DNA of 63,947 nucleotides, the filler included, from Malassezia furfur (Eukaryota): assembly GCA_052055015.1 (NCBI GenBank). It is 6 parts of 6 records of this genome, joined end to end, with 100 filler letters (N's around TTAATTAATTAA, not from the genome) between each part and the next. Parts side by side here need not be neighbours in the genome. Positions count along the whole stretch, not along the records: positions 54,373 to 63,947 come from JBQJIT010000417.1; 5 more parts are not named here. One strand, written 5' to 3'. The notes under the pieces were generated by a model. That model made no database searches and was not told the DNA's origin. It worked only from the letters and a program-made list of their open reading frames with translations. Of this stretch, positions 1 to 63,947 are shown in pieces; position 1 is the stretch's first letter, and the number at the start of each line of letters is the position of its first letter. The position numbers were made by a program, and so were the translations under genes.

Positions 1-3000
1 CGGCGGGCGCGGCAGGCGTGTTGCTCCCAAACGCAAACGGCGCGGGCGACCCACTGCTCTGCGCTGGCTCGGACGCGGATGGCGCGCCGAACGAGAACGC
101 GGGCTTGGCCGTGTCGGACTTGCCGAACGAGAACGAGGTCGTGGGCGCCGGGGCGCTCGGCGGCGGCGTGCTGGCCGGCGGCGTCGCTGCGGCCCCAAAA
201 GCAAAGGGTGCTGGCGCCGCAGGCTTCGGCTCCTCCGGCTTGGGCGCACCAAACGCAACGGGCGCTGCGGGCGTCTCGGCCGGCTTGCCGAAACTGAACG
301 TGGGTTTGTCGGCGGCCGGCGGCGCAGCGCTTGGGGCGGGCTGAGAGTCGGTGGCCGGCTGTCCAAAGGCAAACTTGGGCGCGTCCGACGCAGGCTGCGA
401 TGCGGCCGGCTTGCCAAACGCAAAGGCCGGCTTGTCCGCCGCAGGCGCACTGGCATCTGCCGGCTTGCCAAATCCGAACGACGGCGCACCGCCGGCCGGC
501 TGCCCAAATGCAAACGCGGGCTTGTCGCTGGCCTTCTCAGCAGGCTGCGCCGCCGGCTTCTCTGTGGGCTTCTCGGCAGGCTGGCCAAAGCTAAACGCGG
601 GCTTGGGGGCCTCCGCCGGCTTTGATTCGCCGCCGCTCGACTGGCCAAAGGAGAAGCTCGGCTTGGGCGCCGCCTCTGCCTTTTCCGCAGGCTTCCCAAA
701 CGAGAAGGGCGCGGCCGTGGCGTTCAGGCCCGCGTTGGGGCGCTTCGCCGGTGCTTCGTCGTCGTCACGCCCGCGCTTCTTCTCGCCCTCGTCCGAGGCC
801 AGCTGCCCCAGCAAAGGCGCCGGCTTCGACTCGGACGGTGCGCCAAAGCTCGGCGTGGGCTTGGCATCTTTCGCAGGCTGCCCGAACGAAAATACAGGCG
901 CTGGGGAGGCGCTGGGTGCGGCATCGGCGGACTTGGGCGCGCCAAACGAGAACGTGGGCGCCTTGCTCTCGTCCTTGGCATCGGACGCGGGCGCCTTGGG
1001 CGCGTCCTTGGCCGACTCTGCCGGCGCCGACGGACCGTTCTCGGCCGGCTTGCTCCCGAACGAAAAGCCCGACGAAGCAGGTGCTGGCGCCGACGTCCCC
1101 GACTGGGACGTGCCAAACGAAAAGGCCGGCTTGTCGTCCTTGGGCGCAGGCAGCTCGGCCTTGGCGCCGAACGAAAAGGCAGGTTTGTCGTCCTTGGGCG
1201 CGTCCGACTTGGCGCTGCCGAACGAGAATGCCGGCTTGTCCGCCGACTTGTCCGCCGGCTTGCCAAATGCAAAGCCGCTTGACTTGTCCTTGGCACTGTC
1301 GTTGGACGCCGCGCCAAAGCCCGAGGCGAGGCCCAGGCCCGACGACGGGGTGTCAGACGCCGGCTTGCCGAACGAAAAGCCGCTCGGCTTGCTCGCCTCC
1401 GTCGGCTTCGCGCCAAAGCCCGCCGCGAGGCCCAGGCCGCTTGGCTTGGGTGCCTCGGTCGCCTTGGCGCCGAAAAAGTTGGGCACGGGCCCCTCGTTCT
1501 TCTTGGTGGAAGTCGACTCACTCTGCGACGTGGGCGGCGATGCAAAGAACGACGAGCCTCCGCTTGGCTTCGCAGCTGGCGCCGCCTCGGCAGGCTTGGC
1601 CGCGCCGAACGAGAAGCTCGGCGCGGGTGCGTCCTTAGCGCCAAACAGCGTCGCACCCGGTGCCGGTGCCTTGGCTGGCGTCGTGCTTGGTTCGGCCGGG
1701 CCGCTCAGGCGACTTAGCAGCGAGTTGTCGCCAGACGTGGGCTTCGAAAACGTGAACGTAGGTGCGGGCGCCTCGGTCTTGGGCTGCTCCGCGGCGGGTG
1801 CAGGGGCGGGCGTGGGAGCCGGCGCAGAGCTCGGCTTGGTATCCGACTTGCCGTCGCCAAACGTAAAGTGGCTTGGGAAAAGTCCTGTAGGCAGCTTGAT
1901 CTTTTCGAGTTCCTCCGACTGCGGCATGTCGTCGTCATCGTCGTCGTCGAACGCCGTGATGCGTCCTGACGGCGCGTGCCGGCGGTTCTTCTTCGGAGCG
2001 CCCTGGCGCAGCACGGAGCGTTTCCGATCGGGCTCATCGTCGGTGCGCACCGAAAAGGTATCCTTGCGCGCCGGCACCGCCGGCGCTTTGCCCGTCGCGG
2101 GCAGCTCCTCGATCTTGGGCGCACGTGCGTCCTTGGACGCCGGAGCCGGAGCCGGGGGCGCGGGCGGCTCTGCCTCAGGCTCCTCGATCGTTGGCACGTC
2201 GCGCGCCTTGGCCGTCGGCTTGCGTGGGCTCGTGGGCTTGGTTGCCTTGCCTGCACGGCGTGCCGAGCGGCGCACAGGCACCTCGGGCTCGGGCTCGGGC
2301 GCGACGAGCTCTTCTTCACGCATGGCACCTTCGTCGGAAGCGCTCTCCCCGTCGCTTGGCGCGTCGCCGAGGATCGCATGCTCGACCTCCTCTTCGTCGT
2401 GCAGCGGGTCGTATGCCTCATCGACACGCACAGAGTGGCGCAGCTTGGAGCGCATGTTGGGCTGCTGCGTAGCCTGCGAGCGACGCAGCTGCTGCGAGCG
2501 CTGCAGACTGCGCGAGTGCGGCGCGATGCTGCGTCCCGGCGAGCGTGACTGCGACGCGCTCAGCGTGCCGGTGCGCTGCGTGGGTGCGGGCAACGGCACG
2601 GAGATCAAGCTCGTCTGCCACGACGGCATCGACTGCGACCGCACGATACCCTCGCGACGTGCATCGCCGAGTGGTGTGCGCATGCTTTCGAGCGCGCGTA
2701 GAATCCGTTCCGCCTCGTTTTGCGGCGGCGGCGGGCGCGGGCGGCTGCGCTCGAGCTCGTCGGCATCGACGAAGCCCATCGCGGGGTCCCATACCATGCG
2801 CCGCTTGCGTGCCGACGGCTGCTCAGCAGGCGTTTCAACCGCGTCGGCGTCCGTATCGGGACGCGGCGGCGACCGCTTGCCAAGCACGGAGCTCTCCGAC
2901 ATAGCGAGCGATGTGGACGGCTCGTGCGCCGGTGGGCGCACCGGTTCGGGCGCCTCTGCCCGCTTCGGGAGCCACTCACGCACCGACGGCTGCGTCGAGA

Positions 3001-3514
3001 GCGACGGCGTCTGCGTCGGGCCAAGGTGCAGGGTGCTCCATGCCGAGCGCGACGAGCTCAGTCCGCTCATCGACTGGCTTGCGGGGAGCGTATCACCCCC
3101 CCGCACCGCACGCGTATGCACGGGCGTGAGCTGGGCGCGCGTACGCAGCGCACTGGGCGTAGCGGCACGCGCAAAGAGCGCCTGTCGGTCAGGCGTGTAC
3201 TGCGGCGCGGGCAACGTCGACCGCGGCACATCAAACGAGGTGCGGGCTGGCCGCGCTGAGGCACGCTCAGGCGTATGCGTGGGAGGTGCCTCGATTTTGG
3301 CGCGCTTGGGCGGTGTCGGCTCATCGTGCGTCGGCAGCAGGCCGCGGCGCGGACTCGACCAGGGCACGGCGCGCAACAATCGGCTGCCGATGCTGGAGAG
3401 GAGCCCGCTCCTTTGTGGTGTGTGTGGTTCGGGCTCGTTCTGTGTCTGCGACCCGTTGGCGAGCCACATCGAGCTGTCCGACGTCGGCGCACGGGACGGC
3501 GTCGAGCGAAACAT
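1..3514 (-). CDS. FG-repeat nucleoporin, Nup1/Nup153-like (3' end runs off window)
   Basis: Minus-strand frame from ATG 3514 (MFRSTPSRAP...) is in the same register as the many FSFG/FTFG/PAFG repeats near position 90, and I saw no stop. The 1190-aa plus-strand ORF is its antisense shadow. Confidence 0.8.
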   Translation of the reverse strand, partial: MFRSTPSRAPTSDSSMWLANGSQTQNEPEPHTPQRSGLLSSIGSRLLRAVPWSSPRRGLLPTHDEPTPPKRAKIEAPPTHTPERASARPARTSFDVPRSTLPAPQYTPDRQALFARAATPSALRTRAQLTPVHTRAVRGGDTLPASQSMSGLSSSRSAWSTLHLGPTQTPSLSTQPSVREWLPKRAEAPEPVRPPAHEPSTSLAMSESSVLGKRSPPRPDTDADAVETPAEQPSARKRRMVWDPAMGFVDADELERSRPRPPPPQNEAERILRALESMRTPLGDARREGIVRSQSMPSWQTSLISVPLPAPTQRTGTLSASQSRSPGRSIAPHSRSLQRSQQLRRSQATQQPNMRSKLRHSVRVDEAYDPLHDEEEVEHAILGDAPSDGESASDEGAMREEELVAPEPEPEVPVRRSARRAGKATKPTSPRKPTAKARDVPTIEEPEAEPPAPPAPAPASKDARAPKIEELPATGKAPAVPARKDTFSVRTDDEPDRKRSVLRQGAPKKNRRHAPSGRITAFDDDDDDDMPQSEELEKIKLPTGLFPSHFTFGDGKSDTKPSSAPAPTPAPAPAAEQPKTEAPAPTFTFSKPTSGDNSLLSRLSGPAEPSTTPAKAPAPGATLFGAKDAPAPSFSFGAAKPAEAAPAAKPSGGSSFFASPPTSQSESTSTKKNEGPVPNFFGAKATEAPKPSGLGLAAGFGAKPTEASKPSGFSFGKPASDTPSSGLGLASGFGAASNDSAKDKSSGFAFGKPADKSADKPAFSFGSAKSDAPKDDKPAFSFGAKAELPAPKDDKPAFSFGTSQSGTSAPAPASSGFSFGSKPAENGPSAPAESAKDAPKAPASDAKDESKAPTFSFGAPKSADAAPSASPAPVFSFGQPAKDAKPTPSFGAPSESKPAPLLGQLASDEGEKKRGRDDDEAPAKRPNAGLNATAAPFSFGKPAEKAEAAPKPSFSFGQSSGGESKPAEAPKPAFSFGQPAEKPTEKPAAQPAEKASDKPAFAFGQPAGGAPSFGFGKPADASAPAADKPAFAFGKPAASQPASDAPKFAFGQPATDSQPAPSAAPPAADKPTFSFGKPAETPAAPVAFGAPKPEEPKPAAPAPFAFGAAATPPASTPPPSAPAPTTSFSFGKSDTAKPAFSFGAPSASEPAQSSGSPAPFAFGSNTPAAPA

Positions 3515-3594
3515 CACCGAAGCCGCAAGCGACGTTCGTCCCAGCGGCGCCGAAAAATCACGTGCGGGCCCGAGCGCACCGACGTGGTTCCACG

Positions 3595-4030
3595 ATGACC
3601 TTCTTCGAGGTGTTTGCTGGGCTCTCGGGCGCGACGGCCGTTGTGGCGGGGTAAGTCTGAGAACACTGACGCAGTGCTTTCGGTGCACATGCGCTCAAGG
3701 ACAAGCTGAATCCGCACCGTGCGTATCGACGAGGGTAGGCGAACTAACATCGCAGAGGCGGCGTCGTGGTCGACCGCGACGCAGTACCAGCTGGTGCACT
3801 CGGTCGCGCTGCTATTTATTTCGTCGCGCGTGCCGCTTTCGGGCGCGGCATACTTTGCGAGTGCTGCGTTCGCCACGGGTATCACGCTGTTTAGTGGCTC
3901 GATCTACGGACTGTGCCTGCTGAATGCGGGCAGCCCAGTGCGCAAGGTACTGGGCCCCACCACGCCTCTTGGTGGCCTTTCGTTCATTGCAGGCTGGGTC
4001 GCACTCGCGATTGCAGCGCGGCGCTTTTAA
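3595..4030 (+). CDS. DUF423/TMEM256 family small membrane protein (introns 3651-3674, 3719-3755)
   Basis: Spliced product contains GAFGAH..., W.TATQYQLVHSVALL, FSGSIYGL and LGPTTPLGGLSFIAGW, the DUF423 signature motifs. Confidence 0.85.
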
Positions 4031-4330
4031 GGGTGCACAGGTGGGCGTGTGAACGCGCGTGGCGCGGTATTATTTTTACCGCGCACGCGCGACCGAAGTG
4101 CCAGAAAAGCGCGGTGCATGGTGCAGCTGTGCCTTTCCTGCGCGCACTTTAGCGTGTGCGCCTCGGCCACCCCTCCCCTAGAGTGCCATAGTGTGTGCAT
4201 GGTTCCTCGGTCGCGCCTGGGGCCCTGCGGCATGGCCCCTGCACCGATCCGATCGCATATCACGTGATCGACCCGGCCCTCTCCGGCGTTGGGCGCGGGC
4301 GGCTCCATCCTACGTCGATCGAAGAACGAT

Positions 4331-4591
4331 ATGTCGGGCGCAACCTGGAGGACCTACTTCTCGTATGTGGCCCCTGTGGACGTTCTCACTAACACCACAG
4401 GTACAGCCGGTACACGGCTATCGCTGCCAAGGCGACGCGCAACTCGCTGAAGGAGGCGGAGCGCGTGGCTGCTGAGCGCCGCAGTCAACAGGCCCTCCGC
4501 TACCAGACGTGGAAGAACGGCGAGGCGAGCGAGCACGTACGTGGTGCATATGCTCACACAGAACAACCTCGGCTACGGCAAGAAGAACTGA
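4331..4591 (+). CDS. ATP15: Mitochondrial F1 ATP synthase epsilon subunit (introns 4363-4400, 4537-4561)
   Basis: Spliced product MSGATWRTYFSYSRYTAIAAKATRNSLKEAERVAAERRSQQALRYQTWKNGE... matches the F1-epsilon pattern. Missed by the ORF track. Confidence 0.88.
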
Positions 4592-4690
4592 TCGTCTTTT
4601 GCTGCCTGACAGAGTCCAGTAGTTCTGCGGCAATGGTATGAACTGCTTCTATCCACACAAACGCGGCCCGAGCCCGGGGTATGCAGGCCG

Positions 4691-7600
4691 CTATGCGCCG
4701 AAAAACTCCCAATCGGCTTCGACAAACTTGAGCATGTAGTCGTCGATCGATCCCACCGGGTCGTCTTCTTCCTCCTCCGCATCCTCCGCATCCTCCGCCG
4801 CGTCGGGCGGCGCAGCGGCGCGCGGTGCGTCAGCGTGCGGAACGCTTTCGGCGGCAAAGTCGGCCTGGTCGAGCTGCATCTCCTCCTGTGCGGCGTGCGC
4901 CGCCGCGGCGTCCTCGGCGTCCTCGGCGGCCGAAAAGGCGCGGTCGATGTCGCGGCTGGACGATAGGTCGGCCGCCTCATCGCCGACGCGCACGCCGCCG
5001 AGCGAGGTGCCGTCGTCGAGCATGTCGCGCCAGTCGCTGCGCAGGAGGTGCTCGGTGGTGAACTCGCCCTGCTGGATCACCATGCTGTCCAGGCGGCGTT
5101 TTTGGTTGGCCTTGCGGAGCATGTTTTCCTCGATGGTGTGCTCGCTGACGAAGCGGTAGATGTGCACGTCGCGGGTCTGGCCGATGCGGTGCGCGCGGTC
5201 CATGCACTGCGACTCGATCGCCGCGTTCCAGTCGAGGTCGTAGAAGAGCACCGTGTCGGCGCCGACGAGGTTGATGCCCAGGCCGCCCGAGCGCGTGCTC
5301 AAAATGAAGGCCGAGATGCGTGTGTCGCGGTTGAAGCGCTCCGTGAGCACCTGCCGCTGCTCGACTTTGGTGGCACCGTCGAGGCGCAGGTAGCGGTAGC
5401 CCTGGTAGTTGAAGAATTTTTCCAAAATGTCGAGCACCTTGGTCATCTGCGTGAAGATCAGCACGCGGTGGCCATTTGGCACGAGGCGGCGCATGAGCAC
5501 GTCGAGCTGCTGCAGCTTGCCGCAGTCGTACTGAAGCAGCGAGGCGTCCGGGAACGCCACGTTCAGCTGCACCGCCGCGTGGTGCAGCGGATCGGCCGCG
5601 GGCTTCTGCCACGGCGCAAGCGCCGCTTCGTCGACGCCGGGCAGCGCCGCGCGCGCCAGGTCCGGCGCGACGGCCGGCGGCGTCGCAAACGCAAAACGCG
5701 TCAGCGTATCGGCCATCTGTGCGCTGCGCTCCGCGTACGACTGCACCGCCGCGCATAGCGGCTCACACCGGGTCCAGTAGTGCGCCGTGTCGCCCCCACA
5801 CACGTCCAGCGGCAGGAGCGGCGAACGACCCCACGACGCGGCCATGCGCAGGACGCCGCGGCCGTACACAGGCTGCGCATCGCATCGCAGGCGATTGAGG
5901 TAGGCACGGTGCCGGTCCTGCGCGGCGGCCTCGTGCGCGCGGCTCACGGCGAGCGCGTAGCGCAGGTCGTGCGCCGAGGTAGCCGACAGCGGCGGCACCG
6001 GGGCAAGCGGCGGGTGCTGTGCCATCGCGTTGGACGCCTGCAGATGGCGGTAGCGGCGGGTGGCGAGCGGCGTGAGTAGCGGCTCGCGGTGCGTGAAGCG
6101 CAAGTTGAGCAGGTCCAGATTGACCTGTTCGTCGGCGTCCTGGAGCAGGCGGCGGCGCGCGAGCAAATCCTTGATTTCGTAGTCGGCCGCCACTGAGCGG
6201 CTCTGGGCAAAGGCGGTGACGGTCGGGCGCGGCTCGAACAGGTCGGGGTGGTTGCACACCTTGCGCAGCTGCATCAGGCAGTTGATGATGCTCATGTAGT
6301 TGCCGCTCGCCAGGCTCTCGCGCGTCTTGGCACGCGACATGAAGTCGTTGTACAGGAAGCGCTGGCGCTTCGATAAGCGGCACGGCAGCACATGCTCAAA
6401 CTTCTTCGGCATCTCCCGCTCGACGTCCGACTTGAGCCGGCGCAGGACATAGGGGCGGAGCACCGTGTGCAGCTTGGCGACCGTCGCGCGCGTCTCTTCG
6501 TCCATCGACTCGCCGCTCTCGGCCGCGCGGCCGAGCGGCTGGGAGAACCAATCCTGGAAGTCTTTCATGTTGGAGAACGCGCCGCTGGCTGCGGCAACCT
6601 CGGCGATGCCCTGCGGCATGAGGAAGTACATCAGGCTCCACAGATCCATCAGGTTGTTCTGCAGCGGCGTGCCGGTAAGCAGCAACCGCCGCTGCGTGTT
6701 GAAGCCGAGCAGCGTCTGCCAGCGCTGCGAGCGGAAGTTTTTGATGTTGTGCGCCTCATCGAGCACGAGATACATCCACGGCTTGCGCCGGAAGATGTGT
6801 TGGTCGGCCAGCACCAGCTGGTACGACGTGATGCACACGTGGAAGCTGTTCTCCGTGTTCCACCCGACGCGCTTCGCCTTGCGCTGCTTCTGCGTGCCGT
6901 AGTACGACAGAATTTTGAAGCCCGGCAGAAACTTTTTGAACTCCATCTCCCAGTTGAGCATCACACTCGTCGGCGCCACAATCAAGTGCGGACCCCAAAT
7001 CCCGCGGTCGCACGCGAGGTGCGCCAGCAGCGCGATTGTCTGGATCGTCTTTCCGAGACCCATCTCATCGGCGAGGATGCCATTGACATTGTTGTTGTAC
7101 AGGCTCACGAGCCATTCCAAGCCACGCTGCTGGTACGGCCGCAGCGTACCGCGCAGCAGGAAGGGCGTACGCACGAGCGGCAACGTCGCGTCTTTTTGCG
7201 CGGCCGCCGATGCGGGCGACAGCGGCGTCGCGTCGTCGAGCGCGGCCTTTTTGTTCTCGGCACGGTACGCTTCGATGTCCTCGGCGATTTCGGCCTCGAT
7301 GTCGTCCGCGTCGGAGCGCGACACGGACGGAGGACGGGTGGGGGAGGCAGCAGTGACCGAAGAACGATCCTCGCCAGCGTCTTCCGCCTCCGCCTCGTCC
7401 TCCCCGTCTTCCTCGGCCTCCTCATCCTCTTCCGTCCCTGTCTCGTCCTCTTCGTCCTCTTCGTCATCGTCCTCCACATCCTCGTCGTCTTCCGCTGATT
7501 CCTCGTCGCTCGAGTCCCGCGCAAGAGGGCCGGGCGGGGGAAGCCCATCGCCATAGCCGTATTTCTTTTTTAGCTCCTCGAGCGACAGCTCCGCATCGGC

Positions 7601-9457
7601 CAACAGGTCAGCGTCCTCCGAGTCGTCTTCGACATCGTCGTCCCACATCTGCTGCTCGAGCGCCGCATCGTCCTCCTCCATGGCCTCGGCACCTGGACTC
7701 GGAGCGGCTTCACTCGCGACTACGCTCGACGCTTGAGTCTCTTGGTCGGCTCCATCCCCGTCCTCCTCTTCCTCTTCCTCTTCCTCCTCGTCTTCCTCAT
7801 CATCGTCCTCCTCCTCCTCGTCATCACTCTGACGCATCGACAGCTCGGCATGCTGCGTCTCGAGCATCTGCGTGCTCTGCTCAATGATCGCCTGCAGCTG
7901 CTTCTTGCCGAGCTTCTCACGCTCGGCCTTCTCTGTCGCCTGCTTCTGTGCACGCACGACGGTCACAGCCAGTTTCCACTGCCGCGCGACTTCACGCACG
8001 GTCCATTTCGCAAGTGCACGCTGCCGCTTTTCTTCGAGCTTTTGTGCGCGTTCATCGCTGTGCAGCGCGCGCTCCCAGTACGCGGCAATCATTCGCGATA
8101 CCTTTTTGGCGAGCTGTAGGCGTGTCTTGTGCAGCTGGTGCATCCGCCGCGCACGAACGACGACGCCGTCGAGCAGGTGGTCGTGGTGAGCCTTGGCGCG
8201 TGGCGCCTCTTGCGGCTTGAGTTTCTGGAGGGCGAGCGTGCCGCTCGGCTCGAGCGACTTTCCCTGTCGCCGGTATGCATCCCACCGCCGGTACAACTGC
8301 GCCTCCCGCGCGATGCGCTGCTCACGCGTCGCGGGCGACACCACCTCGTCGTCCCACATGGTATACGACGCAAACAGCGCCTGGAGTGACCCCCGCGGCG
8401 TAATTGGCGGCTGTGGGCGCTGCGCGGGGCTCATCAGTGGCAGCGTTGGAGGGTGCCGAGTATTTAGTTTCGCGCTCGCCAGCGGCACGAGACCAATCGT
8501 TTGCACGGGCGGCGACGCCGCACGCGCGCGGCGCTCGGGCGCGCGGCGCTTGGGCTCGGGCGCAGACGCACGGCGCGTACCCGATGTCGATGCGCTCGGT
8601 GTCGGCTCAGGCGCAAGGCCGAGCGCCTTGCGCTGCTCCTGGGCAGTCCGGCGCGTCGAGCGCGTCGCGCCGAGCGGCTTCGACTCGAGCAGCTTGGTGG
8701 CAAGGTCATAGTGTTGCTGGAACTGGCGGAACACCTCGCTTGTGTCCGCCTGCGCCACTGCTGGGTCGTAGCTCGTAAGCGTGACAAACTTGGTAAGATG
8801 GTACAGCTCGCGCACCAGCGCATCGTGCTCCTTTTGCGTGGCATCGAGGCCGTCATGCACAAGACGCGCATGGAGTGCGCGGCACCGTTCCAGACGCTGC
8901 TCGGCATCGGGTGGTGTGGGCGTGGGGGGCTGCGACGCGCGCCGCAGGTGGCGATAGGCGTCGCTTTCGAGCGCCAGGCGCGACGGTCGGTGCGTACGCG
9001 ACGAGTGCCGCACGCCGCCGGTCTCGTCCTTGGGCGTGGGGGGCGCATCCTTGGCTTCTTCGTCCATCTGGAACGCGCGGCCGGGGCTCGAAAAGCTCAA
9101 CTCGCTGTCGAGCCGCCGCCGTTTGCGCTCGGGGTCGGAAGCACGGCGTTTGGAGCGAGAAGCCGACGCCGTGGCGCGTGCGGCGACGACGTTTTGGGGC
9201 ACAGCTTCGGGTGCCGCAGCACCTGGAACATCACCTGGCGGAGCCTCGTGCTTGATGGGTGTGTTGGGCGCGCCCGCTGCGCCGTGTGCGCCGTCGTGCG
9301 GCGCAGTGTCGGTAGGCACCGGCGCCGCAGCGCCGGTAGGCGCGGGCGCGGGCGATGCCGCATCCGCTGCGCCCCTTGCTGGGGCATCTGGGTCGTGTGT
9401 ATGTGGCGTCTCTGCCGGCGCGGTGCTTGGCGCACGCGGCAAGTCGGCCTCGTCCAT
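4691..9457 (-). CDS. SWR1: SWR1 chromatin-remodelling ATPase (SNF2 family, HSA domain, split helicase)
   Basis: [32 protein letters not shown], long insertion, [10 protein letters not shown] and [16 protein letters not shown]. First ATG at 9457. Confidence 0.95.
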
Positions 9458-9573
9458 GTACGTACGCCGCGTCGCGGCGGAAGGCAGCGTGGTGCGGACC
9501 CGCCGCGCACGTGTTCGCGGCACGGCGCGCGGCCTGCCAGGCTCCCTCCACCTCGGCGAGCGGGGGGGCGACG

Positions 9574-10173
9574 ATGGGTGTCGCGTTCAGCCGGCTATGG
9601 ACTTCGTTGTTTGGGCAGCAGGAGCTCAAGATTTGTATTTTGGGGTACGTTCCGTCACTCACAACAGACTGGATAATGCGGGAAAGACAACGCTGATGTA
9701 CAAAATGACCCTCGGGTCGGTCGTTGCGACTGCGCCGACCATCGGGTCGAACACCGAGACGTTCGAATACAAAAACCTCAAGTTCCTTCTGTGGGACGTC
9801 GGCGGGCAGACGTCACTGCGGTCCAGCTGGGTACAATACCTCACGGCAACCGACGCGGTATGTCGGACGCACACTGACCCAGCTCATCTACGTCGTCGAT
9901 AGCAACGACCGCGACCGCGTCGCGCTCGCGCGCACCGAGTTGCACCGCATAGCCGCCGAGGAGAATGTGGCGCGCGCTCCAATCCTGGTGTGGGCGAACA
10001 AGCAAGACGTCAAAGGCGCGATGAATGCGTCTGAGATCTCCGACGCGCTCAACCTCGCCGCCTTCCGCGACCGCACGTGGCAAATCTTTGGGTGCTCGGC
10101 GCTGACAGGCAAGGGCCTCACGCCTGGTCTCGACTGGCTCGCCACGACACTCGCGAAAAAGAACAGCTCATAG
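9574..10173 (+). CDS. ARF-like small GTPase, ARL5-like (introns 9645-9667, 9858-9882)
   Basis: MG N-terminus, [28 protein letters not shown] and ANKQD. PTIGSN and SLRSSW are ARL5-type features. Confidence 0.85.
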
Positions 10174-10179
10174 TTTGTA

Positions 10180-10870
10180 CTACAATCCCTGTGACCGTAG
10201 ATCACGCTCGTGCCGCGTCGTGTCCTCGTTGGCGAGATGCCTGGGTGAGTCGAGAGCGTACGTACGTCCACTTGCTCCGGCTGCGCTTCCCAAAGTCGCG
10301 GACCTGCATAATCTTGGGCAGCGCCGCCTTGTTTACCGCACTCTCGGTCTGCTGCGTGTAGTCGCGCTGGAGAATGTCCATGTCCTGGTAGAACGCGCCC
10401 TTGTGATGGTACTTTTGCAGGAAGCCCTGACTGCCCCGCTGCTTCTCCTGGCGCGTCTGCCGTGCGTATGCCAGATCCTCCTTGAGGCGCTGCGCCTCAG
10501 GCAGTGCACGGCGTCGCTCAACCTCTTCGCGCTCCTCGCGCTGCTGCCGTTCCTGCGTCTGGAGCCGCTGGATGCGCGCCAGCTCACGAAGGCGCCATGC
10601 AGCAAACTCGCCGTCGGGATCGACGTCGTCCGTGTCGTCGATCTCGTGCGTGGTCTCTTCGTGCTTCTTCTCACGCAGGTCGCGTTGCACACGTTCGGCC
10701 GCGAGATCGTGCGCAGCCTTACGCTGCGCGTCACGCTCCGTGTCGTGCGAGTGCGTTGTGGTATGAAGAGAGGGCTCAGCAGCCGCAGCGCGGTCGCGTC
10801 TGGGTCAGTGCACCCACGTACTTGGATACAAATACAGGTTTGAGCATCACGGGCTCCGGCTCCGACTCGC
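10180..10870 (-). CDS. MFAP1/Spp381-like spliceosomal protein, 3' part (introns 10800-10821, 10241-10265)
   Basis: LKPVFVSKRDR, AWRLRELARI, FLQKYHHKGAFYQD and LPKIMQVRDFGKRSRSKWTHL. Truncated by contig end. Confidence 0.88.
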
Positions 10871-10970
10871 NNNNNNNNNNNNNNNNNNNNNNNNNNNNNN
10901 NNNNNNNNNNNNNNTTAATTAATTAANNNNNNNNNNNNNNNNNNNNNNNNNNNNNNNNNNNNNNNNNNNN
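10871..10970. other. Artificial contig spacer (44 N + TTAATTAATTAA + 44 N)
   Basis: Identical 100-nt structure recurs five times in the window. Confidence 0.98.
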
Positions 10971-11733
10971 TACGCGCACTTCTCTGCGGACTTTGACGCG
11001 CTCTGCCAGACGCTCGTGCACGTCCGGCGCCGCCCGTGCCCGCGACGGCACGCACGGCGCTGCGCGCGTGTGCGCTGGCCTCGGCGCTCGTCACCGCCGT
11101 GCAGGTCGGCGCGCTCGAGGTGAGCCACAGCGTCGCGGTGCTGCACTTCTACGCGCACTTCTCTGCGGACTTTGACGCGCTCTGCCAGACGCTCGTGCAC
11201 GTCCTGCGCGACGACGCGCTGCACGCAGGACGCGCGTGGGCGGTGTGCGCGACGATCCTCGATGCGCTCCGGCAGAGCTGCGCAGCCTACCTGCGCGACG
11301 GCGACGAGCGCAACGAGGCGCACTTTGTCGCGCTCGCGCGGCAGCTCGCCAACGCCACCATGCTCCGCGGGCCGGGCTTCGCGGTGGCGCACGCGATCGA
11401 CGCCGACGCGATGCGCACGCTCCACGTCGCGGGCGCCCAGCAGGTGCTCGCCTGGCACGCCGCGCCGCCGCACACGGGCCACGTCGCCACCTTCTTCCGG
11501 GGGCTCGCGCAGCTCCTCGGCACGGTGTCGCCGGCCGGTGCGATGCAGATGTACGTCGCGCCTACTGACCCAGCCACGCCGCACTGCAGCAGCGCTTCGC
11601 GGCCGCGCACGTCGACCCGGCCGCAGACGCACGTGCGTGGGACGCGTACTTTGCGTACGAAAAGCGGCTCCTGAACCTTGCTGCGCGCGACGCGCACCTG
11701 GTGCAGGAGGCACAGCACTACGATGCTTCATAG
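10971..11733 (+). CDS. SCC3: Cohesin subunit Scc3/STAG, C-terminal fragment (intron 11551-11573)
   Basis: GALEVSHSVAVLHFYAHFSADFDALCQTLVHVLRDD and AWDAYFAYEKRLL resemble basidiomycete Scc3 C-termini (from memory). 5' partial. Confidence 0.6.
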
Positions 11734-14700
11734 CTATGTCAGGCCCCGCAGCGACGCCAGCGTCGGACGTAGCAGCGACAGGATGCTCTGCTCGACCTTG
11801 GCAAGCTGCGTGTCCTCCTCGTCCTTGCCCGTGCCCACGGCGGGCGCCGTCGCCTCGTCAACGTCCTCGCCGCGCGGCGTCGGCGGCGCACTGGCCTCGG
11901 GCGCGGACGCGGGCGCGGACGTCGGCGCATCCGGCAGCGTGCTCCGGCGCCGGAACTCGATGCGTGCGGAGCTCGTGCCCTGCGCAATGCGCTCCATGAT
12001 CTCGGGCAACTCGTCGTCCCGGTAGTACACCACCTGGACCGGCACGTTGCGCTCGTCCGGCTCCTGCAGCGCCTGCGGCGTCGACGCGTCCGAGCGCGGC
12101 GGCGGCGTCGACGACGTGCGCGGCACCATCCCCGAGTCGCTCGGCAGTCCCATGGCGTCAAAGTCGGCAAACACGGGCAGCTGCGGCTGCACACTGCGCG
12201 CCCCTTTGAAGAGCGCACGGTCCGCCTCGTGCGCCTCCTCCTGCTCGGTCGTCACGCTGTGCTCGGACGGCGCACGCCCGTACTCCCGCCGAGACACGCC
12301 ACTCAGGTCGCTGAACCGCTGGCTCGACGACTCCAGCTCGCTGTACATACTCGAGCGGTCGTGCAGGCCGGCCACCACCTGCCAGATGGGGTTGTCGGAG
12401 CGCCCGAGCCTCGGCGACGCCACTGCCGCCGCTGCGGTCGCTGACGCCGATGCAGACGCGTACGGGGGGGCCCGCGACATGCGCACCAGCCGCGACGCAC
12501 GGGGGTCGTCATCCCGCAGCGTCGGGATGCCCGACTTCTTAAACAGGCCATCCTCCTCCGACTTGCCCAGACCCATGTACATGTCGTACACGCTGTCGCC
12601 CAGCGAGTTGCTCGGCTCCATCCCCGACGGACTCGCGTGCGTCGCAGCCGACACGCCCGCGGACCGGCCCTTGACGGGCGTCGACAGCGCCGGCGCAGGC
12701 GCACGCGCCGCCTCGTGCACTACCTCGGTCGCGGCCTCGGACCGGTCGTCGGCCACGTCGTCTTCCGAGGGGAACGTAATCACCTCCCCGGTCTGCGACT
12801 CACGCACGGGCGCAGCGACCTGCGACGCACGCTCGCGCGTCGGCACACTCGACGCGTCTGCAAAACTGTGCGACGTGTAGTAACTCGCGTCGGGACTGCG
12901 CTCCAGCGACGCAACGCGCGCAGGCTTTGGCGATTCGACCGCGCCCAGCCCCGGCAACTGCGTCACGATCGGCATTGCGGGGCTCGCCACGGTCGAAGGG
13001 GGGCTAAAGGCGCTCACTGGGACGGGGCTCGACATGGTTGTGGCCGCTGGAGGCATCGCGCTCGGCGGCATCGAGCTCGGCATCGAGCTCGGCATCGCAC
13101 TCGGCGACATCGCACTCGATGGCATCGCATTCGGCGACATCGCACTCGATGGCATCGCACTCGACGGCATCGCACTCGATGGCATCACACTCGGCGACAT
13201 CGCACTCGATGGCATCGCACTTGGCGACATCGCACCCGGCGGCATCGAATTCGGCATCGAACCCGGCATCGAACTCGGCGGCATCGCACTAGGCGGCATC
13301 GAACTCGGCGGCATCGCACTCGGCGGCATCGAACTCGGCTGCATCGAACTCGGTGTCTCACTCGGCATTACACTCGGCGATGCCGTGCCTACAGCCTCCC
13401 TCGCCTGCGGCGATGGTTGCATCGACCCCGGACTTTCAGGCGGCAGCGAAAAGGTCGCCACCTGAGGACTCGGCAACTGAATGCCCATGTTCACCAGCAG
13501 ACTCTTGCGAATCCCGCCGGATCCCGACGAGGACGGCGACCCGACACCCGCGGCACCTTCACGCGCCGCCGTATCAGGCGGTGGGACCACTGACGGTGTC
13601 GACGGCATCTCATTGTAAATCGCCATGGGGTCGGCACCGGCTCCTGCGCCCAAATCGACCACCGACGAGGTCGACACGTCTGCTAGCGGCGTCTGCGACG
13701 CACTGGGCATGCTCGGCGGCATGCCCAGTGCCCCTGCATTTGCAGACGGCGCCGACGTATCGGAAATCCGTAGCGAATTGAGTCGGCTTGCGAGACTCGA
13801 CGGCTGCGACGTATTCGACGTGCGCATCGCTGCGTCGGGCGGCGAGGTCGGCATCGTTTCAAGACCAGGTTTGGAGAGCAGAGCGCCCATGTCCTTGGGC
13901 CCCGGCTGACGCTCGGTCGTGGTCATGTACCGCTGGCCCACACTCGCTGCCATGCTAGGCTCTCGCGAGTGCGTCGGCCGCGTCGTGCTGTGCGAGGACC
14001 CCGAATGCTGCGACGTGCGCGCCAAGGCGTCGGCGGGGAGCGTCGCGGTCGAGGTCAGGGGGGCATTGCGCGGCAAATTGACCAAATCGATCGCATTGTC
14101 GAGGTTTTGCGTGGTAGAGACCAGGTGCGGATTGGAGATGGTGCGGTTTAGTTTCTTCTTCGACTTGCGCCGAGACAGCGACCGGGTCCAGCTCAGGCCG
14201 GTCGTCGACTCTTTCCGAGCGATCGTCTTGGGCTTGAGCGCCTCGGTGAGCTGCTGCGTGCGCAAAACGGCCTCTTCAGAGAAGGACGGCTTGGTCGCTC
14301 GTCCTTCCGTGGCGCCCGACGCCAGTGCATACGAGGCCGATCGGTTCTCCATGGCACCGGGGAACGCACTCGGCGCATCGACGGTCTGCCCTGTGGTAAA
14401 GGAGCGCTGCGGTGCATAGTTCAAGGGCCGCGAGCTGGGCATATTGCGCTGCATTGTGTTTGGCGTATACTGCAACGACCCCGGCGGGGCGGCAGACAAC
14501 GGCGTGGTCGACGCCGTGCCCGCTGTGTCGGGCAGCGTGCCGGTGCTCTGATTCGCCATGGTGGGCTGCTGTGCCACCCTGGGCGAAATTTGGGGGCGCT
14601 TGGCCAGCGAAACGTAGACGTCTTGCAGGACCCGAATGATGCGGTTCACATGCTCCGTTTGGCGCGCATACTGCGAGGGCGTGCGCGAGGGGCCATTCGT

Positions 14701-15093
14701 CCCATCCTCCTGGTTCACGGGCCATTCCCGCGGGTCGCGGCTTTGTCGGATCGACCGCACAATCTGCTCCGCACCGCGCCGCAAGTTTTCCTGAAAGACG
14801 CCGAGATCCCACGCGCCAATCTCACTCGTCGCCGACGCACCAAAGCCGTCCGTACCGGACGCAAACACATTAGAGAAGCCAGAGGTTCGCAGGTAGTCCT
14901 GGTGCTGCTGCAGACGTTGGATCACCAGCAGCTCTTCAGCAACACTCAAGCAGCTCTGGTTTGTGGTCTGTGGATTGCCGCCGACAATCGCACGCTGGTG
15001 ATGCAACATCACCTCGATATCATGAATGGCAATCTCGCTCCCATCTGGAGCTAGTAGAAGCGTGGACACGCCTGGGAAGAGGTCGACTTGCAT
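11734..15093 (-). CDS. Hypothetical low-complexity S/P-rich protein with SAMPS-type repeats
   Basis: About 1120-aa uninterrupted ORF. Short ordered blocks at the N-terminus and C-terminus (VVYYRDDELPEIMERI..., KVEQSILSLLRP). Start uncertain. Confidence 0.75.
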   Translation of the reverse strand: MQVDLFPGVSTLLLAPDGSEIAIHDIEVMLHHQRAIVGGNPQTTNQSCLSVAEELLVIQRLQQHQDYLRTSGFSNVFASGTDGFGASATSEIGAWDLGVFQENLRRGAEQIVRSIRQSRDPREWPVNQEDGTNGPSRTPSQYARQTEHVNRIIRVLQDVYVSLAKRPQISPRVAQQPTMANQSTGTLPDTAGTASTTPLSAAPPGSLQYTPNTMQRNMPSSRPLNYAPQRSFTTGQTVDAPSAFPGAMENRSASYALASGATEGRATKPSFSEEAVLRTQQLTEALKPKTIARKESTTGLSWTRSLSRRKSKKKLNRTISNPHLVSTTQNLDNAIDLVNLPRNAPLTSTATLPADALARTSQHSGSSHSTTRPTHSREPSMAASVGQRYMTTTERQPGPKDMGALLSKPGLETMPTSPPDAAMRTSNTSQPSSLASRLNSLRISDTSAPSANAGALGMPPSMPSASQTPLADVSTSSVVDLGAGAGADPMAIYNEMPSTPSVVPPPDTAAREGAAGVGSPSSSGSGGIRKSLLVNMGIQLPSPQVATFSLPPESPGSMQPSPQAREAVGTASPSVMPSETPSSMQPSSMPPSAMPPSSMPPSAMPPSSMPGSMPNSMPPGAMSPSAMPSSAMSPSVMPSSAMPSSAMPSSAMSPNAMPSSAMSPSAMPSSMPSSMPPSAMPPAATTMSSPVPVSAFSPPSTVASPAMPIVTQLPGLGAVESPKPARVASLERSPDASYYTSHSFADASSVPTRERASQVAAPVRESQTGEVITFPSEDDVADDRSEAATEVVHEAARAPAPALSTPVKGRSAGVSAATHASPSGMEPSNSLGDSVYDMYMGLGKSEEDGLFKKSGIPTLRDDDPRASRLVRMSRAPPYASASASATAAAAVASPRLGRSDNPIWQVVAGLHDRSSMYSELESSSQRFSDLSGVSRREYGRAPSEHSVTTEQEEAHEADRALFKGARSVQPQLPVFADFDAMGLPSDSGMVPRTSSTPPPRSDASTPQALQEPDERNVPVQVVYYRDDELPEIMERIAQGTSSARIEFRRRSTLPDAPTSAPASAPEASAPPTPRGEDVDEATAPAVGTGKDEEDTQLAKVEQSILSLLRPTLASLRGLT
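13052..13380. repeat. Coding minisatellite, mostly 15-bp unit (GGCATCGCACTCGGC/GAT variants)
   Basis: About 20 degenerate units encoding SAMPS/SSMPP/SAMSP on the minus strand. Confidence 0.9.
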
Positions 15094-15330
15094 CCTGATG
15101 CAGAACACAAGGTCTCTTCACGAGAAGGTAGACCCACTGGGATCGACCGCAATCTCCACCCGAATCGAAAGCGGGGCGCGTAGGTGACCTCCACGGTGCG
15201 CACGCGAGTCCACAAGATCGGGCGAACAATTTGCCCGTGCTGACAGCTTAAGGAAATCCTGCGCAAAGTGGAGGCTTCGTCCCTGGCGCGCGTGTGTTTG
15301 TGTGTTGCTCCACAGGCGCCGGCCCGCAGC

Positions 15331-17107
15331 ATGCATCAGGCCGACCAAACCGATGCGCTCGTGGGCACCGTGCAGAGGCTGCAGGATGGCAATACCGCAG
15401 AACCTTCCGACACACAGCACGCATGCGAAGCCAGCCTGGCGTTGTTCCACCATCTGACCAACGCCTTTGCGGCGTCCTGGAGCGCAACGAGTGGACCCTT
15501 GACGACGTCCTTGGTGAGTCGATGCTGCCGCACGTTTGCGTCCAACTTGTTTGGGAAGACACTGGAGGGGCTCGCCATGGACGAATATGTGCCGGCCCTG
15601 ACGGCCATCACCGGCCAGCTGCAAGCGATGTCGCCCCGCTACAGAAACATGCTGCTGCCGCTGTTGCATCTGCACCTCGTGTTCCAGCTGAGCAAATTGC
15701 CCGAGATGAAACCAGAGAGGTCGCTTGGCAACCAGCTTCTTCCCAATCTACTGGCATTCCTGCTCCGACACGAGGCCATTGTCGAGGTGTGTTGCGCCGC
15801 CGGAAGGAACGACTAACCTACAGGCCGAGACCCTCGTCGAGCTCTGGCTCGGTTTTGTGTACGCAGACGCCCCTGGAGGTACGGCTTGCACACGCAAAAT
15901 GGAAACACAGCACCTGCCGAGGTCCATGCGCGCATGGCTTCAGCACCGGCTCGTGCGGTACTTTGAAGCACACCCGGAGCTCGCTCTCGGTTGGTTGCAC
16001 AAGGATGTGCTCGACCTGTTTGCCGACGAGCCTTTTGCGCTGCAGAGCCATGCACACCGGATCCTGCATGGGACCAAACCGGTGCTGCACGGGCTCTTTA
16101 ACGCGATTGAAAACGTGTGCGCAACTCCGCATGTGCACACCAGCATACCCGTCCCCTTGCTGTACGACCAGCTTGCCCGTGAGATCACGCGGCGCGTCTG
16201 CGCGGCGTGGTCACAGAGCAAGAAGGAGACGACGGCCCTCGCAAAGCGCCGGCATGTGCAGTACCTCTTGCAGCTGACCTTCTTTGTCAGCCAGCACGCG
16301 TTGGGTCGGCATGCACCGCTCGTGGTGGTCGCGATCGAGCTCGCGATCCTGACCATGCTGTGTCTGAGCATGCAGCAAGATAGGGTGTCGCCCCATGCCT
16401 TGCTACAATGCACGCACTGTGTCCAGTGCCAGACGCCGGGCCAGGAATGCGCCGCGCATGGTCAGCTGGTCAAGCTCATCGACCGGCTGTACCGGTCACA
16501 GGAGGGCGTGACACTCCAATCCGTGATGGACTCGCCACACAGCTCGCCCCTGCGTGCGCTGAGTGCTGACGGCCTCGACGTGGGGTACACGTTCCTGCTC
16601 GTGTCCAAGCTGATGCGCTGGCACGAGCTGGCCCTCGCCGAGGCGCAGGCGCTGTCGGTGTGTGCCGAGTGGATCAGTGAGACCGATTTGCCGTACTCGC
16701 GCGAGTTCTTTGAGCGGATGTCGGCGCTGCAGGCCGATGCCGAGAAACGCGCGCTGCGGACCCTGTCACCGAATCGGTCCGACTATGAGTACGACGACGT
16801 CATTGATGCCTATGTGCTGCGTGACACAAGCGCGCCCGCCGCGCAGCGTGCCCCAAAGCGCGTGCCCCTTGCGGCGCGCGCGATGAACGATACCCCTCCA
16901 GCGCAGCGCAACGCGGCGCTGGACAAGATACCCTCCCTGGCTTCGGACGACGACGAATTCGACGTGCTCCGTGCGAACCCGGCACGACGAGCCGCACGCG
17001 TGTGCCGGACCGTCCAGCGCCTCGATGTCCGTAAGGAAACGGCGCGGCAGGCCCGGCGACGCATGTGCGCCAAGAGGCAACGTAGCTCCTTGCTGCCCTA
17101 CCTGTAG
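15331..17107 (+). CDS. Hypothetical protein (intron 15787-15823)
   Basis: Two ORFs joined in frame by a GTGTGT...CTAAC...CAG intron. No family recognised; start uncertain. Confidence 0.65.
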
Positions 17108-17195
17108 ACTACCGACCTCACCGCCTGACCCCCTAGTTTAGTCAGGAACACTAGTGCCTCCACCGAAGCCGACAGACTCTCTTGCAGCAACAACG

Positions 17196-17899
17196 ATGGC
17201 GGGAACACGACGTCTCAACAAGGTGCGCGATCCTCGAGCGCATAGTGCTGACGCTGTGCAGGAGCTTTCGGAGCTGACGGCAAGCCCTCTGCCGGAGATT
17301 GGTACGTATGGGTGACAGGTGTACTGACGCGAAAGTGTCCATCGAGCCGGAAGAGTGCGTGGTGTGCGCCGCTTACGCAGGTCCAACTTTTTCCGCTGGC
17401 ATGTGGTGATGCGCGGTGTACGTATGCATGCAGCGGCAAGCTTACGACCAGCCGGTACGTGGTATGCGACTGACCCAAGGCTGGCACGCCGTACGAGGGA
17501 GGCAGTTTTCCTGTTCGTGCTACGACGACTGACGCAGCTCCTGTTTGAGTTCTCGACGGACTACCCGTTCAAGGGCCCCGTGGTGCACTTTGAGAACAAG
17601 GTGTACCACCCCAACGTGGACGAACACGGCGGTACGTGGAGTGCTCTCACGCAGCGATGTGCATGGGCCTGCTGAAGTCGGACATGTGGAAGCCGTCGAC
17701 CAAGACAGCGACGAGTACGTGTGTGTGTATAACGCAGTCCTGAGCGCCATCTACCAGCTGCTCGCGCAGCCGGACCCTGACGACGCGCTGGTGCCGGCGA
17801 TTGGTACGTGCGATGACTCACGCAGCCGAGCAATTCAAGACCGACCGCCCTCAATTTGAGAAGACCGCGACGGAGTATACCCAGTCGTATGCCAAGTAA
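17196..17899 (+). CDS. Ubiquitin-conjugating enzyme E2, 10 exons
   Basis: Spliced product MAGTRRLNKEL...WHVVMRGPAGTPYEGGSF...DYPFKGP...YHPNVDEHGAMC(catalytic)MGLLK..WKPSTK...PDPDDALVPAIAEQF. Introns 17223-61, 17302-35, 17355-80, 17418-51, 17455-79, 17513-37, 17632-54, 17715-37, 17804-25. Confidence 0.9.
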
Positions 17900-18148
17900 A
17901 TGTATGCGATGACGCGACGCTCCCGCGGCCGTCGCACGGGTGCGTCCGTGTGCGCGCCTGCCAAAACGACATAGCCCTTCGGCGCCGGTACATGTATGCG
18001 TAGTAGGGCTTGCTTACCTAACCCATCCGCGAACCGCGCCGCGCCGCTGCGTTCCTTCACGCGTCCGCTACGACCCCCCGCGTAGTTGAGCCGTGTTTCG
18101 CTGCGCCGTTTGTCTTGCCGCGCCGGTGGGGTAGACGCTGCCGGGATA

Positions 18149-19147
18149 ATGTCTGGTAGGTGTGCGTGCTCATGCAGCCACGTATGCTATATATACATCG
18201 CCCAACCACGCGCCCGTCGCGTACCATTTGCCGACGCTGATCGTGACGCCGTACGGTATGTCGTAATGTACTCACCCGCAGGGCAACCTCAGCATATCCT
18301 GTATGTGGGCCGCCGCCGTGTCTGACCGCAGGTATTCGTATGTGCACACGAACTACAATAAGGAGTCGTACCTCCTTACGCCGTACGTCGCCTCGACTTA
18401 CGCAGCTCGATGATGGGCGACCTGTGTGTCGCCAAAATGATCCCCCCGCCCAACTCGCGCTACCTCGGCGGCCCCGGCGGTGGGCCGCCGTCCAGCGAGC
18501 GCGCCGTGTTCTGCGAGGCCTCGCGGAATCTCAAGTGGACGATCAACAACACGGGCATCCATGCGCCGGTGTACAAACTGCTCCTGCCGAACCCGGACAT
18601 GCCCGGCAACGACCAGCCGCTGTTCCAGATCTCGAAGCCGAACCCGAATGCGATGTGGTGGTCCATGTTCTACTTCACCTACGGCGGGCACCTCATCCCC
18701 CCCAAGCGCATCGAGTTTGGGTGCATCCAAAAGAATGCGGTCGAGGGCAACGGCGGCGGTTCAGGCACCCGCGTCACCATCCTCGGCCGCACGCCCGAGG
18801 AAAAGGCCGTGTGGCAGACGCTCGGCGAGGGCAACGAGGACATGGTCGAGTGGATCGTGCTCTGTGCTGCGCTCAACCTCATCGACGAGGAAATCATCAA
18901 GGCCGCCGCCCAGCAGCGCACGCGGACGCCCGCCGCCGAGCCCCCCGCGCAGCATGCACCGGTAGCCGCAAGCGCACCGTCGGGTGCCCAGCCGTACCGC
19001 GGCCAGGGCGCCGCTGCGCCGCGGCCGCCCGCGACTGCTAATGGCCGCACGCCGCCGTCACGCGGCGCACCGTCGGGATCCGCCAAGGCGCCCGCGCCCA
19101 AGTCGCAGCCCAAGAAGAAGGGGCTGTTTGGCTTGAAGCGGACCTAG
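18149..19147 (+). CDS. Hypothetical protein (introns 18156-77, 18256-81, 18301-31, 18383-405)
   Basis: Four canonical short introns join MSATYAIYTSPNH... in frame to the 245-aa ORF. Basic C-terminus KKKGLFGLKRT. Confidence 0.7.
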
Positions 19148-19223
19148 ACCCGTGATGACACGCAGTACGCACCCGCCCTTTTTTTTGGTTCCCTGGCACG
19201 CTCCGTAGTGCTGAAACATGTGT

Positions 19224-20194
19224 TTATGTTCGATCCGACAGAACGAGCGCACCGAGGCCCGCGCACTGCAGCCGCCGTGGGTCGGCGTAGAAGGGCGGGT
19301 TGTGCGCGTCTGCTGCGCCGTCGTCGCTCGTGCGCGCATCGTTGCTGGGTGAGCCGTCGGCATGGCCGGCAGCGCCGACGGCGGCGTCCCCAGGGGCGGC
19401 GTCCGGGGCTGCGCGCCAGAACGCATCCTGGATAATGTCGACGTGCAGCGTGCGCAGCTCCGTCTTGGGCTTCGCCCTGGCCGGGCGCCCGGGCGTCACG
19501 ACCGGCGCGTACACGAGGGTCGTCCCCTTCCGGAACAGTGCAGGGAGTTTGTCGTAGTTGATGCCGAAGCGCGAGAACAGGATCTCGTGCTTGTCCTTGG
19601 AGTAGGTGCCCTTGAGGGTGTCGTGGGCCTCGCGCTCCGTCTGCCCGCCCTGGAGGACGAGCGCCCAAAACGTCGTGTTGTAGAGGTTGTTGATGTGCGC
19701 TGGGTGAGCCGTGCGACGTACTGTCTGCCTGGCGCCACGCAAAGTAGTCGCGCACCTCCTGCGCGCCGGGGTACATGACGAGCCGCCCGTCGAACGACGG
19801 GGGCGCCTGCAGCGGCACGCGCATGTACGACGCCCAGTGGAAGACGTAGGCGCCCGTGAAAATCGACACGATGTGCGACACGAGCTTGCTCTGCCGCCGC
19901 GAGTAGAGTGTCGACGCGCGGTCGATGAGGAAGCTGCGTGAGCGGCTCGGCGTACCTGTACTCGTCGCTCTCGCCAAACGCGAGCGTAATGTGCCCCTTG
20001 AATTCGCGCAGCACCGCGCGCGCCGCCTCGTTCATGAGCTCGAGCGCGGGCGCATCGTTCGGCTTGGCGAAGCCGTGGGCATACGAGAAGCGGTGGAAGC
20101 CGCGCCCGTCGATGCGCACGACGAGGTACGTGTGCGGGAGCGCGGCGTCGCCCAGCTCAAAGTCGCGCACGTACTCATACCGCGAGCCGGCCAT
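19224..20194 (-). CDS. THG1: tRNA(His) guanylyltransferase (two short introns)
   Basis: [62 protein letters not shown]. Confidence 0.95.
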
Positions 20195-20220
20195 GGGTGC
20201 CGGAACCTCCACAGCCCACG

Positions 20221-21479
20221 ATGGACATCCTGTCGAGTGTGGACCCCACGGCGTCGGGCGGCACGCTCGCCGACCCGTACCGCCCGTCGTTCTTTGAGCT
20301 GGTCGCGCAGGAGCAGCTGTCGCACCTGCTCAAGCCTGCGGTGCGCTACGTGCTCACCGTGCTGGCGCAGCGCAACCCACGCTACCTGCTCCGCATCGTG
20401 AACCGCTTCGACGAGATCTACGCGCTGCTGATGCTCGCCGTCGACCAGCACTACCTGCGCACCTGGAGTACGTGTGCGCCGTTGCTCACCCAGACGCGAG
20501 CTTCACGGAAAACTTTTACGGCCTCATGCGCCGCCGCCGGCCCGCCGTGTCGGCGAAGCGCGCGGCGTCCGCCGTGTCGCAGAGCACGCTGCAGGCGTCG
20601 CAGCGCCTGCGCACGCGCGAGGTGCGCGCGTCGCTCGTGTACCTCGTGGTGCTGCCGTACCTCGGCACGAAGCTCACGCAGTACTACGAGCACCTCGGCG
20701 GCGGCGCCGGCGCCGACGACGTCCTGCTCGACGACGCACCGACGCTGCGCCGCGACACGCCCGACGTGCGTGCGCGCGCCGAGGACGCGTTCCGCAAAGG
20801 ATACCCGTACGCGCAGGTCGCGTACCAGCTGTGGATGCTCGCGTACAACATCGGCTACCTGTTCAACCGCACGCCGTACTGGCGCCCGTGGCTGCGGTGG
20901 ATGCGCGTCGACGTGCGCCGCATGCGCGGCGACGAGGTGCCGCACACCCCCGCGGCACGCGCCCTGCCGTCGCCGTGGCGCGCGCCTTTGCTCTTTACCG
21001 CACTGCTCACGCGGCGTGGCGCGGGGCTCGTGTTCGAGCTGCTCAAGTACGCGCTGCCGGCGAGCATCTTCTTCTTCAAGTTCCTCGAGTGGTGGTACTC
21101 GCCGAGCAACCCGCGGCGCCGGCGCGGCGACGACGGCGCAGGCACGGGCGGCGCGCCCGTGCAGCCGCCCGCGCCGCTGCGCCCGAGCGACGCGGGGGTC
21201 GTGACGCACCGCCCACCGACCTACCAGGACCCGCACATCCTCACGCACGGGCTACCGGACGCGGGGCTGTTTGCCGACGACGAGGCGCCGCCCGCGCTCG
21301 TGCACAACGTGTGCCCGCTGTGCGGCGCCGCGCCGATCCAGAACGCGTGCGTGCTCGGGACGGGCTATGCGTTCTGCTACACGTGTGCGCATGCCTACGT
21401 CGACAAGTTCCACCGGTGCCCGGTGACGCTCGCGCCGCTTCCGGGCGGCGTCGAGCAGCTACGCAAGGTCCTCGTCTAG
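20221..21479 (+). CDS. PEX12: Peroxin Pex12 (intron 20468-20493)
   Basis: [40 protein letters not shown] and C-terminal RING-like CPLC...GYAFCYTC...CPVT. Confidence 0.95.
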
Positions 21480-21818
21480 ACAGAACACATAGAGGTACGC
21501 ACTGGGTCAGCGATGGCACGTACAGCTGCGAGAGACGCTCGACACTCGCGTCGTCCTCGTCGCGCCCGTCGCTGTGCAGCGGCGCCGCAACGACCTTTTC
21601 GTCGTTGAACAGCGCCCACTCACCCGACGGCTGCCGGACGTGCGCGACGTAGTGCCCGCTGTGCACCGACGGGCCGCGGTGCGTCACAAAGCTCGCGAGG
21701 CGGTAGCGCGGCGCGTCGGCGAGGCCCGGCGCAGGTCCCGCGGGCGCGCCGGGCGCCTCGGCGCCCCCGCCGCACCGCACCGATCTGTACGCGTCCATGC
21801 CGCCGCGCCCGCCGCAGG
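21459..21818 (-). CDS. UBP14: Ubiquitin-specific protease UBP14/USP5-like, C-terminal fragment (intron 21502-21523)
   Basis: His box YRLASFVTHRGPSVHSGHYVAHVR, WALFNDEKV and spliced end LAYLYVF. 5' partial. Confidence 0.8.
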
Positions 21819-21918
21819 NNNNNNNNNNNNNNNNNNNNNNNNNNNNNNNNNNNNNNNNNNNNTTAATTAATTAANNNNNNNNNNNNNNNNNNNNNNNNNN
21901 NNNNNNNNNNNNNNNNNN
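21819..21918. other. Artificial contig spacer
   Basis: 44 N + TTAATTAATTAA + 44 N. Confidence 0.98.
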
Positions 21919-21972
21919 AATCCTAATCCTAATCCTAATCCTAATCCTAATCCTAATCCTAATCCTAATCCT
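21919..21972 (+). repeat. Telomeric repeat (AATCCT)9, i.e. TTAGGA on the G strand
   Basis: Nine perfect 6-mers at the very start of a contig, C-rich strand 5', as expected for a left chromosome end. Confidence 0.88.
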
Positions 21973-23735
21973 ACCCTGCTTTACTTTTCATATGGACAAG
22001 TCTCTAACGTGGGTATGTTTTTACAGGCTATGGTGAGTAGTGGGTTCATCTCGGGGGTGCTTCACATATTGTAATTTTGACCGATCATGAAATTTGTGCT
22101 CAATTGGTATGATTTCGATGCTTCCTTTTTATCTGGCAAATCAATTCTTTCCGCCATTACCGATATTGATCTCAGCACAACGGCCAAGAGATGGCAGCCC
22201 AGTTGCATAATCCTTGCAGCTCGGCGAATTGCCTAGGATTCATGCACCAGGTAGGGAATTTACTGTCTCCGTCTAGTCGCAAATCGTTTTGCGTTGATCG
22301 TGCCAAGCGACGTCAGATCACGAGTTCGAGCATCCGCCCAGGCGCCGAAGGGGGCCCTGTGTAAAGGTGCGCCTAAACCCATGAGTTGTCGTAAGTCACA
22401 TGAAGCGAAGGCTATGGTACGCATGTGATTTGTGCCCCGTGATTGTGTTCCGGATGGTGCTATTCGCAATAGTACAGGAGGTTGTTAAATTCAGATGCAT
22501 GAAAATAGGGCAAATTCGACTCAATTGTGGATGTGGAGAACCCGCCGAAATATGGATACTGGCAAGGTCGGCAGGTATTCGGATGGCCAAAAGGGCACTG
22601 TAGATTGAATTAGCGTGCGGCGCACCATTCGCGCCGATATCAAGATGGAATAGGTACAAAATGTTGTCTGCATCCCATTTTGCTCCTTCTCTCCGTGTTG
22701 TCTCAAGATCCTTTTCTTTCTGGCTGGCAAGAGCAAGATTGGGCGAAATAACAATTAACATCTGGTTCACACATATTCTTTCAATTTCGTTCCAACATGG
22801 ATTCGATTCTGATAGTTTCCTTGAGCGATTCGTGTTCTTCCCGTAAACAAACTCGCACTCGACGAGCCGGTTTTGAGTAGTGCGCACTGGCCACCTGGAC
22901 CACTCGGCCGAAGCAGATACTCTTTCTAAGCTTTGGCTTTTCGCTTGGCATATCAGAACAACATGCAAGGTTGATCGTTTTTACGAAGTAGCGCGATAGG
23001 GAAATAAGCAATGCGCTAGTAGACCTACGAGTCAGACGTGCTGTTATTGTAGACTTCAAAAGCAGAGCTTGTTACAATACTTTTTATCGCTGATAGTTTG
23101 TTTCCACATTCTTCTTCATGTATGGCACATTAACACTACTATGTACCTGAGAAAGTCACTCATACCAGAGAAGGTATGCCGGAACTCCATGGAACTAGCC
23201 TAGAGCGCCTGCGTGGGCTGAGGGGGAGTAGACGCCCCTGAAGGATGACGAACCATGTAAGCTCCTTCGAGGAGCATGTTAGGCACTTGAGGCGCAGGGT
23301 AACGGAACCTAACCCGGGGTGAAATCACTCGTGCCTTGGCTTGACGCGCCTATCGAAAACATAATTGGACGAAGTTTCTATTTTTAGGTCATTGTATTTC
23401 GTAAGCGTTCAGTTTGAGGGTATCGAGCCTGTAGGCGCAATGCCTAAAGTCAAAATCGTACGATGAACTATTATGGAAAGTGAGCGAGATACAGACCACT
23501 AAGAGGGCTCGCTGAATCGTATTGCGTCGCTTGCAAGCGGCGTCGTTCTTGGACTCCGAGCGGTTGACGTAGCCTATTGTAAATAGAACGCGGGACGCGA
23601 GGAAGTGGCATGCAGTTCCGCGGAATGGATCGGCTTTGCTTTGGAGTCCAAAGGGAGGTTCGCCCACGCTTTGTTTGTATAAGTGAGACTCGATTCCTTC
23701 TGTTGTTTGGTTTGCACCAACCTGCCTAAGACTTG

Positions 23736-25340
23736 ATGCCATCGTTTTACGAAAATACGGCATTCGGAGATGTGCTTTATTATGTTACGCGGGGAAAGGT
23801 AGGCCGATCCCGTTCCCCGCTGCACGACAGCCCGGACCGTGACAAATACTTTAAGGTGAACGAGGAGACGGGCGAGATTATTGTGGACTGGTATGGTCCT
23901 GATGACCCCGAGAATCCGTACAACTGGTCCCTCCTCTACAAGATGTTTGTGACGTTCCTGCTGTTCATCATGACCATGTCCGTGTACATGGGCAGCAGCA
24001 TTGTTGCACCAAGCATTCCCTACCTTGCTCGTACCTTTAATGTTTCTCTCACGGTGGGTATGCTTGCCATGTCGCTCTTTGTGTGGGCCTATGGCTTTGG
24101 CCCCATGGTCCTCGCGCCTATTACGGAAATTTCCTGGGTAGGCCGGAACGGTCCCTATATTCTTGGCCTGGGTCTGTTTACGATCATGCAGATCCCGAAT
24201 GCGCTGGTGAACAATTTTGCTGGCTACCTGGTCCTTCGCTTTATCTCTGGGTTTGTCGGAAGCCCTGTGCTGGCAACGGGTGGTGCGACGATCGGCGATA
24301 TTTGGCGCATTAATGGCGGATTTATGAACGGTTTGGCGTTCTGGGGTATTGGCGCGTGCGGTGGCCCTACCATGGGTCCCGTCATTTCCAGCTTTGCCGT
24401 GGAGTTCAAAGGCTGGCGGTGGTCGATCTGGCCGCTGCTGTGTCTCAATGGCATTGTGTGGATTACACTGTTCTTTGCGCTGCCCGAGACCAGCAGCGCA
24501 GCGATCCTGACGCGCCGTGCGTCGCTGTTGCGCGACCGGACTGGCAACACCAAGTATCGTTCGCGTGGTGAAATCCAGGACCGCCAGGTGTCGCTGAAGA
24601 AGCTGGTCGTCGAGACGCTCTACCGTCCCATCCTGCTTACCTTTACGGAGCCTGTGCTGTTCTGCACGGACCTGTACATTGCGTACACGTATGGGATTGT
24701 GTATGCCTTCTTCGAGGCGTTCCCCCTGGCGTTCATGGTGCGGCACCGGTTCTCGCTGGGCGTGACCGGCGTTACGTACATTACGGGCTACATTGGCTGT
24801 GTCATTACGGTGGCGATCTACTGCTACTACAACTCGACAGTGGTGGCTCCGCGCTTGCGGCGGGGCAACTGGAAGCCCGAGTACCGTATGGAGCCTGCGA
24901 TTGTGGGCGGCTTGATGTTCCCCATTGCCATGTTCTGGTTTGGGTGGACGTCGTTTTCGGGCGTGCACTGGATTGTGCCGATGATTGCGTTTGCCTTTTT
25001 CGCCGGGAGCATTTTCCTGCTCTTCCTCGGGTTCTTGTCGTACATTGGCGAGATGTACCCTCGGTACCTGGCCTCGGCGTACGCCAGCAATGGCCTGTTC
25101 CGTGCGCTCGTGGGTGGTGCCTTCCCCCTGTTTTCCCGGCAGATGTTTGAGACTCTGACGCTGCAGGGTGGGTGCAGTCTGCTCGGCGGTCTGGCGATCG
25201 CGCTGATTCCCATCACGTTTACCTTCTACTTTTATGGCCCGAAGCTGCGCGCGATGTCGAAGCGTGCGGGGCAAAAGCAAGAAGTTGGGACGGGCGAGCC
25301 CGAGCCCCAAGCGGTCCTCAAAGGCGAGGAGCAAGCATAG
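23736..25340 (+). CDS. MFS transporter, DHA1 drug:H+ antiporter family
   Basis: VDWYGPDDPENPYNWS, GPMVLAPITE..GR, LRFISGFVGSP, LPET, PEYRM, YPRYLASAYASNGLFR. Intronless. Confidence 0.93.
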   Translation: MPSFYENTAFGDVLYYVTRGKVGRSRSPLHDSPDRDKYFKVNEETGEIIVDWYGPDDPENPYNWSLLYKMFVTFLLFIMTMSVYMGSSIVAPSIPYLARTFNVSLTVGMLAMSLFVWAYGFGPMVLAPITEISWVGRNGPYILGLGLFTIMQIPNALVNNFAGYLVLRFISGFVGSPVLATGGATIGDIWRINGGFMNGLAFWGIGACGGPTMGPVISSFAVEFKGWRWSIWPLLCLNGIVWITLFFALPETSSAAILTRRASLLRDRTGNTKYRSRGEIQDRQVSLKKLVVETLYRPILLTFTEPVLFCTDLYIAYTYGIVYAFFEAFPLAFMVRHRFSLGVTGVTYITGYIGCVITVAIYCYYNSTVVAPRLRRGNWKPEYRMEPAIVGGLMFPIAMFWFGWTSFSGVHWIVPMIAFAFFAGSIFLLFLGFLSYIGEMYPRYLASAYASNGLFRALVGGAFPLFSRQMFETLTLQGGCSLLGGLAIALIPITFTFYFYGPKLRAMSKRAGQKQEVGTGEPEPQAVLKGEEQA

Positions 25341-25504
25341 CAACGTGTAGATAAGTATGTACATGCCGCGATGCCGCACCGCGCGGGTCGCCGTGAACGG
25401 AACCGCCGAATACGGGGCCTATGGTATATAAGACACGTTCCTCACGTCCCGGGTGGCCATATCGTATATGTTTGGGCGGCGCGGCGTGCGGAGGGCGCAC
25501 GGGC

Positions 25505-27217
25505 CTAGTCGCGGTACTCGGGCGGGTAGCCGTACGCGTTGTGGTCGTGCAGCGCCTTGGCCGACACGCTGAGCATGTCCGGCACGCCGTACTTTTCGAC
25601 ACAGACGGTGAGGATGTGCAGAGGGATGTCGCCCTTGAGCTCGCTCAGCACCCTGTCGAGCTCCTTCTCGGTGTTGACCCGGATGGACTTGCTGTACTCG
25701 CCCTTGGGGTCCATGACGTCCATCAGCCGCGCATAGTCCCAGTGCACGACGTGGTTGTAGTCGCGGTCGCGGCCGTGGAGGATCCGCTCGATTTCGTAGC
25801 CGTCGTTGTCGAGCACACAGACGATGACGTTGCGCGCCTTCATGCGGATCAGCGCCGAGAGGTCCTGCACGGTCATCTGCAGCGAGCCATCGCCGACAAA
25901 CAGGATGACGCGGCCCGACTTGTCGCTCGGGCGGTTCGACGCATCGCGCACCGAATGCGCCGCGCCGACCGTCGCGCCGACCGACCAGCCAATCGACTCG
26001 TAGAGCTGCTGCGCAAGCACCTGGCAGTCCTTGCGGAGGTGCAGGTTGGGCAGCGCATACCCCGACGTGCCCGTCTCGGCGAGCACGACGTCGCCCGGCT
26101 CGAGGAACGCACTGAACCGCGCCCAGAGGTACTGCTGCCGCGCAATGTCGTCGGTCGACTGCGGGACCGACGGCGGCTGGTTGGCCTGCACGTTCTGCGG
26201 CGGCAGGTCGGACGCCGCGAGCGTCTCGAGGACGTGGGCGATGCGGTGCACCGGCACAGGCGCGTCAGTGAGCACCGTCGCCTCGTAAATGTTGAGTTCG
26301 ATCAGGCGGTCTGCGGGGAAGTTGGCCGAGTAGGCGCCCGTGTTGTTGTCCGACGGGAAGTAGCCGATGCGCACGACGAGGTCGGCGCTGTCCACACGCT
26401 GCGCGACGCCCGCTTCCGACTGTTTGCCGATGTACGTCCCGGCAAAGTACGGCTCGGTCTCGTTCGCGATGCCCTTGCCCAGCGGCGTCGTAAAGGTCAT
26501 CAGGCGGAACTGGTCGAGCACCTTGCGCATCGCATCGACGTGCCGGTGGTGGAGGAGCCCCGCGTCCACCACCAGGATCGGCGACTTGGCTTTCTTGAGC
26601 GCGTCGACGATGCGCTGCGCCAGCGCTTCGTCGGCCCGGCGCTGATCGTCGCTGTACGCCGGCGGCGCGATGAGGGGCGTCTTGAGGCGCTCCTCGGGGA
26701 TGTCGGTGAACGTGACGTCCGTGGGGATCGCAAGGTAGCCCGGCAGACGCGTCGCGATCGACATGCGCAGGACGTGGTCAATGCGATCGGCATCCGCCGG
26801 CGTGCCGTCGAGGAACTCAGCGGCGCACGCAAAGTTGCGCGCCGCATCGAGGTACACCATATAGTTGCCGTTCGCGAGCGAATGGTGCACCGGGAGGCGC
26901 TTCTTGTACTCCCACAAGGGTGGGAAGCCTGCGATGTGCAGCAGAGGCGAGCGTTCCGCGTACGCACCGGCGACACCGTTGATTGCCGAGAGCTCGCCGA
27001 CGCCGTAGGTCGTTAGGAACGCAGCAAACCCGCGCACGCGCGAATAAGCGTCGGCCGCGTACGCGGCGTTGAGCTCGTTCGTGTTGCCGGCCCAGGCCAT
27101 ATCCGGCATATCGTCCGTCAGGTCGCACAGACCGAAGTTGAAGTCGCCCGGGCAGCCGAACATGGTGTCGACTCCCAGCTGCTTTAGGCGTTCAAGGAGG
27201 TAGCTGCCGAGATACAT
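25505..27217 (-). CDS. ThDP-dependent 2-oxoacid decarboxylase (pyruvate/indolepyruvate decarboxylase family)
   Basis: YLLERLKQLGV..FGCPGDFN, NELNAAYAADAY, TTYGVGELSAINGVAGAYAE, HHSL, AETGTS and ThDP motif GDGSLQMT...DNDGYEIER. Confidence 0.95.
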   Translation of the reverse strand: MYLGSYLLERLKQLGVDTMFGCPGDFNFGLCDLTDDMPDMAWAGNTNELNAAYAADAYSRVRGFAAFLTTYGVGELSAINGVAGAYAERSPLLHIAGFPPLWEYKKRLPVHHSLANGNYMVYLDAARNFACAAEFLDGTPADADRIDHVLRMSIATRLPGYLAIPTDVTFTDIPEERLKTPLIAPPAYSDDQRRADEALAQRIVDALKKAKSPILVVDAGLLHHRHVDAMRKVLDQFRLMTFTTPLGKGIANETEPYFAGTYIGKQSEAGVAQRVDSADLVVRIGYFPSDNNTGAYSANFPADRLIELNIYEATVLTDAPVPVHRIAHVLETLAASDLPPQNVQANQPPSVPQSTDDIARQQYLWARFSAFLEPGDVVLAETGTSGYALPNLHLRKDCQVLAQQLYESIGWSVGATVGAAHSVRDASNRPSDKSGRVILFVGDGSLQMTVQDLSALIRMKARNVIVCVLDNDGYEIERILHGRDRDYNHVVHWDYARLMDVMDPKGEYSKSIRVNTEKELDRVLSELKGDIPLHILTVCVEKYGVPDMLSVSAKALHDHNAYGYPPEYRD

Positions 27218-27807
27218 GATGGAGATCGATGTCCGAGGCAAGCGTGGTGAGACGTCAGGAAGAACCCGAGCTTTGTCCCGTATGCATGCGAACGGGCCTG
27301 CTCAAGATGAATTGCGCAAAATTATCGGGGCGTGCGCACTGATCACCCGTCGGGACCAGTGGTTGGCCCCATTGGCTCAGCGCACGCAGCCGGGTTAGTG
27401 CAAGAGACCTTGCGTCCAATCAGGTTGCGGGGCAAGAAAAAGGACATGCACCATACTACCTGAACACGCAAAGGCGTCGGCCAAACCAGGGCAGCGACCT
27501 GTACGCCCTCCGCACAAATACGTCATGCGGTGGTGTTTAGGACAGCCGTAGGAGTCCAAGCTACGGAGAGAACGAGGGGTCTATTGCTCAATGGTTCCTG
27601 AGGCAGACTTGGAGCCCAAGATACCGGTAGCGTGTTGGCCCTTTCCGAGTAAGCGCCTCCCGTGCAACGGGTTTGCACCAGCATCGCCTATGGCTTGACC
27701 CGTTTGCATTGCTCCGTGTCCCCACCGTTTCCCCATATGCGTTTGTGTCACCATACATTGGTCATAAATTAGGAATCGTATCTACAAAAACAAGAAGCTG
27801 TGGGGTA

Positions 27808-28953
27808 TCAAATGAGCTTTCCCTGCAGCTCCTCGCGGCGTGACCGGCTGTTCGGGTCAAAGTATGGGCGCTCGCCACACGACACGGCCCGCACACCCGA
27901 CCGCGGACCCAGGTCGAAGTAGTCGGGCGTCGCTGCGTGGTAGGTCGACCGGTTGTCCCAGATCGCGAGATCGTTCTTGCCCCAGCGGTAGCGCAGCTGC
28001 GTTGCGTGGTTCTGCGTGACGAGGTCACGGATGTAGCGCTTGAGCATGTCGCTCTCGTCGGGCGAAACACCCACCACCCGGTTGAAGTGGTGGCCAATGC
28101 CGTACACCGACTTCCAGCCCGTCACGGGATTGGTGCGGATGATGGGGTGCTCGGTGGTGAGGTGCGTGCCGACGTTGTCCGCCGCGCCACGCGGGCCGGG
28201 GTGCAGGGGGTAGCCGAACCGCGCGGCCGACTCGACAAACTCCGGCGGGTAGTAGAAGCCGTTGAGCTTCTCAAACAGCTCGCGGAAGGGCGGCGAGAGC
28301 AGGTCGTACACCTCGTACCCACTCGCCCACATGGTGTCGCCACCGGTGTGGGGCAGCGTGTGTACCTTGAGCGAAGTGTAGTCCGCGGGCACCGGCTCAA
28401 AAGCAATGTCGCTGTGCCATTCGTCGGCGCCCGAGCGGGGCGCAACCTCGAGCGAGCGGTGCAGGTTGCTCGAGATGACGCTGATTTCGTTGTCCTTGTT
28501 GGCCGTGCCCTTCTCGTCCACGACCTGGTCCTTGCCGCCGCGCTCTGCGTTGAACACGGGGTGGATGTGCAGACCCGAGCTCGCCGGCTTGCCCGTGAGG
28601 TGGCCGAGGCGGTTCGTGAGGAACTTCTGCTCGTCGGCGGTCAGGTCCTGGTTCTTGAAGAACACGACACCGCGGCGCGAGATGACGATGGCCAGGTCGC
28701 GGATCAGCTCGTCGGCCTTCTCGTGGTTGACAAGGTCGCGGAGCTGCAGCGTAGGGTAGGTGCGGCCCATGACCGGCGTCAGCTCGTCGAACTCGTAGAG
28801 GCTGTCGAGGAGACCCGACGCCTGCAGCGGAGCACGCGGCGCAATAGACGACTCCGTCTGGGGAATCTTGGCATTCTTGATGGCGTTCTTGGCGTCCTTG
28901 GTCGGAGCCGTGGTCTCGTCAACGCGGGGGGCGATCTGGACTGCGGGTGCCAT
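27808..28953 (-). CDS. Fe(II)/2-oxoglutarate dioxygenase, TauD/JLP1 family
   Basis: RGVVFFKNQ, WHSDIAFE (HxD), GGDTMWASGY, HPIIRTNPVTGWK, AIWDNRSTYH. Confidence 0.95.
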   Translation of the reverse strand: MAPAVQIAPRVDETTAPTKDAKNAIKNAKIPQTESSIAPRAPLQASGLLDSLYEFDELTPVMGRTYPTLQLRDLVNHEKADELIRDLAIVISRRGVVFFKNQDLTADEQKFLTNRLGHLTGKPASSGLHIHPVFNAERGGKDQVVDEKGTANKDNEISVISSNLHRSLEVAPRSGADEWHSDIAFEPVPADYTSLKVHTLPHTGGDTMWASGYEVYDLLSPPFRELFEKLNGFYYPPEFVESAARFGYPLHPGPRGAADNVGTHLTTEHPIIRTNPVTGWKSVYGIGHHFNRVVGVSPDESDMLKRYIRDLVTQNHATQLRYRWGKNDLAIWDNRSTYHAATPDYFDLGPRSGVRAVSCGERPYFDPNSRSRREELQGKLI

Positions 28954-29713
28954 GTTGAACTGAGGGTCTACAAGTGCGGAGACCGACCAACTTTTATACG
29001 GTGTTTTGCCATCGAACAGCTTCCACGGGACTTATCAGGATGTCGGCGCTTGCGTGCGCACATCGCTGCTCCATTGTGAATTTGCCCTAGCAATCACACC
29101 AGCGCCCGTCATGTTCTGCCCTTTCTCCACATGTCGAAGGACTGCAAGCATGTCATTGCGGCAATTGCGCTGCGCGAATGGCACAATCCCTCCACATGAT
29201 GGCCGGCTTCGGGGCAAGGAAGCACGCGCCTCACCGCCACTTGTGGAGCAGGCGCATCGCTGAACGAGCGAAATGACGTGCTTGTCCGATAGAAGCCCAC
29301 CGTCCGTGCACCCGGGTTCCATGGCCCGGCCATTTGATTTGCGGATGAGTGCGGGGTGATCGAGCGACACCTGGGCCACCGAGCCGCAGGGTCAGCGAAA
29401 TGGCGCGATCCACAGGATCGATCCGGGCGGTGAGCGGGGCACAGGGGCGGGGGTGACTATGTCGCGGCCGTCGTTTTGTGGGGTAAGTGCGCCTAGCGGT
29501 GCTTTGGATGCGCTGGCGCCGACAGTGCACATGCGCTACTGGTGCACCAACGGCGCGCCGGTGGTGGTGGTGATGGTGCGTGCGCGCCTCTTTGCCATAG
29601 ATGCTCTGCCACAGGTGTTTGTCGTTTTGCTTGCGTCGCATTGGAACTCGCGGGGGCGACGCCAGGATGGCGCTCGCTGGGCGCCTGGGCGCTGGTCTGT
29701 GCACACCTCCACC

Positions 29714-30736
29714 ATGGAGTACGTTTCGCTTGGCACATCTGGCTTGCGTGTGTCCAAGATCATTCTGGGGTGCATGTCCTATGGGACGCCCAAGTGGGTC
29801 GACTGGGTGCTTGACGAGGATGCGTCGATCGAGATGCTGGACCATGCGTACAAGTGTGGCATCAACACGTGGGATACGGCGGATTCCTATAGCATGGGCA
29901 AGTCGGAAGAAGTCATTGGCAAGGCGCTTCGCCAGCTGCAGATTCCGCGCGAGCGCGTCGTGATCATGACCAAGTGCTACTATGGCCTACCACACGATGA
30001 CTCGTACCCCCTCATCCAGGACATGTTCACGAACGAAGGCCCGCTCGTGAATCGCGTAGGGTTGTCCCGGAAGCACATTCTGGATGCGGTTGAGGCGAGT
30101 GTCAAGCGCCTTGGCACGTACATCGACGTGCTGCAAATCCACCGCCTGGACCGCGAGACGCCCAAAGAAGAGATTATGCGTGCGCTCAACGATGTGGTCG
30201 AGAAAGGCTGGGTGCGGTACCTTGGCGCCAGTTCCATGGCCGCATGGGAGTTTCAACAAATGCAGTACATTGCCGAGAAGCACGGCTGGCACAAATTCAT
30301 CTCGATGCAGAACTACTACAACCTGCTGTACCGTGAGGAAGAGCGCGAAATGATTCCCTACTGCCACGCGACGGGTGTGGGAGTCATCCCCTGGTTTGCG
30401 CTCGCCGCAGGCGTCCTAACGCGGCCGTGGAAGGACAGATCGACCAAACGTGTCCAGTCGGACCTGTTTCAACACGTTGTTGTGCACTCGCAGGCGGGCG
30501 ACGCCGACCGCGCGATTGTTGAACGTGTGGAGAAGCTCGCACAGGAGCGGGGGGTCAGCATGGCGCAGATCGCCATCGCGTGGCTGCTGAACAAGGGGGG
30601 CATTGCGCCGCTGCTAGGACTCTCTACGAAAGACCGTATCGACCAGGCCGTCGCGGCGCTCTCGCTCGCGCTGTCGCCCGAGGAGATGGCGTACCTCGAG
30701 GCGCCCTACCGCCCCAAACCGGTTGTGGGTTACTAG
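29714..30736 (+). CDS. Aldo-keto reductase (aryl-alcohol dehydrogenase/VrdA-like), copy 1, intronless
   Basis: LGTSGLRVSKIILGCMSYG, DTADSYS, GLSRKHI, YIDVLQIHR, MQNYYNLLYREEERE. Confidence 0.95.
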   Translation: MEYVSLGTSGLRVSKIILGCMSYGTPKWVDWVLDEDASIEMLDHAYKCGINTWDTADSYSMGKSEEVIGKALRQLQIPRERVVIMTKCYYGLPHDDSYPLIQDMFTNEGPLVNRVGLSRKHILDAVEASVKRLGTYIDVLQIHRLDRETPKEEIMRALNDVVEKGWVRYLGASSMAAWEFQQMQYIAEKHGWHKFISMQNYYNLLYREEEREMIPYCHATGVGVIPWFALAAGVLTRPWKDRSTKRVQSDLFQHVVVHSQAGDADRAIVERVEKLAQERGVSMAQIAIAWLLNKGGIAPLLGLSTKDRIDQAVAALSLALSPEEMAYLEAPYRPKPVVGY

Positions 30737-30790
30737 AGTGGAGGTCGAAGGCCCGTGCTGCCGTTTAAGGCCCCGTCGTTTCTTACCATC

Positions 30791-31835
30791 ATGGAATACG
30801 TCAAGTAGGTGCAGTCACTAAGACAGCTTGGGCAACTCGGGTCTGAAGGTGTCGCGCATCATCCTAGGATGCATGTCGTACGGCACGTCGGAGTGGCAGT
30901 CGTGGGTGCTGGACGAGGAAGCGTCGCTGCCCCTCCTCGAGCGTGCCTACCAGGCGGGCATCAATACGTGGGACACCGCCGATGTGTACAGCATGGGCAA
31001 GTCGGAGGAGATTGTTGGCAAGGCGCTGAAGAAGTACAACATCCCGCGCGAGCGGATTGTGATCCTGTCCAAGTGCTTCTTTGGTGTGACCGACGATGGG
31101 ACGTACCCGATGATTGCGTCGATGGCGAGCAACGACGGCGCAATGGTGAACCGTGTGGGCCTGTCCCGGAAGCACATCTTTGATGCGGTTGAGGCGAGCG
31201 TCAAGCGCCTCGGTACCTACATCGACGTGCTGCAAATCCACCGCCTGGACCGCGAGACGCCGAAAGAAGAGATTATGCGTGCGCTCAACGATGTGATCGA
31301 AAAGGGCTGGGTGCGCTATATTGGTGCGAGCTCGATGGCTGCGTGGGAGTTCCAGCAGCTGCAGAACATTGCCGAGAAGCACGGCTGGCACAAATTCATC
31401 TCGATGCAGAACTACTACAACCTGCTGTACCGTGAGGAGGAGCGCGAGATGATCCCGTACTGCCAGGCGACAGGCGTTGGGCTCGTGCCGTGGTCGCCGA
31501 TCGCGCGCGGAGTGCTGACGCGTCCCTGGACGGAGCGCTCGAGCAAGCGTGAGCAGACGGATGCGATGCTCCAGCGCCTGATCCGCTCGGGCGAATCCGA
31601 GGTCGACCAGGCGATTGTCGGGCGCGTCGAGGAACTGAGTAAGAAGAAAGGCGTGCCGATGGCGCAGGTGGCGATGGCCTGGTGCCTTTCGAAGAAAGGC
31701 GTCAACCCGATTGTCGGCTTGAGCAAGCCGGAGCGCATCGATGAGGCCGTCGGTGCGCTCAAGGTGCAGCTGAGCGACGACGAAGTTGCCTACCTCGAGG
31801 AGCCGTACCGGCCCAAGTTTGTGCAGGGCTACTGA
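30791..31835 (+). CDS. Aldo-keto reductase, copy 2 (intron 30805-30826)
   Basis: Tandem paralog with the same motifs. MEYVN|LGNSG is restored by a 22-nt intron. Confidence 0.95.
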
Positions 31836-32056
31836 AGGGGTACGTAGGGGGCATGGCCCCCTGCCGCGTGCGCTGCCTGCGTGACGCCAACGGCGCGCGA
31901 CGCTGCCCGCCCGGGTGCCTGAGGGCGGCGCACAGGCCACTTACTCATTTCTCATAGGCCCATCGGCGCCGACATATGCATGCTTACGTTTGCGCATGTG
32001 TCGCGCCCCTCGCATTTTTCGCGCGATGGCGCCCCGACGCCTCCCCAAGTGCCTCC

Positions 32057-32670
32057 ATGAAGTGGATTGCGTACGTTGCAGTGTGTGTGCTGCTGGTGCA
32101 GACGGTGTATGCCCAATGTAGGTACCTTGACTCACACAGTCGACGTCAACTCGTGGGTGAGTAGTGCCGCCCAGGGCTGGTCGAATGCGGCGAACAGTGC
32201 TACGCAGGGCTGGTCGAGTGCTGCGAACAGTGCCACACAAGACTGGTCGAGTGCGGTCAACGGCTACTCGCAGAGCGGTTCCTCCGCGTTGCGTACGTAC
32301 GCTTGCTCACCCAGCCACTAGCAGCGCGCCGGTTACGGTCTCGGTGTACGACCCGAATCTTTCCTACAGCAAGGCCATTGGCACGCTGCTGACGTACGGT
32401 GCGAGCGCCCAGTCGCTGTCGCAGTACGTTGCGTCCAAGTATGCGTCGGACCCGAGCGGCGCCTCGAGTTTCCTCTCGTCGGTGTCTGCGTCAGCGCAGA
32501 AGAGCAACACCGCGAACCAGTTCGACAGCCAGGGCTCGTCGACCGGTACGGCGAACGCCGCGGACCCCAGCGGATCAAACGGTGGGATGGTCCATGTGCC
32601 TGCGGGCCCGCTTACAGTGCTGTGCACGTGCCTTGTCGCGCTGCTGGGCGCCGGCGTCGTCTTTTTGTAA
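32057..32670 (+). CDS. Secreted Ser-rich, probably GPI-anchored protein (two short introns)
   Basis: Signal peptide MKWIAYVAVCVLLVQTVYAQ, three 11-aa repeats (SATQGWSSAAN), and a hydrophobic C-terminus after SNG. Confidence 0.75.
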
Positions 32671-32696
32671 TGTAGTTGGATAGTCGGCCAATTTTT

Positions 32697-32796
32697 NNNN
32701 NNNNNNNNNNNNNNNNNNNNNNNNNNNNNNNNNNNNNNNNTTAATTAATTAANNNNNNNNNNNNNNNNNNNNNNNNNNNNNNNNNNNNNNNNNNNN
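32697..32796. other. Artificial contig spacer
   Basis: 44 N + TTAATTAATTAA + 44 N. Confidence 0.98.
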
Positions 32797-33117
32797 CGGC
32801 GCCGCGCGCGCCGCAGCGGGCGCAGGCTTCGACGCCACGCCAGACAGCGGGCGGATGAGCGCGTCCAGCGACGGCGCAGACGTCGTGCGCTTCGTAAACG
32901 GCGCCCAGCTCGCGTCCAGCTTGCGCTTTTTGTCTGCGTTAGGTCGCGGCGTACCTAGGTGGGTATTCGTGGCCTCCGCCAGCGGCGTCGGCGTGGCCGG
33001 CGCGTCCGCGGCGCCGGCCGCACACGCGGGCTCGGTCGCCTCGGGTGCACCGCTCCCGCGCGTATTCTCCGACCAGGATCGCTTCAGCATGCGCAGTCCC
33101 GATCGCGGCTCCGTCAT
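32797..33117 (-). CDS. 5' fragment of an unidentified protein
   Basis: MTEPRSGLRMLKRSWSEN...KKRKL runs open into the contig end. Confidence 0.5.
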
Positions 33118-33236
33118 GGTCCGCGAGACAAACCGCACAACGCCCACCACGCGCGCCGCGGCGCGTCGCGCCCACGTGCTAAATCGGCCGCCACGCCGCC
33201 TCCCATCGGGCGACCGACCGCTGCGCCGGGGCAAGG

Positions 33237-33613
33237 ATGCAGCACGCAGTGTACGTCGCGCGCTCCCGTACGCTCACACAGCACGCTCGCGATTCCGTGC
33301 CCGGACCATGCCGCGGCACAGACCGTGCAGCAGGTGATTGGCGTCGACAAGGAGCTGCGGCCCCACGACGTGCACAAGGAGCTGCGCATCGAAGACGGCG
33401 CGGACGGCACCGTCCTGCATGTGTACGTCGCACAACTCACGCAGCACGATGCGCGCCACAACACTTCGGCACCTGCGTCTCGCGCTGAACGCGTTTCTGG
33501 AGGACGCGGCGCTCATCCTGCGCACGATGCAGGCGTTCCAGCGCAGCGGCGCAGATGCAGGCACCGACGCCGAAGGACCGCTCGAGCAGGGCGCGACCGG
33601 CGTCGCGGGGTAG
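33237..33613 (+). CDS. PCC1: KEOPS subunit Pcc1/LAGE3 (two short introns)
   Basis: Spliced product TLAIPCP..AQTVQQVIGVDKELR...V.KEL...ATTLRHLRLALNAFLEDAALILRTMQAF. Confidence 0.85.
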
Positions 33614-33867
33614 GCGCCCGAGAAACGTACCGACGCCGTGGCGTCATGGCCCAATCGCTTGGGCCTCGTCCGCGTGTGCCATGCATCGCGTCCGCTGCGC
33701 GCACATCGCCTTCTTGGCCGGCCGCCTGCGGCGCCTCCGCCGCACCTTGTATACCATAGCAGCACCCTACCTAGTGCGCGCGCCATGCTACGTGGCCGTG
33801 CTTGATACCTGCCACACATCCCCTGCGCGGCGCGCCGACTCGCCCTACCGCTTGCACCCCCACCACC

Positions 33868-34311
33868 ATGTCGTCGGCCGCGCGGCCCCAGGCGATCCAC
33901 CACGCCGCGCACGGCGCCGTGGACCCCATGGCGCAGGCGTACCCTGCGCAAGCCGCGGCGCTCTTCCAGACGTACGTCGACTTGCGGTACGCGGCATCGT
34001 GGCGCGACCTGCGCGTCACCGAGGTCGTGCGCGATGCCTCTGGCGACGCACGCGCGTTTGGCGGACGGGGCTGGGCGCTGATCTGCGGCACGGCGCCGCA
34101 GGACACGCAGCCACAGGCGGTGCTGCCCATGTCGATTGAGCAGACGTTCGACACGGCGATGTACGTGGCACACTGACGCAGGTTCTCGAGCGTGTTTGCG
34201 CACCTGCCCGACGGCGTCGCTGCGACGCACCTGCTGCTGGCGATGATGTCATCCGACTCGACCGTCGTGTACTACAAGCTGTCGCAGGGCCTCGTGAAGC
34301 CCGTGAACTAG
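33868..34311 (+). CDS. SEN15: tRNA-splicing endonuclease subunit Sen15 (intron 34161-34181)
   Basis: FQTYVDLRYAASW, VLPMS and C-terminal LLAMMSSDSTVVYYKLSQGLVKP. Confidence 0.88.
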
Positions 34312-34328
34312 GGTATGCGCGCGCGAAA

Positions 34329-34906
34329 CTATCCAGAGCGGCTACCGATGCGCGCGAGGCCTTCTTCGCCCTGCTCGGCCTCCTCGACGCCGTCGCCCTG
34401 CGTCACGACACGCAGCACCGACTTTTTGCTCGTTTCCTGGATCTCGCCGGCGATGACGAGCTCGTCAAAGATCTGGTACGCCTTTTGGAAGTTGAAGATG
34501 CTGCATTAGCCATAGACGTACAGGTCGAGCTCGCACACGTTGCCAAAGTAGCGGTCGAGGATCTCGACGTAGCGGTGGATGACCTCGAGCGCGATCAGCT
34601 CGTTGTCGTCCGGCGCGATGCCCGTCACAAAGAAGAGCGACGCATACCGCCTATACACGATCTTCGAGTCTGCGTCAGTGGGCCGGTGTGCGCACCCTTG
34701 TATTCGATAAAGTTGCACATGCGCGACTGCGTCAGCGGCGCCCAACGTACCCTGCGCGCGAGCACGAGCTGCGTCACGTCTTTGACGATCTTCGACTTGC
34801 TCTTCTGGCTCATGGTGCTGTACCACTTCGACAGGCGCACCTTGCCCTGGCGCGAAATGAGCAGCGCCCACTGAATCTGCGGTGTGAGTCGTCCACGTAC
34901 CGCCAT
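34329..34906 (-). CDS. APS1: AP-1 adaptor sigma subunit (four short introns)
   Basis: [61 protein letters not shown]. Confidence 0.93.
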
Positions 34907-34977
34907 GGTCGTCACCTCTGAGACCCACCTCCACCTGACCGGCGCCTTGGATGCTGCCGCGGCACACGGGGCAGACG

Positions 34978-36808
34978 ATGGAGGAGGACAGCGTGCGCGC
35001 GCGGCTGGTACCGCTCGAGACCGAGCATGAGGTCGACGCACGCTCGCTGTGGCAGCGCCGTGGGATCACGCTGCTCACCGTCGACCCGTACCTCACCGAG
35101 GGCCCTGAAGCGCCCGCGAAGAACGAGCCAATTCCGCCGCCGCGCTGGTGGACGCGCGAGTTTCTCGTGTATTTTGTCGTGCTCTTCACCATCGGACCGT
35201 ACATGGTGTATGTGCCGATGCGTCTGAGCACGCCCGAAGGCAACGCCAACTTTGACGCGTTCGCGCACCGCCTCGTGCCCGGCTGGATGCAGGGACGCAT
35301 GCGCGACAACAGCGACTACCAGTACCGCCTCTTCCGCGACTACCTGCCGATGATCTTTCTGCTGATGGGCGTGTACTCGGTGCTCGCGTGGACCGTCAAG
35401 GGCACAGCGCATGTGCTGCGGTGTACGCTCGCGCAGCGCTTCGCTGTGCGCCAGGCGTTCTGGGGCGCAATGGGCGTGGTGTGTGTGGGCGCGATGCACG
35501 GCAGCAACGCGCCCAAGCTGCTTGCGCTCGCGCTCGGGAACTATGCGCTCGCGCGGCAAAGCACGCGCCTCGTTCCGTGGGCGGCGCGCTCGGTGGTGTG
35601 GGTGTACAACTGCGCGATGCTCTTCTTCGTGTTCTACACCGAGGGCGTGCCGTATGCGCGGATTTCGCCCGCGCTCGCGTGGCTGGTGCGTGCAAAGGCT
35701 GACACAGGACGCGTACGCTGGGCTGTTGCCGCGCTGGTACATCAACTACAACTTTTCGATGCTGCGCTTTGTGTCGTATGCACTCGACTACCAGTGGGCG
35801 GAGGCGCAGACCGCGCAGGACGCGCCGCGCGAGCTCGCGCCGGGCGTGCCCGACGCACGCACACGCGCGCGGCAGCACCGTCCGCTGCAGGAGTACGGCG
35901 TGCGCGAGTACCTCTTGTACATATTCTACCCCCCCCTGTTCATCGCCGGCCCGATCATGACCTTTAACGACTTTGCCGCGCAGCTCCGGCGGCCGCTGCC
36001 CGTGCGGGCGACGCACGTCGCGATGTATGCGGTGCGGTGCGCACTGCTGCTGCTTGCGATGGAGTTTGTGCTGCACTACATGTACGTCAACGCGATCAAA
36101 AACGCACACGCCTGGGCCGACAACACCCCGATGGAGCTGAGCATGATCGGGTTCTGGAACCTGATGTTTGTGTGGCTCAAGCTGCTGCTGCCCTGGCGCG
36201 TGTTCCGGCTGTGGGCGCTGCTGGACGGTGTCGACCCGCCCGAGAACATGATCCGCGCCATGTTCAACAACTACTCGGCCATGGGCTTTTGGCGCTCGTG
36301 GCACCGCAGCTACAACCTGTGGGTCGTGCGGTACGTGTGGTGACTCATTTAGGTATATCTACATCCCCGTGGGCGGCTCGCGCAACCTGCTGCCCGCCGT
36401 GCTCCTCGTGTTTACGTTTGTGGCACTGTGGCACGACCTGTCGTTTACGCTGCTCGCGTGGGCGTGGCTCATTACGCTCTTCATCGCGCCCGAGGCCGCC
36501 GCGCGCTATGTGCTGCCGAGCCGCACGTACGGCGCGCGGCCGTGGTATCGGCACGTGTGTGCGCTCGGCGGCGCGCTCAACGTGCTCATGATGATCACGG
36601 CGAACCTCGTGGGGTTTGTGGTGGGCGTCGACGGCGTCAAGTACCTCTGGTCGCAGCTCGTGCGCAGCCGCGCGGGGATGCTGTTCCTCGCCGAGGCGGT
36701 CCCGACGCTGTTTGTCGGCGTCCAGCTGATGTACGTTGCACACACTGACCGTCCAGGTTCGAGTACCGCGCCGAGGAGCTCCGGCGCCACATCCAGCGCA
36801 AGTGTTAG
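34978..36808 (+). CDS. GUP1: MBOAT O-acyltransferase Gup1 (three short introns)
   Basis: [64 protein letters not shown] and FEYRAEELR. Confidence 0.92.
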
Positions 36809-38880
36809 CACCACGCCGAGGGGATCGTAGCGAGGCACTTTTTCCAGCGCTCCAGGCGCCCGCACTCTTCGTGCGCGACGATCGGCAAAATTGTCTCGGA
36901 CGGAAGGCGCGCAGACGGCAGCGGCGTCGTGGGGTCGTTCGTCGGCGCGTACGCCAAGTCGCGGATCTTGTCCATGCTCGACGTCGACGCCAGGACAGTG
37001 CGCCCACCGAGGCGCGCAAGGCGCTGCTCGGCGTCGCACCAGAACATCACCCACGCCGACTCGGCGGGCATTGGGGCGCCGGGCGGCACGGCAAACGACG
37101 GTGCGAGACGCACAAACCCATTGCTGCGCTCAAAGTACCACCGGTTGATGGGGTTCGCCGCGCGGCTCTTCCACACGAGATCGCGGCCCATGCCCACGCC
37201 GTTCTTGCCGCCGTTGTTGTTCAGCGCGTCGAGCAGGCCGAGGCCGTGCACCTCGTCGCGCAGCGCGCCCCACAGAAAGTCGACCGCGCCGCTGCCCTGC
37301 AGCTTGGGCAGGATGGCGAACTTGTCGAGGTACGCAATCGGCTCGGCGTCCGGCGGGTCGTCCGGCGCATACTCGTTGGTGACGATCGCCATCCCGTCGT
37401 AGTCGCCCGTGACGATGAGGAAGTCGAGCTTTTCTTCGAGGCGCGCAAAGTAGGCGGCGCGGTGCAGCGTGCGCCGGAAACTCTTTTCGAGGAGGTGGTG
37501 CAGCTTGTCGTGGTCAATGTCGGCCCAGCGCGTCAGCACGTGGATCGGCAGGCCGCTGCGCAGGATCGTCGGCGTGTCGCGTACGTCCTTGGACCGCGCG
37601 AGGAGGCGCTGCGGCAGGCTCGGCGAGTGCGCCGCCTTGTTGGTGATCAGATTGGCAATCAGGCTGCGTGGCGAGCGGTGCGTCACCATGACGCCGCTCG
37701 ACGTCGGCGGCATGTATGTGAGGCAGTCGCGGATCATGTCGAGATTCGACAGCGCGGTCGGATGGGTATCATTCCACACGAACGACGAGCGTATGGAGTC
37801 GTATTCCGAGCGCAGGTTGATGGACAAATGAGGGTTGCCGCCGCGCGCGTGCGACGGAATGCCGCCCTCGCGGTTGATCACCATGAGCCGCAGCGGCGTC
37901 ACGTCGACGGAGCAGTGCGGCTGCAGCACTGTCTGGCGCTTGCCAACGTACGCCATCTCGCGCGCGAGCGCGACCATCACGTCGTCCGCCTCGACGCACA
38001 CGGTGCGCAGCGGCCCCGGCTTCGATGGGTCGCCCGGCTGGCAGTCGTCGTACAGTGCCAGGGGTATCAGCACAGGCGTCTGCCCGGCTTCCAGCGCACG
38101 GAACACGCCGTCGAAGGCGTGATCGGCGGCGAGCGGCGCACGGCGCGCCAGCACCGTGGCACTCTCCTGTCCGTCCTCGGTCGAGGGGGGGAGCGACTGC
38201 GCCGCGCCGATGCGCAGTACTGCGTGCCCAAACGGGCGGGGATCGACGCCCGCGCGCGTAAAGAGGTTCGATGTATGCCACAGCTCGCGCACCATCGCGT
38301 TGCGCTGCCCCAGCTCCTCCCACCCACACGTCGTCGCCGCGTCGTCTTCGTCGTCGGCGTGCGCGCCGAGCCACCGCCGGATGTCGGACGACTCGGGCTT
38401 CACGAGACGGCCCTCGGCGTCGTAGCGCGCAACCGACCGCCAATCGACATGATCAAGCACCACCACACACAGCAGGCCGAGCTGTTTCAGGTACGCCAGC
38501 CCCTCGGCGATCGATGACAGCTGGCGATCGGTAAATGGCCCCTGGAGCTTGACGAGCGCCGTGTGCGTCTCGGCGAGGGAGTCGACCTCTTCGTTGCCCG
38601 ATACGCGGTCGGCGACGATCGTCGCGTCCTGGCGCAGATCGGGTGCGCCGATGTACGCGTCGGGCGTGGGTGCGCGCACGCCCGGCGCCGGCGACGTGGG
38701 CGACGCGGGCGTCGACGGCCCTGCACGCGGCACAGCGGCCTGCGCGGGGGCCTGGGAGAAAAAGTCGGGCTGCACCCGTCGCGGCCGCCGCCCAAACAAA
38801 TTGAGGTACGACTTGACGTCGCGCGACGGTGGCCGCGTCTTGAGCACCTCGAGGATGAGCTGTTGCAGCGGCCGCGACAT
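36805..38880 (-). CDS. ARG2: Fungal mitochondrial N-acetylglutamate synthase
   Basis: RDVKSYL, GGIPSHAR..H..INL..EY, LIANLITNK, YLDKFAILP...G..DFLW, WKSR..NPINRWYFERSNG. Start uncertain. Confidence 0.85.
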   Translation of the reverse strand: MSRPLQQLILEVLKTRPPSRDVKSYLNLFGRRPRRVQPDFFSQAPAQAAVPRAGPSTPASPTSPAPGVRAPTPDAYIGAPDLRQDATIVADRVSGNEEVDSLAETHTALVKLQGPFTDRQLSSIAEGLAYLKQLGLLCVVVLDHVDWRSVARYDAEGRLVKPESSDIRRWLGAHADDEDDAATTCGWEELGQRNAMVRELWHTSNLFTRAGVDPRPFGHAVLRIGAAQSLPPSTEDGQESATVLARRAPLAADHAFDGVFRALEAGQTPVLIPLALYDDCQPGDPSKPGPLRTVCVEADDVMVALAREMAYVGKRQTVLQPHCSVDVTPLRLMVINREGGIPSHARGGNPHLSINLRSEYDSIRSSFVWNDTHPTALSNLDMIRDCLTYMPPTSSGVMVTHRSPRSLIANLITNKAAHSPSLPQRLLARSKDVRDTPTILRSGLPIHVLTRWADIDHDKLHHLLEKSFRRTLHRAAYFARLEEKLDFLIVTGDYDGMAIVTNEYAPDDPPDAEPIAYLDKFAILPKLQGSGAVDFLWGALRDEVHGLGLLDALNNNGGKNGVGMGRDLVWKSRAANPINRWYFERSNGFVRLAPSFAVPPGAPMPAESAWVMFWCDAEQRLARLGGRTVLASTSSMDKIRDLAYAPTNDPTTPLPSARLPSETILPIVAHEECGRLERWKKCLATIPSAWC

Positions 38881-39132
38881 GCTCGTCGGGCGCCAGAGCA
38901 AAGCGGCTGGCCGGCGTCAGTGCGCAACGATCCGCGGCGCCTGCGTGCTTATGCAACTATGACTCGGCCGTGCGATTGGGCGTGCCATGGCGGTGTCGGC
39001 CAAGCGTGCGGCGGGCGCGCCGGGGGACTCGCAGCAGGTGGGATGCGTGGGAAAAGGGGGGGATCTATTCGTAGGCGACTAAAACACAAGAAGGATCGTG
39101 ACATCAGGCGCAGAGACACAGCGGTGTGTGCC

Positions 39133-39869
39133 TTAGCTGCTGGCGCCGACCACGTTCATGAAGAGCTGCTCCTGCGGCAGCATGTTCGGCGGGTCGTACA
39201 CCAGGTACAGCTTCGCGTACGGCTGCCCGTCGAACGCATACATCTGCATGCTGTACACCGTCTCGTCCTCGTCTCCGTTCCCCAGGAACGCAGGCTGCGT
39301 CTCGATGAAGGTCGACCAGTTGCTAATGAACTCGGTTCTGCCGTCAGCACACACGCCACGTACTCCGAGTAGACGCTCATCTGCACCCGCGTCGCATCGG
39401 GGTTGCACGGGTTCACCGTCTGCACCGCGCCGTCACCCTTGTACGGGTTCATGGTGATCGTCGACGTGTTCGACACATAAGTTCCGTGCTGCCAAATGAG
39501 CTGCACTTCGAAGCAGCCGGGCCTTTCCGCTGCGATGAGCACACGCACACACGTACCGTTCGACGTGTACGACAGCTTGGCCATCTCAAAGTGGCCGTCG
39601 TTGGTGAAGCTGTACGAAATGCCCGCCGCCGGAGGCACCGTAAATTGCTTCATGATGGGGTTGTAAAACATCTGCGTCAGCTACACCCCACGCACCGTGT
39701 TCCCGTTACGGCCCGTGAGCACCTGCTGCGAGCCACTGCTCCATGTCCCCACGATCGAGTGCTGGTCCTCCGGCTTCATCGGGGGATCCGCGCGAACCAC
39801 AAGGAAGAGGCCGAACAGCAGGAAGAGCGGCCATGCTGCCAGGCCAGAAATGCGCAACACAGACACCAT
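39133..39869 (-). CDS. ROT1: ER chaperone Rot1 (three short introns)
   Basis: Signal peptide, GTWSSGS..VLTG, PAAGISYSFTNDGHFE, WQHGTY, LYLVYDPPNMLP. Confidence 0.88.
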
Positions 39870-40161
39870 CTTGCAGTCGTTTGTTGTGTAGGCGAGGGCT
39901 CGTTGGTATACTGCTCGCCGTCTTCCGTGCCGCAGGCTGGCTGTACAGGTACAAACGCAGCGTAAAAAGCGGCGCGGCGCGTACGACGGCTCGGCGCGCA
40001 CCGCGCTCGACCCGTTCGGCCGAATTCAGGGCTGCACACGCCTCCCCTGAACGCGTGCATGCATCCTTGCGCGGCGCGCAGGGTGTGGAGGCCGGCTGGC
40101 GCACGCACACGGAGCGCAGCCGCGGCACGCACACCGAGATACGTGGGATGCGTTGATCGCT

Positions 40162-40573
40162 CTACTGTACAGGTATCTCGTTTCTAGGGGGTTGCGTAGA
40201 GAACAGACGATGAAGCGTGTCCATATCCACATTCAGGGCCCGGCGAATCTGGCGTAAGTGTGCGGCCACGTACGGGCTTGAAACAGTGCTCGCCCTCGCC
40301 AAAATCGGCAAACAGCACAAAGTAGACACAGGTACCGGTTGCGACTGTTCCTGCGATGAGCTGCATGACACGCTGCCACATCGCCGGGGTCGGGTCCTCG
40401 GGCAAATAGGGGCCACGCGGCGGCTCGACGTCGCTCGCGCGCGGCGCGCACGACGAAAAGGTGCGCGCGCAGCCAGCACGCGGCACACTCACGGTGTGTC
40501 CCGCGTACCTTGCGCATGCGGGATACGCAACGCGCGCTGGGCCACGCACGGCACGCAAACCACTCGCCCACAT
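40162..40573 (-). CDS. Small single-TM, probably mitochondrial, hypothetical protein (intron 40249-40273)
   Basis: Arg-rich presequence, TM segment, VLFADFGEGEHCFKP|IRR. Confidence 0.6.
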
Positions 40574-40651
40574 TGCGTACGCCAGAAGATCGTCGCGCGC
40601 AAAAAAAAGAATGCCACGTGGGCCTCTACGAAAGGGAGGGGGTATGTACCG

Positions 40652-41393
40652 TTACGCGCCGCGCGCCTTGAGCGCCATGATCTGGGTCAGTGGGGATGGC
40701 ACGACGTACAAGCTGCACCTTCTTGCGGATCATGTCCGCAAAGCGGCGGCGGTGGCGCTCCGAGCGCAGACGGCGCCGTTTTTGGTTGGGCTTCTCGTAA
40801 CGCTCCTCGAGACGCAGCTCGCGGCGCACATTGTTCCGCCGGAGCGTGCCCATGAGGTTGCGGTAGAGCATCGCGGCCGAGCTGTTCCCAAACGAGTTGG
40901 CCGCCGACACGGTGCGGCCGGTCGTCGGCGTCGCGGGCTTCGCCGGCCCGATCGTCTGCCGCGCGCGGAACTCGCTCTCCAGCTGGTCCATAATCGAGCT
41001 CGACAGACCCTGGTCTCCGGCCGACCCGGGCCAGCTGTCGAGCTGTGCGCCTAGCGCGTCGCGCGACCGACGCAGCCGTGCATCGGCGCTGGCACTGTCG
41101 ACGGGGTCCACGACAATCGTATTCAGCATCTGGTCCCACAGCGCCGCACGCGACGCTTCCGTGTTTTCCTCCGCGGGCGCCTCGCCCTGCGCAGGCTGCT
41201 TCGGCGCGTCCGCGGCCGGTTTCTCTGCGTCGACCTTCTCGGCCGCATGCGGCGCCGACGTGCTAAGCCAGCGCGACGAGAAAACGGCGAGCGGTGTGGT
41301 CCGCATAGGCATCGCCATGCGTCCCGTTTGCGCAACTGTGGGAATACCGTGGCGCATCCACGCACTCATGCCCTGGCGTAGTGCGGCCGACAT
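40652..41393 (-). CDS. MRP21: Mitochondrial ribosomal protein bS21m (intron 40682-40709)
   Basis: Presequence, then GRTV...LRRNNVRRE...RYEKPNQKRRRLRSERHRRRF. Confidence 0.85.
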
Positions 41394-41494
41394 GCTGGAC
41401 ACTGGAGCGAAGGAAGACGGCCGACGGCGCACGAGTGCTGAGATCACGTGCACACCTCCGCCCGGCGCGCGACGCGCCCTGCGACCGTTGGACC

Positions 41495-41782
41495 ATGGCG
41501 CCGCCGATCGAGAATCCCTACGTACGTGTATGCAGCTAACAACAGGAAGAGCGGCAAACACTGTTGCTGGAGCGGATTATCAAGAATGTGGATTTGCTCG
41601 ACGAGGCGCTCCAGGAGCTGAACCGCTCGGTCGCCGAGATCAACAACCAGAACCAAGAGATCACGATCGTGGCCGAGATGTGGAATGGCTACCACCGGAA
41701 CGTTGAGTTCAACCTGCAGAATATGGAGACGAGTGCGGCGGCCGGCGCAGGCGCGGGTGCCGGCCCTGGCGCGACCGCGTAA
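41495..41782 (+). CDS. DAD4: DASH/Dam1 complex subunit Dad4 (intron 41522-41545)
   Basis: IENPY|EERQTLLLERIIKNV..L.E...ELN...MWNGYHRNVEFNL. Confidence 0.9.
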
Positions 41783-42023
41783 TCGGCCGCTCTTGCGGGG
41801 GAGGAGGAGCCGACCCTTCCGTGCATAGCCTATGTATTGTATATTGTGTCTGCCGACCTTGGCGCGGCGCGCGGGCCGCGGCGGTACAACGCTTGGCGTG
41901 CGGGCCCTGTTCTGGGGCGCGTATGCCAAGAGGTCGGCGCTCCGATGGAGCCAGGTACCGCCGCTGCGCGATGACTAATTAGATGTCTAGTTGGCTCGAG
42001 GGCGCCAACGTTTCCTAACGACA

Positions 42024-42826
42024 ATGTTGGCCAAGACGCTGGCGGTACTGAGCCTGTTGGCGCAGGTTGTCGTGGCGGCGAACTCGTCTTCGCCCTACGT
42101 GAACCCCGCGCAGAATGGTGGGCAGCAACTGACGGTACGTTGGCGATGCTCTGACCGCAGCTTCAAAAGGAGCCGCTGAACGTGATCGTGTCGGGCGAAT
42201 CGGACGCGTACGCGCTCACCAGCGACGGATTCGAGAGCTTCTACCGCGCGATTGGGTTCGATGTGGGCAGCTGTGCAGGCAGGTCCTCGAACGACACGCA
42301 GCGGGCAAACCTGGGCGACGGCAACGGCAACGTTGTGCAGGCGGGCATTGCGCGCTGGGGCAACGGGTGCATCGAGTCGCTCACGGGCGGCAACCACTTC
42401 CGCTACTGGGTGCAGAACGGCACGCGTGCCAACACGGGCGCCATCTTTATTGCCGCGTCCGTCGAGGAGCCCATTCGGCAGAACCACATGATCGTCTCGA
42501 ACGGCTACGACCTCGGCCGCGACTGGCTCGTGGGCAACGCGACGCAGGGCACGCGCACCGACAACCAGACCGGGAACGAGTTCACCACGAGCGTCGTCGC
42601 GAACAACACGTCGCTGCTCCGCGGCGTGTCGTCCAGCTCGCTGAACCACGACATTGGCACGGACGGCGTCGTGCGGATTTTGCGCGTGCGCGTGACGCAG
42701 GGCAGCGGCAACTCGCAGCAGTCGAGCGAGAATGCACAGACGGGCCTCGCGTCGTACCTGCCAGGCGCAGCGACGGTGGGCGGCGCGCTGCTCGCGGCGC
42801 TGGTGCCCGTGCTCGTCGCGGCTTAG
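42024..42826 (+). CDS. Secreted/GPI-anchored protein of unknown function (intron 42135-42160)
   Basis: Signal peptide, EPLNVIVSG, GGNHFRYWVQNG, GYDLGRDWLV and hydrophobic C-terminus. Confidence 0.75.
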
Positions 42827-43009
42827 AAGCGCGCGGAGGGCGTCGCCTGTGCACCAACCGTGTGCCACTAAATCCAAAGGTAGCTACGTAACGCAAGAGA
42901 GAGAACGAGTGCACTGTACAAGCTTCGCCCGCCACGCAGCGCGGCCAGCCGCCTCTTTCCAAAACGAGTGAGAGCAGGGACCCATTAGCGAGCCGAGGGG
43001 TCGGGTCGT

Positions 43010-43488
43010 CTACGCGCGCGACTGGCGCTGCGCGGCGTTGGTCGAGCCATGTGTATCGGCAAAGGTCGGCTGGTGGATAAACGCACCCACGGGCGACAGT
43101 GCGGTGCCGCCGGCCGACGCATTCGCGGGGCGCATGTGGAAGGCCGTAGGAGGCGGCGGGTCGTCGGTGAGGTGGCTGACGCCTGCCGCTGCGTACGGGT
43201 TCTCGCCGGCGATCCAGCCGTCCATGTAGGACGAGGGCCACATGTTCGGGTCCGCCTGCTGGTACACGTCGGGGCGCACGTCGGGGCGCGCCTCCTGCGA
43301 CACACGGCGGCGCGGCGGAGAGGACATGGGGCTCTCGTACGTGGGCGAGTGCGTCGAGCGCACGGGCGACGACGCCGACACGCCGATCGCCTCGTCGGCG
43401 GCCGCGGCCATGTGGTCACTCGACGAGCCGCGCTCGGGCGGCATGCGCGAGGCGCCCGAACGCTGGCGCGTCGCACCGGAGCGGCGCG
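43010..43488 (-). CDS. 3' fragment of an unidentified low-complexity protein
   Basis: Open frame from the contig end. No family recognised. Confidence 0.35.
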
Positions 43489-43588
43489 NNNNNNNNNNNN
43501 NNNNNNNNNNNNNNNNNNNNNNNNNNNNNNNNTTAATTAATTAANNNNNNNNNNNNNNNNNNNNNNNNNNNNNNNNNNNNNNNNNNNN
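43489..43588. other. Artificial contig spacer
   Basis: 44 N + TTAATTAATTAA + 44 N. Confidence 0.98.
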
Positions 43589-43846
43589 GCGCTTGAGAGC
43601 ACCCTGTTAGCCATCACCCCACACGGAAAGACATCAGATGCGTTATTTAAGAGAAACCAATTTAGTGTTTTGATTGCGCATATTATTCGCCAAATTTCTC
43701 TCAGAGGCTTGGCACGACCGTACTCGGGGTCGTCCATGCAGCCGTCCGTTTGGCACGCGCCACGGCCGTATCCAAAGCAGCATATGGGACAAACAAAGAT
43801 AAACATTACGAAACATGACATGACCAAGGAAAGCTATAGGGGAGAT

Positions 43847-46078
43847 TTAACGGCCGACCGCGGAGTATTCCGAGTCGCACTGCTGGCCTTGGAGCGGCGA
43901 ACCCGAGCGCATGTAGCAGATGTTGGCCTTGCGGCACTTGGCCGAGGTGCATTTGCGGGCGATGGGGCTGAGACGCGACTGGTACTCGGAGAAGTAGGTC
44001 ACGAGCTCAGGACGCGCCTCCATCTCGTCGGTAAGCGCCGCCCAGAAGGTACCGTTGAGCGGCGCGTTGTCCGGCCAGCGGGTGCCGTTCAGCGTGACGC
44101 CTGCGCGGTAGTTGCCGTTGCCGACCGAACCGTAGAAGTTGCCATACGCGTCGCGCGCCGAGTACAGGTGGCGCCACACCGGTCCGTGGTTGAGCTTCTT
44201 GTTGATGAGGTCGTCGTACTCCGTGATCTGCGAGTAGTACTGGTCGTAATCCATCACCTCGTAAGTCTCCGGGTCGACGTGCATCACGCGGATCGCCGGG
44301 TTCAGCTTGATGTACGGGGTGATCGACGGGGCGATGAAGGCCTGCGCAACGGCGTTCTTGGTGCTGCGGTCGGCAGTGAGCGAGGCGCCGTTGTCGTTGA
44401 AGTAGAACAGCTGGAAGTGGTCCTCGTGCGTGTGGCCGAAGAAGATGTGAGCGAGCGTGTGCGGGGCGAAGCGGCTGACGATCTGGTAGAACAGGTTGCC
44501 TGGGCGGTTCAGGGCCTCCTCGCCGCTCCAGCCGGTGAGGACGTGACCGATGATCCACACGCGCTCGCCGGCCTCCTCGGCGGCGAGCAGCTCGTCGGTG
44601 AGGAAGCGCAGGTTGCCGCTCATGTCCGGGTTCTCCATGTTGATGTAGTTGTAGAAGTTGATGTAGTACCAGAAGTCGGTGTTGAGCGCAATGATGCGGA
44701 AGCCCTTGCGCGGCGAGATGGAGTAGGCGCCCTGGTGCGTGCGCACCTCGTTGGTCTGCTTCTTGTTCAGCCAGTTCTTCGAGGACCAGAGCTCCGCAAT
44801 GTACTCGACGTCCCATTGGTACTCGTTGCCCATGCCGTACGGCAGCGAGTCGGGAGCCATGATGTTCTCCGGCGAGGTGTCGTGGTTACCGAGCGACGGG
44901 ATGAGCGGTGTGTCGCCAAGGTAGTGCTTGAACATGTCGTAGATCGACTGCTCCGAGTACTCCACGAGATCGTGCGAGTAGCGGTACAGGTCGTCGTGCA
45001 CCACCAAGTCACCGGTGAAGATGGTAAAGTCCCAGCCGCGCTCCCCGCCAAGCTCCTTGAGCGCCTGGAACGAGTTGGCCATGAGCGACCAGGGCGTGTC
45101 GCACTCGAGGCTGCCCCAGTAGTTGGCCTTGTGCACAATGTCCGCGTCAGGCAGGCGACCGTGGACAAACTCGCCGTGGTACTTGGTAAGGTTGTAGCTG
45201 TTCACGCGGCAGCACGCGACCGTCTCACCGTAGGTGCAGTCGCTCTCGGTGCCGACCATGTAACGTCCGTCGAGGTGCAGGTCGGTCAAGTGCGGCACGC
45301 GCAGGAGCTGCGACTTGGGCGTCTTGGGCTGCGAGTCCTTGCGCTGCTTGATCTGAGCCCAGCGCTTGGTGACGTGCTTGGGCGCATGGCGCTTGCCGCG
45401 GAACCAGTTGTTCAAGAAGTCGTCCGAGAAGCGCTCCGAGGGCTTCGGGCAGAGGTTCAGCGCAGGGATCTGGCCACAGATGCCCTGCGCATCGATCGCG
45501 CCCTCGGTGAGGTTCGCAGCGCTGAGCACCTCGGTGATCGGACCGCCGTACACGGCCTTGCTCAGCGTGCGCTTGCACTCCTGCTTGTAGTTAAGCAGCG
45601 CGAACACGCCAAACGTGTCACAGATCGTGCCCATCACATCCGGCAGGATCTCGGGGTTGACGTGCGCAAGCTTCTGCAGCGTCGCGACACCAGACTTGCA
45701 CAGGTTGCACGACAGCGACGGGGGGTTGCTCTTGCTGAAGAGCTGGCCGGCGATGTTGAAGGCGTCGTTGACAAGCGCGTCGACCTGCTCCTTGCCGTGG
45801 AGCTTCGGGGGCATCAGCGCCTCGCTCGCAGGCGGCGCGGTGGGCAGCTGCGTCGGGTTGTTGAGCGAGTCAGGGAACACGCCGCCGTTCAGGCGCGAGA
45901 CCATCGGGCGCGGCTCCTGCTCCATGCTCTTGGGGGTATAGTACATCCCAGCGAACACTTCAGTGGGGAACGACTTGACACCGGTGTACACCGGCGTGCC
46001 TTGGCTCGGCTTGGCGCCCGCCTGCACGAGGCCAACGAGCACGGCGGCACAGGCGAGCAAACGCGTCACAGCGACCAT
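43847..46078 (-). CDS. Secreted acid sphingomyelinase-like metallophosphoesterase with saposin-like domain
   Basis: Signal peptide, Cys-rich saposin-like region, DLHLD, FTGDLVVHD, LGNHD, IIGHV, FFGHTH, PSITPY..LNP. Confidence 0.92.
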   Translation of the reverse strand: MVAVTRLLACAAVLVGLVQAGAKPSQGTPVYTGVKSFPTEVFAGMYYTPKSMEQEPRPMVSRLNGGVFPDSLNNPTQLPTAPPASEALMPPKLHGKEQVDALVNDAFNIAGQLFSKSNPPSLSCNLCKSGVATLQKLAHVNPEILPDVMGTICDTFGVFALLNYKQECKRTLSKAVYGGPITEVLSAANLTEGAIDAQGICGQIPALNLCPKPSERFSDDFLNNWFRGKRHAPKHVTKRWAQIKQRKDSQPKTPKSQLLRVPHLTDLHLDGRYMVGTESDCTYGETVACCRVNSYNLTKYHGEFVHGRLPDADIVHKANYWGSLECDTPWSLMANSFQALKELGGERGWDFTIFTGDLVVHDDLYRYSHDLVEYSEQSIYDMFKHYLGDTPLIPSLGNHDTSPENIMAPDSLPYGMGNEYQWDVEYIAELWSSKNWLNKKQTNEVRTHQGAYSISPRKGFRIIALNTDFWYYINFYNYINMENPDMSGNLRFLTDELLAAEEAGERVWIIGHVLTGWSGEEALNRPGNLFYQIVSRFAPHTLAHIFFGHTHEDHFQLFYFNDNGASLTADRSTKNAVAQAFIAPSITPYIKLNPAIRVMHVDPETYEVMDYDQYYSQITEYDDLINKKLNHGPVWRHLYSARDAYGNFYGSVGNGNYRAGVTLNGTRWPDNAPLNGTFWAALTDEMEARPELVTYFSEYQSRLSPIARKCTSAKCRKANICYMRSGSPLQGQQCDSEYSAVGR

Positions 46079-46647
46079 GAGGGTGAGGGCGATCCGTACC
46101 TGCGGTGGGGAGCTCGTCACCCGGCCCACACGCACATTTTATAAGCGGCCTGCGCCGGCGAGTGCGAATTCTACACGCCGGGGCTGCTATACCGGGCGCC
46201 TCCGCACCGCGGTCTCAACCGACATCCCCTCCACTCGCGCGCGGCGCATCCGGCACGTGTGCGCATGGAGTCAGCGGGGTCGAAATGAAACTGCATGAAC
46301 GTGCATATTCATCATTAGCTGACCAATCCGAAGCACGATAGGCGGCCGCTTCGCGGCGCACGCGTGCGCATCATGTCAACGCACACGACACTAGCTCGCT
46401 CCTGGGCCACATCCGCTGCAGGACCCGTGTACCGCGGCAAAAGGCTCACCGCGGCGCAGCACGCTTGCCCCGTACCCGTAGATGCTACAGATGATGAATG
46501 TCTAAGTGTGTAAACACGCCAAGAATTGCACGCGACAGCCTGCCGGACGCGGTCGCGCAGGTGGCACGTCCTTGCAACAGAGCACGTGCGGCCCCTCGGC
46601 GCAACGGCCCCGCGTAGGGGGCCGTGCGCGATCGGCACACGACAGGC

Positions 46648-49480
46648 CTACTTGCGCTTGCGCGACGGGCGCGCATTCTTCTCCTTGCGCTTCGCCTTGG
46701 TCTCGCGCTCGCGCTGGATCTGCTGTGCGCTCTTGAGCTCGTTGTGTGCCGGCCGCGGCGCGCCGGCCGCACGGCCCTCGCGCTGCTTGAGCTTGCGTTT
46801 GTAGTCGTACTGAGTTTTGTCGATCGGTTTGGGCGCCTTGGTCTGCGTGTGGTGGAAGCCACGGTGACGATGCGTCGGCGCACCGTCGCGCGCCGACGCG
46901 GCAATACGCCGTGCCGACGCCGGCATTGTGCTTTCGTCCTCGCCGACACGCGGCATATCCACACGCTGCTCCTTGCGCCACTCGTCGTAGCGTCCTGACC
47001 GGAACGAGGCGGGCAGTTTGAGGCCGGTTTCCGTGCGGATGAGCTTTTGGTTGTCGGCGCCCGTCCCGTCGCCCTTGATAAACTTCTTCTTCTTGGTGTC
47101 CCAGCGCGTCTGGTTCGGCCGCTGGTTCGCATGGCCTGGGCCGACGTCATCGCCGCCGAGGTCCACCGCGACATGCTTCGCCTGCTCGGCAAACGAGCCG
47201 TTGAGAGAGTAGCCGCGGTCCTCATCCGCGCCCTCCTGCACGTAGCCCATGTAAAAGTTGGGGTCGCGGAACGTCTTCTTCTTGCCGGTGTCAAACACGG
47301 CCTCAATCTCGGCTTCGTCCGCGTCGCTGGCCTCGCCGGCCTCCGCGACGGTGTCCATCGGGGCGTGCGTTTTGGCCTCCTCGATGACACGTGCGCGGCG
47401 CTGCTTGCCGTCGAGCGTGCGCCGCCGGTCCTGCATGAGCTGCGCCAGCGGCGCGTTCGGTCCGCGTGCGCCCACCTCAAACACCGTCTCGCCCGGGCGG
47501 AACGCGTTGATCTTGGCAAGCAGCGATGCGCGCGCGGACGACAATGGGTCGTCGTGCACGCGCTCGGCGCCATCGTCGCCTGTGCCGACGTGGTACAGGC
47601 TCGGGCGCTTGAGCACGTCGTGGATGCCAGCGGCCTCCAGCGGGTGGCCAGCGAGTGCCCAGCCTTGGGCGGCATGGCCGGTGATGGAGCTGCGCTCCGC
47701 ATCCTTGAGCATGTCCTTGGCGCGCCGGAACGACTCTTGGCTTGCCTTGGGCTGCGACTTGACGTACATGTTGTGCGCACGCTTCACAACCGGCACAAGC
47801 GCATCGTAGGCGGTCGCGACGCTCGACGACGCATGCATCGCCTGCTTCACGCGCTCGACCTCCTCATCGAGCTCTTCGCGGGGGAAAGTACCAAGCACCA
47901 TGGCCGTGTGCAAATCGAGCGGACCCTCGGCCTGCTGCGTGTGTGAAGAGACGAGCGGGCGTGCGAGGAAGAGCTGCAGGTCGCATAGGTACGCCAGCTC
48001 TGTGGGCGTGACCAGATTCCACGCCCATCCGCGGCGCCCAGCACGCGCCGTACGTCCGACACGGTGCACAAAGATGCGCGGCTGCGGGGGAAAGTCGTAG
48101 TTCACCACATGCTCGAGCACCGGCAAGTCAATGCCGCGGGCGGCCAAGTCGGTGACGATCAGCAGTGACGTGCGTCCCGTGCGGAAACGGTTCATCTGGA
48201 TTGCACGTGCAGTCTGATCAAGCGACGAGTAGATGTGCGAGCATGCGTACCCAACCGTAGTGAGGAGGAGCAAGAGGTACTCGACGTGGTGCTTCGTTGC
48301 GCAAAAGATGATCGTCTGGTACGGCTGGAGATCCGGTGCGGCGCCCTTTCGCCGCTTGCTGCGCGGCGCGCGCGCCTTGCGCTTGCGCTTGCCCCCTGCC
48401 TCCTCGTCGTCGTCCTCATCGTCCTCGTCGTCCTCGTCATCGGCCGGGTCGCCGACCTCCCCGAGCGGCACATTGATGATGTGCCGAAGCAGGAGAAGGA
48501 GCGCCGCCTCTTTCTCGGACGGCTTCACGCTGAAGAACGCCATACGCAGCTCGGGGCTGATTTTGCTGTCCGCATCGAGACGGATCAGTTTGGGGTTCGC
48601 GTCGAGACCGGCGCGCGCAAACTCGACGAGCGTCTTGGGCAGTGTCGCACTGAACAGCAACGTCTGGCGCGTCGGCGGCAGGCGGCGCAGTAGCTCCTCC
48701 AGCTGCTCGGCAAAGCCCATCTCGAACAGACGGTCGGCCTCGTCGAACACGACGTACTCGACCGCCTTGAGGTCCAAATTCATCTCGACCACCAGGTGGA
48801 GCATTCGCCCGGGCGTCGCAATCACCACGTCAGGATTGCCTGCCATGATGGCAAACTGCTGGTCAAGCGATTCACCACCGACGATGAGTGCCCACCGGAT
48901 CGCCTCGCTGCGCGCCTCGTCGTCCGAGCGCCAGCCGCGCGCAATGTCCTTGCCGACCTTGAGGATCTGCATCGCCAGCTCGCGCGACGGGCACAGAATC
49001 ACCGACTTGACACCAAACGTGCTGGAGTGGCGTCCGTTGAGCCGTTGAATGAGCGGCACAATATACGAAAGCGTTTTGCCGCTACCCGTGCGCGCCATGC
49101 CCACCACATCCTGCGGCGGCTGAGCAAGGATCGCCGGAATGGCCCGGCGCTGAATCGGCGTCGGCGTCGTAAAGCCGCGCAGGAGCAGCGAGCGTAGCAA
49201 CGAAGGATGCAGGCCTGTGTGAGTCGCGTCACGTACCCATGCTCTGGAAACTACCACCGCCCGTCGTGACGCCGCTGGCGGTCTTGGACGCCTTGCCCTT
49301 GGCCTTTTGCGCCTGCTTCGCGACCTCGGTGCCTGCCTTGACGTTGCGCCGCTGCGACGCCTCGGCAATGAACGCGGCATCATCGTCGCTGTCCTCCTTC
49401 GCAGGCGCCGCGCCACGCTTTGGCGCGATCGGCGGCGCCGCGACCGGGTCGCCCACCAAAAAGTCGATCTCCGCCGGCAT
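46648..49480 (-). CDS. DBP10: DEAD-box RNA helicase Dbp10 (intron 49215-49236)
   Basis: GGSFQSMGL, GMARTGSGKT, FDEADRLFEMGF, ATKHHVEYL, HRVGRTARAG and DBP10 C-terminal WDTKKKKF...LPASFRSGRYDEW. Confidence 0.95.
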
Positions 49481-49537
49481 GCAGGTGGCTCGCCAAAAAA
49501 AAGTGGAGATCACGTGGAGTGCGTCCTTCTCGACGCC

Positions 49538-51220
49538 ATGGCTTTGCGTGCGGTGCGGCGTCTGGCGCCGCTGCTCGCGCAGAGCGTCGCGCCGGCGCAC
49601 ACACCTGGGCCTGTACGCATAGGGCAGACGTATGCTGTGGTGCACACGGTGCTTGCGCTTGTGTCGCTCGTGCAGCCGACGCTTCCTGGCCCATCGACGC
49701 GGCCGGATGCCAGTCAGGCACTGGCGTCGGTTGCTCTGGACGCCGTGCGTGCCCACGACCTTGCGCACGCCGCCGAGTCGCTCGGCGCAATGGCCGATCT
49801 TGCGGCTACCAATTCGGACTGCGCGGACGACGCCGAAGTGCGCGCCGCGCTAAAACGCGGCATCTTTGCCCTAGCCAGTGCGACGCGCCAAACAGGCACC
49901 TATACCATGCACCCTGCCCTGGCACTTGCGTCCGTGTACGACCGGTGTCGCGCAGCCGGCATTGTGCTTCCACATGGCACGTTTGCCAGTATCATCGGGG
50001 CTATGGCTCGCGTGCTTCCGAGCGAGACCCTCGTCGACGTTCTCGATGTGCTCCACCCCGACTTCCTTGCGCAGCCGCCCGGCGACGAGAGCGGGCTGTG
50101 TGCTCTGATTTCCGCATACGGACGTGCAGGATACCCTGAACGTGGCGAGATGCTCGTGGCCGCGTACGCGCAGCGCGGCGTCGATCCTTTGGCAAGCTCC
50201 TTTCGAGCGCTGGCGCTACAGCAAAAATCCCAATATCCGCTTGCGGCCGCTTACCTCGTACAGTGCCGCGGGCAACGTGCTGCACGCATGCCACGCGACG
50301 TACAGGTCGGCGCGTGGTGCCGCTCGGCGGCTGTATGGAACGCGCTTGTCCGTGCGCGCATCGTCGCCGGCGACGTCGGCGCCGCCCACCTTTGGCTCGA
50401 GCGGTACCGTTTGCTGCTGCATGTAAAGCATCCGTGCCGCCCGCCACGCACTGCATCGCCGTACCTGACGTTGATGCATGCGTGCTCGTCGGGCCCTGGT
50501 ATTCGGGCGTTCTTTGAGCAGAGCACCGAGGCGACGCGGCGCATGCTCCGCCGGCGCGCCTCGGCCGCTGAGGCGCCATTCCGCTCCGCGGCGGTGCATG
50601 CGCTGCTGCGATGCATGCACACCGACAGCGTTGTGCCCGGTGTCGCGATGCTCAACTTTCTCACGAGCTTTGAGGCAGGTCGCGGGCGTTTGGCGCCGGC
50701 CGCGCAGTTTGCCGTGCAGGCGCTGGGGGTGCCGTGGGCGGCGCACCAGTACCGCGTGCATGTTACAACGTACGCTGCGCTGTTTACGGTGCATGCTGCA
50801 GGGAGAGAAGGGGGTGCGGCGCTGCGTGCGGCGCTTGCGGCCGGTGGTGCGCGGCTGGCGCCCTGGTCGGGGCTCGCCACGCCCCGTGGCGTCTTGGCGT
50901 CGTGTGTGCAGACGCTGCGTGCGCTGAGCGCGGCGCCCCGTGCGGCATTCGTTGCGCGGTACGGGACGCATCTCCTCAACAGTGCACTGGATGCGCTGCT
51001 GACGGCGTCCGACGTGCCGGCGGCGCTGTATGCCTTGCAGACGTTGGAGTCGCTTGGCGTGGCGCGCGATATGTACACGTATGCCTGCATCTGGCGGCAC
51101 CTGCCGATGCGCGGCACGGTGGAGGACGCGCTGGCGCAGGCGATTGAGGCGCAGGCACCGGATACCCCGGACGCGGTGGGCGAGGCGCTGACGACCGTTG
51201 CGCGTGCGGTAGAGCTATAG
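49538..51220 (+). CDS. PPR-like helical-repeat protein, probably mitochondrial
   Basis: Presequence MALRAVRRLAP and PPR-like units ALISAYGRAG, WNALVRARIVAGD, LGVARDMYTYACI. Confidence 0.6.
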   Translation: MALRAVRRLAPLLAQSVAPAHTPGPVRIGQTYAVVHTVLALVSLVQPTLPGPSTRPDASQALASVALDAVRAHDLAHAAESLGAMADLAATNSDCADDAEVRAALKRGIFALASATRQTGTYTMHPALALASVYDRCRAAGIVLPHGTFASIIGAMARVLPSETLVDVLDVLHPDFLAQPPGDESGLCALISAYGRAGYPERGEMLVAAYAQRGVDPLASSFRALALQQKSQYPLAAAYLVQCRGQRAARMPRDVQVGAWCRSAAVWNALVRARIVAGDVGAAHLWLERYRLLLHVKHPCRPPRTASPYLTLMHACSSGPGIRAFFEQSTEATRRMLRRRASAAEAPFRSAAVHALLRCMHTDSVVPGVAMLNFLTSFEAGRGRLAPAAQFAVQALGVPWAAHQYRVHVTTYAALFTVHAAGREGGAALRAALAAGGARLAPWSGLATPRGVLASCVQTLRALSAAPRAAFVARYGTHLLNSALDALLTASDVPAALYALQTLESLGVARDMYTYACIWRHLPMRGTVEDALAQAIEAQAPDTPDAVGEALTTVARAVEL

Positions 51221-51241
51221 AGGGTATCGACACGGGGGGTA

Positions 51242-52227
51242 TCACAGAAAGTACTCGATTGCCTCGCTCTGCGGTGAGTCATGCGGACGTACGCGGGGCT
51301 GGCTCGCCTGCAGCGGCCCGTCGTGCTCGTTTTCTGGTGCGGCCTCAAACGTATTAAAGTGGCGCGAGCCGTCCGTGCCGACCTCGAGGATCGACGCGAG
51401 GTTGCCGCAGCGGTAGCAGTAGTTCGGTGCGGACCACACCGTGCTGAGTCGGTCGTCGTAGAGCACGCTGTACCCTTCCATGCAGAGTTGGTGTGCCCGC
51501 AAAATATGGTTCATGTTGTTCATCTCAAGGAAGTGCTTCACCACCGACGCGCCAAACGTATACCCAGCGCCGCGCGGGGAGATGGCAAACTCTTCCTTGT
51601 CCGGGTCCGGGTCGGACCACACGAGGTCGGCCATGGGTCCCTCGTGCGGGATCTCGCGGAAGCGGTCGATGATCTTGATCTGGTCGATGTAGTGGACCGA
51701 AGGCGACAGGCCGCCGTGCAGGCAAAAGATCCGATCGTCGATCACCACCGAGAGCGTGAGGAAGTCAAACATGTCGGTGAAGTAGTGCCACACGTTCGAG
51801 TCGGGGTATTTGCGCATGCACTCGGCGTAGAAGCCGTACGTTTGCGTCACCGCGCGGCTCTCGTGGTTGCCACGCACGAGCTGAATGCGGTGTGGGTAGC
51901 GCAGCTTCAGGCAGGTGAGCAGCGAGATGGTCTCGACGGACGACAGGCCGCGGTCGACATAGTCGCCGAGGAACAGGTAGTTGGTGTTGGGCGCGTCGCC
52001 GCCGATGCGGAAGATCTCGAGTAGGTCGTAGAATTGGCTGTGCGTCAGCAGTACCCCACTTACCCGTGAATGTCGCCGACGACGGTGACGGGCGCGCTGA
52101 TGTGCACTACGTTGCTCTCCTGCATGAGCAGCTCCTTGGTCTTCTCGCAGATCTCCTTGAGCAGTGTATCAACGAGAAGCTGCTTGTTGAGCAGCTTCTC
52201 GATACACGCATCCAAGTCCAACGCCAT
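51242..52227 (-). CDS. PPG1: PP2A-like Ser/Thr phosphatase catalytic subunit, Ppg1-type (two short introns)
   Basis: [43 protein letters not shown] and C-terminal EYFL. Confidence 0.85.
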
Positions 52228-52274
52228 GGCCGCAGGCGGAGGGGGGATGCTGACTCAGCTTGCGAAGCTCGACG

Positions 52275-53170
52275 ATGGACGCCCGGACGCGTGCGGTGCA
52301 CTCGATTGTGCTCGAGGACCCCGAGCTGGACTTTGCGCCCTTCCCCCCGGTCAAGTCACAGCTGGTCGTGTTCGACTTTGACTGGTCGCTCGCGGATCAG
52401 GACACGGACCGATGGGTGCATGAGGTGCTCTCGCCGCGGCTCCGCATTGAGTTTGTGGAGCGCAAGCCGACGATGCAGTTTACCGACATGTGGTGCGTAG
52501 CACGCTTCTGATTCAGTGCCTACCTGCTTGAGGAGCTTCACAAGGAGGGACGCACGCGCCAGGAGCTCGAGGACGCGCTGCGCCAGATGCCGATCGTACG
52601 TCGTGTGACTCACCCCACAGCACCCCGCGATGCTCCGCGGCGTCCGCTGGCTGGGCGCGCAGTCGGTGCCCCACACCGATTTTTTCCTGCTGTCGAACTC
52701 GAATGAGGTGTATATCCACACGATTCTCGCGCACCAGGGCATGCTCGAGCCGCCCGTGTTCCGTGAGATTGTGACGAACCCCGCCTCGTTCACCGAGAGT
52801 GGCCTGCTACGGCTGCGCCGGCGCATTGCGCCGGATGGGCCGCAGCACACGTGCACGGTGGGGTGCAGTGCCAACATGTGCAAAGGTGAGTCTACTGAAC
52901 CTGCGAAACTGACGCGCAGGCGACGAGCTCGACGCGTTCCGTGCGCGGCACGCCGAGGAGCACTACGAGCGCATTGTGTACGTGGGCGACGGCGGCAACG
53001 ACTACTGCCCGATCCTACGCCTGGGCCCGAACGATGTCGCGCTCGTGCGGCGGCACCGTGGCCTTGCCCAGCGCATCCTGAACGAGGGCAATGTGCGCTG
53101 CACGGTGCGCTACTGGTCCGGCGCGTGGGAGGCCGAGCAGCTCCTGCGCGCGCTTGGTGCGACTGCGTGA
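52275..53170 (+). CDS. HAD phosphatase, PHOSPHO1/2 (pyridoxal-phosphate phosphatase-like), three short introns
   Basis: VFDFDWSL, LSNSN..YI..IL, TNPA, CSANMCKG, YVGDGGNDYCP. Confidence 0.88.
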
Positions 53171-53448
53171 TCGGACCTATCGCCCCTCCCCTGCCGGCGA
53201 CGCACGCGCGACACGCTGCACGCATGCAGTCGGCACGTGGCTTGGACCGGTCGGGGGCGTGTGGGCGCGCGAGACCCAAGGGGCGTGCAGATTGGCCATA
53301 GGCGCGCGTTCGGGCAAAAAAACCCTCGTGGCCTAGTGAAGACACACGCTCATTTCCAGCCGCCGCGGCCACATCGTAGCCTTTGCGAAGCGCTCGCCGC
53401 AACCCAAAAAAAATACTGGTCTCAGGACTCGCCGGGAGACGCGATACG

Positions 53449-54272
53449 ATGAGCAATGCGGACTCGGGCCGAGGCGGGTCGCATGCCGATGTCTCGCAGG
53501 CGTCGGCCATGTCCGTCGACGCAGAGCACGCCGACAAGCGCCGCGCGAACCCGTTGAGTGAGTTGATCACGACCGAGGTGCGCTACGTCGCAGAGCTCAG
53601 TATGATCATCCGCCGCGTTGCGGGGGCGTGGTCTCCGACCAACTTCCCCCCGCCCGAGCTTGATGCCATGTTTCGCGCCATCGAAGTCGTGTTTCGCACC
53701 AACAACACGTTCCTGCGCTCCTTGCAGGAGATTGGGCCGAACCCCAGCTCGCCCAAGGGTCTGGGCAACCTGCTCATGCAATGGATCGGCAACCTGTACA
53801 CGCCGTACAAGCAGTACTGTTCCGTGTACTGCACGCAGCTCGACACCTGGGCGCCCATCGTCCAAAACCGCGAGCTGCCGCCGATCCTCGCGCAGGCGTC
53901 GCGCGATATACCTCGCTCCACCGCAAGCGACGCAGGCAGCGCGCCGGCATGGACGCTCGACGCGCTCTTTGCGCTGCCCATCGCGCGGCTGCGCTTCTAC
54001 AAAAAGCTGTACGCCCGCCTGCTGCGCAGCACCCAGCCAGGCCGCTCGGACCACGACCTGCTGTTGAGCGCCAATGAGCGGCTCGACGCACTGTTGGACC
54101 TTGCGCAGCAGCGCGGGAGCGTCGCCAGCGGCGCGCAAAAGGCGGCGCCCGCGGCGCCGGCTGCCCCTGCCGGCCCTGGTGCCCCTGGTGCCCCTGGTGC
54201 CCCTGCCGCGGCGTCGGTACCGAAGCCTGCGCCGCCGATCGGTACGGCGTCGCCCGTGGCCAACGGCGTGGC
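53449..54272 (+). CDS. Dbl-homology (RhoGEF-like) domain protein, 5' part
   Basis: LSELITTEVRYVAEL, YKQYC and LDALFALPIARLRFYKKLYARLLRST. Truncated by contig end. Confidence 0.8.
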
Positions 54273-54372
54273 NNNNNNNNNNNNNNNNNNNNNNNNNNNN
54301 NNNNNNNNNNNNNNNNTTAATTAATTAANNNNNNNNNNNNNNNNNNNNNNNNNNNNNNNNNNNNNNNNNNNN
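54273..54372. other. Artificial contig spacer
   Basis: 44 N + TTAATTAATTAA + 44 N. Confidence 0.98.
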
Positions 54373-54473
54373 AGGGAGCGTGCAGGCCAGAGGCAGGTGG
54401 AGGTGGGGGGTCCCAGGCGCGGCCGCTCGGCCAGAACGCGGCAGGCGCGCCGCGGGCAGGGGCCTATCGTACA

Positions 54474-57050
54474 CTACTTGGCCGTAAAGAACCACGTACC
54501 GGTGGGCTTGGGCGGCGAGGCGGCACGCGCCGGTTGCGCGCCCGTATGCGCCGGCGGCGCTCCGCCGCCGCGCAGCGGCTTGGCGATGCGCCCAAACGGC
54601 AATGGCTCGCTCTCGCTCAGCGGCGCGGCGGCCGGCGCGGCGATCGGCGCGCGCCCGGCGTACAGCTCATCCTCGAGCTGCTGCACACGCTCGTTGCGCG
54701 CCGCAAGCCGGCGCTCGGCCGCACCAAGCTCGCTCTTCAGCGCACTGTTCTGCTCGACGAGCCGGCGCTGCACGTTGCTGAGCTGCTCGAGGTGCCGTTC
54801 CAGCACGCCCATTTTTTTCTGCTGCGTCTTGAGCGCGAGGTTGTGCAGCACGACATGGTACTGGTCCTGCATCTCCTCGAGCGTCATCTCCATCGAGACG
54901 ACCTTTTCGCTGCGCTCGCGCAGGCCCTGCATGAGCTGCTGCTTCATCCGCTCGTACTCCTGCAGCCGCATCGTGACGAGCTCGCGCGCCTTCTCCATCT
55001 GCGACGAGGCGTCCACGAGGCGCTGCACCACCGCAGGGTCGACGTTGCCCTGCGCCACGAGCGAGTCAGTCAGCAGCCGCATCGCGTGCCGCTGCTCCTC
55101 GTGCGAGGTGCGCAGGTCGTCGAGCGAGCGCGAAAGCGTGTCGGTCTCTTCGGAGCGGATCGCAAGCAGCTGCTCAAGGTGCATCACCTCCGTCGAGGTG
55201 TTGAGCTGTGTCGTGGCCGTGTGCTCCTCGAGCAGCTGGCGCAGCGACGCCAACTCACTGCCCGTCTCGTCGCCGAGACGGAACCCGTGCTCGAGCGCGC
55301 CGATGTGGTCCTTGATCAGGTCGTAGCGCTGCTGCAGCGCCGCGTACTGGTCGCTCAGCGCGGCCTTTTGCTGCTGCACCACCGTCGTCTCTTGAGCGGC
55401 GATGCGCGCGGATTGCGTCTGCTGCGCGAGCGCCGCGTGCTCCTCGACAATCTTCTCGCGCAGCAGCGCCAAGTCGGCCTGCTGCTCGGCGTGGCCGTGC
55501 GCGGCCAGGCGCGCCACCGCGTCTAGCATCGCATCGACGCCGGGCCGGTGCTCGAGCGCAAGGTCCGCAAGCATCGCCTCGAGCCGCTCGGCGTGCTCGA
55601 CCGAGGCCCGCGACTGCGCCGCCGCCGCCGCGTGCGCGTCGAGCTCGGCGCGCGCCGCATCGCGTTGGGCCGCCGCATCGTCCCGCGCACACACCAGCTC
55701 GTCGACGCGCAGGCGCAGCGCACTGTGCTCGGCCTCGGCCGCACGTGCCTGGGCGGTGGCCGCCGTGGCCTGCTGCCGCGCCTCGGCGAGCTCGGCACGC
55801 AGCGCGGCGAGCTGCGCATCGTGCTCATCCTCGCGCACGGGCGACGCCGCGCGCGTCGGCGATGCACCGCGCACCGGCGACGCGGCGCGCAGCTTGCCCC
55901 ACCGGCTCTCGGGCACGGTGCGCCCCGCGCGCCACTCGTCGAGCTCGGCCTGCAGCGCGTCGGCGTGTGCGCGGTACGTCGCGGCCTGCGCGGACGCCTT
56001 GCGCAGGAGCGCACGCAGCTCCTCGGGCGCGAGCTCGGCGTTGACGCGCGCGTTGTTCTGGATCGACTTGGCCCGCACGCCGAACCGCAGCGTCGACAGC
56101 GTCTCGTCCGCATTGTAGGCCGTGGGCGAGCAGTTCACGATGAGCGTCGTGCGCGAGTTGCCGCCGAGCGACTCTTGCAGGATGCGCGTGAGCTTCGAGT
56201 CGCGGTACGGCACGTGCGACGACTTGCCGTCGGTGAGCGCATTGATCACCATGCCGAGCGCGCTCAGGCTGCGGTTGATCTTCTTGGCCTCCTCGAGCGT
56301 CTGACCGCTCGCGCCCGTCTTGCCGACCTTTTCGGAGCCGGCCAAGTCCACGAGGTACAGCGCGCCGCTTTTGGCCGCGCCGGTTTCGGTGCTGCGCTGT
56401 TGGATGGTGAAGACCAGGATGCTGTGCGAGCGCGACGACTCGGTGTTCATGCGCGTCGATGCGACCGCGCGGTTGACACCGCCCTGGTGCAGGATCTGAA
56501 ACACCTCGTGCGCACTGCTCACGTAGTACTCCGACAGGCCCTGCACATACACACCGCGCGTGCGGTCCTCGTGCACCTGCAGGTTGTCGCGCTCGGGCAC
56601 GAGCAGGTCGCGCACACGCTCCATATAGATCTCCATGTACGACACCTTGACCAGGTACTCGACCGTCGGCGGGCTGTGCACGATCGCATGGAAGATTTGG
56701 TCGGCGATGCGCGGCGTAATGCCGCGCAGCTCGTCGTCGGCGAGGTCGGGGCCCATCATCGTGTGCGTCTTGCCCGAGCCCGTCTGGCCGTACGCAAAGA
56801 TGGTGCCGTTGTACCCCTGCAGCACGTCGTCCACCGTCTGCTTGATCCCATACTCAAACACGTCCACCTGGCGCGCGGTGCTCGGAAAGACGCGGTCAAA
56901 CGTAAAGGTGCCGGCCGCCTCGGCGAGGCGCGGCAGGCGCACGGTCTGCAGGTCGTCGATCGCCACGACGACCTCGCCATCGCGCTCCGCGCCGCCCGCC
57001 GGCACGCTCGGCGGGCGGAAGCGCGCGACCACCTTGACGTTCGCGGCCAT
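54474..57050 (-). CDS. Kinesin-1 (conventional kinesin heavy chain)
   Basis: NVKVVARFRP, YGQTGSGKT, SSRSH, LVDLAGSEKVGKTGASGQTLEEAKKIN and tail GRIAKPLRGGG (IAK motif). Confidence 0.95.
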   Translation of the reverse strand: MAANVKVVARFRPPSVPAGGAERDGEVVVAIDDLQTVRLPRLAEAAGTFTFDRVFPSTARQVDVFEYGIKQTVDDVLQGYNGTIFAYGQTGSGKTHTMMGPDLADDELRGITPRIADQIFHAIVHSPPTVEYLVKVSYMEIYMERVRDLLVPERDNLQVHEDRTRGVYVQGLSEYYVSSAHEVFQILHQGGVNRAVASTRMNTESSRSHSILVFTIQQRSTETGAAKSGALYLVDLAGSEKVGKTGASGQTLEEAKKINRSLSALGMVINALTDGKSSHVPYRDSKLTRILQESLGGNSRTTLIVNCSPTAYNADETLSTLRFGVRAKSIQNNARVNAELAPEELRALLRKASAQAATYRAHADALQAELDEWRAGRTVPESRWGKLRAASPVRGASPTRAASPVREDEHDAQLAALRAELAEARQQATAATAQARAAEAEHSALRLRVDELVCARDDAAAQRDAARAELDAHAAAAAQSRASVEHAERLEAMLADLALEHRPGVDAMLDAVARLAAHGHAEQQADLALLREKIVEEHAALAQQTQSARIAAQETTVVQQQKAALSDQYAALQQRYDLIKDHIGALEHGFRLGDETGSELASLRQLLEEHTATTQLNTSTEVMHLEQLLAIRSEETDTLSRSLDDLRTSHEEQRHAMRLLTDSLVAQGNVDPAVVQRLVDASSQMEKARELVTMRLQEYERMKQQLMQGLRERSEKVVSMEMTLEEMQDQYHVVLHNLALKTQQKKMGVLERHLEQLSNVQRRLVEQNSALKSELGAAERRLAARNERVQQLEDELYAGRAPIAAPAAAPLSESEPLPFGRIAKPLRGGGAPPAHTGAQPARAASPPKPTGTWFFTAK

Positions 57051-57101
57051 GGCCCCCAGCAACCCCCCGCGCGGCGCTGACTAAGCTTGTTCGCGACGGC
57101 G

Positions 57102-58000
57102 ATGGCCTCGACGACGTACGAAGCGCGCGCGGCCCGGCACCCGAACGCGTGTGCCAAGCAGCTGCTTACCACCCTCGTCGAGAAGCAGTCGAACCTGTGC
57201 GTGAGCGTGGACGTGACCCGCAAGGAAGACCTTCTCGAGATCGTCGACACCGTCGGTCCGTTCGTCGCCCTCGTCAAGACCCACATCGACATCGTCGAAG
57301 ACTTTGACTGGGACCTCATCGAGCAGCTCTCGGCGCTGAGCATCAAGCACAAGTTCCTCATCTTTGAGGACCGCAAGTTTGCCGACATCGGTACGTCGCC
57401 CGTCCTCGCCTTGCTCACCCAGGAAACACGGTCAGCCTGCAGTACGCGGCCGGTGTGCACCGCATCGCCCACTGGTCGCACCTCACCAACGCGCACCTGA
57501 TCCCGGGACCGGGCATCATCTCGGGCCTTGCGTCGGTCGGCACGCCGCTGCAGCGCGGCCTCTTGCTTCTGGCCGAAATGAGCACCAAGGGCAGCCTCAC
57601 CACCGGTGCTTACACCACCGCCAACGTCCAGGCAGCGATGCAGGACGAGTCCGACTTTGTGATGGGCTTCATTGCGATGCACCGCGTGCACGAGGACCCG
57701 GCGCACATCCCCCCGGGTGCGACGCCCGCCCAGCGCGCCAAGGACCTGCTCGTCCTCACGCCGGGCGTCGGCCTCGACACCAAGGGCGACGGCAAGGGAC
57801 AGCAGTACCGCACGCCGCACGAGGTCATCCACGACAGCGGCTGCGACGTGATCATCGTCGGGCGCGGCATCTACAGCGCGATGCTCGCCAAGGACATTGA
57901 GCGCGAGGAGGCGCTCGTCCAGGTGCGCTCGCAGGCGCAGCGCTACCGCGACGCGGGCTGGCAGGCGTACCTCGCGCGCATCGGCGCACAACGTACGTAG
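57102..58000 (+). CDS. URA3: Orotidine-5'-phosphate decarboxylase (intron 57391-57422)
   Basis: [40 protein letters not shown]...GQQYRTP, IIVGRGI. Confidence 0.97.
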
Positions 58001-58027
58001 ACGCTAGTCGCAACCTCTGACCCGCAG

Positions 58028-59224
58028 CTCGGCGCCGCTCGGCGCGCCACGCGACCCAGGCGCCGCCCCTCGCGCCCGCGCCCCAGACGCCCACGCGCGG
58101 TGTGCACACGCGCGCGCAGCGCTCGCCGCCCTCGCCAGAGGTCAAGCCGGAGCCCAAGGTGGAAGAGGAGCTCGACGTGCTCAAGGAGACCACCGTCGAG
58201 GTCGACGTCGGCGCAGCCTCGCGCGACTCGCCGCGAAAGAAGATCAAGATGGAGCTCACCGAGGACGAGAAACGCAAGGTCAAGGTGCCGAAGCACTGGC
58301 GCGAGGTGTACGCGCTGCTCTCTCAGCAGCGCGACGAGATCATCACCCCGGTCGACACTATGGGCTGTGAGGAAAACGGCCAAGAAGACCGCCGCGCGGA
58401 CCGCGGGCGCGTCGGCGCGGACGGACAGCGCGAGTCGGACGAGGAGATGGCGCGCCGCCTGCGCTTCACGACCCTCGTTAGCCTGATGCTCAGCTCGCAG
58501 ACCAAGGACCCCGTCACGGCCGACGCGGTGCACAAGCTGCAGACGCGCCTGCCCAACGGCCTGTGCCTTGCGTCGCTGCTCGACACGCCCGACGACGTGA
58601 TCCAAGAGTGCATCGCCAAGGTCGGCTTCTTCCGCCGCAAGACCGAGTATTTGCGCCGCGCCGCCGAGATCCTCCGCGACCGCTTCGACGGCGATGTGCC
58701 CCGCACGATCGACGACTTATGCTCCCTGCCGGGCGTCGGGCCCAAGATGGCGTTCCTGCAGATGCAGAGCATGGGGCTGAACGTCGGCATCGGTGTCGAC
58801 ACGCATGTGCACCGCATCTCGAACCGCCTGGGATGGTGCAAGACCAAGACGCCGGAGCAGACACGGCTGGCGCTCCAGAGCTGGCTCCCGGTCGACGTAC
58901 GTGCCCCGCTCACACAGCTCCATCGCGTCATCAACAAGCAGATGGTCGGGTTTGGACAGGTGATCTGCGTGCCGGTCGGGCCGCGCTGCGAGTAGGTCGC
59001 CACACTGACACAGCCTGTGCGCCATTGGCAAGGCACGCCGGTGCCCGTCGTATCGCAAAGTCGACGAAAAGTCGCGCACAAAACGTGTACCTATCTACTA
59101 CAAGGACGGCACCGTCGATGCAGGGTACGGCCGCATCCCGGTCGCCAAGCAGGAGGCCATCAATGCGCTCTCCGACGAGGACCAGAAAATAGAGGCCGCG
59201 GCGCAGGACGCCCTGGCGTGGTAG
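58028..59224 (+). CDS. NTH1: Endonuclease III-like DNA glycosylase/AP lyase (introns 58897-58917, 58992-59013); 5' end is a splice acceptor
   Basis: PVDTMGC, LMLSSQTKD, HhH motif LPGVGPKMA, VDTHVHRISNRLGW and Fe-S motif CVPVGPRCDLCAIGKARRCPS after splicing. Confidence 0.92.
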
Positions 59225-59275
59225 GGTGTGGAGGCCGGCACTTTTTTTTGGCCCACGCGAGGATCGGCGACTACG

Positions 59276-61067
59276 ATGCAGCCCGGCGCACGTCCGCCCC
59301 GCCGCCCACACGAGCGCCGCGCACCAAAGCGCCCAGAGGCAGAGGCCCAGACCGACGACCACGCCAATGCCGAGACACAGCCCGAGGCCCACGACGGCGC
59401 GGACAACGTGCTGAACCGCGCAGCGCTGTCGCTCGCAGGCCATGCGCTGCCGCCGCGCAAGGCGACGGCCAAGACGCTCGCCCAGTTTGCGCAGCTGCGC
59501 CGCCTCGACCTGTCAGATATGAAGCCATCGGACGAGTCGCCGGAGGGGCTGACCGACCTGCGCATGCTCACGCAGGCCGCCTCGCTCTCCAAGAAGCACG
59601 CCAAAAAGACACAGACCACGCCGCTCACGCAGCGGCTCACGTGGCTCAACCTGTCAAACAACGCGGCGCTCGGCCGCGACGACGACGCGCTGGACGGCAT
59701 CGAGCTCCTGACGGCGCTCAACGGTACGTGCTCTGCCTCACCCAGTCTTGAACGCGTCGCACTGTGCGCTGCGCACCTTCCCGGCCGGCATCGCGGCGCT
59801 GGAGCAGCTCAAGGCACTCGTTTTTTCGCACAACCACATCGCGCAACTGCCGCCCGTCTTTCCCCACCTCGCGGAGCTCAACACCCTCGTGCTGTCGCAC
59901 AACGAGCTCGTACACCTCCCCAAGACGCTGCCTGCGTCGCTGCCCAACCTCAAGAAACTCAGCCTGAGCCACAACCAGCTTACCAATGGCGAGACGCTGC
60001 CCGACTTTAGCGTCTGTGCGCACCTGCGCGAGGTGCGCCTGAGTGGCAACGCCTCGCTCGCACGGCTTCCCGAGCACATCCAGCGCTGGGGCCGCGGCGT
60101 CGACGGCGGCGCGCCGGGCCTCGTCCTGTTGGACGTCGGCGATTGTGGCCTGGAAGACTGGGCGAGCATTGCGCCGCTTTTGGCGCACAGCGACTCGCGG
60201 CACAAGGGGCTTGTAAACCTGTGCCTCAAGGGCAACGGCGTCGCGGCGCGCGACGACTACGAAGAGCGTGTCCGTGCCGCATGCCCTAGCCTGCTGGTCC
60301 TCGACAATGTGCGCCTGCGCCCGAAAAAGACGGAGAAACCGGCCAACGAGCCGCGGGCATCGTCGCCCGCGCCGGACGAGGCTAAGGCGGCGCCCGAGCC
60401 CTCGACGCCGGTCCCCAAGGAGAGCGCGCCACGGCCCAAGGCCAAGCGCGCTTCCAGGGACGAGGGGCGCACCGGCGACACTCCGAAATCCGCGCCCGCG
60501 TCCCGGAAACGCGAGCGCGAAGAGAGCGGGGGCCACGAGGATGCCCCCACGCGCCCCGAGCACCCGCCCGAGGAGCGCGAGAAAAAGGCGCGGAAGCGGA
60601 GCGGCCGCGGCCCCAAGAAGCCCAAGGCGGTGGATAGTGAGCAGGCACGCCTGCTGGCACGGGCGGGCCCGGCGCCGGGCGACGTCGAGGACCTCGACGA
60701 CGAGCCGAGCGTGTCGCGGTACGATGGCGCCTCTGACGAGGATGCACGGCTCCGTGCGCGCGCGGGACCGCCGCCGGAGGAGGATGCGTCGGCGGCGCCG
60801 CCCGCGTCCGGCCGCACGAAAAAGACGCGCCGGAAAAAGAGCCACCGGCCGGTCGAGCTGACCATGGACATGGCGGCAGAGCCGGCCACGGCGCCCGAGA
60901 CCTCGGCGGCCCCTACACCTCCATCGCCGCCGTCGCTGCCGTCGCCGCCGGCACCCAAGGACACGGCGGCCGACACGGGCGTGGTCGACATTGTGCAGGT
61001 GCGCAAGCCGCCGCGCTCGGCGCCGCTCGATCTGGGCCGCCGCGACGAGGATCTAGGGGGTTGGTAG
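59276..61067 (+). CDS. Leucine-rich repeat protein with basic/charged disordered tail (intron 59724-59745)
   Basis: Repeated LxxLxLSxN units and a K/R-rich C-terminal half. Confidence 0.85.
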
Positions 61068-62618
61068 CTATACAGACTTGGTCTTTTCCTCGAACGGGTC
61101 CATCCAGTACGTCCAGGAGAGCCGCAGCCAGACCCACACGACGCCCGCCGCACAGTACACGCTCGTGACCATCAGGGGAAGGAACGCCGTGCGGGCGCTG
61201 GCGAGGTGCGGCGCGTACGCCGTAGCGGCCGGCCACACAACGTTGGTGAGCACGGCGAGCACCGCGAGGCCTTGCAAGTACTTGGACTCGAGAAAGTGCA
61301 CAATTACCCCGACGTTGCTCGACATCGGCCGGAGGATGCGCCGGCGCAGCGCATGGCCCACCACAAAGAACCACAGCGCGCTGTAGGCCAGCTTCACCGG
61401 CGTCTCGAGCGGGCGGTGGAGCAGCGGGAAGAGCGACACGATCGCAACGGCCGAGAGCAGCTCCCACGCACGGAAGTAGTCATAGCTGTACGACGTCACC
61501 AGACTGAGCGGCACCACGGCCAGCAGGATCGCCTTTTCGTGCACGTGCCAGCCGATGGCAAACGACGTGAGCGCACACAGCGTCACGCACAGCACCAGCG
61601 CGCGGTACGTCGGGCGCTGCCACAGCCGCACGGCATACACCGCGGTGCCGATGAGCGCCAAAACAAAGCACGTCGCAGGGCGCACGTCGGGCAGCACGCC
61701 AAACACCGTGTCGCCCACGATGCCGCGCGACGCCGACGGCAGTGACCGCCCCTCGAGCGCCAGCAGCACGCGGTCGGCCGCCGTGTACAAAGCCCAGACG
61801 TTCGGCGCCCAGTACGCGTGGATCAGGCCACGGTGGAAGGGGAAGAGACGCGCATACAGCGCCTCGAGTACGCGCCGTGCGCCCGGGCCGTGCCGCGCGT
61901 CGAGCGCCAGCGGCGCGACGCTCGCGACAAACGGCCCGAGCGTCGCGACGGCGAGCCGCGCGGTGCGTCCGAGCGCCGCGCGGAGCTGTGCGCCATTGGC
62001 GGGCACCGCGGGGAAGAGGTACGCGCAGAAGAGGTACACGGCCCATGCCGGGGCCACGTACAGGTAAATGTGCTTCAGGTTGAGCAGCGACGCAAACAGC
62101 GCCGCACACAGCAGCGGACGCTGCACACGCGCGGCGTACAGCGACCAGAGCATCACGCCGAACAGCACGCCGTTGTACTGGAAGTGGATGTGGTCGACGA
62201 TCAGCAGGCCCGGGTGCAGCAGCACGCTCCACAGCAGGATCCGGTCGGATTCGGAATGCGGGTTACACTGCGCGTGGGCATACAGCGCCGCGGCGAGCAC
62301 GAGCTCGGTGACGAGCACGGTCGCGCGCATGTACGCCTTGCACGACCACGCTTCGTAGTTGAGTGCGTGCAGGTCGACGATCCGCGCGTCGATCCACGCC
62401 GCGGGCTGGGCCAGCAGCCAGGAGAGGTACGCAAAGAACGGCGGGTAGTCGAGCGTCCACTCGGACGTGGTGTCCAAGTACCACGCGCGCAGCGGCAGCT
62501 GGTACGTCACCGCAAGCCAGTTGCGGTGCACCTCCATGTCCGTCGAATGGTACGCGGGCCACAGCAGGAGCTTGGTGAGCGTGCCGAGCACCCCGGCCGT
62601 GATGCCAGGCGCGTCCAT
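61068..62618 (-). CDS. ALG8: Dol-P-Glc alpha-1,3-glucosyltransferase
   Basis: YHSTDMEVHRNWLA, SEWTLDYPPFFAY, DHIHFQYNG, RLFPFHRGLIHAYWAPNVW, GWHVHEKAIL. Confidence 0.95.
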   Translation of the reverse strand: MDAPGITAGVLGTLTKLLLWPAYHSTDMEVHRNWLAVTYQLPLRAWYLDTTSEWTLDYPPFFAYLSWLLAQPAAWIDARIVDLHALNYEAWSCKAYMRATVLVTELVLAAALYAHAQCNPHSESDRILLWSVLLHPGLLIVDHIHFQYNGVLFGVMLWSLYAARVQRPLLCAALFASLLNLKHIYLYVAPAWAVYLFCAYLFPAVPANGAQLRAALGRTARLAVATLGPFVASVAPLALDARHGPGARRVLEALYARLFPFHRGLIHAYWAPNVWALYTAADRVLLALEGRSLPSASRGIVGDTVFGVLPDVRPATCFVLALIGTAVYAVRLWQRPTYRALVLCVTLCALTSFAIGWHVHEKAILLAVVPLSLVTSYSYDYFRAWELLSAVAIVSLFPLLHRPLETPVKLAYSALWFFVVGHALRRRILRPMSSNVGVIVHFLESKYLQGLAVLAVLTNVVWPAATAYAPHLASARTAFLPLMVTSVYCAAGVVWVWLRLSWTYWMDPFEEKTKSV

Positions 62619-62653
62619 GGTGGAAGCGGCTCGTGCGTTGTCGGCCGAAGTTG

Positions 62654-63238
62654 ATGGTGCGCCACGATTATTACCAGACGGACGCGCAGCTGACGCTCAC
62701 CGTGTACGCCAAGGCGCAGGCACAGGACAAGGTGGACGTGCGTGTGCACGGCAACGAGGTGCGTCCGGCACGACTCACGCAGCTGCTCGTGCGCCTCACC
62801 GACGGCACCGAGCTCCGCTTCGCGCTGTACGCACCGGTCCACCCCGCGCCGGCCGTGCACGTCTTCTCCACGAAGCTCGAGATTGTCTTGACCAAGGCCG
62901 CGCCAGGCACCTGGCCGGCGCTCGAGGGGACGGGGGCGGCGGCGCCCGTGCCCACGGCGCCCGCTCCGGCGGCCGCGCCCAGAGCCGCGCCCCGCGCGCG
63001 CTCCAAGTGGGACGCGCTCGAGGTCGAGGAAGAGGCGCCGGCGGGCGCCGACGCGGAGCTCAACGCCTTCTTCAAGAAGCTCTACGCGGACGCCGATGAC
63101 GACACGCGGCGCGCGATGATGAAGAGTTTCCAAGAGTCGAACGGCACTGCGCTCAGCACCAACTGGGCCGAGGTCAGCAAGAAAAAGACCGAGACGCGCG
63201 CGCCCGCGGGCATGGTCGCGAAGAACTACGAGGCGTAG
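62654..63238 (+). CDS. SGT1: Sgt1 co-chaperone, CS + SGS domains (probable in-frame intron 62759-62782)
   Basis: RHDYYQT...TVYAK and LNAFFKKLYADADDDTRRAMMKSFQESNGTALSTNW. Confidence 0.92.
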   Translation: MVRHDYYQTDAQLTLTVYAKAQAQDKVDVRVHGNEVRPARLTQLLVRLTDGTELRFALYAPVHPAPAVHVFSTKLEIVLTKAAPGTWPALEGTGAAAPVPTAPAPAAAPRAAPRARSKWDALEVEEEAPAGADAELNAFFKKLYADADDDTRRAMMKSFQESNGTALSTNWAEVSKKKTETRAPAGMVAKNYEA

Positions 63239-63341
63239 GTAGCGAGGCAGGGCACACAGCGCGTCGCACAGCGGCGCTATAGCGACACGGCCCGCAGGGC
63301 CGCCGGCCGCCCCTCGGCTGGTTCGTATGCATTTTGTCTAC

Positions 63342-63947
63342 CTACTCGTCCTGCGGCGTGTACGACGGCCAGCCCTTGGTGGGGGGCGTGAGCGTCGGCG
63401 CACGCAGCTCGCGCGGGAAGAGCGTCGGGAGCCGCGTCTGCGCCATGAGCCGCGCGCGCCGCTTGGCGACGGTGCGCGAGCCGGGCGCCTCGCCCTCGGC
63501 CGCGTTGCCCTGCTGCGCGAGGCCGAGCTTCTTGAGGCGCTCCTGCTCCTCGACGTTGCGCTTCGTCGGCGCGCTGTACTGCGCGGCCTGCTTGAAGAGC
63601 GCCGCGTCCTCGCTGCGCAGGTCACGCACCGCCTCGTCGAGCAGCGCGCGCTTCTTGTTCAGCTGCGCGGCAAACTGCTCGCGCTTGCGGCGCTCGTGCA
63701 AGTACCACGCGCGGCGGATCGTCTCGTACACCTCGCGGCTCGCCTCGCCCGCGCCGATCGCGCCCGCGAGCGTCGTGGGCGCCGTGTTCTTCTTGCCCTT
63801 GGCGGGCGGCGGCGGGAAGATGATCTGCCGCAGCGTCTCGTAGCGCGGGTCGGACGCGTTCTGCGCCCCGGCCGGCGCCGCCGCACGGCGCACGGCGCTC
63901 GTGGAGTACATGCGCGCCGAGCGCGCGCGCGGGGCAGGCGCGCATGT
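63342..63947 (-). CDS. Mitochondrial ribosomal protein mL40 (5' end probably beyond window)
   Basis: ETIRRAW.L..R..RE and LFPRELRAPTLTPP..GW. Frame is open to the window edge. Confidence 0.75.
   Translation of the reverse strand, partial: TCAPAPRARSARMYSTSAVRRAAAPAGAQNASDPRYETLRQIIFPPPPAKGKKNTAPTTLAGAIGAGEASREVYETIRRAWYLHERRKREQFAAQLNKKRALLDEAVRDLRSEDAALFKQAAQYSAPTKRNVEEQERLKKLGLAQQGNAAEGEAPGSRTVAKRRARLMAQTRLPTLFPRELRAPTLTPPTKGWPSYTPQDE

Follow-up and report, generated by a model that had tools for sequence, protein, structure and literature searches.

In Malassezia furfur, URA3, which encodes orotidine 5'-phosphate (OMP) decarboxylase, and the adjoining endonuclease III gene NTH1 probably make up one splice-linked locus, in which a conserved, splice-dependent event would fuse the two enzymes. 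The locus lies in a stretch of 63,947 nt from assembly GCA_052055015.1, made of six parts joined with filler and hereafter called the window. According to the scheme that we favor, positions 57993-58027 would be a genuine spliceosomal micro-intron with the URA3 stop codon within its GTACGTAG start. If this intron is retained, or if the RNA ends early, translation would stop at the TAG and yield free OMP decarboxylase of 283 aa. If it is removed from a transcript running through NTH1, the URA3 frame would enter a basic linker of about 74 residues and then endonuclease III, giving a 670-aa OMP decarboxylase-DNA glycosylase fusion. Splicing would be the sole translation route to the conserved N-terminal part of NTH1 (RRRSARH ... 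SPRKKIK) in this species, because that part lacks an ATG of its own and a TGA closes its frame three codons before it. From RNAs beginning downstream, translation from ATG 58249 may additionally yield a shorter, free NTH1 (311 aa). Use of the splice, the ratio of isoforms and any function of a fused protein are what we infer from sequence, and a metabolic coupling of pyrimidine synthesis to oxidised-pyrimidine repair, as raised in the initial annotation, is pure conjecture.

The URA3-NTH1 Locus

The features of the locus are collected in Table 1. The URA3 translation (57425-57997) matches the Pfam profile PF00215 with an E value of 1e-31 and 111 bits against a cut-off of 27, and residues 2-283 are covered by tblastn at 72-82% identity in four homologous loci from metagenome DNA (L001-L004). 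Comparison of translations places the C-terminal tail of URA3 at the same point as in relatives. The first URA3 intron is absent from L001 and L003, where the URA3 alignment is gapless. Downstream, the region 58030-58896 of NTH1 matches PF00730 (E 1e-21) and PF00633 (E 9e-9), and 5417 homologues were returned by the protein search. Once the 22-nt intron is removed, the C-terminal cysteines of NTH1 follow the pattern C-x6-C-x2-C-x7-C, a spacing common to other Ustilaginomycotina; in the textbook four-Cys (iron-sulfur) segment of endonuclease III the last spacing is x5. The NTH1 stop codon ends at 59224 and the next ATG stands at 59276, in a window with tandem spacers as short as 51 nt.

Table 1. 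Features of the URA3-NTH1 locus (positions along the window)
Feature	Position	Strand	Remarks
URA3 (OMP decarboxylase) exon 1	57102..57390	+	From ATG; in frame with exon 2 once the 32-nt intron is out
URA3 intron 1, 32 nt, GTACGT...CAG	57391..57422	+	Translation joins across
URA3 exon 2, up to candidate donor	57423..57992	+	Donor in phase 1 (after the codon's first base); PF00215
Candidate 35-nt intron	57993..58027	+	Donor GTACGT 57993-57998, CTGAC 58017-58021, acceptor CAG 58025-58027
NTH1 N-terminal extension	58028..58248	+	CT completes the split codon, then 73 codons; codon usage, motifs
First ATG of NTH1 frame	58249..58251	+	KKIK-M-ELTEDE; possible start of a 311-aa short free NTH1
NTH1 main exon, HhH-GPD catalytic domain	58249..58896	+	PF00730 (E 1e-21), PF00633
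NTH1 intron, 21 nt, GTACGT...CTCACACAG	58897..58917	+	Removal restores WLPVD-LHRVINKQMVGFGQ, as in spliced relatives P0010, P0014, P0015
NTH1 exon	58918..58991	+	Translation
NTH1 intron, 22 nt, GTAGGT...CTGACACAG	58992..59013	+	Removal restores four-Cys segment CVPVGPRCDLCAIGKARRC
NTH1 last exon and stop codon (59222-59224)	59014..59224	+	C-terminus ...ALAW resembles relatives' ...LEW / ...LDW ends

A Candidate Micro-Intron That Contains the URA3 Stop Codon

URA3 ends with CAA C|GT ACG TAG, and its stop codon (57998-58000) lies inside a 35-nt element of the form GTACGT...CTGAC...CAG, whose first eight bases, GTACGTAG, serve both as the start of the candidate intron and as carrier of the stop. 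An in-frame TGA at 58018-58020, inside the same element, closes the NTH1 frame upstream. The coordinates proposed in the initial annotation for the URA3 stop, the donor, CTGAC, CAG, TGA and the ATGs are all correct base for base. When 57993-58027 is removed, the translation reads ...IGAQ-P-RRRSARHATQAPP... and is open as far as the endonuclease III domain. The in-frame join claimed there is thereby reproduced, with a computed spliced product of 670 aa that has no internal stop and runs in one frame across both domains. Since all three plus-strand frames are open from about 58021 to 58370 (the DNA is 65% G+C), being open and in frame carries by itself only about one-in-three weight.

Matches to GTACGT-N5-35-CTRAC-N1-12-YAG number 11 in the window, 57993-58027 among them, where 0.27 would be expected, and 0 of 100 shuffled sequences reached 11, which is beyond chance; GTACGT alone occurs 79 times against 20.7 expected. 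At 35 nt, the candidate is the longest of the 11, the other ten measuring 21-28 nt, and a mean intron length of 30 bp is reported for M. sympodialis (PMC5389616). With 57993 as donor, GC3 (G+C at third codon positions) is 0.89 upstream; the spliced frame continues at 0.92 over at least 200 codons, while the unspliced frame meets a stop after two. The remaining ten matches served as a control, although neighboring introns interrupt the frames and leave it only partly clean; in six of them, judged by eye, a frame crosses the removed stretch with GC3 at or above 0.75 on both sides. By these measures the 35 nt at 57993-58027 fit the spliceosomal micro-intron signals and the length range of this genome. 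The TACGTA within GTACGTAG also formally fits the yeast 3'-end efficiency element TAYRTA, but that reading would leave the conserved branch point and AG unexplained.

Conservation in Other Malassezia

The homologous loci come from three further Malassezia species, namely one of the M. sympodialis-like clade (L001/L004, G+C 0.62) and those represented by L002 (0.52) and L003 (0.57). In each of them NTH1 follows URA3 immediately on the same strand. Among 80 metagenome loci, URA3 was found upstream of NTH only in these four Malassezia loci; in 29 of the other 76 the upstream flank reached 1500 nt or more. All four species have the donor N|GTACGTAG in phase 1, which places the URA3 stop at bases 6-8 of the intron, and beyond it a CTGAC or CTAAC and an AG. 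The last URA3 codons ahead of the donor and the interior of the intron vary among them.

The first AG past the branch point is in frame in three of the four species, giving introns of 35 nt in the window, 33 nt in L002, and 24 and 27 nt in L003. In genomic DNA the NTH1 frame is offset from the URA3 frame by 2 in the window and by 0 in both L002 and L003, and as the first AG is in frame despite these differing offsets, intron length tracks the offset. The M. sympodialis-like clade is the exception. There, splicing at the nearest AG, CTGACGCAG|, would remove 25 nt, shift the frame and add 47 residues before a stop; the frame is kept only at the next AG, 4 nt beyond, which gives a 29-nt intron. 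If the window is left out, having been chosen for being in frame, two of three species are in frame at the first AG (P ~0.26), which is not significant alone. In the comparison with relatives that the initial annotation had called for, synteny and the intron signals are shared by all three further species, and the frame at the first AG is kept in L002 and L003 but not in L001/L004.

The N-Terminal Extension of NTH1

The extension encoded by 58028-58248 is basic and Pro-rich and bears the motifs RRRSARH, ..HT.. and SPRKKIK. Its codon score is +0.778 bits per codon, compared with 0.79 +/- 0.34 for the genes of the window and with -0.87 and -0.70 for the off-frames, and its GC3 of 0.93 is on par with those genes. 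The linker GC3 is not gene-like in L002 (0.47 vs. 0.55) or L003 (0.42 vs. 0.60-0.70). The RRS.R, HT and SP.KKIK motifs are kept among Malassezia species, with codons that change synonymously, and in other Ustilaginomycotina they sit inside longer NTG1 proteins.

Two further statements of the initial annotation, that the NTH1 frame has no ATG before 58249 and that it is closed upstream by the TGA at 58018, were both found in the sequence. No ATG occurs in any frame between 57881 and 58249, and the linker of L003 has none. In M. pachydermatis (MEVRRSTR), Malassezia sp. CBS 17886 (MAAARRTSGR) and the Ustilaginaceae NTG1 models, an own ATG stands just before the motif.

Predicted Fused Proteins in Databases

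Eight NCBI models combine PF00215 with PF00730, the same two domains in the same order as in the fusion computed from the window, and all belong to Ustilaginomycotina. Four are from Malassezia, namely M. psittaci (P0121, 646 aa), M. yamatoensis (P0122, 667 aa), M. vespertilionis (P0126, 633 aa) and M. equina (P0124, 570 aa), and the others are from Thecaphora frezii, Pseudozyma flocculosa, Tilletiaria anomala and Violaceomyces palustris. In three of the four Malassezia models the junction falls directly before the RRS.R motif and is homologous to the join in the window; the M. equina model needs a distal acceptor. The computed fusion is 78.5% identical to both P0121 and P0122 (633 and 662 aligned residues, respectively). 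All eight are automatic predictions with inconsistent names ('orotidine-5'-phosphate decarboxylase', 'Ntg2p', 'uncharacterized'). The name 'orotidine 5'-phosphate decarboxylase' is also attached to endonuclease III proteins of M. pachydermatis and Tilletia horrida, an inconsistency that the locus would explain if the splice is used. The initial annotation knew of no description of such a fusion. A search of titles and abstract openings likewise found no account of an OMP decarboxylase-endonuclease III fusion, and one supplement file of PMC5389616 has no match for orotidine, endonuclease III, URA3 or decarboxylase; the predicted proteins, though, are already in NCBI/UniProt.

The searched collection contains no fused model for M. 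furfur itself. Among the best 120 matches of each protein search, no ORF from lgn, ena or jgi contigs has both domains, which is weak negative evidence, as rare isoforms tend to be lost from contigs. Three spliced ORFs of this origin, P0010, P0014 and P0015, are unfused and start at MHT, at the KKIK-M methionine (P0014) or at another M. A HMMER search with the fused P0122 against 1.84 billion representatives gave none that covers both halves among the best 150 of 9076 matches, and a search for longer proteins with URA3 exon 2 returned, among the matches listed, the same eight fused NCBI models only. Several apparent candidates were discarded: to five long or multi-stretch HMMER matches (P0382, P0361, P0479, P0462 and P0430) Pfam assigns OMPdecase alone, HhH-GPD alone, or OMPdecase with PRTase/DHODH, and P0241 and P0242 are URA3 with N-terminal ORF extensions instead. 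Merging of neighbors by gene predictors is seen in the genus, with P0125 joining NTH1 to a downstream LRR gene, and transcript-assembly fusion artefacts have been reported for M. sympodialis (PMC5389616).

Alternative Explanations

It is conceivable, if rather unlikely, that URA3 and NTH1 are simply two separate genes. URA3 RNA would then be polyadenylated within about 250 nt past the TAG, NTH1 would be driven by its own promoter in or after the 3' end of URA3 and start at ATG 58249, the intron-like element would be unused or a relic, and the fused models would be predictor artefacts of a compact genome, as the merging in P0125 illustrates. Given tandem spacers down to 51 nt in the window, the 248-nt spacer between URA3 and NTH1 is not unusual. 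The methionine of KKIK-M-ELTEDE is present in 14 of 14 aligned sequences, with A at -3 and G at +4 in all four Malassezia species (by eye), and the spliced ORF P0014 begins exactly there; the lack of a fused contig-derived ORF among the matches listed and the out-of-frame proximal acceptor of L001 point the same way. Yet the M. psittaci model P0121 has L in place of this methionine, which excludes it as a general start. Separate genes also fit poorly with a spacer whose codon usage is fully gene-like in the NTH1 frame from the acceptor on and whose motifs are conserved across the genus and common to the longer Ustilaginomycotina NTG1 proteins, and they leave unexplained why GTACGTAG, the branch point and the AG are retained in four of four species amid varying codons.

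Two further explanations rank below this one. An improbable one holds that the intron is real but that RNAs arise from a promoter inside URA3, with NTH1 translated from a URA3 methionine such as ATG 57881 and carrying a short URA3 peptide, and with no full bifunctional protein made. The donor, acceptor and frame speak for it just as they do for the splice-dependent fusion, and since the four ATGs within 57600-58248 (57638, 57662, 57677 and 57881) all share the URA3 frame, initiation would be in frame on any RNA that starts between them. The methionine at 57881, suggested earlier as an alternative start, is not conserved, however, relatives having GALL.. where the window has SAML..; nothing at the locus marks an internal promoter, and the URA3 promoter itself is the simplest source of a donor-bearing RNA. 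Far less probable still is translation of the extension from unspliced RNA, whether initiated at a non-AUG codon or reached by ribosomes that read through the stop of URA3. The stretch from the in-frame stop to the RRS motif contains CTG and ACG in L001 and GTG in L003, and in L003 a single stop parts the two frames; but in the window the only codons between the TGA and RRRSARH, CCC GCA GCT, include no near-cognate codon, and L002 has none either (by eye). Read-through cannot be general, since URA3 and NTH1 stand in different frames in L001 and in the window, and two in-frame stops intervene in L002. On these grounds both routes were rejected as general mechanisms. Of the initial proposal, a stop-containing intron joining URA3 to NTH1 is what the comparison supports, by the conserved signals, the frame at the first AG in three of four species, the coding-like linker and the fused models.

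Implications and Comparison With Known Systems

If the splice is used, a 'simple' marker gene would be the front half of a bifunctional protein in a group of basidiomycete yeasts and smuts. Deletion, replacement or tagging of URA3 in Malassezia, and perhaps in smuts, would then also remove or alter a base-excision repair enzyme, and mutation-rate or stress phenotypes of URA3 strains could be misattributed. A stop codon inside a conserved 5' splice site would also offer a compact, directly testable case in which splicing decides whether one or two enzymatic activities are made. A wider view, which we put forward tentatively and at somewhat less than even confidence, is that the union of OMP decarboxylase with endonuclease III in one bifunctional gene is ancient and may date back as far as the Ustilaginomycotina. 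The Malassezia micro-intron would then act as a switch between free and fused forms, and the fusion would be the sole source of full-length NTH1 where, as in this species, the linker has no ATG.

OMP decarboxylase is also part of a bifunctional polypeptide in the UMP synthase of animals, plants and algae, where it is joined to orotate phosphoribosyltransferase, and many proteins with PF00156 and PF00215 were among the matches to the URA3 exon 2 search. In UMP synthase the partner is the preceding enzyme of the pathway, N-terminal and constitutively fused, whereas the partner in the window is a C-terminal DNA-repair glycosylase whose joining would depend on removal of a stop-bearing intron. In this respect the locus is closer to conjoined or read-through genes and intron-retention switches, a general eukaryotic phenomenon in which a retained intron can supply a stop codon. 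As proposed for the window, a single transcription unit of this kind produces the upstream protein by itself or, where a splice removes the upstream stop, a chimera with the downstream gene. Described conjoined genes are mostly lineage-specific and of low abundance, whereas at least four Malassezia species retain the stop-bearing donor and models from several Ustilaginomycotina orders join URA3 with NTH1.

As for the NTH1 half, the Ustilaginaceae 'related to NTG1' models (P0127-P0139) and stand-alone fungal and animal endonuclease III homologues, such as S. cerevisiae Ntg1/Ntg2 and human NTHL1, share with it the HhH-GPD and HhH core and the four-Cys C-terminal segment. A long, basic, low-complexity N-terminal extension with SPRKK.K.IK and R(Y)SLRRR-like motifs is likewise common to the stand-alone endonuclease III and NTG1 models and to the NTH1 of the window. 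Both the stand-alone homologues and the Ustilaginaceae models start at their own ATG, whereas the extension in the window starts, without an ATG, at the candidate splice acceptor. The Ustilaginaceae NTG1 models differ further in having an additional upstream RRKLFAP motif.

Organization of the URA3-NTH1 locus

The pair formed by URA3 (OMP decarboxylase) and NTH1 (endonuclease III) at 57102..59224 was read in the initial annotation as a splice-dependent fusion, with the URA3 stop codon inside a 35-nt intron. When re-read base by base and translated, every coordinate proved correct, and so did the claim that the NTH1 frame is closed by a TGA at 58018 and has no ATG before 58249, which is the next ATG in any frame after 57881. 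In Pfam, URA3 exon 2 matches OMPdecase (PF00215, E 1e-31), and the NTH1 exon matches HhH-GPD and HhH (PF00730 and PF00633). When the 35 nt are excised in silico, C (57992) and CT (58028-58029) together make a Pro codon, after which the translation continues RRRSARHATQAPP...EVKPEPK...SPRKKIK-MELTEDE... into endonuclease III. Both NTH1 introns are extremely short for the spliceosomal type, and their branch A stands about 5 nt before AG.

Coordinates of URA3, NTH1 and their neighbours
Feature	Position	Strand	Details
Kinesin-like gene	ORF 54474-57080	-	starts at ATG 57050-57048, 51 nt from URA3 ATG
URA3 start	ATG 57102	+	single 32-nt intron (intron 1) at 57391-57422
URA3 end	TAG 57998-58000	+	last codons ...CAA CGT ACG TAG
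Candidate intron GTACGTAGACGCTAGTCGCAACCTCTGACCCGCAG	from 57993, 35 nt	+	GTACGT donor, CTGAC 58017-58021, CAG 58025-58027
TGA closing NTH1 frame upstream	58018-58020	+
NTH1 intron, 21 nt	58897-58917	+	GTACGT...CTCACACAG
NTH1 intron, 22 nt	58992-59013	+	GTAGGT...CTGACACAG
NTH1 stop	59222-59224	+
Leucine-rich-repeat (LRR) gene	ATG 59276		51 nt past NTH1 stop

Intron-like signals and codon usage of the linker

The window (G+C 64.7%) contains 11 matches to the pattern GTACGT-N5-35-CTRAC-N1-12-YAG against a mean of 0.27 in dinucleotide-preserving shuffles (n=100), none of which reached 11, and GTACGT by itself occurs 79 times against 20.7 expected. At 35 nt, the element at 57993 exceeds the other ten matches, which span 21-28 nt; its length is near that of URA3 intron 1, and introns in the curated M. 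sympodialis annotation average 30 bp (PMC5389616, Table 2). The frame entering 57993 has a GC3 of 0.89 over at least 199 codons upstream; with the element removed it runs on for at least 200 codons at GC3 0.92, as against only 2 codons with the element kept.

Since all three plus-strand frames are open from about 58021 to 58370, openness alone carries little weight. A codon table built from eleven high-GC3 window ORFs gives the linker between the candidate acceptor and ATG 58249 (58030-58248; GC3 0.93) a score of +0.778 bits per codon for the NTH1 frame versus -0.87 and -0.70 for the other two, and within-gene windows average 0.79 +/- 0.34. The motifs RRS.R(H), ..HT.. and SP.KKIK are found in all Malassezia sequences reaching that far, with differing synonymous codons across four DNA sequences, and in other Ustilaginomycotina the corresponding motifs (R(Y)SLRRR and SPRKK.K.IK) sit deep in the interior of proteins 470-570 aa long. 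The methionine of KKIK-M is present in 14/14 sequences of the NTH1 protein alignment and is leucine in M. psittaci.

Conservation of the junction in Malassezia

One scan of metagenome contigs gave four Malassezia loci from three further species: L001 and L004 (the same species, M. sympodialis-like; G+C 0.62), L002 (0.52) and L003 (0.57). In 4/4 loci NTH1 directly follows URA3, both genes being on one strand. In every species, the window included, the donor (N/GTACGTAG) is in phase 1, its bases 6-8 form the URA3 stop, and CTGAC or CTAAC and then AG follow. What differs between species is the intron interior and the last URA3 codons ahead of the donor (IGAQ / LAPRS / VQPRN / LAPTSH). Because canonical signals thus stay at one site in four species as their surroundings drift, the 35-nt element is quite probably a real intron. 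Linker GC3 in L001 is 0.79 versus 0.77-0.79 for its genes; the lower-G+C relatives do not support a translated linker (0.47 versus 0.55 in L002; 0.42 versus 0.60-0.70 in L003).

Every AG was tried by script as an acceptor in the four species. The first AG after the branch point gives an in-frame intron of 35 nt in the window (URA3/NTH1 genomic frame offset 2) and 33 nt in L002 (offset 0), and in L003 (offset 0) the frame is kept with an AG at 24 nt as well as with one at 27 nt; intron length therefore changes along with the frame offset. In L001 (offset 2) the first such AG, at 25 nt (CTGACGCAG/), is out of frame and leads to 47 extra residues and a stop; only the next AG (29 nt), homologous to the window acceptor (AG/CTCGG), is in frame, and the model of M. 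equina, which belongs to this clade, likewise takes a distal acceptor. With the window set aside as pre-selected for being in frame, the first AG is in frame in 2/3 species, a proportion not significant alone. Of the conservation that the initial annotation proposed checking, synteny and the donor, branch point and AG hold in all three species, and the first AG keeps the frame in L002 and L003 but not in L001.

The two L001 AGs lie 4 nt apart (L001:2880-2908) and may constitute a tandem alternative acceptor; use of the first would frameshift URA3 and add a 47-residue tail, and use of the second would produce the in-frame fusion. A second TAG lies shortly 3' of GTACGTAG (within 57993-58015; GCTAGTC / AGTAGCT / GGTAGCT / GGTAGCT) and is invariant in the four-species alignment, its frame differing from species to species. 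URA3 aligns without gaps in L001/L004 (L001:2021-2866) and L003 (L003:2008-2853), so intron 1 of the window is absent there; the alignment in L002 is longer and gapped (L002:1876-2796, 307 columns). Intron 1 is thus variable in the genus while the stop-containing element is kept.

Predicted fused and separate proteins

Searching proteins >506 aa with the NTH1 exon gave, among the matches listed, eight NCBI gene models with both PF00215 and PF00730: Malassezia psittaci (646 aa), M. yamatoensis (667 aa), M. equina (570 aa), M. vespertilionis (633 aa), Thecaphora frezii (838 aa), Pseudozyma flocculosa (818 aa), Tilletiaria anomala (753 aa) and Violaceomyces palustris (677 aa). With URA3 exon 2 as the query, the matches listed contained these eight fused models and no further ones. 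Three of the Malassezia models join right before the motif of the window (..RIGSQ-H-QRRSARL.., ..RIGSE-H-KRRSARL.. and ..KMGT-T-RRRAARH..; window, ..RIGAQ-P-RRRSARH..), and the computed 670-aa fusion of the window shares 78.5% identity with the models of M. psittaci and M. yamatoensis.

These observations make it reasonably probable that URA3 and NTH1 form a splice-dependent fusion as originally stated. Any RNA containing the donor has the 3' part of URA3 too, if not more of the gene, and splicing in the window would thus necessarily extend the URA3 frame into NTH1. Intron retention or early 3'-end formation would leave free URA3 ending ..QRT, splicing would give the 670-aa fusion, and RNAs beginning after 57883 would give a 311-aa NTH1 from ATG 58249. 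The TAG occupies the earliest possible in-frame position inside the intron in 4/4 species, which suggests that the unspliced product matters as well. The same donor-containing RNA could come from an internal promoter, NTH1 merely borrowing a URA3 exon, although this is rather improbable. Non-AUG initiation or stop read-through is very improbable: in the window the TGA is separated from RRRSARH by just CCC GCA GCT, none of them near-cognate. The linker has no ATG in the window or in L003.

A more serious alternative, though still an unlikely one, is that URA3 and NTH1 are separate genes and the fused models are predictor artefacts. Among the matches listed in three protein searches, no fused form came from anything but NCBI gene predictions, and 0 of the best 150 HMMER matches to a fused query covered both halves. 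Three matches lacking the NTH1 introns, evidently from spliced RNA contigs (P0010, P0014 and P0015), are not fused and start MHT.., MELTADE.. or MKEE.. An own ATG precedes the NTH1 motif in M. pachydermatis (MEVRRSTR..), Malassezia sp. CBS 17886 (MAAARRTSGR..) and Ustilaginaceae NTG1 models, and on these sequences stand-alone NTH1 is clearly present in some lineages. Predictors do also merge neighbouring genes in Malassezia: the 978-aa NCBI model P0125 of CBS 17886 joins NTH1 to a homologue of the downstream LRR gene, probably through such a merge, and transcript assembly in M. sympodialis is described as giving fusion artefacts (PMC5389616).

Novelty and practical meaning

Retained introns that supply a stop, with splicing yielding a chimera with the next gene, are a known type of mechanism. 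The present locus would differ in its pair of domains, in carrying the stop within the donor itself and in being conserved throughout the genus, possibly the subphylum. The initial annotation knew of no such fusion; in the literature as far as it was covered, no published description of OMP decarboxylase fused with endonuclease III was found, but the OMPdecase and HhH-GPD pair is already in public databases as unreviewed predictions. Selection of uracil auxotrophs of M. furfur with 5-FOA failed (PMC5137500); nothing ties this result to the URA3-NTH1 locus. Where URA3 is engineered in these fungi, NTH1 should be checked.

Misnaming of endonuclease III proteins is widespread in the databases. 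Several that have no OMPdecase domain are named 'orotidine 5'-phosphate decarboxylase' in M. pachydermatis (P0007) and Tilletia horrida (P0038, P0044 and P0045), presumably because the name was carried over from fused models. Many fungal endonuclease III proteins (Coemansia, Marasmius, Neurospora and others) are labelled 'alpha,alpha-trehalase nth1', apparently through confusion over the gene symbol NTH1. Upstream, the divergent promoter region shared by the kinesin-like gene and URA3 (57048-57104) is very small.
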